Part shown: piece after piece, positions 1 to 64,000 of the stretch
Position numbering within the stretch: position 1 is the first letter of the stretch
Layout: each line of letters starts with the position of its first letter
Assembly (NCBI GenBank): GCA_016839945.1
Contig: JAEOTE010000108.1
Span: 25,966-89,965 of the forward strand
Source of the DNA: Candidatus Heimdallarchaeota archaeon
Lineage (GTDB): Archaea; Asgardarchaeota; Heimdallarchaeia; Heimdallarchaeales; Heimdallarchaeaceae
Reading direction: 5' to 3'
Length of the DNA: 64,000 bases
The notes under the pieces: model-generated
Seen by the model: the letters and a program-made list of their open reading frames with translations, nothing else
Database searches by the model: none
What the model was told of the DNA's origin: nothing
Position numbers and translations under genes: made by a program

Positions 1-991
1 CACTAGCATGGATATATCTACAAGGTACAGCAACAACACCTGATGGTATTCCAGACCTTGTCAATGAAATACTACCTGCATCTGTTCCACCTGTTACTGA
101 TTTCTTGTATTGCCATTTTATATCATCTATTTCTGCTGCTTTTTTTATTCGATCAATGATTGTTTTTGGAACAATTAGTGATCTATCAGCTGTTGTAATT
201 GCTGGGCCTTCACCAATCTTTGTAGATACTTTTGGAATACTAACGTTGGGTACATCATTTGCTGATGTATTTTCGATTGCCAGTGCTATGTTTGGTTCAA
301 GTGTATATGCTGCAGCTTTGGCTCCTCTTAATCCCACTTCTTCTTGTACTGCAAAATTGATTAAAAGTGTATTTGGTATTTTCTCCCCTTTTAGTGATTC
401 TAGAACCTGGAGTATAATATTGCATCCTGTTCTATCATCAAAGGCTTTTCCTAATAGAATATCTTCATTCAACTGAATACATTCAATGTAGAAAGTTCCT
501 ACTGAACCTATATCTAATTTCCTTTCTATAACCTCTTCTTTTGTTTTGCAACCGATATCAACAAACATCTCAGTTATGTCTGGAACTTTTTCTCTCTCAT
601 CTGGTTTGGTGAAATGAGGTGGTGTTGAACTAACAACTCCAATTGTACGTTCTCTGTCCTCGTTTTGAAATTGTAATAAAGTGCTTAACATTAATCGTTT
701 ATCTACCCCTCCTAAGGGAGTTATATAGATGAATCCATCATCAGAAATATGAGTAATCATAAAACCTACTTCATCAACATGAGCATCTAGTAGAATCCTT
801 AGTCCATTTGGATCTGAACCTTCCTTTATTGCTAAAACATTACCTAAGGGATCTATCCAAGCTTTATCTACATCAAGTTGCTCGAGTTTGAGGAGTAAAT
901 AATCTGTCACCTCTTCTTCACGTCCAGGGCACCCTATTAGATTGCTCAGCTCCTTCTGTATTGTTATAATATTTTCACGATTCACATTCAT
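1..991 (-). CDS. M42 family (TET-like) metallo-aminopeptidase, 3'-truncated by the window edge
   Basis: Manually translated (absent from ORF track): MNVNRENIITIQKELSNLIGCPGREEEV, LDAHVDEVGF, FDDRTGC, TVQEEVGLRGA, GTDAG, VPCRYIHAS; all M42 metal-ligand motifs present. Confidence 0.93.
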   Translation of the reverse strand, partial: MNVNRENIITIQKELSNLIGCPGREEEVTDYLLLKLEQLDVDKAWIDPLGNVLAIKEGSDPNGLRILLDAHVDEVGFMITHISDDGFIYITPLGGVDKRLMLSTLLQFQNEDRERTIGVVSSTPPHFTKPDEREKVPDITEMFVDIGCKTKEEVIERKLDIGSVGTFYIECIQLNEDILLGKAFDDRTGCNIILQVLESLKGEKIPNTLLINFAVQEEVGLRGAKAAAYTLEPNIALAIENTSANDVPNVSIPKVSTKIGEGPAITTADRSLIVPKTIIDRIKKAAEIDDIKWQYKKSVTGGTDAGSISLTRSGIPSGVVAVPCRYIHAS

Positions 992-1119
992 TTTAAACTC
1001 ACTTTAGTATTTGTAGTAGTCATTTAAAAGTTTCTTCAAAGCAACTATAACTTATTCACTGGAAAATTCGATGAGTAGTAATCTTTATTTAATGATTTTT
1101 TTCAAGGTTTTTGATAAAT

Positions 1120-1920
1120 ATGAAAATCGTTGTGTTCATAAGTCAAATTGTCAACCCTCAAGTTAAACTACAAGGTGTTGATTACTTTGATTCATCACGA
1201 GTAAATGAAGATGATTTAATTATCAACCCATATGGAAAGAATGCTATAGAAGGTGCTTTAAAACTTAAGGAAATACTAGGTGCAGACGTTACAGCTGTCT
1301 GTTCTAAAGGTTTAAAGCCTAATAAAGCTCTTCGAGAAGCAATCGCAATGGGTTGTGATAATGCAATAGAAGTTGCAGATGAAACATTTTACACAGAAGA
1401 TCCACTAATTTTAGCTAAAATTTACACTAATATCTTAGAAAAAATAGAAGAATTTGATTTAGTTCTTCTTGGGGTTGAAGAACAATCTACTAGTTCTTAC
1501 GCAACTGCTGCAATGCTAGCAGAAAAACTCAATCTCCCAAGTGTGCTTTACGCAGAAGAAATAGAAATTCAAGGAGATAAATTAAGAGTTGGTCATGTTT
1601 TAGAAGGTGGAAGAAAAATTGTTGAAATGCCTATGAAAGGAATTATCAGTTGTAGTGATAGTCAATTTTTCATTCCAAGATATACAACTATGAAAGGTAT
1701 CTTAAACGCAAAAAGAGCTGAAATTCCTATCTGGAATGCAGCTGATATTGGAGTTAGCGCAAGTGTTGTTGGAGAAGAAGCAGCTTCTCTTAAACAAATA
1801 TCTCTTTCTAATATAGTTATTGAAAAAGAAAGCTTCATCATAAAGGAAGGGGAACCTGAAGAGCAAGTTGATAAACTTCTTGCGAAATTGAAAGAGGATG
1901 GAGTTAAACTAGGAGTGTGA
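1120..1920 (+). CDS. etfB: Electron transfer flavoprotein beta subunit (FixA)
   Basis: INPYGKNAIEGAL, ALREAIAMGCD, PRYTTMKGILNAK; directly upstream of ETF alpha. Confidence 0.9.
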   Translation: MKIVVFISQIVNPQVKLQGVDYFDSSRVNEDDLIINPYGKNAIEGALKLKEILGADVTAVCSKGLKPNKALREAIAMGCDNAIEVADETFYTEDPLILAKIYTNILEKIEEFDLVLLGVEEQSTSSYATAAMLAEKLNLPSVLYAEEIEIQGDKLRVGHVLEGGRKIVEMPMKGIISCSDSQFFIPRYTTMKGILNAKRAEIPIWNAADIGVSASVVGEEAASLKQISLSNIVIEKESFIIKEGEPEEQVDKLLAKLKEDGVKLGV

Positions 1921-1921
1921 T

Positions 1922-2887
1922 ATGAAGATGAAAGCGTTAATATTCTTACAAATAAGAGAAGATCTTGTTGAAGAAAATACTCTAGGAATCCTTAATAAAT
2001 TAATTGAAACCAATCCAAGCATTGAAATTCATGGAGCTCTCTTAAGAGATCAAATTAAGAGTGAGTGGGTTGAGGAAGCTGGAAAACATGGAGTTAAAAA
2101 AATCCATACTGTGAAAGCATCTGAACTAGAAGTATATCTAAGTATACCCTATGTAAAATCTATGCTTGAAATCATAAAAGATATTGAACCAAATCTAGTT
2201 ATAGCTGCTGGTACAGTATATGGTGAGGATCTAATTCCTAGACTTGCAGTACAACACGGAGTTTCATGTGCAGAAAGAATCACTGATATTACTTTTGATA
2301 GTGGAGAAATTATATTCCATTCTCCTGTCAGAGACGATCAAGTAATGAAAGCAACTAAAATTGTTGGACCAATCAAATTTGCAACTACTAGAACAGGAGC
2401 TTTCTTTGTAAATGAGAATCCATCTGGTAGTTCTCCAGAGGTAACAGAAGTATCAGTTACTTTTGATGAAGATGATATGGTTGTAAAACATATTGAAATC
2501 AAAAAAGCTGAGAGAACTGTAAATCTTAAAGATGCAAAAGTAATTGTTGCAGGTGGTCGTGGAGTTGGAGGAAAAGAAAACTTCCAAATAATCAAAGAAA
2601 TCGCTAAATTGCTTGATGGTGAAATTGGAGCGACAAGAGCATGCACAGATGTTCATTGGATAGAAGAAACATATGAAATTGGGCAAACAGGTCAGTCTGT
2701 TTCTCCAGATTTGTACATTGGTGCAGGAATCAGTGGAGCTCCTCAACATATGTCAGGAATTAAAGCAAAAACATTGATTGCAATTAATACTGATGAAGGT
2801 GCTCCAATCTTTAATTATGCTGATTATGGTATAGTTGGAGATATGCACTTGATTTTACCAATTTTAAAGAAGAAGTTAGAAGGATAG
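1922..2887 (+). CDS. etfA: Electron transfer flavoprotein alpha subunit (FixB)
   Basis: LKDAKVIVAGGRG, IGQTG, LYIGAGISGAPQH, AINTD, APIFNYADYGIVGD. Confidence 0.95.
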   Translation: MKMKALIFLQIREDLVEENTLGILNKLIETNPSIEIHGALLRDQIKSEWVEEAGKHGVKKIHTVKASELEVYLSIPYVKSMLEIIKDIEPNLVIAAGTVYGEDLIPRLAVQHGVSCAERITDITFDSGEIIFHSPVRDDQVMKATKIVGPIKFATTRTGAFFVNENPSGSSPEVTEVSVTFDEDDMVVKHIEIKKAERTVNLKDAKVIVAGGRGVGGKENFQIIKEIAKLLDGEIGATRACTDVHWIEETYEIGQTGQSVSPDLYIGAGISGAPQHMSGIKAKTLIAINTDEGAPIFNYADYGIVGDMHLILPILKKKLEG

Positions 2888-2956
2888 ACTTATTCCTTTC
2901 TTTTTTCCTTTATTTTATAAAAAAAGTTTAAATAAATTCATTTTGAGTTATCAGCT

Positions 2957-3640
2957 GTGAAAGGCATTTTTCGAAATGAAAGAATCAAGGAATTAGAGAA
3001 CAATCGAACACCTGTAAAATTCCTTGAAAACGCGAAAATTGTATTGCATATTATTCCTGAAGAATCAACAAAAATAGATAAGCTGTACAACATTGAGATA
3101 ATAACCAGAAGTCCTTCTAGATTGGAACCCATAAAAGCTATGGGTATTGAATCAAACCATACTTTTGATGGTTTCTTAACACAGACTCAAGATCTTTCAG
3201 GTATTGCACGCTCCTATGTTCATCTTTACAAAAATGGTATAATAGAGGCTGTAGAAGGTAGTATTCTCAAGCCAATTGTAAATCGACTTGAAATTCCAAG
3301 TGTTGATCTTGAAAAAGAAATAATTGAAACTTTTCCTAGATATGTTCAAGTTTTAAAAACTATAGAAGCTGAAACTCCTATTACACTTTTCCTAACCTTG
3401 GTAGGTGTAAAAGGGTATATTTTGAAACTCAATAAGGAGATTTTAGGAGCTAATCCAACACCTATTGAAGAAGATACTTTAAAACTTGCAGATATTTTTG
3501 TTGAAGATTATGATGAATTCATAATAATTCCAAGATTGCTTCAACCATGGTTTGATGAAATTTGGCAAGCTTGTGGATTATTCAAATCATTCAATTATGA
3601 TGAAGAAGGAAATTGGGGACAAGGTTTAAACATGAATTAG
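2957..3640 (+). CDS. Hypothetical protein resembling the C-terminal domain of AlbA/Schlafen-family proteins, without the AlbA domain
   Basis: Motifs KIVLHIIP, FDGFL, SYVHLYKNGIIEAV, LTLVGVKGY, FDEIWQACG, NYDEEGNW recalled from that family; own TATA-like element near 2927. Confidence 0.55.
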   Translation: MKGIFRNERIKELENNRTPVKFLENAKIVLHIIPEESTKIDKLYNIEIITRSPSRLEPIKAMGIESNHTFDGFLTQTQDLSGIARSYVHLYKNGIIEAVEGSILKPIVNRLEIPSVDLEKEIIETFPRYVQVLKTIEAETPITLFLTLVGVKGYILKLNKEILGANPTPIEEDTLKLADIFVEDYDEFIIIPRLLQPWFDEIWQACGLFKSFNYDEEGNWGQGLNMN

Positions 3641-3702
3641 TAAACAATCGACAAAATTTGCTTATTCGCATAATTTATAAATCAAATTTCAATCGAAACC
3701 TA

Positions 3703-4995
3703 ATGACTAATGATTATGATTTTGATGTAGCTGTGATAGGTGGAGGACCAGCTGGAATTGCGACTGCTCTTACTCTTGCTAAAGCTGGAGTAGAAGTTGT
3801 TGTTCTAGAGAGAGGTCAATATCCTGGAGCTAAAAATGTTAGCGGAGCCGCATTATATGGTCCTGTTCTAAACAAACTTATTCCTAATTACTGGGAAGAA
3901 GATTCTTTTGAAAGAAATCTTATTTCTAAGAAAATAACTTTACTTTCTGATATACGTTCTATGACTATTGATGTCAACTTGAAAGATTTCAATGAACCGC
4001 CATATAATGGAATATCTGTTATTCGTCCAAAATTTGATAGGTGGTTAGCTGGTAAAGCCGAAGAAGCTGGAGCTATGATCCTTCCTGATTCCATAGTTGA
4101 CGATTTTGTTTGGGATGATAAACAGATTTGTGGAGTAAAGTCTGGAGATGAGGAATTAAGGACAAAACTTGTGATTATTGCTGAAGGTTCTAATAATATT
4201 CTTACTGAAAAAGCTGGTTTAGCAAAAAAACCAAATCCTCAACATCATGCAGTGGGAATGAAAGAAACTTATGAATTATCTCAAAAACAAATTGAAGCAA
4301 GATTTCAAATCTCTGGAAAAGAAGGGATCAGTAATGAGATTTTGGGATATACAAAGGGAATTCCTGGAGGAGGATTTTTCTATACAAACAAAAATACATT
4401 ATCTTTTGGATTAATTCTTAACTTGAAAGATTTAGTTCAACAAAAACTTAAAGCATTTGAAGTTTTAGAATACTTCAAATCTCACCCATATATTCAAAAT
4501 CTACTCAAAGATGCAAAGATGATAGAATATTCAGCTCACACTATTCCTGAAGGAGGGTTTAAACATATGTCTAAACTTTACGGGAATGGTGTTATGGTTG
4601 TAGGTGATGCTGCAGGTCTTGTTTTGAATGCAGGATTATACATTGAAGGGATCAATTTTGCACTAGAATCTGGAAGAATTGCAGGAGAAACTGCACTAAA
4701 AATTCTTGAAATAGGTGATTACTCTCGTAAGAATACAAAATTGTATCTTAAGAATATGAAAGAAAGTTTTGCTTACCAAGATATGAAAAAGTTCAAACGT
4801 GCTGCCAAATTCCTGGAAAACAAGAGAGTCTTTACAGTATATCCCGATATGCTAACAGGTTTAATGGAAAGAATTCTCAAAAATACTGGGAGACCTAGAA
4901 GAAGAATTCTTCTAACAGCAATTATTTATGTTCTGCGAAAAGCAGGAATTCTCGGTTTAGCAAAAGATGCAATAGGAGGATTGAGATCAATATGA
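3703..4995 (+). CDS. fixC: FAD-dependent ETF:quinone oxidoreductase FixC
   Basis: GGGPAG Rossmann motif, ERGQYPGAKNVSG, RPKFDRWLA, AHTIPEGG, VGDAAG; ATG at 3703 preferred to the TTG at 3613. Confidence 0.93.
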   Translation: MTNDYDFDVAVIGGGPAGIATALTLAKAGVEVVVLERGQYPGAKNVSGAALYGPVLNKLIPNYWEEDSFERNLISKKITLLSDIRSMTIDVNLKDFNEPPYNGISVIRPKFDRWLAGKAEEAGAMILPDSIVDDFVWDDKQICGVKSGDEELRTKLVIIAEGSNNILTEKAGLAKKPNPQHHAVGMKETYELSQKQIEARFQISGKEGISNEILGYTKGIPGGGFFYTNKNTLSFGLILNLKDLVQQKLKAFEVLEYFKSHPYIQNLLKDAKMIEYSAHTIPEGGFKHMSKLYGNGVMVVGDAAGLVLNAGLYIEGINFALESGRIAGETALKILEIGDYSRKNTKLYLKNMKESFAYQDMKKFKRAAKFLENKRVFTVYPDMLTGLMERILKNTGRPRRRILLTAIIYVLRKAGILGLAKDAIGGLRSI

Positions 4996-5303
4996 GCAAA
5001 GCAAAAAAACCAATGACTATAGAAGAGAAATTAGATTTAACTAAGTTTACTTCAGATCAAAATTATGCGCATATAACTATAAATCCAGAGATATGTAAAA
5101 CTAAATGCACAACATATGATTGTGTATATGGATGTCCAGCAAACTGTTACAAATTCACCGAAGGAGAAGATGCAGAAGGTCCTGTTTCTTTTGATTACAT
5201 CGCATGTTTAGAATGTGGAACATGCAGAATCGTTTGTCCTCATGAGAGTGTTGACTGGAATCATCCAAAAGGTGGATTTGGTGTAGAATTCAAACACAGT
5301 TAG
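4992..5303 (+). CDS. fixX: Ferredoxin-like protein FixX
   Basis: CPANCY, CLECGTCRIVC, WNHPKGGFGV; ATGA overlap with fixC. Confidence 0.93.
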   Translation: MSKAKKPMTIEEKLDLTKFTSDQNYAHITINPEICKTKCTTYDCVYGCPANCYKFTEGEDAEGPVSFDYIACLECGTCRIVCPHESVDWNHPKGGFGVEFKHS

Positions 5304-5387
5304 TTTTTTCACATTTCTCTTTTCTTTATATTTTGAGAACACTTATTAGTACTTTTGCTAAAATTTCGTAGAGTAAGCTTTGAGTGA

Positions 5388-6530
5388 TTGACAATGGAAA
5401 GGAGAATTGTAGCATCAATTACAATAGTCGGAGTAATTCTCTTATCTCTGAATTTCAAGCACCCAACAATCAAATCTTTTATTGGAGATAATCAACCAGT
5501 AGGATCTTTGGTTTTATCCCTTACTCCTCATTTACCTTTCCAAATAACGCATGATGACAATTTTACACATTATGGATTTAGTGGATATGGAAATAAAAGT
5601 CACCCCTACATCATTGAAGATTATAGTATAATATCTTCTGATGCTTATGGTATTTACATCGAAAGAACTACTAAATTCTTTGTTATTCGTAATTGCTATA
5701 TAGACGTAGGAGAAAACGGTATTTACATTTTAGCTGTTGCTGATGGAACAGCTTCTATAATAAAAAATACATGTAAGAATAATGATTTTGGCATCAAGCT
5801 AATAAATACTTCACAGGCTGTTCTTGCTAATAATACTTGCACTAATAATGAGTTTAGTATCCAGTTGTATAGATCTCCAGATGCAAACATCACTTCAAAT
5901 ATTTGCATAAATAATGGTTTTCATGGGATTTATCTTGAAAATTGTCTTAGTCCTGTTTTGATTAATAATACTTGTAATAAAAACAACATCTGTGGAACAT
6001 TATTGTATGCTTCTTTTGGTGCATATTTTATAAACAATACTTGTTCAGATAATAGTCTCAATGGTATATATCTTGATGCGACTATGAATGCTCATATCAT
6101 AAATAATACTTTTGAAGGGAATATTCGCTATGGAGTAGAGCTTTCTATAAGTGATCTATGTTTTATTACATATAATGCTCTTCTAGATAACAATCTATAT
6201 GGAGTGTATTTAGAAGCAGGATCTGATAACAACGTTATTCATCACAATACTTTCCATAATAATAATCTTGGTGGAACTTCTCAAGCTTATGATGATGGGA
6301 ATAATAACCAATTTTATGAAATTGCTACAAATCAAGGGAATTATTGGTCAACTTGGTTATCTGGAAGTTATTCAATAGATGGAAGTGCTAATTCAGAAGA
6401 TCCTTATCCTTTAGGAGAACCTTTAGTCCCAGTTTTTGAGTATACACAGAAAAACATAGTCTTAATTTGTCTAGTATCTTTGGTAGCAATATTTTCTTCA
6501 GTTTTCAGAAAAGTGAGGAAAAAGAACTAA
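5388..6530 (+). CDS. NosD/CASH-type right-handed beta-helix surface protein with signal peptide and C-terminal membrane anchor
   Basis: Repeated xxNNTCxxNxxxGI units, SQAYDDG..GNYW..Y.IDG..D.YPL tail, hydrophobic ends. Confidence 0.8.
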   Translation: MTMERRIVASITIVGVILLSLNFKHPTIKSFIGDNQPVGSLVLSLTPHLPFQITHDDNFTHYGFSGYGNKSHPYIIEDYSIISSDAYGIYIERTTKFFVIRNCYIDVGENGIYILAVADGTASIIKNTCKNNDFGIKLINTSQAVLANNTCTNNEFSIQLYRSPDANITSNICINNGFHGIYLENCLSPVLINNTCNKNNICGTLLYASFGAYFINNTCSDNSLNGIYLDATMNAHIINNTFEGNIRYGVELSISDLCFITYNALLDNNLYGVYLEAGSDNNVIHHNTFHNNNLGGTSQAYDDGNNNQFYEIATNQGNYWSTWLSGSYSIDGSANSEDPYPLGEPLVPVFEYTQKNIVLICLVSLVAIFSSVFRKVRKKN

Positions 6531-6619
6531 AATCATTTTCAATTATTTATATCAAGAATTTCATCTCCTTTTATATCGAAAAAAGGTTAAATTACTGATA
6601 ATAGAAAAAGTGGATTGAC

Positions 6620-7861
6620 ATGAATATCCAGCCATTTAAAGCTAAAACACTTGTCAGAACAAGTTCTCAGACAGCTACTCATGTTCATCTCAATCCATAT
6701 CAAGGATGTTATCATAATTGTTCATACTGTTTTGGAAAATCTGATGAGTATTTCATGCACAAGGACTATGGTGAAAGAATTAGAGTTAAGATAAATGCTC
6801 CTGAGCTCCTAGAAGAGTATCTGAAGAAGAAAGGTTTTATTCCATATAACAGGGATAAAACGTCCACTCTAGTTGACTATATTTCATATTCAAATAATGA
6901 CATCAAATCAAGTCTCCCACCCAAGTTTGTAATAAGCATGTTTGGGAATGTTTGTGATGTTTACCAACCTGCTGAAAAAAAAGTAGAAATTACTAGAAAA
7001 TTACTGCAAATAGCATATGATTATGGATTTCCCGTAAGATTACTAACAAAAAGTAATCTCGTTCTTCGAGATATTGATCTTCTCAAGAAAATTCATCAAG
7101 ATTCTTATGCTCGTGTTGCAATTACTGTAACTCTCTATGATGAAGAAATGCAAAAGATATTTGAACCAAATGCCAGTCTAACATCAGAACGTTTTGATAC
7201 TGTAAAAAGATTGAGAGAAAACGGGATTTCATCTGGAATATATATAACGCCAGTTATACCATTCATTGGCGATAGCAGTGAAAATCTTTCACAGATTATT
7301 AGCAAAGCCAAAGAAGTTAATGCAGAATTTATTATCTCAGGAGGTCTAACTTTATCTCTAGGTAGAAACAAACAAGAATTTATGGATTCTATAAAAACAC
7401 ATTTTCCCGAATATCTGGAAAGATTCAAGCTTCTTTATGACAATAATGATAAATACGGACAGCCAAATTCCAAAATAGCTGAATCATACAATCTTTTAGA
7501 TCCCATCAAAAAAGGATATGAGCTCTGTAAAAGAAATAACATGTTTTTCTATGAACCAAGGATAATTCCAGAGGGACAAATTAATACAAATTTATTGATC
7601 GCCACTGCTCTGTATAGAATTGCATTTCTTCAAGAAAAAATCTACAAATCAGAAGAAATTAACATTAAAGAATATCATAAAGCTGCAAAATATTGTGAAT
7701 TATTACCTCAAGACATATCTTCAATGACAAATGGGGAAATTCAAACACTTCCTTTTTCAAGAGATATCACTGATATTATCTCAGAAATTGTTGACACGAA
7801 TAATTGCCAATTTCTCTCTTCAAAAAATGAATGGAAGGAACTTATAGCTACCAAAAATTAA
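6620..7861 (+). CDS. Radical SAM protein, SplB-like/Rv2578c DNA-repair-associated family
   Basis: NPYQGCYHNCSYC, DVYQPAE, LLTKS, RDIDLL, FEP. Confidence 0.85.
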   Translation: MNIQPFKAKTLVRTSSQTATHVHLNPYQGCYHNCSYCFGKSDEYFMHKDYGERIRVKINAPELLEEYLKKKGFIPYNRDKTSTLVDYISYSNNDIKSSLPPKFVISMFGNVCDVYQPAEKKVEITRKLLQIAYDYGFPVRLLTKSNLVLRDIDLLKKIHQDSYARVAITVTLYDEEMQKIFEPNASLTSERFDTVKRLRENGISSGIYITPVIPFIGDSSENLSQIISKAKEVNAEFIISGGLTLSLGRNKQEFMDSIKTHFPEYLERFKLLYDNNDKYGQPNSKIAESYNLLDPIKKGYELCKRNNMFFYEPRIIPEGQINTNLLIATALYRIAFLQEKIYKSEEINIKEYHKAAKYCELLPQDISSMTNGEIQTLPFSRDITDIISEIVDTNNCQFLSSKNEWKELIATKN

Positions 7862-7938
7862 TGTTTTTTCATTATTTTCTATTTAAATTACTATATTTCT
7901 TTGCGATAAGTTTTAAAAAACGATAGTATATTATTTTA

Positions 7939-8808
7939 TTGAGTTCGATGAGTGCATTGGATAAATTAAAAGAAATTATTCCCAAAGTAATTGTGGGATC
8001 AGCAAGATATCACACCTTTGATTCTATACCTGATGATTATCCAGTCAAGAATCTAGAATCACTTCTTTCTATGGTTACTAGATCTTATCACGCTGGTGCT
8101 GAAGGTTGTTTATTTTATCTTTACAATGATGAAATGGTGCAATTCCTCAATGTTCTAAATGATGAATTAAGTGAAATTAAAATTATGTTAATTATCAAAT
8201 TTGTAGACATTGGTGAAATAACTCGACTTATGGATAATTTGAATTTTTCACCTACTGCTTTATTCTTAGACTATAATCTCGCAGATCAAAGAGACAATGA
8301 TTTGCTAAATAAATACCTCAATGCTCTCTCAAAGTATTGTAAAAACATAGGGATTTATACTAAAGAGCCTATTGGGTCAGTATCGTTTTTCATAACATCT
8401 AATCCAAAAATTAATCTCTTTTTGCTTCCTTTTAACATGCTAGGTTTAGGATTACAAAACAGAAGCTTGATAGAAATGATAGTTAATTCTTCTGAAAATG
8501 TTTACATCGCCAGTAATCCTTTAGCTGAAGGAAAAATTAAACCAATACAAGCATTTGAATATGTGACAACTCATAGAGTTCATGGGTCTAATATAGAATT
8601 TCTAGAACTTGAGACAGTACTAGATTCAATCAAGTTTGCAAAGTATTTCTTAGAAACACATGATTTTCTACAGATTGCACTAGAATTTGAAGACCACAGT
8701 GAAGTATGCGAAACTTGCGGTTTAGGGATGTCAAGATATTATCCTCCTACAGGAGGAAGTTGGTGGTATTGCGCTCAATGCCAAGCTAAAAAAGAGTTAC
8801 CAGAGTAG
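7939..8808 (+). CDS. Degenerate aldo-keto-reductase-like barrel with C-terminal Zn ribbon
   Basis: LLPFNMLG and NPLAEGKIKPIQAFEY are AKR-like segments; C-terminal CETC...CAQC. Confidence 0.5.
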   Translation: MSSMSALDKLKEIIPKVIVGSARYHTFDSIPDDYPVKNLESLLSMVTRSYHAGAEGCLFYLYNDEMVQFLNVLNDELSEIKIMLIIKFVDIGEITRLMDNLNFSPTALFLDYNLADQRDNDLLNKYLNALSKYCKNIGIYTKEPIGSVSFFITSNPKINLFLLPFNMLGLGLQNRSLIEMIVNSSENVYIASNPLAEGKIKPIQAFEYVTTHRVHGSNIEFLELETVLDSIKFAKYFLETHDFLQIALEFEDHSEVCETCGLGMSRYYPPTGGSWWYCAQCQAKKELPE

Positions 8809-9393
8809 GTGGTACTCATAATTTCTTGCCCTTTTTGTGAAAAAGAACTGCCAGATGAAAGTGAATTTTGTGCTTATTGTGGTAAAAGAATAAGAGAAGA
8901 AACAATAGACTACATCAAAGAACCTCTTTCTACAAAAATCGAGAAAAGGTTTCAAAGGACATTAGAAACATTCAGAAGAGGTTTTTATTCATTGCTTTCT
9001 AACCTTGAACAAAGAGTAGAAAACTCTACTTCAATTTCTTATGTAAATAAGGAGAAAATTGTAAATACTATTAGACAATTCAAAGTGACTTCCACTGATG
9101 AATATAATGAGGAAGAAAAGGAAGAGATAAGAGAGTGGGCGAAATTTGTAGAAGAAGCTATATCTGGTAATAAATGTATAATCTGTTTACAAGAGTTTGA
9201 TATGAAGGATAAAGAAAAACTTGCTGTTATTTTGTGTCCCAATTGTAGCTATGCAGGGCATCCAAAGCATTTTGAAGATTGGTTAACAGAAAAATCTTCT
9301 TGCCCCATGTGTAGATCAGAATTGGACAAGAAATCACTAGTAAAAGGTTTCTTATCTATTAAGGAGAAACAATTGGTTTTCAGTTCAACATAA
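8809..9393 (+). CDS. N-terminal Zn ribbon plus C-terminal RING finger protein (putative E3 ubiquitin ligase)
   Basis: CPFC...CAYCG; CIIC-x16-CPNC-x4-H-x2-H..W..CPMCR. Confidence 0.8.
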   Translation: MVLIISCPFCEKELPDESEFCAYCGKRIREETIDYIKEPLSTKIEKRFQRTLETFRRGFYSLLSNLEQRVENSTSISYVNKEKIVNTIRQFKVTSTDEYNEEEKEEIREWAKFVEEAISGNKCIICLQEFDMKDKEKLAVILCPNCSYAGHPKHFEDWLTEKSSCPMCRSELDKKSLVKGFLSIKEKQLVFSST

Positions 9394-9483
9394 TTTGATT
9401 TTACTTTATTTTGCAAAAAACAGTGTGTCTATCACATCTTTTATAATTAAGCTATTTTTTTCTACTTTGGAAGAAAGATAAGA

Positions 9484-10401
9484 ATGATACCACAACATCT
9501 TTTCTCTGTTAGAAAAATATCCAGAGACTTTTTCCAAGAAATTTTCACTCTTGCTTCATCTATAGAAGAGAATCCTATTGTTTACGCAGATAAATGTAAT
9601 GGTAAATTATTGGCAACACTTTTTTTTGAACCTAGCACAAGAACAAGACTCTCATTTGAAAGTGCAATGCTAAGATTGGGAGGAAAAATTCTTGGGTTTA
9701 CTAGCGCAAAAACTAGTAGTGCTGTTAAAGGAGAAAGTATTGCAGATACAATCAGAATGATCAATCATTATGCTCATATTGCTGTTATTCGTCACTATAT
9801 AGAAGGGATTGGTCAAATAGCTGAAAAATTTGCTACTATTCCTTTTGTATCAGGAGGAACAGGAACGCAGGAACACCCAACACAAGCTCTCTTAGATCTC
9901 TATACAATTCAAAAGGAATTCAAGAATATTGATGGATTAAAAGTAGGAGTTATGGGAGATTTACTGTATGGGAGAACTATTCCCTCTTTACTCTTCTCAT
10001 TGGCAAAATACAATAATGTTGAAATAAATCTTATATCTCCACCTGCATTAAATCTGAGGAAAAATATTACGCTAAGACTTCAAGAGATGAACTGTGAATA
10101 CTCTACATTTGAAAACATAAGGGAAATTGTTGATGAATTAGATGTATTATATGTAACAAGAATTCAAAAAGAACGTTTTCCAGATCCAACTGATTATGAA
10201 AGGCTTAAAGGTATTTATCAAATAAAACCAGACGACATAAAGAATGCAAAAGAAAATATGATTATTCTTCATCCTCTACCAAGAGTAGATGAAATAGATT
10301 ATGAAATCGATAAGCTTAAACATTCAAGATATTTCGAACAAGCGCAAAATGGCGTGTGGGTTAGAATGGCTTTAATCTTAAAGTACTTGGAGATTGGTTA
10401 G
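9484..10401 (+). CDS. pyrB: Aspartate carbamoyltransferase catalytic subunit
   Basis: FFEPSTRTRLSFE, HPTQALLD, YVTRIQKERF, HPLPR. Confidence 0.98.
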   Translation: MIPQHLFSVRKISRDFFQEIFTLASSIEENPIVYADKCNGKLLATLFFEPSTRTRLSFESAMLRLGGKILGFTSAKTSSAVKGESIADTIRMINHYAHIAVIRHYIEGIGQIAEKFATIPFVSGGTGTQEHPTQALLDLYTIQKEFKNIDGLKVGVMGDLLYGRTIPSLLFSLAKYNNVEINLISPPALNLRKNITLRLQEMNCEYSTFENIREIVDELDVLYVTRIQKERFPDPTDYERLKGIYQIKPDDIKNAKENMIILHPLPRVDEIDYEIDKLKHSRYFEQAQNGVWVRMALILKYLEIG

Positions 10402-10402
10402 T

Positions 10403-10873
10403 ATGAGTGAAAAAAATAATAAACTGATAGTAACAAAAATAAAAGAAGGAACTGTTATTGATAGAATTCCTCCAGGAAAAGCTCTAAAGATTTTGGAAGT
10501 TCTTGGTATCGATGCTAATTATCCTTATACTGTTGCTCTTGCAATGCGGGTTTCATCGGAAGTAATGTCATTAAAAGATGTTGTAAAAATCAAAGGAAAA
10601 GCTCTGAATCAATCGGAAACACAAAAATTATCTTTCATAGCTCCAACTGCAACAGTGAATATTATTGAAAACTATAATGTAAAAGAAAAGATTCATCTAA
10701 AAATTCCAGAACATGTTGAAGATTTCATCAGCTGTCTTAATCCAAATTGCATTTCTAATACACATGAACCTATAGTTTCTTCTTTTGATGTAATTTCAAA
10801 AGAACCACTTATTCTTCGGTGCGTATATTGTGACCGTTTAATAGAACAGAAGTATCTTGATAGAACATTCTAA
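10403..10873 (+). CDS. pyrI: Aspartate carbamoyltransferase regulatory subunit
   Basis: IKEGTVIDRIP, CLNPNCISN, LRCVYCD Zn ligands. Confidence 0.96.
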   Translation: MSEKNNKLIVTKIKEGTVIDRIPPGKALKILEVLGIDANYPYTVALAMRVSSEVMSLKDVVKIKGKALNQSETQKLSFIAPTATVNIIENYNVKEKIHLKIPEHVEDFISCLNPNCISNTHEPIVSSFDVISKEPLILRCVYCDRLIEQKYLDRTF

Positions 10874-10887
10874 CTCAAATTTGAATA

Positions 10888-12141
10888 TTACAGATATAAT
10901 CCAATATCCTTCCTGTAATGCAAATTACCTTCAATCTTCGAGATATTTTTATTTATTTTTTCTCTTGCTTCTTCTAAATTACGTCCTGTTCCAACTAATG
11001 CTATAGATCTGCTTTTTGTGGTCCTCAAAGAAGTTTTAGTTCTATAAACTGATGCATAGTATAGGTCTATGTCTATAGAATCTTTGATGTTAATTTCTTG
11101 AGCATCTCTAGGAGATGTTGGATATCCATTAGGAACTAGATATGTGCATACTGTAGATAAAGGTCTGAAACTTGCTTTCTTTAAATCACCATCAATTATT
11201 TGGTGAGAGAGCTCGTTAAAATCTGTCTCCAAAAGCTGTAGAACATTTAAAGCTTCAGGATCACCAAATCTAACGTTAAACTCTATCAAATAGATATCAT
11301 CAGTTGTTTTCATAAATTGACCATATAAGACTCCTTTATATCTAAGATCTGTTTGTTTCTCTAATGCTTCTATAGTTTTTTCCATGATGTTGATGGCTTT
11401 ATCGATGTCCGATTTTTCAAGAAAAGGTAGTGTGTGTTCAGCTAAACTATATGATCCCATAGATCCCGTATTTGGCCCTTCTTCATTTTCAAAAGCTCGT
11501 TTGTAGTCTCTTACTAAAGGCATAGGTACTATTTTTTTTCCATCTGTGAAAACTTGAAGAGAGAATTCTTTACCTTCCTTTTTCTCTTCTATTAAGAATT
11601 CATCACTTGTCGAAAGCAAGGTTCGTGCATAATCTTTAGCTTCTCTGAATGTTGAGAAATGATCACCATATACTCTTACTCCCTTACCTCCTGTCAAGCC
11701 ATCTGGTTTGATAACAATTTTCAAACCAAATTCTTTAACGGCGTCTTCCAAATCTCTCAAGGATCTGCAAATGAAATAAGGAACATTTCCTGGAATATCA
11801 TATGCATCAAGTAAACACCTGGCAAAAATTTTACTAGATTCTATTCTTGCTACTTCTTGTTTTGGACTGCATGTAGGTATATCTAGCTTTTCTTCTAAAA
11901 AATTTGTAATTCCAAAAGCAATAGGACTTTCTGGTCCAATTATCGCATAATCTACTTTGCGAAATTGATTTAACTTTGAGAAATCTGACATTTCCCCTAA
12001 GATTGTTTTTCTTGACAGATCTGCAATTCCAGGGTTTTCTGTAGACATATAGGAATAAAGTTTAGCATCGCTTTCTACAATTTTTTTTGCTATAGCATGT
12101 TCTCTTGCACCATTTCCAACTAATAATACTTTTTTTGTCAT
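10888..12141 (-). CDS. purD: Phosphoribosylamine-glycine ligase
   Basis: GNGAREHA, GPESP, ESSK, GGKGV, GPNTGSMG, EFNVRFGDPE, YRKDIG. Confidence 0.98.
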   Translation of the reverse strand: MTKKVLLVGNGAREHAIAKKIVESDAKLYSYMSTENPGIADLSRKTILGEMSDFSKLNQFRKVDYAIIGPESPIAFGITNFLEEKLDIPTCSPKQEVARIESSKIFARCLLDAYDIPGNVPYFICRSLRDLEDAVKEFGLKIVIKPDGLTGGKGVRVYGDHFSTFREAKDYARTLLSTSDEFLIEEKKEGKEFSLQVFTDGKKIVPMPLVRDYKRAFENEEGPNTGSMGSYSLAEHTLPFLEKSDIDKAINIMEKTIEALEKQTDLRYKGVLYGQFMKTTDDIYLIEFNVRFGDPEALNVLQLLETDFNELSHQIIDGDLKKASFRPLSTVCTYLVPNGYPTSPRDAQEINIKDSIDIDLYYASVYRTKTSLRTTKSRSIALVGTGRNLEEAREKINKNISKIEGNLHYRKDIGLYL

Positions 12142-13538
12142 TATTTAACCTCCTCATAATGACTCCTTCCCTTTAACTCACCGTTAAGATATTTTATACG
12201 AATTTCTTGAGCAAAATCTGTAGGATAGCTACCAGATAGGCAGGCTAAACATAAATCAGAAGTGCCAATTGATTTTTTTAATGAATCTATGCTTTGGTAA
12301 TATAGCGCATCAACATTCAGAATATTCTTTATTTCTTCGAGAGTATTCCCAGATGCTATAAGCTCATCATCAGAAGGAAAATCTATTCCATAATAACAAG
12401 CAAAACGTATAGCTGGACATGTTAATGCGAAGTGAATTTTATTCGCTCCTAATTCTCTCAAATCCTTAACTATTTTCTGACTAGTTAGACCTCTAACAAT
12501 TGAATCATCAACAACCAAAATGTTCTTTCCATTAATGTATTCTGGAGAGTAAAGATATTTTCTTTTAGCAACATCAAACCTTTCTTTTTTACTTTTCATG
12601 ATAAATGTTCTTTATAAATATCTGTTCTTTATGATAGCTTCCCTAATTGGAATACCTAGAACCTCTGATAATCCTTGACTTGCTGGTCTAGAAGTGTCAG
12701 GAACAGGTACTATAAAGTCTATCTCTATTTCTTCTTGCTTAATTCGATAACCTAATTCCTTTCCTAGTTGTAATCGAATATCATACACTAGTTTCTTATC
12801 TAAAACAGAACAAGGATTTGCAAAATATACATATTCAAACATGCAATAAGCATGATCTTTGGTTGATAATTGAGTTCTTTCAATGCTACTTCTTACAATA
12901 AGTAGCTCCCCTGGTTTTACGTTGATAAATTTATTAATTTTCATATTTTGAAGAACAACACTTTCTGAAGATAAGATAGTTAATGTTTTATTTTGACCTA
13001 GAACTAATGGTCGAATACCTCTTGGATCTCGGAAAGCAAAAACAAAATCTTTGTATATTCCTACAATTGAATAACTGCCATCTATTTTTTCCATAAAAAC
13101 TCTAATTGCTTGCTCTAGATCTCCTTCTTTTTCATTTAGTATTTCTCCAAGAAATTCAACAATAAAACTGGTATCACTTTCATAGTTTTTATCAGAAAGT
13201 ACTGGAATATTAGTGATATTTCCGTTATGTACAAGAGTTAATTTTCCATACTTCGTTTTATACAAAAATGGCTGTGCATATTGTTCTGTATTTAATGAGT
13301 TAATTCTATTTCCAAATGTTGGATACCTAGTAGAGCCTATCAACATGCCAACTTCTTTTTCATCATCAACATCTAGCAAATCAGGATAACTATCTTTTTT
13401 TGAAATCAATATCTCATTATTCTTTTCCTCCAACCAAGCAATACCACTTGCATCTTGCCCTCTATGTGTAAGCATTTGAAGTAAGATTTTTCCTTGCCCA
13501 AGGGTTGTTGGACCAATAATACCTAGAACGCCACACAT
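12141..13538 (-). pseudogene. purF: Amidophosphoribosyltransferase interrupted by one in-frame TAA (12612-12614)
   Basis: MCGV Ntn start, HRGQD, HNGN, CMFEYVYFA, then KNRYL-TAA-RTFIM in the same frame, continuing to VVDDSIVRG, CYYGID, CLAC; the two track ORFs are one gene. Confidence 0.9.
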
Positions 13539-13539
13539 C

Positions 13540-14142
13540 TTATGCAATCCTCACTTTGTTTTTGATGAGATTTACTCTATTTTCGGATATTAACTTGATA
13601 GCTAGAGGTAAAATTTCGTGCTCCTTTTCTAAAATTCTATTAGATAATGAAAATTCTGTATCATCATCTTTAACATCAACAGTTTTCTGAATAATAATTG
13701 GTCCTTTATCAACCATTTCATTCACGAAATGAACAGTACAACCTGTAATCTTGACACCACAATCTAAAGCTTGTTTTTGAGCATTTAATCCAGGAAATGC
13801 TGGTAACAAGGATGGATGAATGTTGATAATTTTGTTTTTAAATTGTTTAATAAAAGAAGGAGATAAAATTCTCATAAATCCTGCAAGAACAACTAATTCA
13901 ATATCATTAGATTTTATGATTTGAGCAAGCTCCTTATCATATGCTTCTTTTGATTTGAAATTATTTGATTCCAACCAAGCAGTTTTTTTACCAAACTCTT
14001 TTGCATATTTTAATCCTTCAGCTTTAGAATTATTTGAAATAATTAGTTTAACTTGAGCTTTAGCTATTTTTTTATTTCTTTCAGCTTCTAAAATTGCTTT
14101 GAGGTTAGATCCTCTTCCGGAAATTAGAATAGCTACGTTCAT
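13540..14142 (-). CDS. purN: Folate-dependent GAR transformylase
   Basis: ISGRGSNL, LAGFMRIL, NIHPSLLPAFPG, GCTVHFV; GGTGA RBS before ATG 14142. Confidence 0.97.
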   Translation of the reverse strand: MNVAILISGRGSNLKAILEAERNKKIAKAQVKLIISNNSKAEGLKYAKEFGKKTAWLESNNFKSKEAYDKELAQIIKSNDIELVVLAGFMRILSPSFIKQFKNKIINIHPSLLPAFPGLNAQKQALDCGVKITGCTVHFVNEMVDKGPIIIQKTVDVKDDDTEFSLSNRILEKEHEILPLAIKLISENRVNLIKNKVRIA

Positions 14143-14146
14143 GATA

Positions 14147-15181
14147 TCACCTTTTGAAAAGTACGTCATATTGAGGAATGGTGATTATTGGATCTTCGAT
14201 TATTTTTCCTAGAATAAATGTTTCAAAATGCTGATTTAAGATAGATAAAGATTTTTCAGCTTCCTCTTTTGGAACAACAACAACAAAACCAACACCCATG
14301 TTAAAAACTGAAAACATTTCCTGATAGGAGATATTTCCTAAACTCCTTATTTCCTTAAAGATATCTTGTGGAGTAGGGAATTTTGTAATCTCAAAACCTA
14401 GTTTTGTCAATCTGAAGAGTTTGTTAAATCCCCCACCAGTAATATGAGCTAATCCATTAACTTTACATTCATTTAGTAGTTCTTCTATTGCATTAACATA
14501 AATTCTTGTAGGAATCAGAAGCTCCTCTGAAACAGATTTATTCCAAGGGAATTCTTCGGTTAAATCATATTTTGCAGATAAAACTTTTCTAGCAACTGTA
14601 AAACCATTTGAATGTATACCACTACTAGATATTCCTAAAATTATATCTCCTGCTTTAATATCAGAACCATCAACCAAATCATCTAATTCAACGATTCCAA
14701 TCGCACTTCCAGCTAAATCAAAAGAATGTGACTTTTTTGCTAGCAACTCAGGAATCGTTGCAAGTTCTCCTCCTAATATAGGAATTGATGCCTTTTCACA
14801 TCCAACATGGATTCCTTTCATAATTTCTTCTATGATTCCTTCATCCAACTCTGATACAGCTAAGTAATCAACAAAACCTTTTGGAGATATTCCCATCGAT
14901 AACAAATCATTAACATTCATTGCTACACAATCAATTCCCACAGTATCATATTTTTGTGCTTCTTGAGCAACTAGAAGTTTTGTTCCAACTCCATCTGTCA
15001 CAAGAGCTATACCAAAATCTCCAAACTTGATCAGATTTGCATAATGACCTTCTTTTGATACAATATCTCCAAATTTAAATGAATTTTTAACATATTTATT
15101 GATTTTTTTGAGAACTTGAGCTTCAATTGATAAGTCAACTCCTGCTTCTGCATAAGTTGATGGTACAGATGCTTCATTCAT
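14147..15181 (-). CDS. purM: AIR synthetase
   Basis: [43 protein letters not shown]. Confidence 0.97.
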
Positions 15182-15560
15182 TGCAAACACCTAAAATCCT
15201 AATTGCCAAATATGCTGCATTATGACCATTATCTATTCCAACAGTAGCTACAGGAACTCCTTTTGGCATTTGAGCAATAGATAGCAATGCATCTAAACCA
15301 TTTAAAGCAGCAGAAACAGGAACTCCAATAACAGGTTTTTCTGTGAGAGATGCAACTACTCCTGGTAAAGCTGCTGCTAAACCAGCTATACAAATAAACA
15401 CTCTTGCTTCAGAATTCTTTACTTTTTCAACTAATTTTTCATGATCTCTGTGTGCAGATATGTAATTAACTTTGAAAGATACATTGTTCTCATCAAGAAT
15501 TTTGGTTGTTTTCTTCACTATTTTTTCATCACTCTTGCTACCAGCAATAATCTCTATCAT
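15174..15560 (-). CDS. purE: AIR carboxylase PurE (short, class II-like)
   Basis: [35 protein letters not shown]. Confidence 0.95.
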
Positions 15561-15561
15561 T

Positions 15562-17736
15562 TTAATCCTCCATATGTTTTGGAATTGCTTTTTTCCATTC
15601 TTCTCTTAATTCTTCAATATTAAACGAAATATTATCATCAATTACAATTGTTTGCTCTGAGGTTGTTTCTCCTACTAATACAAATGAAGTGATATTATTT
15701 TGAATTACATTACTTTTTTCAAATTTAGAAGAGTTAATCTCAACTATGTATCTTGCAGGACTCTCTGAGAAAAGAAATTCTTCTTTTTTTATTCTATAAC
15801 TTTTGAAAATCCCTTCTATATCCAGTTTTGCCCCTATGTTATTTTCAAAAGCCATTTCAGCCAAAGTAACAATGAAACCACCATTTGAAATATCATGACA
15901 ACTCTCTATGATACCTTCTTGGTTAAGTTCTTCAATTAACTTCCTTGATTCTTCTTCTCTTTTTCTATCATACGGAGTGATTTTTCCTTGAAGAATTCCA
16001 TGGTTATATCGTAGAAATTCAGAACCATTTAGATTGTCATCAAAAGGACCAATACATGCAATTAGATTTTCCTTCTTCTGAAAAGAATTCTTGATTATTT
16101 TCTTAGGATCTTCAATAATTCCTAACATTCCAATTGTCGGTGTCGGGTTGATTCTATCTCTTTGGTCTCTTATGCTTGTTTCATTATAAAAAGACACATT
16201 ACCACCAACAATAGGTATCTGAAAATCATGAGAAAAGATTCCTAATCCTTTCACTGATTCTACAAATTGCCAGTATGAATCAGGTTGTTCAGGATTGCCA
16301 AAATTGAGACAATCAACAATAGCTATAGGTTTTGCTCCAACTGAGACTAGATTTCTCATAGCTTCAGCGGCACTATTAGCTGTTCCATTATATGGATCTA
16401 AATATACACTGAAAGAATTACAATCTAAAGATGCAGCGATATATTTCTCGTTATCTAGGCGTAAAACAGCTGAGTCATTTCCAGCAGAATAAACAGTTTG
16501 AGTCTGAACATGTTGATCATACTGTTGATAAACCCAAGATTTATCTCCGATGTTTGGGGATGAGAAGAGTTTCAGAATTTCTCCTCTTAGGTCATTGATT
16601 TCAGGTATCTCTCTAAATTCCTTATTAATATAATCAGGAGGTTTCATACTTCTTTCAGGTTCTGGGAAACCTTCAACTATCAAGTCAACTGGTAAATCTA
16701 ACACTTTGTTCCCTTTGTAATAAGCAATGCAGTGAGAGTTTCCAGTTACCTCTCCAATCACAGCATAGACAAGATCTCTTTGTTTCAGTAACTCTTCTAC
16801 TATTGAGAGGTTCTTTGCATTAACCACTCCTAACATCCTTTCTTGAGATTCAGATACAAATATTTCCCATGGTTCCATATCTTCTTCTCTTAATGGAACA
16901 TCCTCAAGCCTGATTATTGCCCCAGTGTTTCCTTTTTGTGTCATTTCTGATACTGCACAACTTAATCCTCCACCCCCTAAATCCTGCAATCCACACAGCA
17001 ATTCTTTTTCTACTAACTCTAAAGTAACATCTATCAGAATCTTCTCTTTTAATGGGTCCCCTATTTGCACTGCAGGTCTATCTTTATCACTTCTATCACT
17101 TAGATCTTTTGAAGCAAAAGAAACACCATGAATCCCATCTCTCCCTGTTCTAGCACCATACAAAACTAGAAAATCACCGGGTTTAGAAGCTATACTACGA
17201 ACTACTTTATTCTTTTGAACTACACCAACACACATTGCATTGACTAAGCAGTTATTTTCGAAAGAGCTTGCGAACTCTACTTCTCCTCCAACTGTAGGGA
17301 TACCACAGCAGTTTCCATAGAAGGATATTCCCCTTACAACATTTTCAAACAAATGTTGGGAATGTGGTGATTCTAACTCACCGAAACGAATTGAATCTAA
17401 TATTGCGATAGGTTTACACCCTTGAGATAAAATATCTCTTATAATTCCACCAACTCCTGTTGCTGCACCATCATAGGGTGAAATTGCAGATGGATGATTG
17501 TGGCTTTCTAATCCTAAGCCTACTAACAAATCATCACCTAGATTAATCAAACCAGCTCCTTCACCCATCCCTAATTCTATGTATGGTGCAGTATCATTAA
17601 ACAAATGAAACCATCTTTTTGAAGATTTATACGAACAGTGTTCCGACCACATTGCTTCAAAAACTGCTAATTCTGCCTTATTGGGTTCTCTTCCTAATTC
17701 ATCCATAACTTTTCCATATTCTTCTGTAGTTAGCAT
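15562..17736 (-). CDS. purL: FGAM synthase subunit PurL (small type)
   Basis: [46 protein letters not shown]. Confidence 0.98.
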
Positions 17737-18419
17737 TTAATTTCCTCCAATAGGTTTTCAAAAATTTGAATACCATCTTTTGAACCAAGATATTCAAAGC
17801 TAGCTCTTTCTGGATGAGGCATTAATCCTAAAACATTACCTCTAGAGTTTGTTATTCCTGCAATATTGTTAACTGAACCATTTGGATTGCTTTCCAGTGT
17901 GATATCTCCATTCTCATCACAATACTGAAATGCAACCTGATTCTTTGATTTCAACAACTCAATTTCTTTTTCCTTATCGTAATATCTGCCATCGAAATGA
18001 GCTATGGGTAATCGGAGAACTTTACCATTTGTGTTTCTTAAAAGAGGACTATTGCTATTTTCTGATTTTAGATAAATCCATTTCGAGATAAACTTAGTTG
18101 AAGTGTTTGTTGTAAGTACTCCTGGCAATATCTTTGTTTCACATAATATTTGGAAACCATTACATACTCCAATTACAAAACGTCCAGAATCAACAAAATG
18201 TTGAAGTTCTTCCATCATGGGTGATTGAGCAGCAAGAGCCCCTGGTCTCAGATAATCTCCGTATGAGAACCCACCAGCTATGATTAAAGCATCAAAATCA
18301 TCTAAAGGTTTATTTTCATATTGTTTTACAAGAATACCTTTGACATTCAATTCCGAAAGTGCACGCAAAACATCCTGTTCATTATTAGTTCCAGGATATT
18401 TTGTTACACCTATTTTCAT
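17730..18419 (-). CDS. purQ: FGAM synthase glutaminase subunit
   Basis: GGFSYGDYLRPG, GVCNGFQIL, NPNGS, GLMPHPER. Confidence 0.98.
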   Translation of the reverse strand: MKIGVTKYPGTNNEQDVLRALSELNVKGILVKQYENKPLDDFDALIIAGGFSYGDYLRPGALAAQSPMMEELQHFVDSGRFVIGVCNGFQILCETKILPGVLTTNTSTKFISKWIYLKSENSNSPLLRNTNGKVLRLPIAHFDGRYYDKEKEIELLKSKNQVAFQYCDENGDITLESNPNGSVNNIAGITNSRGNVLGLMPHPERASFEYLGSKDGIQIFENLLEEIKC

Positions 18420-18421
18420 TT

Positions 18422-19405
18422 TCACACCTGGAGTTTATCACTTCCAAAATAAATTTCGTAAGAATGATTTTCGATTAGTGGATTAGAGAGAATATCTCTA
18501 CTAATTTTCTCAATTTTTTCTTGTAATGCAAAAGATGGAGTTTCTGAGAACAATAAAAATGAGCTTTTACCCACCCTTACATCTTCAATATTTTTGAATT
18601 CTTTTCGTTTTAATGATCTTAATGTTACTTCTCCAGCGGGATCTAAAACAGATTCTTTCAATTTTATAATTACTCTAACAGACGATTTCAAATGTAGAGG
18701 AGGAAGAGATTTTATTTGTTCTAATCTTTCTTGAATGTCTTTATAATGAATAATCACATCTCCAAGATTTTGACGATATCTATCTTTATCCTTTATTTCA
18801 CCTGATTCTTTTTCCCATAACCTCATTGTATCAGCTGAAATTTCATCAGCAATTACTATTCTTCCATTAGATGTTTTTCCAAATTCTAGTTTAAAATCAA
18901 CTAATATTAATGATATAGACTCAAATATTTTTCTTAGAGTTTCGTTAACTGCACGTGTAATTGCTTCAAGTAAAATTGCTTCTTTCTTTTCAATCATTCC
19001 TAAAACAATTGCTACGTCTGATGTTATTAATGGATCATGAAGCTCATCATCTTTTACAAAAAACTCTATTAACGGTACATCAAATTCTATTCCTTTATTT
19101 AATCCATATCTTTTACATAGACTCCCAGCGGAATAGTTTCTACAAACAACTTCGACCGGTAGTATTTCTACTCTTTTGCACATGAGTTCAGTATCAGTTA
19201 ATTTCTTGATAAAGTGAGTTTCAAAACCATAATCATTTAGAATTTCGAAGAGCTTTGTTGATATCAAGCAATTAATTTTTCCTTTATCAGTTATTTCCTC
19301 TTTTTTAATTCCATCAAATGCAGATATTGAATCCCTGAAGACAATTTTCACACTATCTTCATCTACTTCAATAACATCTTTTGCCTTGCCAGAGTATACA
19401 ACCAT
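18422..19405 (-). CDS. purC: SAICAR synthase fused to a C-terminal PurS domain
   Basis: PurC: YSGKAK, EVVCRN, LVDFKLEFG, ADEISADTMRLW, DKD; last ~85 aa PurS: VLDPAG, EDVRVGK, LSNPLIE. Confidence 0.92.
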   Translation of the reverse strand: MVVYSGKAKDVIEVDEDSVKIVFRDSISAFDGIKKEEITDKGKINCLISTKLFEILNDYGFETHFIKKLTDTELMCKRVEILPVEVVCRNYSAGSLCKRYGLNKGIEFDVPLIEFFVKDDELHDPLITSDVAIVLGMIEKKEAILLEAITRAVNETLRKIFESISLILVDFKLEFGKTSNGRIVIADEISADTMRLWEKESGEIKDKDRYRQNLGDVIIHYKDIQERLEQIKSLPPLHLKSSVRVIIKLKESVLDPAGEVTLRSLKRKEFKNIEDVRVGKSSFLLFSETPSFALQEKIEKISRDILSNPLIENHSYEIYFGSDKLQV

Positions 19406-19618
19406 TCAAACACCAATTTACATTGTTTTGCAAACTGTTGATATATGTTTTCTGCGAGCATTTCATAAATCACTTAATAAACTTTACTAATCTATAAAAA
19501 CCTAAAATGATTTAGGGAGACTACAATAATTGACAGCTTTGTGCATTTGACTATTCCATTTTTGTTTTCAAATTGCATAATATTGCAAAATTTTATATAA
19601 GCTATATTAATTTTACAA
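19406..19618. promoter_or_regulatory. Divergent pur promoter region with candidate operators
   Basis: TATA TTTTATATAA 19591-19600 preceded by palindrome TTGCA-N6-TGCAA 19573-19588; CCTAAA-N4-TTTAGG 19501-19516; TTTTGCAAAC just upstream of purC. Confidence 0.5.
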
Positions 19619-20401
19619 GTGATGAGTTCAGCAGAAAGCTATATTGATGCTCAAGAAAAATTAATGACTCTGAATTTGTTAAAAATGGCATTTAAGAAAT
19701 TTGAAACACTGGAAACTTTTCGCAGTTACCTTTCCGGCAAAGGAGTCGAAATATCTGTAGCAAATTTATCTAGGTACATAAATGGAAAAGCTCTTCCAAA
19801 ATCTAAACTTAAAAATGAGCTATTAAAAATACTTGTTGAAAATAAAGATTTAGGGTTAACAATTAGTCAGCTAATAAAAGAACACATAGATATTTGGACT
19901 AATGAAGATGGAAGAATTGCTGTAACTAATACATATTTACTTAATGATTCTAAAACATTGAAAGCAATTCTCTTCTTGGCAATATATCGTAATATCATAC
20001 CTAGAGAAGTTGACAAAGTCATCACTGCAGAAGTTGATGGAATTCCAATAGCAATGACATTAGCTCATTTATTAAACATTGATTGTGTTTATGCACGTAG
20101 GAAGAAACCTCTTGGATCTACTAGCATAATAGGAGAAGATATCCAATCTACAAGTTCTGGAAGATTAGAAACTATTTATTTTCCAGACAATTTTATCCGT
20201 CAAAGAGAGAGAGTCTTAATTGTTGACGATATTATAAGATCTGGTTCAACACAAAAAGCTTTAGTAAACTTGGTTCGTAAAACAGGGGGTATTCCTGCAA
20301 AAATAATCATCTTAACAGGAATTGGTGCCCATTGGAAGAATATTACAGAACTAGATACAATTCCTTTCAAAGTTTTAAAAACACTATCTGATGAAAACTG
20401 A
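19619..20401 (+). CDS. HTH plus phosphoribosyltransferase protein (PurR-like regulator)
   Basis: N-terminal ISVANLSRYINGKALP HTH; ITAEVDGIP, ARRKK, VLIVDDIIRSGST PRPP motif; divergent from the pur operon. Confidence 0.8.
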   Translation: MMSSAESYIDAQEKLMTLNLLKMAFKKFETLETFRSYLSGKGVEISVANLSRYINGKALPKSKLKNELLKILVENKDLGLTISQLIKEHIDIWTNEDGRIAVTNTYLLNDSKTLKAILFLAIYRNIIPREVDKVITAEVDGIPIAMTLAHLLNIDCVYARRKKPLGSTSIIGEDIQSTSSGRLETIYFPDNFIRQRERVLIVDDIIRSGSTQKALVNLVRKTGGIPAKIIILTGIGAHWKNITELDTIPFKVLKTLSDEN

Positions 20402-20410
20402 CAAGAATTA

Positions 20411-21505
20411 TTGGTGAATTTAATGATACAAAATACAATCCAACAATACAATCTTGAGGATATAACAATAGGAGTGTTAGCTTCTCATTCAGCTTTGGAT
20501 GTTCTAGATGGAGCAAAGAGAGTAGGTTTCAAAACACTAGCTATTTGTGAAAAAGGTAGAGAAGAACCTTACACACGATTTCAGAGAATCATTGATGAGA
20601 TGATTGTATTAGAGAAATTTTCTGATATATTTGGTATTCAAGACGATATGAAAAAGAAAAATTGCATTTTTGTTCCCAATCGTTCTTTTGTTGTATATTG
20701 CGGTTTTGATCGAATAGAAAATGAATTCGAAATACCAATGTTTGGGAGTAGATCATTGCTTAAAGTTGAAGAAAGAACAGGAGAAAATAATTATTACAAA
20801 ATATTAGATGAAGCGAAGATAAGATATCCTAGAGTATATAATTCTTCTAAAGAAATAGACGGTCCAGTAATGTGCAAAATCCCACATGCTAAACAGAGAG
20901 TAGAAAGAGGTTTCTTTATTGCAAAAAACCAAGACGAGTTTGATAGAGAATTAAGAAAGAGAATAGAGAGTGGAACAATTTTAGAAGAAGATCTTAAGGA
21001 AGCTTCTATTGAAGAATATATCACAGGTGTCCCATTTAATTTTAATCTATTCTTTTCTCCAGTTTATGAAAGAAATGAGCTTCTTGGAATTGACAGAAGG
21101 TTTGTTACAGATTTAGATGGAATTGTTAGAATACCTGCAAATCAACAACTAAAATTAGATTTGGAAGAAGAGATGAAGGAAATTGGTAATTATGCCGTTA
21201 CTCTTCGTGAATCTATGCTTAAGCATGTCTTTCCGATGGGAGATAATTTTGTTCAAGCAACAAAATCACTTTATCCTCCTGGTATTATTGGACCTTTTGC
21301 ATTGCAAACTATGATTACTAAAAACTATGAGTTTATTGTATTTGATGTTTCTATGCGGATGGGAGGAGGAACCAACAGTTTCATGGGTATCGGTAGTCAA
21401 TATTCAGCTGTTTATTGGGGAGAGCCAGTTTCAGCAGGAAAGAGAGTTAGTATGGAAATTCAAGAAGCAATTAAAGAAAGAAAATTGCATCAAATAGTTA
21501 CATAA
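20411..21505 (+). CDS. purP: PurP-like ATP-grasp protein (DUF1246/DUF1297), paralog 1
   Basis: ASHSALDV.DGAK, PNRSF, ERGFF, RES, PGIIGPF, RMGGGTN. Confidence 0.88.
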   Translation: MVNLMIQNTIQQYNLEDITIGVLASHSALDVLDGAKRVGFKTLAICEKGREEPYTRFQRIIDEMIVLEKFSDIFGIQDDMKKKNCIFVPNRSFVVYCGFDRIENEFEIPMFGSRSLLKVEERTGENNYYKILDEAKIRYPRVYNSSKEIDGPVMCKIPHAKQRVERGFFIAKNQDEFDRELRKRIESGTILEEDLKEASIEEYITGVPFNFNLFFSPVYERNELLGIDRRFVTDLDGIVRIPANQQLKLDLEEEMKEIGNYAVTLRESMLKHVFPMGDNFVQATKSLYPPGIIGPFALQTMITKNYEFIVFDVSMRMGGGTNSFMGIGSQYSAVYWGEPVSAGKRVSMEIQEAIKERKLHQIVT

Positions 21506-21528
21506 TTTGAAATGTGAAGTGAGATAAA

Positions 21529-22524
21529 TTGATAATATCAACAATAGGTAGTCATTCAGCTTTGCAAATCCTTTTTGGAGCAAAACAAGAGGGATTAAAC
21601 ACAAAGATTTACTGCTTGAAAGGTAGGCAGAAAATTTATGAAGATTATAAAGTTACAAAGCAAATTGTACTTCTTGATTCTTATGAAGAATTATTAGAAA
21701 TGCAACCTGAAGTAAATGAGATTTTCATCCCTCATGGAACTCTAATTGCCACGTTAAATGAGAAAGTTACAGAAGTCTCTCTTCCTATTTTTGGAAATAG
21801 AGATTCTATGCTCTGGGAGATGAACAGAGAGAAAAATCACCAACTCCTTGAAAAAGCGGGAATAAGAACACCAAAATCCTATAAAATTGACGAGATAGAT
21901 CGTCTTTGTATTGTAAAATTTCCAGGAGCAAAAGGAGGAGATGGATACTTTCTATGCTCTTCTCCTTCAGAATATGAGGAGAAACTATCAGTTCTAATAA
22001 ATCAAGGTAAGATTCAAAAAGAAGAAGTGTTAGGAGCTCAAATTCAGGAGTATATTGCAGGAGTTACAATGTATCCTCATTACTTTAATTCTATAATTTA
22101 CGATCGCGTTGAGATGTTAGGAATAGATAGAAGATATGAAACAAACGCAGATGCACTAGGAAGACTTTCTCAGGAGAAGTTAGACATTGGTCTTTCATAC
22201 AAAGTAGTAGGTAATCAACCATTGATAATTAGGGAATCATTACTTCCAAGGATTATTGAATATGGAGAAAATCTATTAACTGCATCAAAAGAACTCTTTT
22301 CTCCAGGATTGATAGGACCCTATTGTATAGAACTAGCCATAACTCCTGATGAAATTATAGCTTTTGAATTCACAAGTAGAATTGTAGCAGGTACTAGTTT
22401 GTATGTTAACGGTTCTCCTTATTCGAAGATTCTTTTCAATGAAGAGATGAGTATGGCTCGAAGGATTGCTAGAGAAATCAAAATGGCAATGGGGCAAAGA
22501 AGGTTAGATGAATTAATATCATGA
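21529..22524 (+). CDS. purP: Formate-dependent FAICAR synthase PurP, paralog 2
   Basis: GSHSALQI, IPHGT, GAKGG.GYF, DRRYE, RESLL, GPYC.E, RIVAGT. Confidence 0.9.
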   Translation: MIISTIGSHSALQILFGAKQEGLNTKIYCLKGRQKIYEDYKVTKQIVLLDSYEELLEMQPEVNEIFIPHGTLIATLNEKVTEVSLPIFGNRDSMLWEMNREKNHQLLEKAGIRTPKSYKIDEIDRLCIVKFPGAKGGDGYFLCSSPSEYEEKLSVLINQGKIQKEEVLGAQIQEYIAGVTMYPHYFNSIIYDRVEMLGIDRRYETNADALGRLSQEKLDIGLSYKVVGNQPLIIRESLLPRIIEYGENLLTASKELFSPGLIGPYCIELAITPDEIIAFEFTSRIVAGTSLYVNGSPYSKILFNEEMSMARRIAREIKMAMGQRRLDELIS

Positions 22525-22540
22525 GACAATAGGTGGAAGA

Positions 22541-24049
22541 ATGGATAAGATTGGAATTTTTGATTTTGGGGGTCAGTATTGCCATCTAATAGCTAGAAGG
22601 ATCAGAGATCTAGGAGTCTATTCAGACATTATTTATGAACCGAGTGAGGGATACAAAGGATTTATTCTTTCTGGAGGTCCTGGAGATGTTTATAGCGAAG
22701 AATCTCCAAAATTGCCTAATAACTTCTTTCAGGATGTCAATATTCCAGTTTTAGGTATATGTTACGGTCATCAAATGATTGCTCAAGCTTTTGGTGGAAA
22801 AGTAGAAAGAGGAAAAGAGAGGGAATATGGAAAGAAAATAGCAAAGATAAATACATCTTCAGAATTGTTCAAAAATCTTAAGGAAGAAGAACAGGTCTGG
22901 ATGTCACATTTTGACCAAGTAACTAAATTACCTGAAGACTTTGAAAACATTGGAGAAACTGACATCTGTTTAAACGCTGCATATCAAAACAAAAGCAAGA
23001 ACGTATTTGGAGTTCAATTCCATCCGGAGGTTATTCATACACCAAGTGGAGATAAAGTACTAGATAATTTTATCAAGATAACTGGAAGCAAAAGAGATTG
23101 GAAGCTTGAAGGATGGATTGAAGAAAAGATAACTCACTTAAAGGAGAATATAGGTGATAAGAGCATTATAATGGCTGTAAGCGGGGGTGTTGATAGCACA
23201 GTTGCAGCTGTTCTATTGTCTAAAGCAGGAGTTAATACTCATTTTATTTACGTTGATACAGGTTTAATGAGACTTAGTGAAACTGAAGAAGTGTCAAATA
23301 TCTTTCAAGATTTACAGATTAAAAATTTTCATGTAGTTTATTCAGAAGAAAGGTTTCTCTCTGCTCTGAAGGATGTAACAAATCCTGAAGAAAAGAGAGT
23401 TATAATTGGTAACTTGTTTATTAAAATATTTGAAGAAAAAGCGAAAGAATTAGGAAATTTCAGCTATTTAGGTCAGGGAACTATTTATCCAGATCGAATA
23501 GAGAGTGCTCAACCAAGTAAACTTGCGAATGTTATTAAAACACATCACAACGTTGGTGGATTACCAGAAAGAATGAATCTGGATTTAATAGAACCTCTTA
23601 ATGAATTATACAAAGATGAAGTAAGAAAAATTGGTAACATGTTGGGATTACCAAAAAGGTTCATTAAAAGACATCCATTCCCAGGACCCGCTTTAGCAAT
23701 AAGAATACTCGGTGAAGTAACCAAAGAAAGATTGGAGATATTAAGAAAAGCTGATGCTATTGTTACAGAAATCATTGAAAAAAACGATTTATATGATAAT
23801 CTGTGGCAAGTTTTTCCTGCACTTATACCTGTGAAATCAGTTGGTGTTATGGGGGATAAAAGAACATATGAATATATGTTAGCAATAAGAGCTGTTGAAT
23901 CAATTGATGCTATGACTGCAGATTGGAGTAAAATACCTTATAGTGTATTAGAAGATATTTCCAATCAAATTGTTAACAAAGTTTCTGGAGTTAATAGAGT
24001 TTTATACGATATCACTAGCAAACCACCAGGAACAATTGAATATGAATAA
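22541..24049 (+). CDS. guaA: GMP synthase (fused GATase and synthetase)
   Basis: DFGGQY, GICYGHQ, QFHPEV, SGGVDS, QGTIYPD, PFPGP, KPPGTIEYE. Confidence 0.98.
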   Translation: MDKIGIFDFGGQYCHLIARRIRDLGVYSDIIYEPSEGYKGFILSGGPGDVYSEESPKLPNNFFQDVNIPVLGICYGHQMIAQAFGGKVERGKEREYGKKIAKINTSSELFKNLKEEEQVWMSHFDQVTKLPEDFENIGETDICLNAAYQNKSKNVFGVQFHPEVIHTPSGDKVLDNFIKITGSKRDWKLEGWIEEKITHLKENIGDKSIIMAVSGGVDSTVAAVLLSKAGVNTHFIYVDTGLMRLSETEEVSNIFQDLQIKNFHVVYSEERFLSALKDVTNPEEKRVIIGNLFIKIFEEKAKELGNFSYLGQGTIYPDRIESAQPSKLANVIKTHHNVGGLPERMNLDLIEPLNELYKDEVRKIGNMLGLPKRFIKRHPFPGPALAIRILGEVTKERLEILRKADAIVTEIIEKNDLYDNLWQVFPALIPVKSVGVMGDKRTYEYMLAIRAVESIDAMTADWSKIPYSVLEDISNQIVNKVSGVNRVLYDITSKPPGTIEYE

Positions 24050-24082
24050 TAAAATTGAAGTAGAAAAATAGGAGTAAAACAA

Positions 24083-24682
24083 ATGAATGTGACTGTAAAA
24101 GGATTGACTGAACTACTAATAAAGAACAATATTCTCAAATTTGGGGAATTCACACTAAAATCTGGAAAAAAATCATGGTTTTATATTGATTTAAGATTAA
24201 TTCCCTCATTTCCTGAGACTTTTAGTTATGTCATAGGTTGCTATACTAAGCTACTAAAGGAAATAGATCATTTTGATGCTCTTGCAGGTGTAGCTGTGGG
24301 AGGAATCCCATTTTCGTCAGTTTTAGGATATGAATTCAAGGTTCCATCACTTATTGTAAGAACACAATCCAAAGAACATGGTTTGAAAAAATTAGTTGAA
24401 GGACATGTAAAACAAGATTCTAGGGTTGTTTTAGTAGACGATTTAGTAACAACTGGATCAAGTAAAATACCCGGAATAATTGCTTTAAGAGAATCTAATT
24501 TTAAAGTAGATGAGATAATTGTTCTGGTTGATAGAAGTCAAGGAGATTTAGGAGAACTAAATGAACTAGATATCAATCTTATTTCATTTTGTACGATAGA
24601 AGAAATATTCAAAGCTGCTTTAAAATTGAGCGAAAATTTAGTTTCAAAAGATACAAAAGAAATCATTTCATCTAATCTTTAA
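24083..24682 (+). CDS. pyrE: Orotate phosphoribosyltransferase
   Basis: FGEFTLKSG..S.FYIDLR, KEHG, VDDLVTTGSS. Confidence 0.95.
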   Translation: MNVTVKGLTELLIKNNILKFGEFTLKSGKKSWFYIDLRLIPSFPETFSYVIGCYTKLLKEIDHFDALAGVAVGGIPFSSVLGYEFKVPSLIVRTQSKEHGLKKLVEGHVKQDSRVVLVDDLVTTGSSKIPGIIALRESNFKVDEIIVLVDRSQGDLGELNELDINLISFCTIEEIFKAALKLSENLVSKDTKEIISSNL

Positions 24683-25502
24683 CAGTTTCTGTTCCATATT
24701 TTAGATTTGAAATCTCGTTTAATTGATTGTTTAATATATCTCGATATTTTTGAGCTTCGATTATTGGATTTTCTGAATAAATGATTGCTCTCCCAACATT
24801 CACTAGAGATTTTCTTTCAAAATGATAAAGAACTTTCTTAGCACTGCCACCCTGAGCCCCTACTCCAGGAATCAATGCAATTTTATTTTTTCCAAGTGTT
24901 GTATGAAGTTCTGATACTTCTTCAGAAGTAATATGTTCTGTTGCTCCAATAACATTTCCATCTGAATTAGCAGAATTACATAACTCAGCGATATAGAGAT
25001 AGAGTGGTTTGTCCTCAATTATTGCTTGCTTTTGATATTCAGCTTCAGGATTTGACATAAGAGTTAAGACAAAAATACCTAATTCCTTTTTATGAGCATA
25101 TTGAGTTGCTTCTTGTACATTTCCAGCAAATGGAGAAAATGTAAAAGCATCAAAGCTTTCTTCTTTAATCCAAAAAATAGCTGATATATTTGATGACCCA
25201 ATATCAGATAATTTATGATCTACAATTGAAAGCATATTATTTTGATGTATATGAATATTAATTGCTCTTATCTCGTCAATAGTTAAACCAATCAGATATT
25301 GTCTATTCATTTTAATTGCACTAGCATAAGGAGCAACATCAGAAACAATATTTCTCATAAAATCAAGTCTATCTTCTGTCTGGATTACATTTTTACTTCT
25401 CTGACTTGGAATTGCCGGATCAATCCCAACACAAAGAGTACTGTTTTTTGTTTTAGAGATGTCAAGATATTTCTTAACGAATATAGTATTTAGTTCAGAC
25501 AC
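24672..25502 (-). CDS. pyrF: OMP decarboxylase
   Basis: LCVGIDP, DHKLSDIG, MSNP, IPGVGAQGG, VGRAII. Confidence 0.93.
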   Translation of the reverse strand: MSELNTIFVKKYLDISKTKNSTLCVGIDPAIPSQRSKNVIQTEDRLDFMRNIVSDVAPYASAIKMNRQYLIGLTIDEIRAINIHIHQNNMLSIVDHKLSDIGSSNISAIFWIKEESFDAFTFSPFAGNVQEATQYAHKKELGIFVLTLMSNPEAEYQKQAIIEDKPLYLYIAELCNSANSDGNVIGATEHITSEEVSELHTTLGKNKIALIPGVGAQGGSAKKVLYHFERKSLVNVGRAIIYSENPIIEAQKYRDILNNQLNEISNLKYGTETVKD

Positions 25503-25568
25503 AAAATATGATTATTTGATCCTTATTTAACACTTCTTTTGGTACTATTCAGAGAGCTAAAAGAATTT

Positions 25569-26783
25569 TCACTGTATTAAAGCTAAATTACCATTTTTAA
25601 CAACATATAGTATGTCACCCATTAGTGAGTGATTGACATAAGGAGACCATTTGGACTTTGTTTTAATATTCTCACTCCTCAAGTCGTAAGGTTTAGTTTT
25701 ATCTATTACAATGAAGTTGGCAGTAGAGATGTCTGTTTCTTCTATATCAAATAATTTGTATGGGAAGATGTGTATAGCTTCTATTGCTCTCTCCCATTCT
25801 AAATCATCAATAGTAACCAGATTTATCAAAGAAGGCAACAATTCTTGTACTCCAGGCATCCCACTTAGATTTTTCTCTTCTTTTTCTTGAAGAGAATGAG
25901 GTGAATGATCAGAGCTAATCATATCAATAACTCCTGTAGCTAAAGCTTGAGTTAAATGAATTCTATCTGTGGTATTGCGTAAAGGAGGACTAACTCTCTT
26001 CATATATTCAGGTAAATCTGTATTCTGATCAAAATAGAGATATCTTGGACAGGTGTCAATTGTTAAATTATCTGTTTTTACCACTTCTAAGAGTTTTAAC
26101 GATAGAGAACTACTCAAATGAGTTATGTGAAATTTTAAATTACTAAATTCTTGAGCCCAGAGAGAGATTTTTTGAATTGCTTCAGCTTCTGCTTCAGGAG
26201 GTCTTTGTTTATGAAAGGTCTTTTCATCTTTGCATTGATTTAAAATCTCAGGATCTTCAGCGTGGAAGAAAATAGGTTTCGAACTTTCAATTTTTTCCAA
26301 TAAAGTAAGAGAGGAAAAAATACTATCTTCACTAACCATTAGTTTTCCAAAAGATTCAGCCATAAATATCTTATATGCATCACAGTGATTGTCAATTTGT
26401 TCTATTTCTTGTAAATTATTGTTTGTTATTGCAGCTGCAATTAGTATATCGACCCATTTCTGCTTTTTTGCAAAAGCTTTTTTCTGCAAAATCCTTTCAA
26501 CTGAATCAGTTATTGGTCTAGTATTTGGCATGTCTAGTACTTTAGTTATACCACCATAAATTGCAGCTAAAGAACCTGAAATCATGTTTTCTTTATATTC
26601 ATATCCAGGTTCTCTGAAATGAACATGAATATCCATTCCAGGTGGAATTCCTAAGAAAGATGAGCAATCAATTTTTTTCACATTTTTTTCAAGAAGATCT
26701 TCTGAATCTGAAACCTGAATGTCTCTTGTAACAAAATTCCTTTTCTCTATATCCCAAATCTTCAAATTGGTAAATAATACCAT
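25569..26783 (-). CDS. pyrC: Dihydroorotase
   Basis: DIHVHFREPG, DMPNT.P, HAED, SPPLR, SDHSPH; pyr cluster context. Confidence 0.93.
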   Translation of the reverse strand: MVLFTNLKIWDIEKRNFVTRDIQVSDSEDLLEKNVKKIDCSSFLGIPPGMDIHVHFREPGYEYKENMISGSLAAIYGGITKVLDMPNTRPITDSVERILQKKAFAKKQKWVDILIAAAITNNNLQEIEQIDNHCDAYKIFMAESFGKLMVSEDSIFSSLTLLEKIESSKPIFFHAEDPEILNQCKDEKTFHKQRPPEAEAEAIQKISLWAQEFSNLKFHITHLSSSLSLKLLEVVKTDNLTIDTCPRYLYFDQNTDLPEYMKRVSPPLRNTTDRIHLTQALATGVIDMISSDHSPHSLQEKEEKNLSGMPGVQELLPSLINLVTIDDLEWERAIEAIHIFPYKLFDIEETDISTANFIVIDKTKPYDLRSENIKTKSKWSPYVNHSLMGDILYVVKNGNLALIQ

Positions 26784-26784
26784 T

Positions 26785-27636
26785 TTAAATCCTCTGTTTT
26801 TCTCCAGTATCTAATCTTCGATAAACACCAAAGTCACTAATTTGTTCTAGTTGTTTTGTGTTAAACACAGGACCGTCAACACAAATACGCCATCCAGTAG
26901 GATCAACAGCACAATAAGAACAGATTCCGAATCCACAGCGCATATATCTGTCTGCTAAACTCATTTGCATATCAATAACGTTTTCATATTTCTTTCCTAT
27001 ATCAAAGATAACCTTCATCATTCTTTCTGGTCCTGCAACATATAATACTGAAGGTGTTTCAGATTCTTCTAGAAACTTCTCTAATGCTACTGTTGGAAAT
27101 CCTTTATACCCAAATGAGCCATCATCAGTGCATACATTGAATATTATTTGGTCTTTCTCATGTAAATTCTGCAACCAGTCTAAATACATTAACTTGCTTT
27201 TTGTCCTTGCCCCTTCAAAAATCTGAATGCTTAAGTTATCATCTCTTTCTATCAAATTCTTTGTTAGAAATTTCAAAGGAGTCATTCCAAATCCTCCCCC
27301 AATAAGTAAGTGATTGATATTTTTTGGAGTTTGAAATGATTTTCCGTAGAATCCTCGAATTCCAACAAAGTCTCCTATATTTTTTGCTAACATTGCTGTA
27401 GTTCCTGGGCCCATTTTTGCTATTCCTAATTCTAGTACATCATTCTCGTATCCTGCTACTCCAACAGGAAATTCATCAACTCCTGGAACCCAAAGCATAA
27501 CAAATTGACCAGGTTTCGCTGTTTTGTTTTTTACTGGTAGATCTATTAGAAAATTGTATGTATCATCACATTCCTCTTGTTTATCTATTATTTTCCCCAT
27601 TAATGGTTTAGAGTTTGCTAATGTTTGTTTCTTCAT
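26785..27636 (-). CDS. pyrK: Dihydroorotate dehydrogenase electron transfer subunit
   Basis: PGQFVMLW, GGG.G..P, TDDGS.G, MRCGFGICSYC...CVDGPVF. Confidence 0.95.
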   Translation of the reverse strand: MKKQTLANSKPLMGKIIDKQEECDDTYNFLIDLPVKNKTAKPGQFVMLWVPGVDEFPVGVAGYENDVLELGIAKMGPGTTAMLAKNIGDFVGIRGFYGKSFQTPKNINHLLIGGGFGMTPLKFLTKNLIERDDNLSIQIFEGARTKSKLMYLDWLQNLHEKDQIIFNVCTDDGSFGYKGFPTVALEKFLEESETPSVLYVAGPERMMKVIFDIGKKYENVIDMQMSLADRYMRCGFGICSYCAVDPTGWRICVDGPVFNTKQLEQISDFGVYRRLDTGEKQRI

Positions 27637-28553
27637 TAATGGGCACCTCCTGTTATTTCACTAATTGATTTGAACTCATTTTCCCTCATGTATTTCTTTA
27701 TTTTACTGATGAAGAATTTAATCATATTTTCAGGATAAGCAACTCCCAGAGCTGTTCCTATTTGCACAGCTGATGCACCAGCTAGAAGGTATTCTATTAC
27801 ATCCTCTCCACTCATAATCCCTCCAGCACCAATTAGTGGTATTCTATCTTCGAATCTTTCGTATAAATCATAGATATATCTTACACCTATTGGTTTAATA
27901 GCAGCACCTGATAATCCACCTTTCTTAAAACCAAGAATTGGTTGTTTTGTATGTATGTCAATGACCATTGCTTTTAGTGTGTTTATTGCTACTAGAGCAT
28001 CACAACCTCCATTTACTGCAGCTTCTGCAATTTCGATAACATCACTTACATTAGGAGTGAGTTTTACCCATAAAGGAACCTCTGTCTCTGATTTCAATCT
28101 TTTAACAATCTGAAAAACAGCTTCTGAATCTGTTCCAATTTGTATTCCACCTTTCTCAGTATTGGGACAACTTAGATTCAATTCAAAAGCTAAAACAGGA
28201 AAATCCTTTAAACCATTCAATATTTCAGAGAATTCGTTTTCATTTTCTCCAAATATTGAAACAATTGTAGGAACATGGTTTTTTACTAAAATCTCAACAT
28301 CTTCTCTAAAAACTTGATATCCTGGATTTGCTAATCCAACTGAATTTATTGCACTTCGAATTTCGTTTAATGCAAAAACACTTGGATTAGGATTACCTTT
28401 CCTGCTATTTAATCCTATACTCTTGGTAACAACAGCTCCCACTCCACCATTATAGATGCGTTGTAATGTAGAATATGAAGTTCCCATTACTCCCGATGCC
28501 AATATCAAAGGATTTCGAATATCTATCGAACCTATTTTGGTTATCAAGGACAT
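27636..28553 (-). CDS. pyrD: Dihydroorotate dehydrogenase type 1B catalytic subunit
   Basis: NPLILASG, NSVGLANPG, ELNLSCPN, VKLTPN, GGLSG.AIKP. Confidence 0.96.
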   Translation of the reverse strand: MSLITKIGSIDIRNPLILASGVMGTSYSTLQRIYNGGVGAVVTKSIGLNSRKGNPNPSVFALNEIRSAINSVGLANPGYQVFREDVEILVKNHVPTIVSIFGENENEFSEILNGLKDFPVLAFELNLSCPNTEKGGIQIGTDSEAVFQIVKRLKSETEVPLWVKLTPNVSDVIEIAEAAVNGGCDALVAINTLKAMVIDIHTKQPILGFKKGGLSGAAIKPIGVRYIYDLYERFEDRIPLIGAGGIMSGEDVIEYLLAGASAVQIGTALGVAYPENMIKFFISKIKKYMRENEFKSISEITGGAH

Positions 28554-28729
28554 GTTGAAAAAGTAAAAAAGAAGTAGAAAAACTTTGCTAATTCACAACT
28601 CATGAAAAATCTACTTTTCAGAGGATACAATCTAAAAATTATTGAAAAACTTAACATATAACAAATTTGATAAAGACTTAAAAAATCTCTGAATAGAATT
28701 ATATATATTCACGTCTAGGAGACCTCCAT

Positions 28730-29434
28730 TTGGCAAAGATAGCAGTAATTTCTGATATTCATTCAAACATTTTTGCATTAGAGGAGGTTTTGAAAGACAT
28801 CCAAAAACGAAAGAACATCGATGAGATTATTTGTTTAGGGGATGTAGTAGGATACTATCCATATCCAAATGAGTGTATAGAGCTAGTTCGTGAAAACTGT
28901 TCTTCATGCATGTTAGGAAACCATGATAGTGGAGTTCTTGGAGATGAACCATCATTTTATTTTAATCCAACAGCGTATGAAATGATTGTTTGGACTAAAA
29001 AAGAGATTAAGTCTGATAATTTTAAATGGCTTACCACACTTCCCAGAAAGAAGACTATTGAAAGAAAAGGAAAATCAATGTTTCTTGTACATGGTTCACC
29101 TTTCAACACTTTTGATTATTTTGATGCTTATTCCGATAAACAATGGAATTATATGCTGAAACAAGCATTTGAGAAAACTAAAACTGATTTATTGCTTGTA
29201 GGACATACACATGTCCCTATCAAAACTAAGTATGAAAAGAAGTTTTTCTTGAATCCAGGATCCGTAGGTCAACCTAGAAATGGTATTCCAGGAGCTTTTT
29301 ATTCAATTATTAATCTCAATCCATTATCTATTACCATGGTTCACTTAAAATATGATTTCTCACCTCTACAGAAAAAAATGGAAAAACTGAGTTTACCAAA
29401 ATCGCTTAGTGATAGACTTAATCATGGTTTATGA
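28730..29434 (+). CDS. Calcineurin-like metallophosphoesterase
   Basis: DIHSN, GDVVGY, GNHD, HGSP, GHTH, NPGSVGQPR. Confidence 0.92.
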   Translation: MAKIAVISDIHSNIFALEEVLKDIQKRKNIDEIICLGDVVGYYPYPNECIELVRENCSSCMLGNHDSGVLGDEPSFYFNPTAYEMIVWTKKEIKSDNFKWLTTLPRKKTIERKGKSMFLVHGSPFNTFDYFDAYSDKQWNYMLKQAFEKTKTDLLLVGHTHVPIKTKYEKKFFLNPGSVGQPRNGIPGAFYSIINLNPLSITMVHLKYDFSPLQKKMEKLSLPKSLSDRLNHGL

Positions 29435-29447
29435 TTAATCAAAAATT

Positions 29448-29831
29448 CTAGCTATAACCGTTATATGGGTCCTCTTTTTCATCTATTTCCTTTAGTTCTT
29501 CTTCTAATTTATCATTGTATAAATCATGTAGAATAACTAAAGCTACACCTTTGTGGATTCCAGCCTTGATTGAGAGTTTTTGATAGCTTATTCCTGGATT
29601 TTTAGGAATGATTTTTTCTCTTACATATCCTTTGAGGTTGTTGTAATTTGGAATAGATCTTATTCCATCTACCAAATCGCTTAATTTGCCGTTAAAGCCT
29701 TCAAAATTAACATCTGCTTTCTTCTGTTGTTTTATTTTTTCAAGCAGTTTATTATGTGATTCTTCCTCCTTTTTCCTTTCATCTTCAGCTTTTTTCTGAT
29801 TATCATCCAGATAGTGATATATAGTACTCAT
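29448..29831 (-). CDS. Small charged hypothetical protein with possible HTH-like C-terminal half
   Basis: ATG 29831 preceded by GGGGT; coiled N-terminus, then NPGISYQKLSIKAGIHKGVALVILHDL. Confidence 0.6.
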   Translation of the reverse strand: MSTIYHYLDDNQKKAEDERKKEEESHNKLLEKIKQQKKADVNFEGFNGKLSDLVDGIRSIPNYNNLKGYVREKIIPKNPGISYQKLSIKAGIHKGVALVILHDLYNDKLEEELKEIDEKEDPYNGYS

Positions 29832-29849
29832 GTCATACCCCACAATGCG

Positions 29850-29931
29850 AGAACGTGTGTTACTCAGTAGAAGGAGTCGAGTAAAAAAAGGTTTTGTAAT
29901 ATTAGTGAAAAGGTGAAACCTAAAACGTTCT
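29850..29931 (-). ncRNA. Candidate structured 5' leader (three-way junction)
   Basis: Outer stem AGAACGT/ACGTTCT (29850-56/29925-31) encloses TTACTC/GAGTAA (29860-65/29879-84) and AGGTTT/AAACCT (29889-94/29916-21). Confidence 0.35.
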
Positions 29932-30377
29932 TCTATAAGTGCAGATAAATGTCTGACTGACAAAGAAATATCCTCACAAAAGAAAATAATTATAGTGTTA
30001 ACGAAATAGAACTATTCCTCTTTCAAACAAACAGTTAGAGTTTTCACGATAGATTTGCTAGAAAAGATTTTCACCACTAAAAATAGATAAAAACAAGAAC
30101 TTATATGTGAAAAGATATCACTGACAATTTTCTTATTCATTAGAAAGCCTTAAACTGCTAAATAGTGATTTTTTGTCAGGTTTCTCTATGATGTATGCAT
30201 AATTAATTCACAATTAATTTAACTAGAGTTATGATAGAGACAACTAGAAAGAACTAGCTTTAACTTAATGAAGTAGAAATTATGCTTAATTAAAACAAAA
30301 TTAGTATGAATAAAGATGTGAAAGAACAATTTTTTAGTTATTAAAATTATTAAATGAAAGAATAGTTACATTTCTTT

Positions 30378-31868
30378 TTAATTCTCTATCCATTTCATAG
30401 CTTTTTTCACTGCTTTTTTCCAATTTTCTAGTAGAATATTTCTCTTTTTCTCACTCATCATTGGATAAAAGTCTTTATCAATTGCAAAGTTCTTCTTGAT
30501 ATCTTCTAGACTTTTCCAATAATCTACTGCAAGACCAGCTAAATATGCTGCTCCCAAAGCTGTTGTTTCATTTATTTTTGGTTTTTGAACTATAATATTC
30601 GATATATCTGCTTGAAATTGCATCAAAGGCAAACAATTGGTTACTCCACCATCAACTCTGATTACTCTAATCTTTGTTTTAGAATCTTTTTCCATTGCAT
30701 TGAAAACATCTTCTGATTGGTAACAGATAGATTCTAGTGTTGCTCTTATGATATGTTCTTTTTTGGTTCCTCTTGTTAAACCAAGTAGAGTCCCTCGAGC
30801 ATATGGATCCCAAAATGGTGCCCCCAATCCTGTAAAAGCTGGCACAAAAACTACACCTTGTGTATCAGAAACATCGTTCATTATACTCGTTAATTCTTCC
30901 TTGTTTGAGAGTATGTTTATCCCTTTCTCTAACCACTGTATTGCAGCACCTGTAATAAACACACTTCCTTCAAGAGCATAAGTTATATCTTTATCAATTT
31001 TCCAAGCAATAGTTGTAAGAAGGCCATTTTCTGATCTCACAGCTGTTTTGCCTGTGTTGAAAAGCATAAAATTACCCGTTCCATATGTATTTTTCACTTC
31101 TCCCTTATCAAAACAAGTCTGACCAAATAGAGCAGCTTGCTGATCACCAGCAGCCCCTGCAACAGGGATAGTCTCCTTAATGACATTCTTTTTCACTAAG
31201 CCATACGTTTCCTTATCACTACTCGGTCGAACTTCAGGTAAAATCTCAATGGGAATATTAAGAATTTCAAGCAATTCACTATCCCAAGATCCTTTGTGAA
31301 TATTGAACAACAAAGTCCTAGATGCGTTTGAATAATCAGTGACATTCTTACCTATCAAATTCCATATTAACCAACTATCGATTGTTCCAACAGCTAAACT
31401 GTTATCCTTTAATTTATCCTGAACACTTTGTGAGTTCTCAATTAACCATTTTATTTTCGTACCTGAGAAATATGGATCCAGAACTAATCCAGTCTTCTTT
31501 GTGAATACTTCATTATACCCATCTTCTCTTAATTTATCACAAATATCAGCAGTTCTTCTACATTGCCAAACAATAGCATTATGTAAAGGTTTACCAGAAT
31601 TTTTATTCCAAGCTACAACTGTTTCTCTCTGATTTGTTATTCCAATAGAACATATATCTGAAAATTCTATTTTAGAAGAAACAACTGCATTATTAATCAC
31701 TTCTTGAGTTTTTTCCCAAATTTCAGTAGGACTGTGTTCAACCCAACCTGGTTGAGGATAAAATTGTTCATGCTCTATGTAAGATTTTGATATCTCCTCT
31801 CCTTTCTTGTTAAAAATCATAGCTCTTGTTCCAGTTGTCCCCTGATCTATGCTTAGCACATACTTCAT
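30378..31868 (-). CDS. glpK: Glycerol kinase
   Basis: DQGTTGTR, GITNQRET, WQCRRT, PYFSGTK, GDQQAALFGQ, KNTYGTG, ETTALGAA. Confidence 0.98.
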   Translation of the reverse strand: MKYVLSIDQGTTGTRAMIFNKKGEEISKSYIEHEQFYPQPGWVEHSPTEIWEKTQEVINNAVVSSKIEFSDICSIGITNQRETVVAWNKNSGKPLHNAIVWQCRRTADICDKLREDGYNEVFTKKTGLVLDPYFSGTKIKWLIENSQSVQDKLKDNSLAVGTIDSWLIWNLIGKNVTDYSNASRTLLFNIHKGSWDSELLEILNIPIEILPEVRPSSDKETYGLVKKNVIKETIPVAGAAGDQQAALFGQTCFDKGEVKNTYGTGNFMLFNTGKTAVRSENGLLTTIAWKIDKDITYALEGSVFITGAAIQWLEKGINILSNKEELTSIMNDVSDTQGVVFVPAFTGLGAPFWDPYARGTLLGLTRGTKKEHIIRATLESICYQSEDVFNAMEKDSKTKIRVIRVDGGVTNCLPLMQFQADISNIIVQKPKINETTALGAAYLAGLAVDYWKSLEDIKKNFAIDKDFYPMMSEKKRNILLENWKKAVKKAMKWIEN

Positions 31869-31901
31869 TGTTAAACTAAAAAAACGATTATTAAAAACGT
31901 T

Positions 31902-33149
31902 TTAGGTTTTATATTCAAGAATTTTTTCTGTCTTAACTTTTTTTGAGCTAGGTATAGATTTAAGGGTTTCAAAGGGTTTTTCAATTATTGCTTTTTTATC
32001 CTTTGTAGAATAGTATCTTCCTCTCCAATTAACTTTCTTACCTCTTAATCCAGTAATTATTGCTGCTCCAATAACTATGAAGTTTAGAATTTGTGTTATT
32101 GGGAAGAACAAATAATAATACCATTTTGTGTCCCCTCTTTTTATCCAGTATAGATATACTGCTAAAGCATATGCAAGGTAAAGCCCTACATTTACAAATA
32201 TCCCAATTGTGTAATCGAACCACATCCAACTTGGTCTGAATATAAAGGATTGAATAAGAAAGTATGGTGCAAAGAGGAAGTATATTAACCAGAAGATTAC
32301 AAACATTATTCTCCAAGGTGCGAGTGTAATTAAGCCACCCCAAATACTTCTCCTAAATGCCCTATAGAATTGTGAGAAACCTTCAGGGTACATTCTTGTT
32401 TTAACAATTTTTACTCCATCTATGAAGCTAAGTTTTAGTTCTTTTTCTTTACATAACTTTGCTAAAGCTACATCTTCTACAAGTGAATCACTAACTGCTA
32501 AATGCCCTCCCAGTTTAATATACCCTTTGCGAGTAAACATCATATATTGTCCTGAAGCTAAAAATGCATCTTTGCTATAAGGATTGTTAATTTCATTTCT
32601 TGGTCCTCCTGCAAGAAAACTTAAGAAATAGAGAAAACTTGGAAGAAACTCATGCCATTTGTTTGCTTTTTGATATGGAAATATTGAGAAAAGTACAGAT
32701 TCGGTACCCAAAAGATGGGAAACTGAAATCTTGAGAGATTCTGATTGATGAGTAGTATCTGCATCAGTAAATAACAATATTTCTCCTTTCGAGGCTAAGT
32801 AACCAACATGACATCCATAAGATTTACCAATCCAACCAGTGGGTAGATTTTCATCAATTATAACTTTAACTGGGTATTTTTTAGCAATCTCGATTGTTTT
32901 ATCCTTTGAACCTCCATCCACCACAATTATTTCTTTATTTGAATACTCAATAGCAAGAAGACTCTCTAAACAATTTCGAATATTTAGTTCTTCTTCTAAA
33001 GTTGGAACAATTATACTCACAGAGGGAAGATCCCTTTCATCCAATCCTACGAATTGCCAGCCATTCCTGCTATACTGCAGTAGAACAAGAAAATATGCAA
33101 AGCATAATATGACTAAAGCAATATAGATAGACTCTAAAACAAATCCCAT
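31902..33149 (-). CDS. Membrane GT2 glycosyltransferase (CrtQ/HpnB-like lipid glycosyltransferase)
   Basis: N-terminal TM, VVDGGS.D.T, GWIGK, FTDADT, EDVALA, C-terminal TMs, WRGR. Confidence 0.85.
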   Translation of the reverse strand: MGFVLESIYIALVILCFAYFLVLLQYSRNGWQFVGLDERDLPSVSIIVPTLEEELNIRNCLESLLAIEYSNKEIIVVDGGSKDKTIEIAKKYPVKVIIDENLPTGWIGKSYGCHVGYLASKGEILLFTDADTTHQSESLKISVSHLLGTESVLFSIFPYQKANKWHEFLPSFLYFLSFLAGGPRNEINNPYSKDAFLASGQYMMFTRKGYIKLGGHLAVSDSLVEDVALAKLCKEKELKLSFIDGVKIVKTRMYPEGFSQFYRAFRRSIWGGLITLAPWRIMFVIFWLIYFLFAPYFLIQSFIFRPSWMWFDYTIGIFVNVGLYLAYALAVYLYWIKRGDTKWYYYLFFPITQILNFIVIGAAIITGLRGKKVNWRGRYYSTKDKKAIIEKPFETLKSIPSSKKVKTEKILEYKT

Positions 33150-33283
33150 TTTATAACTCCATTGTGAGTATTGATTATATGGAGTAATAAGTAATATATA
33201 TATTTTATGAGTGGAAAACAATGCACTTTTGAATTTATTTCTTCAGAAGAAATAGAAGTAATTAATAAGAAAAGAAATGAAAA

Positions 33284-34249
33284 TTAAGTTGTTTGAATAG
33301 GACCTTCAGGAGTCATGTAAACAGTATGTTCATGCTGTGAAACATAAGCGTCTGAAGTATCAGATAAAACATGGTATTGATACAAGGCTCCTACTTGGAT
33401 TAATTCTCTAATTCCCATTTTAGCTTTTGCTGTACCCATTGCTTTGTAAATCCATCTTGTTGCTACAGGGAGTCTGTGATAATCCCTTTCCAACAGATAT
33501 CTTACTTGTTTTGCAGCATCAGTTCTTAATGGAAAACGACCTTCTGCTAGTCTAACAATATATAGTTTTGTTCTATCTGCGTGTGATTCTCCGGATCCAG
33601 TTGTTGCGAAAGTTTCTATTGCATATGCTTCATCTTGAAGTATTAGATCTCCTTTTCTACCTCCGACATTTGGAATAGTTTTAGGACCATGAACTCGATA
33701 AGGTAACAGAAGATGTCCAGACAGATCTTTCACAGTTGTATATCCATAACCTTCAATAATACTTTCTATCAAATCTCCAAGTTTACCTGTATATCCTCCA
33801 ACACGGATTACTTTTGCTGCAGTTTCTGTTGCTTCTCGACTAGCTTTGATTAAATCAGTATGTACATCGTTAAAAGCAACGGTTAATGCAGTATCTGCAA
33901 TAAAACCATCGTTTTGAACTCCCACATCGATTTTAACTACATCATTTCTTCTAATAATAAGTTCATCTTCCCAGGGAGATGAGTAATGTGCAGCATGATT
34001 GTTTATTGCAACATTTAAAGGAAACGCAGGTTTCATTCCAGCTTCTTCAATCATTTTATCAGCTGTTTCACACAAAGTAAGTGCTTTTACACCAGGTTTT
34101 GCCTTTTCTTTAATATGCTCTCGAATTTTCTTAGCTACTTCGCCTGCTTTCTTATATTTATCTAAAGGAGTTTCTTCAATTTCTTCCTCTTCAACGGTTT
34201 CCTCTGCTTCTTCTTTTTTATCTGCAACCTTTTGTTTTTCGCTAGCCAT
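33284..34249 (-). CDS. map: Methionine aminopeptidase type II
   Basis: AFP, AAHYS, KIDVG..DGFIAD, GH, AIETF, SQHEHT; GGTGA RBS. Confidence 0.95.
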   Translation of the reverse strand: MASEKQKVADKKEEAEETVEEEEIEETPLDKYKKAGEVAKKIREHIKEKAKPGVKALTLCETADKMIEEAGMKPAFPLNVAINNHAAHYSSPWEDELIIRRNDVVKIDVGVQNDGFIADTALTVAFNDVHTDLIKASREATETAAKVIRVGGYTGKLGDLIESIIEGYGYTTVKDLSGHLLLPYRVHGPKTIPNVGGRKGDLILQDEAYAIETFATTGSGESHADRTKLYIVRLAEGRFPLRTDAAKQVRYLLERDYHRLPVATRWIYKAMGTAKAKMGIRELIQVGALYQYHVLSDTSDAYVSQHEHTVYMTPEGPIQTT

Positions 34250-34373
34250 TATTTTCACCAGAGTTGAAAACTTCTTGTAATTTGTATATTTAACTTTGAT
34301 GTTTTAACACAATGTACATGCAAAACTTTGAATACAAAGGTATATTTAAGAAAATTCCATATTAATATCGAAG

Positions 34374-34637
34374 ATGTCAAAAGGAAAACAAGCTAAAAAT
34401 CTCAGTTGGCCATCAATACTTTTGTTGATTTTTATCATCCTGAAACTTACAAATGTAATCGATTGGTCATGGTTATGGGTCTTATCTCCTTTATGGATTG
34501 GAGCAGCTCTTGGACTCCTATTCTTTCTGGTAATTGGGTTGATACTATTAGCTGCAATTATAGGAATAGTAAGAAAAGAATCAAGAGTAGTGTCTACAAT
34601 AAGGGGAATGTTTAGAAAACAAGAGCAAGAAAGCTAA
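34374..34637 (+). CDS. Small membrane protein of the TMEM185/Fragile-X-F transmembrane repeat type
   Basis: LIFIILKLTNVIDWSWLWVLSPLWI signature. Confidence 0.7.
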   Translation: MSKGKQAKNLSWPSILLLIFIILKLTNVIDWSWLWVLSPLWIGAALGLLFFLVIGLILLAAIIGIVRKESRVVSTIRGMFRKQEQES

Positions 34638-34735
34638 GATTAGAAACAATATTTACACAAGAAAGCAAAATATTCTTAAACAACGAACTTTTCATTTTTT
34701 TAGTTTACTTAAATTAAAAACCAATGTGATTAATT

Positions 34736-36106
34736 ATGGTACTCAACTTACAAGAGATTTTGAATAAAGTCCCTGATTATAAAGAGTTCATGACAGTTGA
34801 TGAACTTGATGAATCAAGCAGGAAATTAGCAGAACAGTATGATAGTGTTGATTTATTAGAAATTGGAAAAAGTGATAAAGGAAGACCAATTTTATGCTTA
34901 AAAGTTGGTAATGGAAAGAAAAATGCACTGTTATTTGCATTCCCACATCCCAATGAACCGATAGGTAGTATGACTGTCGAATATCTATCAAACTATCTTC
35001 CAAAGAATCCTAAACTTCTTCAAGAATTGGATTATACATGGTATTTCATAAAAGCTATTGATATTGAAGGTGCAATTCTAAATGAAGGTTGGTTCAAAGG
35101 AGATTTTACTCCATTAAAATATGCTCGTAACTACTATAGACCTCCTGGTCATGAACAGGTAGAATGGACATTTCCAATTAACTATAAAAAACTCAAATTT
35201 GATTCCCCACCACCAGAGACTAAAGCATTAATGAAAATTATTGATGAAGTAAAACCAAATTTCATGTTTAGTCTTCATAATGCAGGTTTTTGTGGTGTAT
35301 ACTGGTATGTATCACACGATATTAAGGAAATGTATCCAGAATTTATTAAACTTGTAGAAGATCAAGATTTACCTATTCATCGTGGAGAACCTGAAACCCC
35401 ATACATTAAAGAGCTTCATTCTGCAGTCTATAAAATGTTTGGAATTCAAGAAGCATATGATTTCTATGAAGAAAACGGAGTTGAAAATCCTCAAGAATTG
35501 ATAAAAAACGGAACTTCATCAGACGATTACCTTAAGAGGGTAACTAATAATCAAGGTTATACATTAGTTTGTGAAATGCCATATTTCTACGATAAAGCAT
35601 TAGATGATGATTCTACATCTGAATATGATAGACGAGAATTAGTACTAGACAGAATTAACTTCAGCTTAGAGATGTATAAGTATACCAAAAAACGATTTGA
35701 ACTGATTCGTGAATTTTGCAATCCAAAATCTCGAATATTTACATCTCTTGCAGACTATTTCGATAATTTTGAAAAAAGAATAGAACCTCGAATCCATTTT
35801 GCTAAAACTTCAGATAAGTATGAAGGTAAAGCAACTGTAGCTCAAGCTTTTGATTCGATGGTAGCAAGCCGATATTACAATTCTTTTGGATTAGCAATGA
35901 CATCAAGATTATGTACAGAAGTAATAAAAACCTACCCTGATAAAAGTGAAGAAGTAGCATTTATTAAATCAGAATTAGACTCAAAAGTAGAGAAGATGAT
36001 TGAAGATGTGTTAAGTAAAACAGTCTTTGAAGTAATTCCAATCCAAAAACTCGTAAAAGTTCAAGTTGGATGTGCATTAATTGCAATGAAACATCTAAAG
36101 GATTAA
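34736..36106 (+). CDS. M14 zinc carboxypeptidase family protein
   Basis: IGKSDKGRPI, HPNEP (HxxE), PPETKAL, SLHN, CEMP. Confidence 0.88.
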   Translation: MVLNLQEILNKVPDYKEFMTVDELDESSRKLAEQYDSVDLLEIGKSDKGRPILCLKVGNGKKNALLFAFPHPNEPIGSMTVEYLSNYLPKNPKLLQELDYTWYFIKAIDIEGAILNEGWFKGDFTPLKYARNYYRPPGHEQVEWTFPINYKKLKFDSPPPETKALMKIIDEVKPNFMFSLHNAGFCGVYWYVSHDIKEMYPEFIKLVEDQDLPIHRGEPETPYIKELHSAVYKMFGIQEAYDFYEENGVENPQELIKNGTSSDDYLKRVTNNQGYTLVCEMPYFYDKALDDDSTSEYDRRELVLDRINFSLEMYKYTKKRFELIREFCNPKSRIFTSLADYFDNFEKRIEPRIHFAKTSDKYEGKATVAQAFDSMVASRYYNSFGLAMTSRLCTEVIKTYPDKSEEVAFIKSELDSKVEKMIEDVLSKTVFEVIPIQKLVKVQVGCALIAMKHLKD

Positions 36107-36135
36107 GTAATTGAAAAAAGAAAAAGGAAGAAAAA

Positions 36136-37920
36136 TTAGAAAAATCCTGGAAGTCCTTTGAAAACGCAAACTACTGCAGCAAGGAAGAGTAGGAATACTA
36201 AAATCCAACTAGCTATATCTTTGTTTGAACTGAATCTTCGACCATCAGGAGTAAACATACGTTTTATCATAACAATTGGTCTAGGAGTACGTCGGTACCA
36301 ACCTTCAACAGTAACTTGAGAACCTATAAGACGTTCAACTCGGAATAGTGCAGTGAAGAAGCGCATGAAACCGAATACAGGATTGTAATCTAAAGTTATG
36401 ATACCAGAAGGATCTTGAAGAACAACATCTTCACTGAAATAATATCCTGGAGTACCACGACCAATTATAGTTCCTTTAAGATATATTGGTTTTCCTCTGA
36501 ATGGAGATGCTTCCGCAAAACCATCATCTGACACGTCTGTTACAGCATTCATGATTGATATGAGTGGAAGATCTTCACCAAGTTTGGGATAACGGACTCG
36601 AACTCTCCATATCCAAATCAAAGCAGCTAAACCGAAACCACCAGCAATACCATACCAATTCCATGCATCAGTACCGAATAGGAAGGTTAGTGCTCCAAGA
36701 CCAGGAAGGATGAAAATCAATGCAGGTGCAACATACATAAGGAAAATGTCTACCAAAAACTCGTCTAATAATGTCTCTTTTATCATGTCAGCTCCTAACA
36801 TTGGGTATGTTCTTTTCATCCCCATTTCTAGTGATAGATCATCTAGAGCTAGCAGTCTTTTTGCAGCTAATGGATGAGTTGATTGCAATTCTAAGAAACT
36901 TCCCCATGGATTTTCTAAATCCCAAGCTGCTGCTTTCACAACCATATCAGGGTCAATGTCCCCAACTTGTGATTGAGCATAAGCAGTCATCACTAATCCT
37001 CTAGCAGCTTTTATATCGAAGATATTCAATGATCTTGATGCGTTAGTAAAACCACTTCTATAGTAAGTTCTAGTTCTTGTTCTTCTGTCTACGTCTTTAT
37101 TATTAATTGTTTGAGCATCTTGTGCTTGAGTTTGAACCATCCCGTATGCAATCTTTACTAATGCTGTTGAAAGACCTTTGGGATTCTTGGTTTGTTCTCC
37201 AGAAAATCTATCAGCATAGTATTCTCTGACTCTACTTAAGAAGAGTACTAGAAATTGACTTACAATGTAGAAGAAATATGACACAACCATTGTTATAAGA
37301 GCAGCTGCGGCAATATATCCCGCTCCTTTATTATCTCCTCCACCTGAAACAGCACCAGACCTAAGCATTACTCTAGAGAAGAGATAAAAGGTATAGAGAA
37401 TCATAGGAACTGCGGCAGCTAGAGTCATAAATAAGAAATCTCTATGAGCTATATGTCCTAATTCATGAGCTACAACGGCTCTTTGTTCATCAGGAGTTAA
37501 AAGATTGAGAATACCATCTGATAAGACAATTCGAGCATTCTTCTTAAAACGACCATATGTTAAAGCTGTTGGCATTTGATCATGTATCATTCCTATTTTC
37601 TTAACCGAAATATTATGTAGTTGACTTTGCTCAACAATCAATTCAGCTAGATGAGGTGGTAATGACATTGGATCAATCCATGACATTTTATGAAGCCACC
37701 TAAAGTTTAAATCTAGTAACCAAGGTGAGATCAAAAATTGTAGAAAGATAATCCCTAAAGTTATCAAAATTGGTAATAGTATAAAAGATGACATCCCTAA
37801 AGCTTGTTGGAAATCTCCGTAAACATACGCAATTGCTATTGCAGCCATGGATAATCCATAGACCATGCCCCATAGAACAATAAGAGTAAGCATTCCTCTA
37901 AAAGCGATTCTTAATTTCAT
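36136..37920 (-). CDS. htpX: HtpX-like M48 membrane zinc protease with long C-terminal extension
   Basis: HELGH, SRVREYYAD, LSTALVKI, STHP; extra TMs and beta-rich C-terminal domain. Confidence 0.88.
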   Translation of the reverse strand: MKLRIAFRGMLTLIVLWGMVYGLSMAAIAIAYVYGDFQQALGMSSFILLPILITLGIIFLQFLISPWLLDLNFRWLHKMSWIDPMSLPPHLAELIVEQSQLHNISVKKIGMIHDQMPTALTYGRFKKNARIVLSDGILNLLTPDEQRAVVAHELGHIAHRDFLFMTLAAAVPMILYTFYLFSRVMLRSGAVSGGGDNKGAGYIAAAALITMVVSYFFYIVSQFLVLFLSRVREYYADRFSGEQTKNPKGLSTALVKIAYGMVQTQAQDAQTINNKDVDRRTRTRTYYRSGFTNASRSLNIFDIKAARGLVMTAYAQSQVGDIDPDMVVKAAAWDLENPWGSFLELQSTHPLAAKRLLALDDLSLEMGMKRTYPMLGADMIKETLLDEFLVDIFLMYVAPALIFILPGLGALTFLFGTDAWNWYGIAGGFGLAALIWIWRVRVRYPKLGEDLPLISIMNAVTDVSDDGFAEASPFRGKPIYLKGTIIGRGTPGYYFSEDVVLQDPSGIITLDYNPVFGFMRFFTALFRVERLIGSQVTVEGWYRRTPRPIVMIKRMFTPDGRRFSSNKDIASWILVFLLFLAAVVCVFKGLPGFF

Positions 37921-37985
37921 AAGTATCAAGATAAAAACGTCACACTAGTATATATTGCTTTGTTTTAGAATTATACAGAATTATA

Positions 37986-38636
37986 CTAGATGAAGGAAAG
38001 GATTCCACTGATTTTTTCAATAGTTTGATAAGATTCAGCAGAGAATTTTCTTGTTCCAGGAGCACCTTCCTTTTTGAACAGTATAAAATCAATTTCTCCA
38101 TTCTTTGCTGTTTCAGCATCCAACCAAGAATCTCCAATAAAAAGAACATCACTCTTTTTTCTTTTGAACTCTGTTAAGATTCTTTCTAATCCTTCTAAAT
38201 GAGGTTTACTTCTTATCACATCATCTCTAGTTAAAACATAATCAACAAGATCGATGATGTTAAATTTTTCTAATGCATAATCTGTTAGTTTTCTTGAATT
38301 ATTAGTATAGATTACATTTATGCAGTTTAGATCTTTTAGTTTCTGTAAAGTTGCAATTACATCATCATCTATTGTTGCTTTTTCATATCCTTTCAGCTCA
38401 TATTTTTGAATAATATCCCACGCTTCTAACAATTTTTCTCCATTGAGTTCACTGCCCTTGATAAAACTGAGCATATCCAAAATAGGTATAGGATTGTTTA
38501 ATAATTCATTATATTTCTCCTCATGAATAATATCCTTCAATATCTGTAATATCTTCATTCTAATTCCCTCATAATCTATATCTGACTGTATTAAAGTCCC
38601 ATCCATATCGAATATAATTAAATCATGGTTTGCCAT
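37986..38636 (-). CDS. HAD-family hydrolase
   Basis: FDMDGTL, YTNN, KPH, IGDSWLD. Confidence 0.9.
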   Translation of the reverse strand: MANHDLIIFDMDGTLIQSDIDYEGIRMKILQILKDIIHEEKYNELLNNPIPILDMLSFIKGSELNGEKLLEAWDIIQKYELKGYEKATIDDDVIATLQKLKDLNCINVIYTNNSRKLTDYALEKFNIIDLVDYVLTRDDVIRSKPHLEGLERILTEFKRKKSDVLFIGDSWLDAETAKNGEIDFILFKKEGAPGTRKFSAESYQTIEKISGILSFI

Positions 38637-38755
38637 TATTCTTTTCACTTTCAAGCAATTTTATATCTATTTTTAATAAATTTTAGCATTAAACTTCTAT
38701 TAATAGAATAGGTAATCTTTTATTATCTTTTATTGTTATTATTTTTGATGTTAAA

Positions 38756-39979
38756 TTGACTTCAAATGTCCCTGAATTTCAAATAATTCACTATGAACCT
38801 CTTTATTCAGACCTTAATCTTGTTTTCAACACAGTATTAGAACTCTCCAATGATTTCAAGGAAAAAGGAGAGGATAATGTTAACATCCGTGTTCTTGCAT
38901 ATTTCTATGAAGGATTGTTGAACATTATCAAAGGAGATGACCTATACAGACAAAAGCAGTTTGGTCAATCGTTAGAACACTTCGAGGATGGACTCAAGTT
39001 AATCAACAGATCTAGAGCTTCAAGAGGAAGAGAAGGTGACCAGATTTTTGATGAAATGGTTAAGTGGATAAGCTATGCCGAAGGTATGAAAAAAATTACT
39101 GAAACTTTTAGTGAAGAGGACATTGAAAAAAGACTTTCTTTAGTAGAAGAGAGTATAAAAGATTTTGAGATTTTCTTGGAAGGAAGGAAAAAAGAACAAA
39201 ACCGTATTGACGAGATTATTGCAAAAGCAAGAATAAGCTACGCTAACTATTTGTACAAAAAAATAGAATCTTCAAAATACATTGAAAATTCAAAGAAATA
39301 CAAGAAATATCTTCTAGAAGCAAGATCTAAATTAATGAAAGCTAATTTTCTATATAGATCATTTGATGATGAATTAACAGAACTTCAGAATGTTATAGAT
39401 GAGATAACAAAACAGCATATTGTTTTTAGAGCTGAAGGATTCTGGGATCAAGGAACAATCAACATTATGAGTAGCAATTTTGCAGAAGCTCTTCGATTGT
39501 TCATAATTGCATCTAAATATTATTCGAGAGCCAGTGAAATCTGTGAAAATTTCATGGAACAAAGGTTATATCTTGCTTTATCCAGGATAACTGAAGCTAG
39601 TAGTATTGAAGCAAATGCTAGTGAGCTATATAAAAGAAAAGACAAACCAAAACAAGCTAGTGATAAATTCATGGAAGCTGTTGAGGTAATAGATATTGCT
39701 CTAGGTCTTTTAACCAGTATTAAAAGTGAAACTCTGATTAACAACATGACAGCACAACGTTCTTTTTATGAAGCATTATCTTTGGAAACAGAGGGTATCA
39801 ATTTGTTTGATAACGAAAGCTTTGCTGAAGCTGATGAAAAATTTGAACAAGCGATGAAAAAATTGAATGAAACTCAAATAAAAGCTACAGAGGGGAATAT
39901 TGATCAGTTACTTGAATTCGTTAGAACTGCTAAAAGTGAAATTGAAGGTTATATATCTATGACAAAGGCTATGATATAA
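38756..39979 (+). CDS. All-helical TPR/alpha-solenoid-like hypothetical protein
   Basis: Recurring A...F..A/G helical pairs across 407 aa; no TM or catalytic motif. Confidence 0.6.
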   Translation: MTSNVPEFQIIHYEPLYSDLNLVFNTVLELSNDFKEKGEDNVNIRVLAYFYEGLLNIIKGDDLYRQKQFGQSLEHFEDGLKLINRSRASRGREGDQIFDEMVKWISYAEGMKKITETFSEEDIEKRLSLVEESIKDFEIFLEGRKKEQNRIDEIIAKARISYANYLYKKIESSKYIENSKKYKKYLLEARSKLMKANFLYRSFDDELTELQNVIDEITKQHIVFRAEGFWDQGTINIMSSNFAEALRLFIIASKYYSRASEICENFMEQRLYLALSRITEASSIEANASELYKRKDKPKQASDKFMEAVEVIDIALGLLTSIKSETLINNMTAQRSFYEALSLETEGINLFDNESFAEADEKFEQAMKKLNETQIKATEGNIDQLLEFVRTAKSEIEGYISMTKAMI

Positions 39980-40026
39980 TAATATGACATAGAAAACCTT
40001 AAACCTTTATTTTTTAATATATTATC

Positions 40027-40105
40027 GAAGAGTTCACTATGATGTTACAACGGTCTACGATTCTTTGAAAATGAATTGTGATGGGCGGACTGAGATGAAT
40101 TCTTC
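40027..40105 (+). ncRNA. Dual-guide box C/D sRNA (snoRNA-like) guiding rRNA 2'-O-methylation
   Basis: 10-bp terminal stem GAAGAGTTCA/TGAATTCTTC; C box ATGATGT 40039-45; degenerate D' ACGA 40057-60; C' ATGAATT 40071-77; D box CTGA 40090-93; D guide TGATGGGCGG antisense to SSU CCGCCCGUCA; D' guide TTACAACGGTCTA antisense to LSU UAGACCGUCGUGA; upstream TATA-like tract. Confidence 0.88.
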
Positions 40106-40119
40106 TTAATTTTATAATA

Positions 40120-41874
40120 CTACCCAACTATGTTTGCAACAATTTCCTTGTATTTGAAGAAAATCAGTCTTTTATGCCCAGTTTCTGCAATTAGTCCATA
40201 AGTATTGATTGTATAAGTATCATCTGTGAGTGAGAAGTAAACAAAACCATTAACTCTTGCATCGTTTGCACAAATCTCAAGCATTCTTGTCAATGCTCCT
40301 TCTTGAACTCTTTCTCCATACATTACAGCAGACAATCCAAACTCAATAATCCAGAATTCTTTTTCATTTGGGACTATTTTATCAAGATAATCATTTATCT
40401 CCTCAATATCTCTTTCATGAATAACATAGTAGTCTATTCCTATGAAATCAAGAGTGCTATTTGTCCATAAAGGCTCGAATATATTATATTCATCACTGAA
40501 ACCATTAAAAGATAATTTTACTCCTACTTCGGTGTCATTTGACAATGAATGTAAGTGGTTTACAGTGTTATTAATGGTGGTTACCCATGTATCTATTGAA
40601 GGAACTTCTTTAAGATAAGCAGTAGAGAAACCAAAAGGTTCAGGATAGATAATAAGATATTCTGGATTACATTCTTCCAATAGTGTTATTGCTTGATTCT
40701 CCAAAGTTTCCGTATATTCAGAAAAGCTAATGTTTTGATAAGCCCATGCAGGGGTGCTATATCCATATGTTGTAAGCATTATTTTGAAACCATTAGATTT
40801 CAATATATTCATAGCTTGTTTGAATCCCGTAAGATTGTTATCTATTAATTCTTGTCTCACATCTAATTTTACTGTAGATACATTTAATTCTAATAATGCA
40901 TCTAGCTCGTTTTGGAATTCTGTTTCATAGTTAAAAAGAAAAGCATCAGAGTAAGAGATTGAAGTAAGAGTTACTCCTGTATCAAAATCTGATCTTAAAG
41001 AGAACATAGGATCATAGTTCTTTGAAGTGTATGAACTGTAAGAGCTCATAACTCCTATTGCTTGAAAACTGAAGACTAGAAGAAGGATAGCTAACATTGC
41101 ATAGATACCTTTTGCTCCATTATCCATAAATGATAGAAAAGGTAGAGAAGGTTTTTTCTCAATTTCCTCTACTTCTTGTTCGACTTCATCTAAGAAAACA
41201 CTCGCTCTTTTTCTCTTTTTGGATAAAGTGTCTTCTTTAGGTTTTGTTGCTTTTTGAGGTAGGCTTATTTTCTTTTCAATTTGCAAAGGTATACAAATTG
41301 GAATTATTATCAAAGCAGGATAAGCATAGTTTAATTGTCCGCTGAAAAAGAACGCTTGAAACATTGCATATCCAATAGCTGGAAGAACTAACATCCAATC
41401 AAGGAATTTAGGAAGAATAAAAGAAGTCTCAGCTGAGATTTTGTTAATAAATAGTAATGCAGTTAGAATTGCACTCAAAGAAAATAGAATGTTTGTTATT
41501 TTTCTCATTACAGTGGATTTGGTGATACCAAGAAAAGAAAATACAGTAACAGTAATATTGTTAATTGTTAGCAGCAATGCCCCTACTAATCCTGCAGTAG
41601 TTAAGCTCCCAAACCCATAGAAGAACAATAGGAATGTTCCTACAAAAATAAAGAATCCAGATAGAACATACAAATACATTTTTTCGTATTTTTCATGTTC
41701 AAGAGTGAATTTCACAAATGGTTTTTCTTTATCAAACAGATTTATTATATTTTGAAGTAAGAAAGTAATAAAATCTTTCAAAAAGAAATATAGGGGTTTT
41801 GCACTTACTGAAAAATTGAAAACGAGAGATACAATTGCTATGACAAATGCTCCACCAAATCCAAATATAGCCAT
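40120..41874 (-). CDS. Polytopic membrane protein with C-terminal clan GH-A glycoside hydrolase-like barrel
   Basis: About 6-7 TMs, then IYPEP (acid/base-like), DFIGIDYY, WIIEFG (nucleophile-like), YGLI. Confidence 0.7.
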   Translation of the reverse strand: MAIFGFGGAFVIAIVSLVFNFSVSAKPLYFFLKDFITFLLQNIINLFDKEKPFVKFTLEHEKYEKMYLYVLSGFFIFVGTFLLFFYGFGSLTTAGLVGALLLTINNITVTVFSFLGITKSTVMRKITNILFSLSAILTALLFINKISAETSFILPKFLDWMLVLPAIGYAMFQAFFFSGQLNYAYPALIIIPICIPLQIEKKISLPQKATKPKEDTLSKKRKRASVFLDEVEQEVEEIEKKPSLPFLSFMDNGAKGIYAMLAILLLVFSFQAIGVMSSYSSYTSKNYDPMFSLRSDFDTGVTLTSISYSDAFLFNYETEFQNELDALLELNVSTVKLDVRQELIDNNLTGFKQAMNILKSNGFKIMLTTYGYSTPAWAYQNISFSEYTETLENQAITLLEECNPEYLIIYPEPFGFSTAYLKEVPSIDTWVTTINNTVNHLHSLSNDTEVGVKLSFNGFSDEYNIFEPLWTNSTLDFIGIDYYVIHERDIEEINDYLDKIVPNEKEFWIIEFGLSAVMYGERVQEGALTRMLEICANDARVNGFVYFSLTDDTYTINTYGLIAETGHKRLIFFKYKEIVANIVG

Positions 41875-41928
41875 TTTTCCTCACTCTCTAACTTTTTGAG
41901 CGTTTAAATGTCTTACCATTCCAAGCTT

Positions 41929-42657
41929 TTAATTAAATATAACTTCTGAAAGATCTTTAATAGAACCTCTGAAATCCGGAATAGTTTCTTTAGTGATAAG
42001 GTCTTCATTTTCGAATGTAGATTCCAAGAAAAATGTTTTGAAACCAAGTTTCTTTGCACTCATATCTCTTAATCCATCATTTCCTATAACTAGTGATTTA
42101 TTTGGTTCCTTCTTTGTTAAGTCTACAATCTCAAACCAGTATTTACTATTTCCTTTACAAAATTTACTGTTTTCTGCGTGAGTTATATGATCAAAATAAT
42201 CAGGAGATAAACCACCCCATTCAATTCTTCTTTTTATGGATATTAATGGAAAAACAGGATTGGTTGCTAAAATTATTTTAGCATCAGGTATTTTTTCTCT
42301 AATATCTAGAAGTAGTTCCTTAGCTCCATCCATAGGAGTTATTATAGGTTTTATCACATCGAATTTTGTTTCGTAGAAATGGAGAAATCTTTGCCTTATC
42401 TCCTCACAATCAGCATTAAATTTTGGACAAAAATCTTGTAAGAAATCATCAAGAGCTGATGTTAACTCATTATCGTTGTATTCCATTATCTCAGTTGAGC
42501 TCAGGATTTCTTTAATGAAAGCTTGTGGATCTGGAATCAGATCAATAAAAAACTGAGACGCTGCCCCAAGATATCTTCGAATAAACTCTTCTGGATTAAA
42601 ATTAATTAAAGTTCCATCTAAATCAAAGAGAAAAGCTTGAAATTGCATTGTAGTCAC
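41929..42657 (-). CDS. HAD-family hydrolase
   Basis: FDLDGTL, LATNPVFP, IGND...D. Confidence 0.88.
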   Translation of the reverse strand: MTTMQFQAFLFDLDGTLINFNPEEFIRRYLGAASQFFIDLIPDPQAFIKEILSSTEIMEYNDNELTSALDDFLQDFCPKFNADCEEIRQRFLHFYETKFDVIKPIITPMDGAKELLLDIREKIPDAKIILATNPVFPLISIKRRIEWGGLSPDYFDHITHAENSKFCKGNSKYWFEIVDLTKKEPNKSLVIGNDGLRDMSAKKLGFKTFFLESTFENEDLITKETIPDFRGSIKDLSEVIFN

Positions 42658-42659
42658 AA

Positions 42660-43544
42660 CTATGAGAGTTCAAATAATTTGTATTCAGTGTCCAAACATA
42701 GACCTATGCATCCTGGTCCTGTATGTGTAACAATTGTCATTCCTATCTCTCCAATTGAGATTTTAGCATCTTTTGATTGTATAGTCTCCTCTATATGTTT
42801 TTTAAGAAAATTAGCAGATTCTAAGTTCCTTGAATGCATGATGTAAGCATTGAATTTGTCAGGTTTACCTTTTTTCTCATATGCTGTGTTGAAGGATTCA
42901 AGTACTGCAGCTTCATATCCTCTAACAGACTTAACAACCTCCATTTTGCCATCCTCAAAATTAATTACTGGCTTCATGTCTACTAATTTTGCTATCCAGT
43001 ACTTAGAACGGCTTAATCGACCACCTCTGTGTAGATATTGAAGGTCAGGAACTGTGAAACCTATTTCAAGAGTCTTTCTATAGTTCTCAAGTTCTTCCAT
43101 TATTTTTTCTCCACCCATTCCTTGCCTAGCTAGTTCTGAAGCTTTCAAAGCAATAAGTCCTAAGCCAAAAGTAGCTAATTTTGCATCATATATATGAATT
43201 TTAGCAGGATTTTCTACTTTTCTTTCATACATTCTACGAGCATTTAGAGCACTATTATATGAACCAGATATACCAGAACTAATTACAACATTCAAAACCT
43301 CATCTGCTTCCTTACCAAGCTTCTCATACATTTCATACTGATGATGAAGTGTGGGATTAGCGGTTTTCGGATAAACACTTGATGAAAAGAATTTCTCGTA
43401 GAACTTATCCATATTGATATCTACATTTTCATAATAAATCTCATCACCAAAAGTTATTACTGTTGGTACCAAAGAAAGATCATTTTCTTTTACAATTTTT
43501 TCAGGAATATCTGCAGCACTATCTGTCATTACTTTTACTGTCAT
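42660..43544 (-). CDS. DegV/FakB fatty-acid-binding protein
   Basis: TDSAAD, PKTANP, ISSGISGSY, LHRGGR, KP, HTGPG. Confidence 0.93.
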   Translation of the reverse strand: MTVKVMTDSAADIPEKIVKENDLSLVPTVITFGDEIYYENVDINMDKFYEKFFSSSVYPKTANPTLHHQYEMYEKLGKEADEVLNVVISSGISGSYNSALNARRMYERKVENPAKIHIYDAKLATFGLGLIALKASELARQGMGGEKIMEELENYRKTLEIGFTVPDLQYLHRGGRLSRSKYWIAKLVDMKPVINFEDGKMEVVKSVRGYEAAVLESFNTAYEKKGKPDKFNAYIMHSRNLESANFLKKHIEETIQSKDAKISIGEIGMTIVTHTGPGCIGLCLDTEYKLFELS

Positions 43545-43601
43545 AATTCAAACCTTATTTAAGAAAAAAGAGGATTAATTTAAATTTTGCTGGAATCTAC
43601 T

Positions 43602-44492
43602 TCAAAAATCGAAATTTCTTGTAACCATTAATGCAAGACAACGAGGTCCAGTATGTGAAGCTATTACTCCACCAATTCTGAATGTTTCACCTACATTGAG
43701 ACCTGGGTATTGTTCTTGAGCACTTTTAGCAATTTCCTCTGCTTTATCACGAAAATCAGATTCTAGAAAATGTAATGTTAAATCTTTAGCTTCTACACCT
43801 TCGAAATAATCGATGAGCATTTTTAGACTTGTTTTAATTGATTTATCATAACCAGTCACACTTTTTACAACTTCAAGGTTTCCATCAATGAATGTTATAA
43901 TTGGATTCATAGACATTAATTTAGCTGCATAATATTTTGTCTTTGAAAGTCTTCCACCTTCAAACAACCATTTAAGATTTTCAACAGTGAAGTAGAGCTT
44001 AACATCCTTTTCTTGCCATTGCTTAATCATAGCTATGATTTCTTCTGCATTGAAGCCTTCTTTTGCTAATTGAGCTGCTTTAATAACAGATAATCCCATT
44101 AAGGAACTAGCTGCTAAAGTGTCATATATGTAAATTTTTGCTGAATCTGGATTAGATTTTTCATACATTTTTTTCGCAAATTGTGCATTAGCCACTGCAC
44201 CACTTATCTTGCTTGAAAGATGAAACGAGATAATTTCATCATACTTTTCACCATATTTCTCATAAGCTACTAGCAAATCATGCTGAGTTGATTGAGAAGT
44301 GTGAGGTTGTTTTTCACTTGAATATAGTTTCTTATAGAATTCAGATGTTTTCAATTGCAGTAGTTCTTTGTAATCATCTATTCCAAAAATCACATGCATA
44401 GGCACCCAACTAATATCATATTTATCATAAAGTGTTTTATCATCTGGAACATTCAAATCAGCACTTGTATCACATATAATCTTAACAGTCAT
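43602..44492 (-). CDS. DegV/FakB fatty-acid-binding protein
   Basis: DTSADL, PHTSQ, LSSKISG, GGRL, HTGP; ATG 44492 aligns with the neighbouring paralog (MTVK). Confidence 0.93.
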   Translation of the reverse strand: MTVKIICDTSADLNVPDDKTLYDKYDISWVPMHVIFGIDDYKELLQLKTSEFYKKLYSSEKQPHTSQSTQHDLLVAYEKYGEKYDEIISFHLSSKISGAVANAQFAKKMYEKSNPDSAKIYIYDTLAASSLMGLSVIKAAQLAKEGFNAEEIIAMIKQWQEKDVKLYFTVENLKWLFEGGRLSKTKYYAAKLMSMNPIITFIDGNLEVVKSVTGYDKSIKTSLKMLIDYFEGVEAKDLTLHFLESDFRDKAEEIAKSAQEQYPGLNVGETFRIGGVIASHTGPRCLALMVTRNFDF

Positions 44493-44623
44493 AATTTCTA
44501 ACAAAACTAGGTTTGATTTAAGTTTTTTCTGAAGTATGATAATATGAAAAGAAAGATACAGAAGAGGAAAATATATAAATTGGCTGTTTGAAGCATGTTT
44601 AGAAGTCACGAAGGAAGACTCAA

Positions 44624-45379
44624 ATGCGTAAGAAAATCTTTACTCTAGCTATAGTTTCTATTACAATTCTCTTAATTACTGGATTTCCTATAATTAGAGC
44701 TTCTAACATTACAAATAACCTATCAATCATGCAACCTGACACAGAAGATAGTTTTCAAAATGAACTAATCAAGAATTCTTTGAATGATACAATTCCTGAT
44801 AGACCATTTCTGGAAATAAAAAAGGATTTCAATTTGACACTATTAGTACCTAATATTGAGAAAAAAACCTTTCAAGTTGAGCCTGGTCAGACAATAAATG
44901 TAAACATCACAATAAAAAACATTGGACAAAGAACAGCATATAATTTAACAGTAGTTGATCCAAGTTTTGCAGATTGGGCTATTTCAAGCTTGAACATAAA
45001 CACACAAAAATATGTAATTGTTCAACCAAATGCAACAGTTTTCTATTATTATTACTTTGTACCAATTCTTGAAGGTAATTACACTCTTGAATCTACAGAA
45101 ATAGATTACTTCCATCTCAATGGAAGCGAATATAGATCATTCTCTCAGAGATTTAACATCTTTTCAATTATAGAAGAAGTCGAACAAACTATTCAAGGTG
45201 AACTTTGGAGTAAGATTTTAGTTTATTGTATAGTAATTGCTGGATCAATAGGATTGGTTGTAGCAGGTGATTATTATCTCGTTAGAAGAAGACGAGTAAA
45301 AACAAAGAAAGTTGTAAAAAAAGCACCTGTTCAAAAAAGTAAGAAGGAACAGAAAAGAAAAATACAGAAAAGAAGATAG
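44624..45379 (+). CDS. Translocon-associated protein beta (TRAP-beta/SSR2)-like protein
   Basis: Signal peptide, Ig-like domain with NIGQRTAYNLTVVDPSF and P..EGNYTL....DY, single C-terminal TM, basic tail. Confidence 0.65.
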   Translation: MRKKIFTLAIVSITILLITGFPIIRASNITNNLSIMQPDTEDSFQNELIKNSLNDTIPDRPFLEIKKDFNLTLLVPNIEKKTFQVEPGQTINVNITIKNIGQRTAYNLTVVDPSFADWAISSLNINTQKYVIVQPNATVFYYYYFVPILEGNYTLESTEIDYFHLNGSEYRSFSQRFNIFSIIEEVEQTIQGELWSKILVYCIVIAGSIGLVVAGDYYLVRRRRVKTKKVVKKAPVQKSKKEQKRKIQKRR

Positions 45380-45446
45380 TTTTTCTTTCTATTTCATTTT
45401 TCTAATTCGAATCTATCATTTTATATATATCAATGTTCAAAAAAGT

Positions 45447-46424
45447 TTGATGACATTAAAAGAGCTTCTAGAAAAAGATTTGAAATTCTTACTTGTTGGT
45501 GGAAAAGGGGGAGTAGGAAAAACAAGTGTAGCATCAGCTCTATCGATTGCTTTGGCAGAAAAAGGTAAAAGAGTGCTTATAATCTCAACGGATCCCGCTC
45601 ACAGTGTTTCTGACTCATTTGATTTGGATTTTTCTTCTGGAGACATTACCAAAGTTAAAGGAGTAAAAGGTGATTTATTCGCTTTAGAAATCAATCCTGA
45701 AACAGCTGGGAGTGAAATATCCAAAGCTATAGGCCAAGATGTAGATAGTAATCAGTTTTCAAATTTCGCTACAATGCCCGGATTATCCGAATTACAAGGT
45801 TTTAGCGAGGATATGCAATCCATCCCACCACCTGGCATGGATGAAGCTCTTAGTTTTGCTAAAATACTTGAATACGCTGAGGATGATTTTTATGATACTG
45901 TTGTTCTTGATACTGCTCCTACTGGGCATACTCTAAGATTGTTGAACATCCCAGAGTTTCTAGATTCATTCTTAGGAAGAATGCTAAAAATGAAAGCATT
46001 CATACAAAATGCAATGACCATGGTAAAATCACTTTTTGGTGCAAAAGATGAGAAAGATAGAACAATAGAAACATTAGAAGCGATGAAAGAGAAAGTCCTT
46101 ATTGCAAGAGATCAGCTAATGGATCAAGAAAAAACTCAATTTGTTAAAGTGTTAATTCCAACCATGATGAGTGTTTTTGAAACAGAGAGACTTGTTGAGG
46201 AGTTGAATCAACATCTGATACCTCATGAGTTTAGCGTGGTTAATATGGTTAATCCAGATAATCAAGAATGCCAATATTGTACTCATAGAAGAAAAGAGCA
46301 TTTAAAGAATATAGAATACATAGAATCAGCATTTCCTAAAAATGATATAACTGTTGTTGAAGCCTTTGATCAGGAGATAAGAGGATTAGATATGCTTTCT
46401 CAATTTCGAGACAGTATTATTTAA
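45447..46424 (+). CDS. Get3/TRC40 (ArsA-family) ATPase
   Basis: GGKGGVGKT, STDPAH, PGMDEA, DTAPTGHTLRLL, ETERL, C-terminal CQYC; single ATPase domain with Met-rich helices. Confidence 0.9.
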   Translation: MMTLKELLEKDLKFLLVGGKGGVGKTSVASALSIALAEKGKRVLIISTDPAHSVSDSFDLDFSSGDITKVKGVKGDLFALEINPETAGSEISKAIGQDVDSNQFSNFATMPGLSELQGFSEDMQSIPPPGMDEALSFAKILEYAEDDFYDTVVLDTAPTGHTLRLLNIPEFLDSFLGRMLKMKAFIQNAMTMVKSLFGAKDEKDRTIETLEAMKEKVLIARDQLMDQEKTQFVKVLIPTMMSVFETERLVEELNQHLIPHEFSVVNMVNPDNQECQYCTHRRKEHLKNIEYIESAFPKNDITVVEAFDQEIRGLDMLSQFRDSII

Positions 46425-46454
46425 GTCAAAATCTATTGAATTGAAGGGAATTAC

Positions 46455-47264
46455 ATGGTTAAACTAACTGACTCAACAATAGATGTTCAAGATACTTCAG
46501 AAGTTGTTTATGCTGATGCTCATAGTCATTTAGTTCCGAATTGGTTTGAATTAGAAGAGATAGAAGAAATCGTTTCTAAAGCACGAAAAGTTGGAGTTAA
46601 GGTAATAGTAAATAGTGTTTTAGAATCAGAGCATTATGATTTTGGACTGAAGACAATAAAAAATAAAGGAGTTTTTCTAACAGCAGGAATCGAAATCACA
46701 AAAATAACAAAAAACCTAGTGGAAGATCTAAAGAAATTCTTTCAACAAAATGAGGAGAATATAGTAGCAATTGGAGAAATAGGATTGGATTTTCATTGGA
46801 TTAAGGAGGAAGAAAAACAAAAGAAACAAGAACAGTTTTTCAAGGATTTAATCTTCTTTTCTCAGAAATCAGATATACCCATAGTGATCCATTCTAGAGG
46901 AGCAGAAGGGAGAGCTATAAAGATTCTTAAAGAAAGTGGAGCTGAGGATGTATTGATGCATTGTTTTGATGGTACAAACCAACAAGTTCAAGATATTATG
47001 GCTATGGATTGGTATATAACTGTTCCAACAAGCACTGTATATAGAAAGAACTTTCAGAAAATCATACAAACTGTATCTTTAGATAATCTTATGTTTGAAA
47101 CTGATAGTCCTTTCCATTCTCTTCAGAAAGGAGAGAAGAATGATCCTTCAAACATCCCAATTCTATGTAAGCATGCAGCAAAAATTCTTGAAGTAAATGA
47201 GAAAGAGTTAGCTCGAATAACTACCAAAAACACAAGTAATTTTTATCGAATTTCTTACAAATAA
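46455..47264 (+). CDS. tatD: TatD family nuclease
   Basis: DAHSH, IGEIGLD, IHSR, MHCF, ETDSP. Confidence 0.93.
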   Translation: MVKLTDSTIDVQDTSEVVYADAHSHLVPNWFELEEIEEIVSKARKVGVKVIVNSVLESEHYDFGLKTIKNKGVFLTAGIEITKITKNLVEDLKKFFQQNEENIVAIGEIGLDFHWIKEEEKQKKQEQFFKDLIFFSQKSDIPIVIHSRGAEGRAIKILKESGAEDVLMHCFDGTNQQVQDIMAMDWYITVPTSTVYRKNFQKIIQTVSLDNLMFETDSPFHSLQKGEKNDPSNIPILCKHAAKILEVNEKELARITTKNTSNFYRISYK

Positions 47265-47275
47265 TTGTTTATTTC

Positions 47276-48112
47276 TCAAAAGTATGAGAAATTAAAACTT
47301 TCTTTTCCAAGCAAGAAGCAACTTACTAAAGAAGAAGTGATTTTCTCAAATTTATCTTTTTTGAACACTTTAAGGATTTTATTGAGTTCTTTGGAGAACT
47401 CCCCATTAGAAGAGAAATAAACATTTTTGATATGTTTGATATTCTTTATTTTATCGACTCTCTCTCTTATTTCGTCAATTAGTATCTTTGCTGACCTATT
47501 GTTTCCTTCTTCACTCCATTTTCCGTAGCTAAACTGGTAGAAAATATAAGGTTTTAAAGAAGAGGTTATAGCAGAAGTTTTGATGGTTTTTCCTACACCC
47601 AAATTGCTTAACTGTTCGCTTCTAGTTAAAACATAAGAAGTGATTTTCTTATCTAATCGAATGGCTTCTTTTCTTATTTCATTAATATTTTCTGCATCTG
47701 GTATTTTTCTTGCTAACTTTTCTATAAATATTCCAGATGATGTCCCTAAGGTTTGTGTATCGATAATATCTATATCAACATCAGATACAATTTTCTTAGC
47801 AACAAGTGCATTTTCAAAAACTGCAGGAGTCGATAAAGAAGAGTGAATGCTGATAAGTGATTTATATTCCTCTGCTAAGTAAGTGTAAAGCTCAACATAA
47901 TCCTTGATGCTAGGAGATAGTAATTTTGATTTTTCATCCTTTTTAATAACTGATAGTAATTTAGATGTTTGGAGTTCTTGAATCTTTATTCTTTCTTCGT
48001 ACTTATTGCCTTTTGAATCTTCTATAACATAACCTAGAGGATATATGTTTAAAACCTCATATAATTTAGAAGGTACTTCTCTTGATGTATCAATTACTAT
48101 TGCAGTATTCAT
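47276..48112 (-). CDS. Divergent DegV-like protein
   Basis: IVIDTS, SPSIKDY..LY, ISIHSS, IDIIDTQ, KP; lacks GGR and HxGP. Confidence 0.65.
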   Translation of the reverse strand: MNTAIVIDTSREVPSKLYEVLNIYPLGYVIEDSKGNKYEERIKIQELQTSKLLSVIKKDEKSKLLSPSIKDYVELYTYLAEEYKSLISIHSSLSTPAVFENALVAKKIVSDVDIDIIDTQTLGTSSGIFIEKLARKIPDAENINEIRKEAIRLDKKITSYVLTRSEQLSNLGVGKTIKTSAITSSLKPYIFYQFSYGKWSEEGNNRSAKILIDEIRERVDKIKNIKHIKNVYFSSNGEFSKELNKILKVFKKDKFEKITSSLVSCFLLGKESFNFSYF

Positions 48113-48166
48113 TTGATTAGAGGATACTTCTTTGCAATACTAGATAAAGTTTCTCTTGTGTTAAAA

Positions 48167-48430
48167 TTACTCGCTAGTTTCACTTGTTTCTCTTTCTTCT
48201 CTAAATTTCTCATAATCTTCTCTAGTTACTTCAATTGGAATAGTTCCACTCCAACCGCAATCTTTGTCAGTACAAGTGTAATGTCCTGGAATAAATATTT
48301 CAGTTGTAGGTTTAGAAGGGGAAAAACAAATAGGACAAACAGTTAGAATATCACGAATAGGTCTTTTTTTTATCTTTGGAAAAAAGTCTCTTTTAGAGAG
48401 TTCTTCATTTTCTTCAGGAATAGATTTCAC
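48167..48430 (-). CDS. Small Zn-finger protein
   Basis: CPIC...YTCTDKDCGWSG; co-oriented 6 nt after SUI1. Confidence 0.65.
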   Translation of the reverse strand: MKSIPEENEELSKRDFFPKIKKRPIRDILTVCPICFSPSKPTTEIFIPGHYTCTDKDCGWSGTIPIEVTREDYEKFREERETSETSE

Positions 48431-48436
48431 CTTGTG

Positions 48437-48754
48437 TTAAAATTGAACTTCGATGTTAGAACTAGGGAATCCAAATTCCTCAAGTAGTTGCTTTATTTTA
48501 TATCTGTGATCCCCTTGTAATTCTATTCTCCCTTCTTTTGATGTTCCACCGCAAGCAAGTTTAGTTTTTAGTTGTTTAGCTAGAGCACCAAGGTCTACTT
48601 CATCAGGGTCTATACCTGTAACAAGTGTATATTTTTTCCCATACCTTCGAGTTTCGATTCCCACTCTGATTATCTGTTCTTCTTTGGCAATTTCTTCACA
48701 AATGCATAAATCTCCAGGAAGTCCGCAAGTTAAACATAATTCGTCTTCAGACAC
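48437..48754 (-). CDS. sui1: Translation initiation factor SUI1/aIF1
   Basis: CLTCGLP..LCIC, RRYGK..T, LKTKLACGGT, IELQGDH. Confidence 0.95.
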   Translation of the reverse strand: MSEDELCLTCGLPGDLCICEEIAKEEQIIRVGIETRRYGKKYTLVTGIDPDEVDLGALAKQLKTKLACGGTSKEGRIELQGDHRYKIKQLLEEFGFPSSNIEVQF

Positions 48755-48861
48755 AGATAAAGAAACGCAAGTGTATATTTATACTTTTTCATCAAACTTC
48801 AATTATTTAACTAAATGCAGAAAGAGCAGTTAAAATGAAAGAATCATTTAAATAAAGTCAA

Positions 48862-50481
48862 TTGGTTAAAGAGCTTGTGAAAATTCTCATTGTGGATGCC
48901 TTAGCTGCCAATGAAGGTCGTAGAAAATTCTCTAGAGATGCGATTGGAGCTGGTCCACGATTAATAGCTGGAGTCTGTTACAAAAACAATATATTCTCCA
49001 AAATAATTCGAGTTGAAGATTTATTAGATAAAGATGTTTTGTCAGTAAGTGATTTTAATTATTTCTTAATCAGTGCAATGTCTGTTGACAAAATAGCAGT
49101 TATCCGAGCGATAGAACTTATTCGATCAAAAAATGATTCATCGTTTATAGTTCTAGGTGGTCCGATTGTCTCAAACAAAACAGAATTAGAAGGATACGAT
49201 ATAGATGTTGCAGTTCTTGGTGAAGGGGAAAGAATACTAAATGAATTGGTTCTAAACAATTTTTCAGTTGATGATTTATCTTCTGAAAGAAACATTATTG
49301 AAAGACAAGGAAAAATCATTTTGATACAAAATAAAGAGGTTAAACAAAGAGAGATTTTCAATGAATTCCCTCCTTCTGTTTCTCACATAACAGATTACCC
49401 TGATTATTGGTATTCCAAAGTTTATGTTGAAATTGTAAGAGGTTGCTCAAATCACTATCGAGGAGAAATAGTCAGAAAAGAAGGAGAATGTTCAGACTGT
49501 GGAAATTGTGATTCTCCTGATAGTGTAATGACGGATGAGTGTCCAGAAGATATTCCTCCAGGATGTGGATTTTGTTCTGTTCCTGCAACGTTTGGTCCTC
49601 CAAGAAGCAAATCTATAGAATTGATTATAGACGAAGTTAAATCATTATTTGAGAAAGGAGTAAGAAGAATAGTTCTGTCAGCTCCGGGATTTCTTGATTA
49701 CTATAGGAATCCTGAAAACAAGCAAATATTTTCTCCAACTAAACCTCCAGTAAATATAGAAAAAATATCAGAGCTGTTATCTAAATTAGTAACTGTTAGA
49801 GATAATCAGAAACATAAATGTAGTATTTCGATAGAAAACATTAAACCATCCTTAGTAACTCCTCAAATTGCACAAATGATAGGGAAGTTTCTTCCAAATA
49901 CTTCTATAAGTATAGGGTGCGAAACATTCGATGAAAAACATAGTGACCAAATAGGTAGACCACCATCCCCAAAGAAAGCTCTTGAAGCTGCGAAATTATT
50001 TATAAAAAACAACATTCTCCCTCAGATTTACTTGATTCATTCTCTACCGGGAGAAACTGTTCAGACACTAGAAAAAACAAAAGATATTGTTGAGAATCAA
50101 CTTAAAAACTATGCAGAAAAAATTACTGTATACAAATATCTACCACTACCCAATTCTCCTTTTACAATTACAAATACTTCATTACCTGTATATAGGCACT
50201 TACTGAAAGTTAAAAGAGAAGAATTGAAGAAAGCAATTATAAACTTCAATTTAGAAAAGAAGCACTCACTAGTTGATACTGAAATTATTTGTATTGTAGC
50301 AGAAAAAGATAGAACTAGAGTAAAAACATATATTTGTTATCCTTTGTTTAGTGGACCTGCAATAAGCTTGGAATCAGAAAAGAACATAATAGGAAAACTT
50401 GTGGATATAAGAATAACTTCAGCAGTGAGTGATAAACTAGTTTCTGGTGAATTAATTAGGATTATTGAAACAATATTATAA
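48862..50481 (+). CDS. B12-binding radical SAM protein with Cys-rich insertion and C-terminal TRAM-like domain
   Basis: B12-type N-terminus (VLGGP, GEGE), EIVRGC-insert-GCGFC, IGCET, IGKLVDIRIT. Confidence 0.8.
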   Translation: MVKELVKILIVDALAANEGRRKFSRDAIGAGPRLIAGVCYKNNIFSKIIRVEDLLDKDVLSVSDFNYFLISAMSVDKIAVIRAIELIRSKNDSSFIVLGGPIVSNKTELEGYDIDVAVLGEGERILNELVLNNFSVDDLSSERNIIERQGKIILIQNKEVKQREIFNEFPPSVSHITDYPDYWYSKVYVEIVRGCSNHYRGEIVRKEGECSDCGNCDSPDSVMTDECPEDIPPGCGFCSVPATFGPPRSKSIELIIDEVKSLFEKGVRRIVLSAPGFLDYYRNPENKQIFSPTKPPVNIEKISELLSKLVTVRDNQKHKCSISIENIKPSLVTPQIAQMIGKFLPNTSISIGCETFDEKHSDQIGRPPSPKKALEAAKLFIKNNILPQIYLIHSLPGETVQTLEKTKDIVENQLKNYAEKITVYKYLPLPNSPFTITNTSLPVYRHLLKVKREELKKAIINFNLEKKHSLVDTEIICIVAEKDRTRVKTYICYPLFSGPAISLESEKNIIGKLVDIRITSAVSDKLVSGELIRIIETIL

Positions 50482-50487
50482 AAAAAA

Positions 50488-52293
50488 TTATCTTTTATTT
50501 CGTATTATAAACCGAATAAAAGATAAACCAAAAATCATTGTTACAAAAATTCCAAAACCTGCATAAGTCGTTTTTTCAGTATCAGTTGGTGTTGGTGTAA
50601 TTTCAATTCCATATCCTGCTTGTTCTAAATATGTTTCAGCTAAGCTAAGATCATAAACATAAGGAGTCAAACTACTATCATATCCTAAACACATTTCAGG
50701 TACAGGTGTTACTCCAGGAGAACCTACACCATCAAATAAATCATCAATAAGAGTTTGTCTTTGAATGCAGTGACTTATTGCTTTTCTAATGCATTTAGCA
50801 GCTTCAATTGTACCGTTTGGAGTTAATTCTCCAGTTCCAATAATTGGATGTTTCATATTGATAGATAATTCCTCATGTTTAGGTTCCTTTTTTTGAATCC
50901 CACTTATTCCTACAAGTCCTTCCAGATCTTCATAGGTTAGAATAGCTGTAGGATGTATTGGATCTAACACATCAAAACCATCTGAAACAAGTTCAGATAA
51001 AGCAGTTGTAAGATTAGATTCTCTTATAAAATATAGTTCATCTAATTTTGCATTTATTCCTCCGGAAGATGTTAAATTATTCCAATATGGATTAGGAACA
51101 AGCTTTATGCTAGTTCCTGCATTAAAAGAATTTAACACAAAAGGTCCACATGATCGAACAAGTGTATCTTGCACATTACCTGTAAGAGGGATTTCATCAA
51201 ATATTGCATAAGTATGTGCTGTTATTGCAGGTTCTACAACACTTTTATCAACTATTCCATAAGATAGATATTTCAAAGGAAAGTTAGTAATTGATGTATA
51301 TGTGAATTTTACAGTACTGGGATCAATAATTTCAATGGAAGCATTATCGCCAAACATAGATGTAAGAGTAAAATAATCCATGGATCCTACTTCAGGTGTC
51401 ATGTGTAATTGATAAGAATACTTTACATCTTCTGCTAAAACCGGACTACCATCACTGAATTTTGCATTTGGATCTATATCTACTGTTACACTAAGCTTAT
51501 CCGGACTAATTGTATAGCCTGAAGCAATTACAGGTTCCCAATAGTAAGTATTGATATTTCGTTGAAATAAGCTTCCATAAGTAGGTTGCGTCCATAACGT
51601 AGTAAAATAAGATTCTGCTCTGAAGATATTATAATAATATGAAAAATGAGTTATGCCATATTTTATAACATGATCAACTGAATTATCCCAATTTTCTGCT
51701 CTATGATCACAGTAAAACAATAAATCTTCAGTCATCCCTGAAACTTCATTTCTAGCTGCCATTAAAGATTCATTGTAGTATAAAGCAATAGCAGGCAGAT
51801 CATCATAAATGTAAGATTGAAGTTGATGAGCATAATTTGAACGTTGTGTTGGATTTTGTTCTACAACATATGAATTTAAGATATTATCATAATTTGTGTT
51901 GCTGTACTGATAGTGGTTATCACCAAAAGGAGTGAAGCTAGCTGTGTCAAAAAGACCAGTGAGAGCAAGATCTAAGTCCCAATACCATCCAACATATAGA
52001 AGATCGTAACCTCCATCCTCATAAACAGGAATATAGCTATAATCTAAAAATGGATATGCCCAAGTTCTTGGACCAATTTCACCGTAACCAACATCATGTA
52101 TTTGAACTTCTATTCCTATTATTGCTAATTCTTCGACAATGCTATTTACATAAGGAGTTCTAGATTCCTGTGTATTAGGAACAAGTAGATGGAGAGTGAA
52201 ATAAGGTTCTTCTTCTGTTGCTGAGTTTGAAACAATACAATTAGAAACTATAAGTAATGGAATTAAAAGGATAAAGAAATTCTGTTTTTTCAT
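50488..52293 (-). CDS. Family 5 ABC (peptide/nickel) substrate-binding protein, membrane-anchored
   Basis: AKFSDGSPVLAEDVKYS, CGPFVL, NPYW, IRKAISH, A..YLEQAGY; signal peptide and C-terminal TM after a Thr/Pro linker. Confidence 0.88.
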   Translation of the reverse strand: MKKQNFFILLIPLLIVSNCIVSNSATEEEPYFTLHLLVPNTQESRTPYVNSIVEELAIIGIEVQIHDVGYGEIGPRTWAYPFLDYSYIPVYEDGGYDLLYVGWYWDLDLALTGLFDTASFTPFGDNHYQYSNTNYDNILNSYVVEQNPTQRSNYAHQLQSYIYDDLPAIALYYNESLMAARNEVSGMTEDLLFYCDHRAENWDNSVDHVIKYGITHFSYYYNIFRAESYFTTLWTQPTYGSLFQRNINTYYWEPVIASGYTISPDKLSVTVDIDPNAKFSDGSPVLAEDVKYSYQLHMTPEVGSMDYFTLTSMFGDNASIEIIDPSTVKFTYTSITNFPLKYLSYGIVDKSVVEPAITAHTYAIFDEIPLTGNVQDTLVRSCGPFVLNSFNAGTSIKLVPNPYWNNLTSSGGINAKLDELYFIRESNLTTALSELVSDGFDVLDPIHPTAILTYEDLEGLVGISGIQKKEPKHEELSINMKHPIIGTGELTPNGTIEAAKCIRKAISHCIQRQTLIDDLFDGVGSPGVTPVPEMCLGYDSSLTPYVYDLSLAETYLEQAGYGIEITPTPTDTEKTTYAGFGIFVTMIFGLSFIRFIIRNKR

Positions 52294-52303
52294 TTACTTC
52301 ACT

Positions 52304-52340
52304 TGTTGGCATTCCAACACTTTATGTTTTCTCATAAAGT
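52304..52340. promoter_or_regulatory. Two abutting inverted repeats upstream of the substrate-binding protein gene
   Basis: TGTTGG-CATT-CCAACA (52304-19) and ACTTTATG-TTTTCT-CATAAAGT (52319-40). Confidence 0.45.
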
Positions 52341-52434
52341 TAAAAGATTTTTGGATTCTTTTCGATTTTTTAGAAGAAATTAAGTTCATAGAACAAGCTT
52401 AATTAGTAATTTAACATATCTTTCTTGATAAAAA

Positions 52435-52899
52435 TTGATAATATATCGTCGTGCAATTCTAGAAGATATAAATAAACTAGTTGAGCTACGTGTAGAGTTT
52501 CTATATGAAGCAGAAGAAATATCAATAGATACTCCTTCTGAAGAACTAAGAAATTCTTTGCACAGCTTCTTTCAAAGAAATATGAAATCAGAACACTTTA
52601 TCTCTTGGATTGCAGCCAAAAAAAATAAAATTATCGCAACAAGCGGTTTGGTGTTTTATGAAGTTCCTCCTCTTTTTGAGAACATCTCGGGAAAAGAGGC
52701 ATATCTTATGAACATGTATACACTTCCAATCTTCAGAAGAAAGGGAATAGGAACAGAATTATTAAAGAGATTAATCGAAGAAGCAAGAAAACGAGAAATT
52801 AGAAAAGTTAGATTGGTAACTACTGAAGATGGGAAACATTTGTATGAAAAAAATGGTTTTAAATTTAATGAAAATGAAATGTATATCTTGTTGGATTAG
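52435..52899 (+). CDS. GNAT acetyltransferase
   Basis: NMYTLPIFRRKGIG, G..LYEKNGF. Confidence 0.92.
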   Translation: MIIYRRAILEDINKLVELRVEFLYEAEEISIDTPSEELRNSLHSFFQRNMKSEHFISWIAAKKNKIIATSGLVFYEVPPLFENISGKEAYLMNMYTLPIFRRKGIGTELLKRLIEEARKREIRKVRLVTTEDGKHLYEKNGFKFNENEMYILLD

Positions 52900-52911
52900 T
52901 CTCTTGAGGAT

Positions 52912-54507
52912 TTAATTCTCAAGAGTAGAACCACAATTAAAACAGAATTTTGACGAAGAAGGAATGTTTTCACCACATTTACTGCAATTAATGTCTCTAA
53001 CTGATGATGACACAGTTTTCACTTCTTTCTCATCCCTAATTGCTTGATTTATTGCTCTTCCTATTGCAGAACTAATGAGAGTAGTAAGAAGAATTCCAAT
53101 GCTTGTAAAAAATGAACTAACGAATGTAATTTTATATAGCAACAGAAGTATGCAGAAGTCACAGATACCTAGTAAAAGAGCTAAAGGTAAGGTTACTGCA
53201 GCCCAGTCTTTTTTGTAAACAAAAATACCACAGAATAAACCTCCTAGAAGAGAAGATGTAAACATCATTCCATACATTTGAGGATTATTATAATTTATGA
53301 ATGCGTTATATGATAACCACAAGAAGAGACCTGAAATTGCAGAGTATAAACTAATAGCTAGAGAATTAGTAAACGGTCCAGTGTCTTCTTTCCAAGCTTT
53401 TGTCAATCTAATAAAAGGACCTAATTTTGCTAGGAAAACAATGAGAGCAATACCAGAAATTATACTGATAATAATGAGAAGTATAGTCAGTGTTTCTAAA
53501 AGGTTTTGAGGTGTAACTATAGGACCTCCCTCAAAGACGTAGGATCCTCGAACATCAGGTAAAGCAGGCATTGAAACATCAACAATTAATAATTCATAGG
53601 TGTTAGCAACATATGCAAAATTATCTGAAACAAATACAGTTCTTGTAATACTAGTTGTTTCAACATACCCCATCATTACAGTAATTGCGGGTGTTCCAAC
53701 ATCTATTATCTTTAAACCCCCAACACCATCAGCAACGAATGCAAGATCATTGAATTCAACAACTACACTTGAAATCTTGTTTGAAGTCCAGTATGATCCT
53801 ACTGAGTAAGGATCTGATGAATTTGTCACATCAACTATATTCAATCCATTACTTCCGCATGCTAGGTAAGTATAGAAATCCCCAACAAAGATATTTTCAC
53901 AGTATCCTGTGTCTAAACGACTAATTAGAGTAGGATTTAGTGGATTACTATTGTTTAGTATTAAAAACCCATTAGAACCATCTGCTAGATATATTAAGTC
54001 ATCTTTAATTTTTACATCCTTAACTTCTCCAATTGAATCATATGTTTCCATTATAGAAATTGATGAAAAATCTGTAGCATTGATTATCTTAAGGCCATAT
54101 TCTCCTGCAGCAACATAAACAAGATTATTATTAACTACCACATTATATGTAGGATAAGGAAGATTTTCATAACCAACTAGAGTTGGATTCCCGACATCTA
54201 TTACATCAATTATTCGTAGACTACTGTTACTGAAGAGAGCGAAAATTAGTTGATCTAGAAGAAATGCATCAACAATTTCACCAGGATGATCATAAACACT
54301 GATTAGAAAAGGATCATTTTTGTTAGAAACATCAACTATGTGCAAACCTGCAGTACCATAGGAGACATACGCAATGTCTTGATCAACAATTACATCATAA
54401 ACTATAGGATCCTCAGACTGTGATTTAACCATAAAAAATGTGCTACAAGAAATGAACATAAACATCATGAAGATTGCTATGTAAATGTATAAACTTTTCA
54501 GCTTCAT
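52912..54507 (-). CDS. LVIVD-repeat surface protein with ~5 TMs and C-terminal Zn ribbon
   Basis: About 7 repeats of AYVA.G..GL.I.DV; hydrophobic block; CSKCG...KFCFNCG. Confidence 0.85.
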   Translation of the reverse strand: MKLKSLYIYIAIFMMFMFISCSTFFMVKSQSEDPIVYDVIVDQDIAYVSYGTAGLHIVDVSNKNDPFLISVYDHPGEIVDAFLLDQLIFALFSNSSLRIIDVIDVGNPTLVGYENLPYPTYNVVVNNNLVYVAAGEYGLKIINATDFSSISIMETYDSIGEVKDVKIKDDLIYLADGSNGFLILNNSNPLNPTLISRLDTGYCENIFVGDFYTYLACGSNGLNIVDVTNSSDPYSVGSYWTSNKISSVVVEFNDLAFVADGVGGLKIIDVGTPAITVMMGYVETTSITRTVFVSDNFAYVANTYELLIVDVSMPALPDVRGSYVFEGGPIVTPQNLLETLTILLIIISIISGIALIVFLAKLGPFIRLTKAWKEDTGPFTNSLAISLYSAISGLFLWLSYNAFINYNNPQMYGMMFTSSLLGGLFCGIFVYKKDWAAVTLPLALLLGICDFCILLLLYKITFVSSFFTSIGILLTTLISSAIGRAINQAIRDEKEVKTVSSSVRDINCSKCGENIPSSSKFCFNCGSTLEN

Positions 54508-54609
54508 TTTCTCTCTAGGTTTAGTTTTTTAACTTTTTTAATGTATCTATTCAAAATTTAGGTTTTTATATAGAAATTTATTAGTGACTCTGCTTATGTT
54601 TACATAGGT

Positions 54610-55260
54610 TTGCTAATTATGTTTACAGAAAGAAGACGTGAGATTATTGCAGCAATATCTAATTCAGGATATGTGTTTTTCTATACTCTCTTTCTGATTT
54701 ATGGTTCAAAAGAACTCTTTGAACAATCTTGGAATTCCGTTTCCTCTATTTTCTTCTTACTTACTCTGATTTTTTACATTATTATGATTCTTACAATATT
54801 GTCTTGGGTCGTTCTTGCTTATCAAAAGCAAAAAACAGATAGATTCAAAGATGATTTGTCTCTTAGTATTTCTGTTCAAGGTTATGCTCAAACAATAATA
54901 TCCTTAACAATAATTACATTCTTCATGATTATTAGCACCTTGGTAATTATGATTGTTGAAAAAGAAACTGAAAGAAATGTTCTTTTCTGGATAACTCTTT
55001 TTGTTGCTGGCATTGTATTAATTCCAAGCTTAGCAGTTTCAGTTAATGTTACTTATTTGAGTATACTTGAAAGAAAAAGAAAATCAGATCTTTCAAAGAA
55101 GATAGAAAATTCTAGAAAGGAAGGTTATTCTTCAATTTTTGAAAAAGAAATGGCTAGTTCTTTAGGTTTTGAAGACAGTGAAAGCTGGCATGGATTTGTA
55201 TCTTCTGGTTATGAAACAAAAGAAGAATGGGAAATAGCAAAAAAATCAAAAGAGAAGTAA
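54610..55260 (+). CDS. Hypothetical 4-TM membrane protein
   Basis: Four hydrophobic segments; charged tail with GF/GY....EW-type repeats. Confidence 0.65.
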   Translation: MLIMFTERRREIIAAISNSGYVFFYTLFLIYGSKELFEQSWNSVSSIFFLLTLIFYIIMILTILSWVVLAYQKQKTDRFKDDLSLSISVQGYAQTIISLTIITFFMIISTLVIMIVEKETERNVLFWITLFVAGIVLIPSLAVSVNVTYLSILERKRKSDLSKKIENSRKEGYSSIFEKEMASSLGFEDSESWHGFVSSGYETKEEWEIAKKSKEK

Positions 55261-55269
55261 GTTATTGTT

Positions 55270-55830
55270 TTATAATAGAATTTTGTCAACATCTTTCCAA
55301 TCTTTATCATTATTTTTAAAATCATTACGTTCTTTTTCTGTTGTTTTTTCTACTTTTATTTGGCAGTAATCATCATCACATAGAATGCATTTTGTATGGA
55401 TTGCTTTATCTTTTGGATTTTTTGCCATCGCTCTAGCTGCGTCAATATAGCAGTAGAGTTTTCCTATTTCTTCTTCTCTAAAATGTTTGAAAACCTTCGC
55501 TAAACTGCAATCATAAATCTCTAAACTTTGAAAATCAATATCCTCATTCAAGCTAAACAAATCTCTTAAATCAACAAACTCCTTTCCTTTGTAAACGTAT
55601 TTACCATGAATGCCATAAAAAGAACTATCTTGATCTGTCTTGGAATATTCTTCTATTTTTCTACCATATTCCATTATACTCTTGATGATTAGCTCTTTCC
55701 CTTTTTTTTCACCTAAATTATCCACAATAACTTTCGAATAAGCTAAATGCATTAAAGCTAATCTCGACATTGCAACTTGAACTTGTTTGATTGCTTCCTC
55801 AAATGGAACAGTTTCTTTTTTTTCAGTCAT
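55270..55830 (-). CDS. ATC-hydrolase-like/V4R-fold small-molecule-binding protein
   Basis: YDCSLA, GKLYCYID, HTKC...DDYC pattern. Confidence 0.7.
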   Translation of the reverse strand: MTEKKETVPFEEAIKQVQVAMSRLALMHLAYSKVIVDNLGEKKGKELIIKSIMEYGRKIEEYSKTDQDSSFYGIHGKYVYKGKEFVDLRDLFSLNEDIDFQSLEIYDCSLAKVFKHFREEEIGKLYCYIDAARAMAKNPKDKAIHTKCILCDDDYCQIKVEKTTEKERNDFKNNDKDWKDVDKILL

Positions 55831-55937
55831 TTTAAAATCAACAAAACTCTAATTTTTTAATATAAATCATTTTTGTATCTACTCTGTGGAAAAAACTAAA
55901 CGATAAAGTAATTAATGTCTTACAACTGTTACTTGAT

Positions 55938-56336
55938 ATGGATACTGAAGAACCAAGCCAAAAGAACAATAGACGAATTACTAATCTCAATGCTATGATT
56001 TACAGCTTACTATCAATTTTAGTTATATATGGGATTATGGCTTTTGTAGCAAATCAGACAAACAAATGGGACGAGCTTTTCAATATTACTACAGCTGTTG
56101 CATCTACTGCAGTAGGTGGATTTCTGTGTGGATTTTTCGTCTATAAAAAAATGAAGGACTGGCTTATTCTTTCACTATTCATAGCTTTAGTGATTTCTAT
56201 TTGTGGCTTATTTGCTATTATCTTCACAGATGTTCTACAATATGCTTTCTTTGCACCTATACTAGAATTCGGATTTGCATTAGGAAGTTCTTTAGCGGGA
56301 TATGGTCTAAGTCTTCCTCTTCAGGATAAAAAGTAA
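55938..56336 (+). CDS. 4-TM membrane protein paralogous to the membrane domain of the LVIVD protein
   Basis: GGFLCGFFVYKK..DW matches GGLFCGIFVYKKDW in 52912-54507. Confidence 0.7.
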   Translation: MDTEEPSQKNNRRITNLNAMIYSLLSILVIYGIMAFVANQTNKWDELFNITTAVASTAVGGFLCGFFVYKKMKDWLILSLFIALVISICGLFAIIFTDVLQYAFFAPILEFGFALGSSLAGYGLSLPLQDKK

Positions 56337-56407
56337 AATCATATTTAAATTAGAAGAAATTGTTTTTCCCTTTTTAAACCAATTAAAGAATTAAAATTTG
56401 AGAAGAA

Positions 56408-56725
56408 ATGAATTGGAAAATGGTCTTTATTATCTATTCCAAGAAGGAAAAAAGGAAACTAGAACTGACTAGATACAAACTAACTAGCTTTGAAAACGTG
56501 AAATTCTTCATTAAACAATTTTTTGAAGAACAAAAAGGTTGGATTGCTGAAGAAGAAAATAAAAACAATGGATGGGGTTTTGAAGTTATGCTAGTAGATG
56601 AGTTTGGAAGGGAAATTCCTATCAAGAACCTATATGAATTAATACATAAGGGAGAAGAAATTATGAGTTTTTTCAGCATGACATCTGATGTTGTAGGGGA
56701 AATATTAGTTGAAGGTTTAAGTTAA
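56408..56725 (+). CDS. Hypothetical protein
   Basis: 105-aa ORF with ATG start filling the gap; no recognised motif. Confidence 0.55.
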   Translation: MNWKMVFIIYSKKEKRKLELTRYKLTSFENVKFFIKQFFEEQKGWIAEEENKNNGWGFEVMLVDEFGREIPIKNLYELIHKGEEIMSFFSMTSDVVGEILVEGLS

Positions 56726-56730
56726 AGAAA

Positions 56731-57111
56731 CTATTCATTAAATTTGTAGAAACCAGTAAAACGATCATAATTACCTTTGAGTTTACCATTGTTGTGGAGG
56801 AATAGTAACCAGTTGTGTATTTCAACTGAAAAAGCTAAGAACATACCTTCCATATTGATTTTTGTAGCTCCAATTTCTAAGTAAGTTAAAAGATTGTAAA
56901 GACCTTTTTCATACAATGATTCTGCTAACGATATTGTTGTGATTTCTTTAAGATGCATATCATTAGTAGTACTTAGAATACACCAGAGAAAGGCTTTTGC
57001 AGTATCTTCTATTATTTTTCTTAATTCACTGCTAACAGCCGTGCCACCATATCGTTCCAAAACAAAAGGAAGAAAAAAATCTTTTAGTTCTTGATAGTCT
57101 CTTTCTATCAT
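56731..57111 (-). CDS. Hypothetical protein
   Basis: 126-aa ORF with ATG start; no recognised motif. Confidence 0.55.
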   Translation of the reverse strand: MIERDYQELKDFFLPFVLERYGGTAVSSELRKIIEDTAKAFLWCILSTTNDMHLKEITTISLAESLYEKGLYNLLTYLEIGATKINMEGMFLAFSVEIHNWLLFLHNNGKLKGNYDRFTGFYKFNE

Positions 57112-57175
57112 AGTTATTCTTTTAATTCTTCACTATTAATATTTTTTTGATAGAGAAAAAAATCTAGCTTTTAAG

Positions 57176-58291
57176 CTAGATAGATTTCCTATTTCTTTTT
57201 CTCATATTTCTGCTTATAAGTGCCAGTATCCCTAATAATGGAATACAGATTATAAATCCATAATTTATTTTTTCTAAATATTCGTTTAATGGATAAGGAT
57301 CAGTTGAGTTAGCGGTACCATCGATTGTATATGGATCTTTACTATCCCATTCATTCCAATGATTCCCTTCTTCTGTTTCTGCTTCATACCATATGCTATT
57401 TGTTCCATTATCAAATGCTTGAGAGGTGCCTTCAAGATTATTGTCTATGAATGAGTTGTGATGTATTATAGAATTTTTACATTTTTTTATTACATCAACG
57501 CCATAGTTATCATTTTCTGTTAGTAAATTGTAAGAGAGAATGCAATCATCAGATGGTACATCAAACCGAGGATCACCATAATGTACTACATTGATAGAAA
57601 TACCAATATCATTGTTAGAACAAGTATTGGATACTACTGTACAATCATCAGATCCTGCCAGATAAATGCCTTTGTGATTGTTATTTAAAAGGCTATTATA
57701 CATAATCGTTGCATTTTTTGAAAAACCCAAATGTATACCTTGGTTATTGCCAGAACAAGTATTATTTTTCAATGTTGAATCGTCTGAATAAGATAGATAT
57801 ATAGCATAAAGACTATTAGTACAATTATTTTTGAATAATGTAGTTTCATCACAATAAAAGAGATAGATACCGTATTGAACGTTGTTTATACATATGTTTT
57901 CTTCAATAGAAGCTGTTCCAACTGTAACATGGTCAAGATAAATACCATAATCAGCTGCATCTACGTAGCAGTTGCGTATAATGAAATATTTAGTTGTATC
58001 ATTAATAGAGATACCTCTTTCTTTAGTAGTAATAATTTCGTAATTTTCAATAATATAAGGTGCTATGGATGTTCCTGAACCAGGAAAACCATAATCAGTG
58101 AAATTGTCATCATTAAGTATTTCAATGGGTTCATGGGGAGTTAAAGTTAAAATTGGGGATATTGTTAAATGATTCTCATCGTTAAAAGAAATAGTTGTTG
58201 GAATATTAATAGTTAAAGATAGAGCAACAAAGCCTATTATACAAAACGAGATTAGATTTATTTTTTTTAGCTTTTCCATTTTCATCACCAC
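57176..58291 (-). CDS. NosD-type beta-helix surface protein with C-terminal anchor
   Basis: Clear paralog of 5388-6530 (LTPH.P..I..DDNFT.YGF.G.G...PYII). Confidence 0.82.
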   Translation of the reverse strand: MVMKMEKLKKINLISFCIIGFVALSLTINIPTTISFNDENHLTISPILTLTPHEPIEILNDDNFTDYGFPGSGTSIAPYIIENYEIITTKERGISINDTTKYFIIRNCYVDAADYGIYLDHVTVGTASIEENICINNVQYGIYLFYCDETTLFKNNCTNSLYAIYLSYSDDSTLKNNTCSGNNQGIHLGFSKNATIMYNSLLNNNHKGIYLAGSDDCTVVSNTCSNNDIGISINVVHYGDPRFDVPSDDCILSYNLLTENDNYGVDVIKKCKNSIIHHNSFIDNNLEGTSQAFDNGTNSIWYEAETEEGNHWNEWDSKDPYTIDGTANSTDPYPLNEYLEKINYGFIICIPLLGILALISRNMRKRNRKSI

Positions 58292-58381
58292 TAAGATTGA
58301 AAAAACTTAGTAACTAAATTATTCTAATGAAAATACAAAAGAAATTCGTAAAAAGAACAGTTAAAACCATTTTACAACTTT

Positions 58382-59773
58382 TTAACAACCTTTTTCATGG
58401 AAAATAAGCACTTGAATTTCTCTTAAAATTAGTTGCAATTCTATTTGAACTAAATTATAAAATGGATTTTCTGCAAGAGGATGGAGATCATATGAGTTGG
58501 AAGAACCATCAATTGAATAATTTTCTGCTACTAAGTTTGACCAATAGTTACCCTCCAGAAACGTCTCATCGTACCATTTGTTATTAGAACCAGAATCTGA
58601 TGCTTGCGATGATCCAGCTAGATTATTATCTATGAAGCTATTATGATGGATAGTGTTATTATCAGAACCATTTAACAAAATTATTCCATATTCGTCATTA
58701 TCTCTTATAAGATTGTAAGAGATTTTACAAAAATCAGTATTATTTAGATTAAGACCTATATTATTATTAATAATTATGTTTTCTTGAATTGTGTAATTTG
58801 AAGACTCCAATAGTTCAATTCCTTTGGTTAAACTACTGCTACAAAAGTTTTCAAAAATTGTCCCAGTAATTGATTCTTCTATGTAAATACCTACTTCATT
58901 TTCATCACAATTATTTCCAAGTATTTGTGAATTATTTGATTTATGATTGTAAATACCATATTCTTCATTGTTATTACATACATTATTTTCTACCGTAGAA
59001 TTTGGTGAAAACAATAAAGAAATCCCACACTCCTCATTGTAAGAACAGATGTTATCTATAAGTGTAGAATTGGTAGAATCACCAATTCGAATTCCATGAT
59101 TTATAAATTCTACTGCATTAGTTAGTTGATCATTATTGTTACTACAATCATTTTTATTGATGATAGAATCTTGAGAATCATACATATTGATTCCACTTAA
59201 ATAATTTCTTTTGCAAGTGTTATTAGTAATAATAGCTGAATCAGCATTCCAAAGAAAAATACCACTATGTGTATTATTACAGCAGAAATTATCTTTAATT
59301 ATTGTATTTTTAGAGTTGGTAATGGATATGCCTGCAGCCAGGTTATCGCTACATATATTGTTAATAATGGTTATAGAATCACTATTAGATATTTCCACAC
59401 CATACTCATTATTTCTGCAGATAATATCAATTATTTTAACTGTACCAGTAGCTATGTTTACAATGAAAATCCCAGAGATATTTGCATTTAGGTAACAATT
59501 CTGAATTGTAAAGAACAAAGTTGTATTCCTGATATAAATACCATATGTACTTTCTGTTGTGATGTTTAAATTTTGTATAAGATATGGTTTTTTTTGAGTT
59601 CCTTTTCCTTTAAAATTAAAGTTCTTAAAATCTTCATCTCCCCAAATGAAGATTGCTTCATGCTCAACTAGTTTATTTTTAGATTTAATAGTGGTATATA
59701 GAATTACTACAGAAGATATAGCGATTACTATACTTAACGAAACTCCTAATATTAATTTTAGATTTCTTCTCAC
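58382..59773 (-). CDS. NosD-type beta-helix surface protein with N-terminal anchor (cassette copy B)
   Basis: N-terminal TM, IWGDEDFKN.NFKG.GT.KKP.LIQNLNIT, Cys/Asn-ladder repeats. Confidence 0.82.
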   Translation of the reverse strand: MRRNLKLILGVSLSIVIAISSVVILYTTIKSKNKLVEHEAIFIWGDEDFKNFNFKGKGTQKKPYLIQNLNITTESTYGIYIRNTTLFFTIQNCYLNANISGIFIVNIATGTVKIIDIICRNNEYGVEISNSDSITIINNICSDNLAAGISITNSKNTIIKDNFCCNNTHSGIFLWNADSAIITNNTCKRNYLSGINMYDSQDSIINKNDCSNNNDQLTNAVEFINHGIRIGDSTNSTLIDNICSYNEECGISLLFSPNSTVENNVCNNNEEYGIYNHKSNNSQILGNNCDENEVGIYIEESITGTIFENFCSSSLTKGIELLESSNYTIQENIIINNNIGLNLNNTDFCKISYNLIRDNDEYGIILLNGSDNNTIHHNSFIDNNLAGSSQASDSGSNNKWYDETFLEGNYWSNLVAENYSIDGSSNSYDLHPLAENPFYNLVQIELQLILREIQVLIFHEKGC

Positions 59774-59861
59774 TTCTTCACCATCTTCAATTTATTTTTG
59801 GTGTTTATCAAAAATACGATTTGATTTTGATTGAAATTTTCATGAAACCTTTTTACAATCT

Positions 59862-60878
59862 TCATCTAATCACCTTCTTACCTGTCTCTGTTATGAAAAT
59901 TCTATACTCTCTTCCCCATTTCTCTTTTATTATCAGTTGTTTTTCCTCCAGAGGAGACAAATTTCTCGAAATCTTAGATTTCGTAAATCCTGTTAATTCC
60001 ATAATTTCTTTTTGGAGTATTTTTCCTTCATGTTCATCAATTGTCTTTAGTAATATTTTCTGGTTTTCTGTCAGGAATATCTTTTCTATTTCAATCATTT
60101 TGTTTTTTTCTCTTCTTCTCATCAATATTATTACAAAAATTGATCCTAATGCAATTCCTAGGAACGGACTAAAAATAGACCAAAATAAAAGGGATTTTGT
60201 ATTAAATGGTTCATCAAACCATATAAAAATCTGATTAGTTGTATCAGGTAATAAATTCCTAAATTCCCAAGTAATGTAGAATCTATTTCCTGAATCGTCT
60301 TTAGTTGCGTTACTTGGAAAATATGAATTCGAAAAATCGTCAAATTCATGAATAAAACTGTTTTTTGGCAACCTTACAGTTATATGATGCCTTTGTGTGA
60401 AATAATAGTTATATTTTAAGATTTGAAAATAATAATATGAAGGCTTTCCTTCAACCTTAGGAAGTTCTTTATCAAGATTGTAGGTTACACGAAGAAGAAC
60501 TGATTGATTGTGATTAATACTAGAACGAAAATATATTTTTATTATTCCTGTTTCATCAGGAGGATCATAAGATAAGACTCCATCTTCATCCTGAATTTGT
60601 AGGTTTTTAAATGATTGATTTAATAAATAATCTATCTGCAAAATCTGTGTATTATTTATGTTTTTAATATTAATATCCTCATCCACAATTATTTCATTTT
60701 CATTTATGATATCAATAATTGTATGTTGGGAAATGATTACAACAGGTTTTTCTTCTGAATTAGACTTCATTGGTTCAAAAGGGTATACTTTGCTGAATGT
60801 CCCATTATTTCCAAAACTAAAGCATATAATTAATAGGAACGTAAAAATGCACTTAAGGAGAATCTTCCTAACACGCAT
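59862..60878 (-). CDS. Membrane-anchored transcription regulator: extracellular beta domain, TM, cytoplasmic winged HTH (copy B)
   Basis: Signal segment, ~180-aa beta-rich domain, TM, LTENQKILL...QKEIMELTGFTKSKISRNL..LE...I.KE.WGRE (COG2512-like wHTH). Confidence 0.8.
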   Translation of the reverse strand: MRVRKILLKCIFTFLLIICFSFGNNGTFSKVYPFEPMKSNSEEKPVVIISQHTIIDIINENEIIVDEDINIKNINNTQILQIDYLLNQSFKNLQIQDEDGVLSYDPPDETGIIKIYFRSSINHNQSVLLRVTYNLDKELPKVEGKPSYYYFQILKYNYYFTQRHHITVRLPKNSFIHEFDDFSNSYFPSNATKDDSGNRFYITWEFRNLLPDTTNQIFIWFDEPFNTKSLLFWSIFSPFLGIALGSIFVIILMRRREKNKMIEIEKIFLTENQKILLKTIDEHEGKILQKEIMELTGFTKSKISRNLSPLEEKQLIIKEKWGREYRIFITETGKKVIR

Positions 60879-60930
60879 TAATTATTTAATATTTTTTTAA
60901 ATTTTAAAAGCGTTTCCTAAAAATAGAAGT

Positions 60931-60983
60931 TTACCAAGCTTTAACTGGTTTGGAAGTCAAGCTTCTTTGTTTATTAATATTCT
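60931..60983 (-). pseudogene. Relic of the 3' end of rpoP
   Basis: Reads RILI/KQRSLTSKPVKAW* (1-nt deletion) versus RILIKQRSLIAKPVKAR* of intact rpoP; about 42/54 nt identical by manual alignment. Confidence 0.85.
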
Positions 60984-62374
60984 ATTTCTTTCAAAAACAA
61001 AACCATTCTTGTTTGAAGCAAGTTATCTAGCGGATCTTCATTAAGAGGGTATATATCAAAAGAACTGGAAGGACCATCAATAGCATAATTCCCCGCAACC
61101 CAATTTGTCCACCAATTACCTTCATTAGCATTTTCATCATACCAAGTATTCCCCTCACTTTCATCATAAGCTTGAGAAGTCCCTGATAAATTATTATCTA
61201 CAAAACTATTATGATGAATTGTATTATTATCTGAATCACTCAGTAGTTTGACACCATAACCAATATTCTCTTTGATAAGATTATAAGATATCTCGCAAAA
61301 ATCAGTGTTGTTTAGATAAAGACCTATTTCATTTTCAGAGATATTATTTCTTTGTATAGTGAAATTTGAAGAATTATCAAGCATTATACCAGCAAAAGTA
61401 TTTTGACTGCAATAATTATCAGTAATTGATCCTTTAAGAGCTTCTACAAAGAAAATACTTGCATTGTTTTCATCACAATTGTTTCTAAGTACATAGGAAT
61501 TATCAGAATTAGAAATATAAATCCCAGACTGTTCATTACCGCTGCAGATATTATCTTCTACTGTAGAATTAGACGATAGTAAAAGGTAGATGCCATAGTC
61601 CTTATTATCAGAGCAGATGTTGTTGGTGATTGATGTGTTAGCAGAATCTACAATATAAATTCCCGGACTGTAAGGAATTAATCTAATACTAGGTCTTTTT
61701 TCATTGTTGTTACATTTATTGTTAGCAACTATAGAATTTGGCGAATCATATAAACTAATTCCGCTAAACTCATTTCTTTCACATGTATTATTGTAAAGAT
61801 TAACTGAATCAGAATTTGAAATAATTATTCCATAATCAGAATTATTATTACACACATTATTTTCTAGATTGAAATTGGAACAATCAGAAATAGATATTCC
61901 TGCACCAAACCTAAAGTAAATAATTATTTCTGGGTAACTATTATCACTACAAATGTTATTTATTACAGAGAAAGAATCAGAGTTTCTAATTTCAATACCA
62001 TATCTATTGTTTCTACAGATATTGTTCAATATTTTGAATGTACCAGATTCTACATTCGTGACATGGATTCCAGCAGTATCAACATCTAGATAACAATTTT
62101 GAATTATGAAATGTAAAGAAGTATTTCTGATATAAATACCAAAATTACTCGCGCCTGTTATGTTTAGATTTTGTATAAGGAAAGGTTTCTTAGGTGTTCC
62201 TTCCCCTTTGAAGTTATAATTCTTAAAATCCTCATCTCCCCAAATTATGATTGACTCATGTTCAATTAGTTTATTATCGGGTGCTAAAGTTACAAATAGA
62301 GTTACTGCGGTAGATATAGCTATTGCTACACTTATTGAAATACTTAATATTTTTCTTGTATTTCTTCTCACCAT
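60974..62374 (-). CDS. NosD-type beta-helix surface protein with N-terminal anchor (cassette copy A)
   Basis: Close paralog of 58382-59773. Confidence 0.82.
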   Translation of the reverse strand: MVRRNTRKILSISISVAIAISTAVTLFVTLAPDNKLIEHESIIIWGDEDFKNYNFKGEGTPKKPFLIQNLNITGASNFGIYIRNTSLHFIIQNCYLDVDTAGIHVTNVESGTFKILNNICRNNRYGIEIRNSDSFSVINNICSDNSYPEIIIYFRFGAGISISDCSNFNLENNVCNNNSDYGIIISNSDSVNLYNNTCERNEFSGISLYDSPNSIVANNKCNNNEKRPSIRLIPYSPGIYIVDSANTSITNNICSDNKDYGIYLLLSSNSTVEDNICSGNEQSGIYISNSDNSYVLRNNCDENNASIFFVEALKGSITDNYCSQNTFAGIMLDNSSNFTIQRNNISENEIGLYLNNTDFCEISYNLIKENIGYGVKLLSDSDNNTIHHNSFVDNNLSGTSQAYDESEGNTWYDENANEGNWWTNWVAGNYAIDGPSSSFDIYPLNEDPLDNLLQTRMVLFLKEIEY

Positions 62375-62459
62375 TTCATCAACTTCAAGTTGTTTTTAAT
62401 ATTTATCAAGAATCTGATTCGATTTTTGTTGAGAAAGTCATGAAACCATTTCGTAATCT

Positions 62460-63488
62460 TCATCTAACCACCTTTTTACCAGTTTCTGTTATGAAACACT
62501 TATATTCGCGTCCCCAGCGCTCTTTAGTTATTAGCTGCCTTTCTTCCAGAAGATTCAAATTTCTTGAAACCCTTGATTTCGTGAATCCTGTTAGCTCCAT
62601 TATTTCTTTTTGGTGTAATCTTCCCCCATGTTCATCAATTAGCTTTAGTATAAGCTGCTGGTTTTCAGTTAGGAATATTTTTTCTATTTCAGTCATTCTG
62701 CTTTTTTCTCTCTTCCTCATCAAGAAAAATACTGAAATTGATCCTAACGCTAATCCTAACAATGGACCAAATATTGACCAAAACAATAATAATTTTGTAT
62801 TTATTGGTTCATCAAACCAAACAAATATTTGATCTACTGTTTCTGGCAATAAATTATTGAATTCCCAAGTAATATAAAATCTATTACCTGTATCAGTTCT
62901 TGTAGCGTTAATAGGAAAAAATGAATATGAATAATCATCAAATTTATGGATAAAACTATTTCTTGGTAGTCTTATTGTAACAATATGGCTGTATGTAAAA
63001 TAATAATTATATCTTAAAATGTGAAAATAAAAATACGAAGGTTTTCCTTCAATTTTAGGAACTTCCGTATCAAGCGTATAGCTTACGTGGAAAAAAACAG
63101 ATTGATTGTGGTTGAGATCTGAGCGAAGAGATATCTTAATTAATCCTTCTTCATCAGGTGAATCAAAATCTAGTAATCCCTCTCTATCTTGTATTTGTAG
63201 ATTTTTGAATGATTGATTTAATAAGTAATCTACATATGAAATCTGCGAATTATTTATATTTCTAATAGTAATGTCTTCTTCTATTATTATTTCATTTTCA
63301 TTTATGATATCTATAATTGTGTGTTGAGAAATGATTTCAACTGGTTTTTCATCTACACTTTTTTTTACTGATTGAAAATTAATTACTGAACTAGAAATCT
63401 TATTGTTTTCCAAATTTACTAACAATATAATTAATAGAATGACAATGCAATTGAGGATTTTTTTCCTAATACGCATTAGTTTCAACAT
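62460..63488 (-). CDS. Membrane-anchored winged-HTH transcription regulator (copy A)
   Basis: Close paralog of 59862-60878 over its full length. Confidence 0.8.
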   Translation of the reverse strand: MLKLMRIRKKILNCIVILLIILLVNLENNKISSSVINFQSVKKSVDEKPVEIISQHTIIDIINENEIIIEEDITIRNINNSQISYVDYLLNQSFKNLQIQDREGLLDFDSPDEEGLIKISLRSDLNHNQSVFFHVSYTLDTEVPKIEGKPSYFYFHILRYNYYFTYSHIVTIRLPRNSFIHKFDDYSYSFFPINATRTDTGNRFYITWEFNNLLPETVDQIFVWFDEPINTKLLLFWSIFGPLLGLALGSISVFFLMRKREKSRMTEIEKIFLTENQQLILKLIDEHGGRLHQKEIMELTGFTKSRVSRNLNLLEERQLITKERWGREYKCFITETGKKVVR

Positions 63489-63546
63489 TTATTAATGAGT
63501 TTTAAAAGCGTTTTCCTAAAAAAGCATATGAGAAATATTACTAAGC

Positions 63547-63693
63547 TTATCTAGCTTTTACAGGTTTAGCAATCAAGCTCCTTTGCTTAATCAAAATTCT
63601 GTGACTACACTTTGGACATTTCACACCTGGTAGCAATCTTAATTCTCCTGGTGTTATTTCATTTTTACATCTTTGGCAAACGTACTTTGTCAT
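63547..63693 (-). CDS. rpoP: DNA-directed RNA polymerase subunit P (Rpo12)
   Basis: Manual translation MTKYVCQRCKNEITPGELRLLPGVKCPKCSHRILIKQRSLIAKPVKAR (48 aa, below track cutoff). Confidence 0.95.
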   Translation of the reverse strand: MTKYVCQRCKNEITPGELRLLPGVKCPKCSHRILIKQRSLIAKPVKAR

Positions 63694-63739
63694 CGTTTTT
63701 ACTCCTTTTCTTCTATTCTTAATTCTTTCTGTTTATGAT

Positions 63740-64000
63740 TTATTCAAGATTTTCAAACTCTTCAAAATTTGAATCTCCATCCATTAATTCTGTTAGAGCT
63801 ATGTCTAATTCTTCCATTGGTATTCTTATCTGCTTCATTGTATCTCTGTCTCGTATTGTAACTGAATAGTCTTTCTTTGAATCATAATCAACAGTTACAC
63901 AGTATGGAATTCCTATTTCATCCGCTCTTGCATATCTTTTACCTATTTTCCCACTTTCATCATAGAATGAAAGATACCCAGCTTCTTTCAACTCATTATG
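63740..64000 (-). CDS. glyS: Glycyl-tRNA synthetase (alpha2 type), C-terminal anticodon-binding domain, 5'-truncated
   Basis: [28 protein letters not shown]....[13 protein letters not shown]. Confidence 0.93.

Follow-up and report, generated by a model that had tools for sequence, protein, structure and literature searches.

An intergenic archaeal box C/D sRNA gene of about 79 nt is present at positions 40027-40105 of the window, the 64-kb stretch of Heimdallarchaeaceae DNA analysed here, which lies on contig C82 of a MAG that is 88% complete. It is best explained, with a probability of roughly four in five, as a stand-alone C/D sRNA that would guide the 2'-O-methylation of C1402 in 16S rRNA and of C2591 in 23S rRNA (E. 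coli numbering), and in which an old C1402 module is joined to a partner guide specific for this family. This reading is based upon sequence comparisons, and several observations were counted against it, among them the two to three G-U pairs in the D duplex, the degenerate D' box and the varying D' register within the family. The combination of a 16S target and a 23S target in a single sRNA is known from sR20 of N. equitans (PMC5389701). The results add to the Asgard C/D sRNAs a family that had not been catalogued, with precise predictions for two enriched species, Ca. Heimdallarchaeum aukensis and endolithica, both of which very likely carry the gene; this should help annotation and the study of how rRNA modification evolved. 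They also show that the guide for C1402, a universally modified nucleotide of the decoding site, is among the most widely kept of the archaeal guides and is present in mesophiles and in small genomes.

Structure, conservation and putative promoter of the element

The element is flanked upstream by a TPR-like gene (38756-39979, plus strand) and downstream by a convergent gene (40120-41874, minus strand) without a Pfam match. The original prediction had described C, D', C' and D boxes closed by a 10-bp terminal stem with one G-U pair, and the coordinates of all of these features were borne out (Table 1). The stem is formed by positions 40027-40036 and 40096-40105, and an extra C40037-G40094 pair lies beside the K-turn. 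The terminal C/D K-turn has tandem G-A pairs and a G-C pair that do not vary among 15 aligned homologs, and the flanking stem covaries. The internal C'/D' motif is also present, with degenerate boxes, but its G-A cores are kept with a hairpin or loop in between. The guides, 11 and 12 nt long, are complementary to rRNA (16S of the host itself and 23S from the family), and in both the +5 base forms a Watson-Crick pair. The fold z-score of the element is -3.68, with none of 200 shuffles folding as well, and in a de novo C/D scan of the whole 3.0-Mb genome it was the top-ranked match. As every class feature that can be tested from sequence was found in it, the element is a member of the archaeal C/D class, and the earlier claim of a box C/D sRNA in an Asgard host is upheld by its boxes, covarying stem, homologs and low-energy fold.

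Table 1. Features of the C/D sRNA locus (positions in the window)
Feature	Position	Strand	Remarks
BRE/TATA-like promoter motif	39991-40004	+	Ends 23 nt before stem start; putative promoter
Terminal stem, 5' strand	40027-40037	+	10 bp plus C-G pair flanking K-turn; fold and covariation
Box C	40039-40045	+	Seventh base is U, against A in every other homolog shown
D' guide	40046-40056	+	11-nt spacer; pairs 23S 2587-2597; +5 base G40052 faces C2591
Box D'	40057-40060	+	Degenerate; conserved part is the final G-A only
Internal 3-bp hairpin closing C'/D' K-turn	40061-40069	+	95% of cells paired; one compensatory change (G005)
Box C'	40071-40077	+	Degenerate
D guide	40078-40089	+	12 nt; +5 base G40085 faces 16S C1402
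Box D	40090-40093	+	Canonical
Terminal stem, 3' strand	40094-40105	+	A40095 bulged; followed by AU-rich tail

The description of the element as unannotated also held, as it matched no family in an Rfam search of the 64-kb window, and the covariance model for sR1 (RF01152) gave no match in the window at E values up to 10. A literature search of mainly non-subscription papers found no published description of this sRNA family or of any other Asgard C/D sRNA, and no modification map for Heimdallarchaeia.

A covariance model combined with a comparison of synteny and covariation, as suggested with the original prediction, revealed homologs, kept neighbours and a covarying stem. The model detected one copy each in 25 of the 30 other genomes of the family (E values 1e-21 to 1e-7), about 15 homologs being recovered by BLAST. 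In the 15-row alignment, two-sided changes were seen in 11 of the 12 stem pairs (0 of 500 shuffles), and 91% of the stem cells were paired, as against 35-56% in slid controls. The guide cores are invariant in this alignment and nearly so across the family. Of the 25 other loci, 23 have retained the downstream gene and 21 the upstream gene. The homologs from G007 and G004 have three additional bases in front of box D, after the D guide, and with these the N+5 register for C1402 is lost.

A BRE/TATA-like motif is located upstream of the element and is recognisable at a constant distance in most homologs of the family; the strict form of this motif occurs 68 times in the 6.0 Mb of both strands. 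At the locus in G001 the upstream gene gives no match, yet the motif is kept, which supports independent transcription of the sRNA. The independent transcription proposed earlier thus finds support, though not proof, in this conserved motif, which is probably the element's own promoter. A sigma-70 promoter scan was set aside, as the host is an archaeon.

Predicted rRNA targets of the two guides

The 16S rRNA of the host is available as a partial fragment on contig C157, which was missed by the Rfam rRNA models and was found by motif, whereas no 23S rRNA is assembled in the MAG and the 23S of relatives was used instead. The numbering was checked on E. coli rrsB and rrlB for 16S and 23S, respectively. 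When 16S, 23S (from relatives) and 22 tRNAs were compared, the best target of the D guide was 16S C1402 and that of the D' guide was 23S C2591; the best tRNA duplex was far weaker and tRNA targets were rejected.

The D guide pairs with 16S positions 1399-1409 by eight Watson-Crick and three G-U pairs. The proposal that it addresses C1402 through G40085, according to the D+5 rule, was confirmed with the checked numbering, but the single G-U pair assumed for this duplex was not, because the host's own 16S has G1408 and U1409, which give two G-U pairs within 10 bp and a third at +12. The energy of the duplex is -18.3 kcal/mol, versus -21.0 for the perfect complement, and the D guide by itself barely exceeds chance, 17 of 300 shuffled guides scoring as well. 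The assignment to C1402, marginal from the host duplex alone, is settled by the comparison across archaea, and C1402 is most likely the nucleotide that this guide targets for 2'-O-methylation. No fewer than 11 Asgard families have the core of this guide ahead of a box D. In Asgard its +11 base, opposite G1408, is C or U; in the sampled genomes with A1408 it is U or A but not C. Each of the five genomes with A1405 that were sampled has U at +8. For genomes other than those of Asgard the targets were tallied by eye. The invariant G at +10 forms a Watson-Crick pair on 16S and a wobble on 23S.

The G-C pair at +5 and the length of the spacer are preserved in almost every archaeal homolog, and Cm1402 has been observed in P. 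abyssi, as Cm1376, the 1402 equivalent (PMC7005279), and in N. equitans (PMC5389701). Both observations argue against a role of this RNA as an rRNA folding chaperone, with one or both of the methylations weak or absent, which we consider very unlikely. Such a role would agree with the imperfection of the D duplex in almost all lineages, with the shifting D' register within the family and with the level of Cm1402 in I. hospitalis, which is below 50% (PMC5389701). It would also agree with a conserved guide in Pyrobaculum that has a mismatch at the listed 16S C1368 (PMC6009581), a position that probably corresponds to the entry for alignment position 1389 (= 1402) of PMC4644070.

Some further features of the 16S sequences were noted in the course of this work. 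Position 1405, which is G almost universally, is A in five archaea with small genomes (G165, G190, G201, G212 and G229) and in one Asgard genome (G096). Pattern matches to the guide in G096 and G133 were discarded, as they are without box C and stem. The 16S gene has inserts of some 30 nt around helix 45 that resemble small introns (L031:470-520, at the 3' end of the host 16S, and L063-L071); they occur at two alternative positions and are found in some close relatives but not in others.

The D guide also has a match in 23S rRNA, and in the order to which the host belongs it might serve two targets, 16S C1402 and C2558 in helix 92 of 23S. In the family genomes it pairs over 9-10 nt with 23S 2555/2556-2564, eight of the pairs being Watson-Crick, with C2558 at +5, and this nucleotide lies 33 nt from the D' target. 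Within the order the +8 base tracks 23S position 2561, the combination being U/A in the family and in G046 and C/G in five genomes of a sister family (G032, G034, G038, G040 and G042). Additionally, about 45% of the Pyrobaculum sRNAs have targets within 100 nt of each other (PMC6009581), and both two-target guides and a prediction equivalent to C2558 (Mka sR64) are on record (PMC4644070). If this were so, one 79-nt RNA would mark three sites, one each in the decoding centre, in the stem of the A-loop and in helix 93. However, the C2558 duplex is weaker (about -14.8 versus -18.3 kcal/mol), and the covariation of +8 with 2561 amounts to about two independent events. Eight genomes of Thermoplasmata and Methanomassiliicoccales pair a C at +8 with A2561, and in G196 and G178 the guide is unchanged though the 23S site there cannot pair fully. 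A linked pairing with C2558 and C2591 is seen in most members of the family, but G028 has kept the D' guide and lost the C2558 match. A general rule by which +8 follows 23S 2561 was rejected, as it fails outside the order, and the dual targeting of C1402 and C2558 is, on balance, unlikely.

A narrower version, in which the D guide has no target but C2558, the two guides are linked on domain V and the 16S pairing is fortuitous, would turn the U residues at +8 and +11 into Watson-Crick pairs and would also place the D' target close by. Many Asgard orthologs, however, fit 16S only. Nine Asgard families (f4, f5, f7, f8, f12, f13, f17, f24 and f25) have a C at +11, often with an A at +6/+7, and so does the D guide of G028; this C fits G1408 of 16S and mismatches A2564, which was found in every 23S sampled. 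The behaviour of the invariant +10 G described above also favours 16S. As RsmI was not found (see below), C1402 would moreover be left without a candidate writer. This version was therefore rejected as highly improbable, and 16S C1402 is retained as the target of the D guide.

The D' guide pairs with helix 93 of the relatives' 23S (2587-2598) at all 12 positions, by 11 Watson-Crick pairs and one G-U pair, and none of 300 shuffled guides scored as well. The 2590/2591 region indicated by the original prediction was correct, but the pairing at 12 of 13 positions given there was not: the 23S has a family-specific U2594 where a C had been assumed, and the guide has an A opposite this base, so that all 12 positions pair. 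Of the two Cs considered in that prediction, the first, the equivalent of yeast Cm2959, is faced in some relatives but not in the present copy. The 11-nt D' spacer found in eighteen copies leads by the N+5 rule to C2591, whereas a spacer longer by one base in eight relatives (G006, G010, G011, G013, G014, G019, G024 and G028) leads to C2590, which corresponds to Cm2959 by the offset of 369 derived from the U2552/Um2921 equivalence. In yeast, C'/D' motifs that are degenerate can move the site of methylation or give rise to two sites (PMC5389607), and the exact 23S base is for this reason given as a prediction: the D' guide would direct methylation of C2591, and possibly also or instead of C2590. 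This partner guide is restricted to the family and is not shared by other families, even within the order. Just after position 2600, past the D' target, the 23S of eight members of the genus departs from the consensus (L038, L039, L042, L045, L049, L050, L054 and L055), probably because of an intron.

The genes for fibrillarin and Nop5 are adjacent on contig C85 of the host and that for L7Ae is on C41. By analogy with the established C/D pathway, the sRNA would be transcribed from its own BRE/TATA promoter and bound by L7Ae at its two K-turns, after which Nop5-fibrillarin would be loaded. Pairing of the D guide with 16S 1399-1408 would then lead to methylation of C1402 at the P site, and pairing of the D' guide with helix 93 to that of C2591 and/or C2590. 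In bacteria the identical 2'-O-methyl group at C1402 is introduced by RsmI, which, like RsmH, is a protein-only enzyme. A search for RsmI, suggested with the original prediction, found it in none of 61 genomes of the class Heimdallarchaeia, and RsmH was found in none of five genomes searched.

Distribution of the C1402 guide in archaea

A GTDB-wide pattern scan gave at least 120 matches, and about 105 of the 120 listed are complete archaeal C/D sRNAs, their carriers including Methanobacteria, Thermoplasmata, Poseidoniales, Archaeoglobi, Thermococci, Altiarchaeota and Iainarchaeota; this sample is biased, as the pattern demanded canonical boxes. Among the 120 matches listed, U is present at +8 in 100 and A at +2 in 100. 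As judged from these comparisons, the C1402 guide is an old pan-archaeal module, found in Euryarchaeota, DPANN, TACK and Asgard, whose partner guides swap. Nearly every Asgard lineage has one or two imperfections in this guide, so that perfect C1402 guides are rare, and across archaea the usual flaws are a mismatch at +2, +6 or +7 or a wobbling pair with G1405. Selection may have favoured a weak duplex that is released quickly, and the imperfections may also be the reason for which guides of this kind appear in published sets with no target assigned.

Several of the known sRNAs carry a related guide. In M. kandleri, sR114 has a 12-nt guide that is identical to the D guide (Dennis et al., 2015; PMC4644070, additional file 1), and the guide cores of S. 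acidocaldarius sR122, I. hospitalis sR11 and M. maripaludis sR106 match it (PMC4644070, PMC5389701). All four of these RNAs are expressed, as detected by RNA-seq (PMC4644070, PMC5389701). Iho sR11 has already been proposed for Cm1402 (Seistrup et al., PMC5389701), whereas Sac sR122 and Mma sR106 are listed without a predicted target (PMC4644070). The C1402 guide precedes D' in the Mka, Sac and Iho sRNAs but precedes D in Mma and in the present element, and the partner guides of all four are unrelated to the D' guide found here. C1402-guide loci of Thermococcales and Archaeoglobi score above the gathering threshold of Rfam sR1, whose members have this guide at D' and a different partner; our element gave no match to this model.

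The helix 93 target region is also shared with known guides, viz. sR30 of P. calidifontis and sR27 and sR124/127 of I. hospitalis (PMC4644070), alignment position 2864 (= E. coli 2590) being a predicted target in Pyrobaculum and Ignicoccus (PMC4644070). Compared with these C2590 guides the present copy is one base shorter and would lead to C2591, and unlike it they are not joined to a C1402 guide.

In Methanobacteria (L187, L209 and others) the partner guide of the C1402 sRNA is strongly conserved and, by eye, looks complementary to the anticodon arm of tRNA-Met. Archaeal-type C/D sRNAs were also seen on contigs of bins labelled as bacterial (L195, L245, L271 and L274), which are probably mis-binned or mislabelled.

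Relation to eukaryotic guides, and other loci in these genomes

The original prediction considered the element to be possibly functionally ancestral to eukaryotic snoRNAs. The yeast guides snR70 (Cm1639) and snR73 (Cm2959) and U43/SNORD43 (Cm1703) have target nucleotides in common with or adjacent to those predicted here, and their fibrillarin mechanism is alike. A direct Asgard ancestor of SNORD43/snR70 and of snR73/SNORD35 would account for the predicted target shared with the eukaryotic C1402 guides (16S C1402 = yeast Cm1639 = human Cm1703) and for the eight relatives that point at C2590. However, most archaeal groups have a C1402 guide and nothing singles out the Asgard lineage, Cm1402 itself is already known in archaea, and within a single order one family may differ from the next in the partner guide. 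The SNORD43 covariance model (RF00221) gave no significant match: none of five genomes exceeded the cut-off, and the locus was not among the matches at E values up to 10. As the guide is pan-archaeal, it cannot single out Asgard as the source of eukaryotic snoRNAs, and since an 8-10 nt complement of a universal sequence may arise by descent or by convergence, the two are inseparable here. The terminal stem, which had been regarded as snoRNA-like, is likewise no sign of a eukaryotic link, as paired terminal stems are known in archaeal sRNAs. We therefore regard such direct ancestry as extremely improbable, and the claim was not sustained; the element is an ordinary addition to a known class of sRNAs.

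Two other candidate C/D loci were noted in the host genome. The first of these (L311; contig C149, about 30137-30215, plus strand) is a second uncatalogued C/D sRNA with homologs in G005 and G001 that have boxes and stem, and its D guide points to 23S A2577, which corresponds to yeast Am2946 by the same offset of 369. The other (L312; contig C1, about 1610-1700, minus strand) is a third C/D candidate with a strong stem, whose D' guide has its predicted target at 16S U531. Lastly, the 16S and 23S genes of the family are not in one operon (L092-L096, L102); they are divergent in G025, G005, G004, G002 and G029, in G028 a distance of several kb lies between them, and in G027 and G030 they are far from each other. 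Between E. coli positions 1703 and 1889 the 23S gene of G030 (L100) is longer than that of G027 by about 680 bases, which likely represent an intron.
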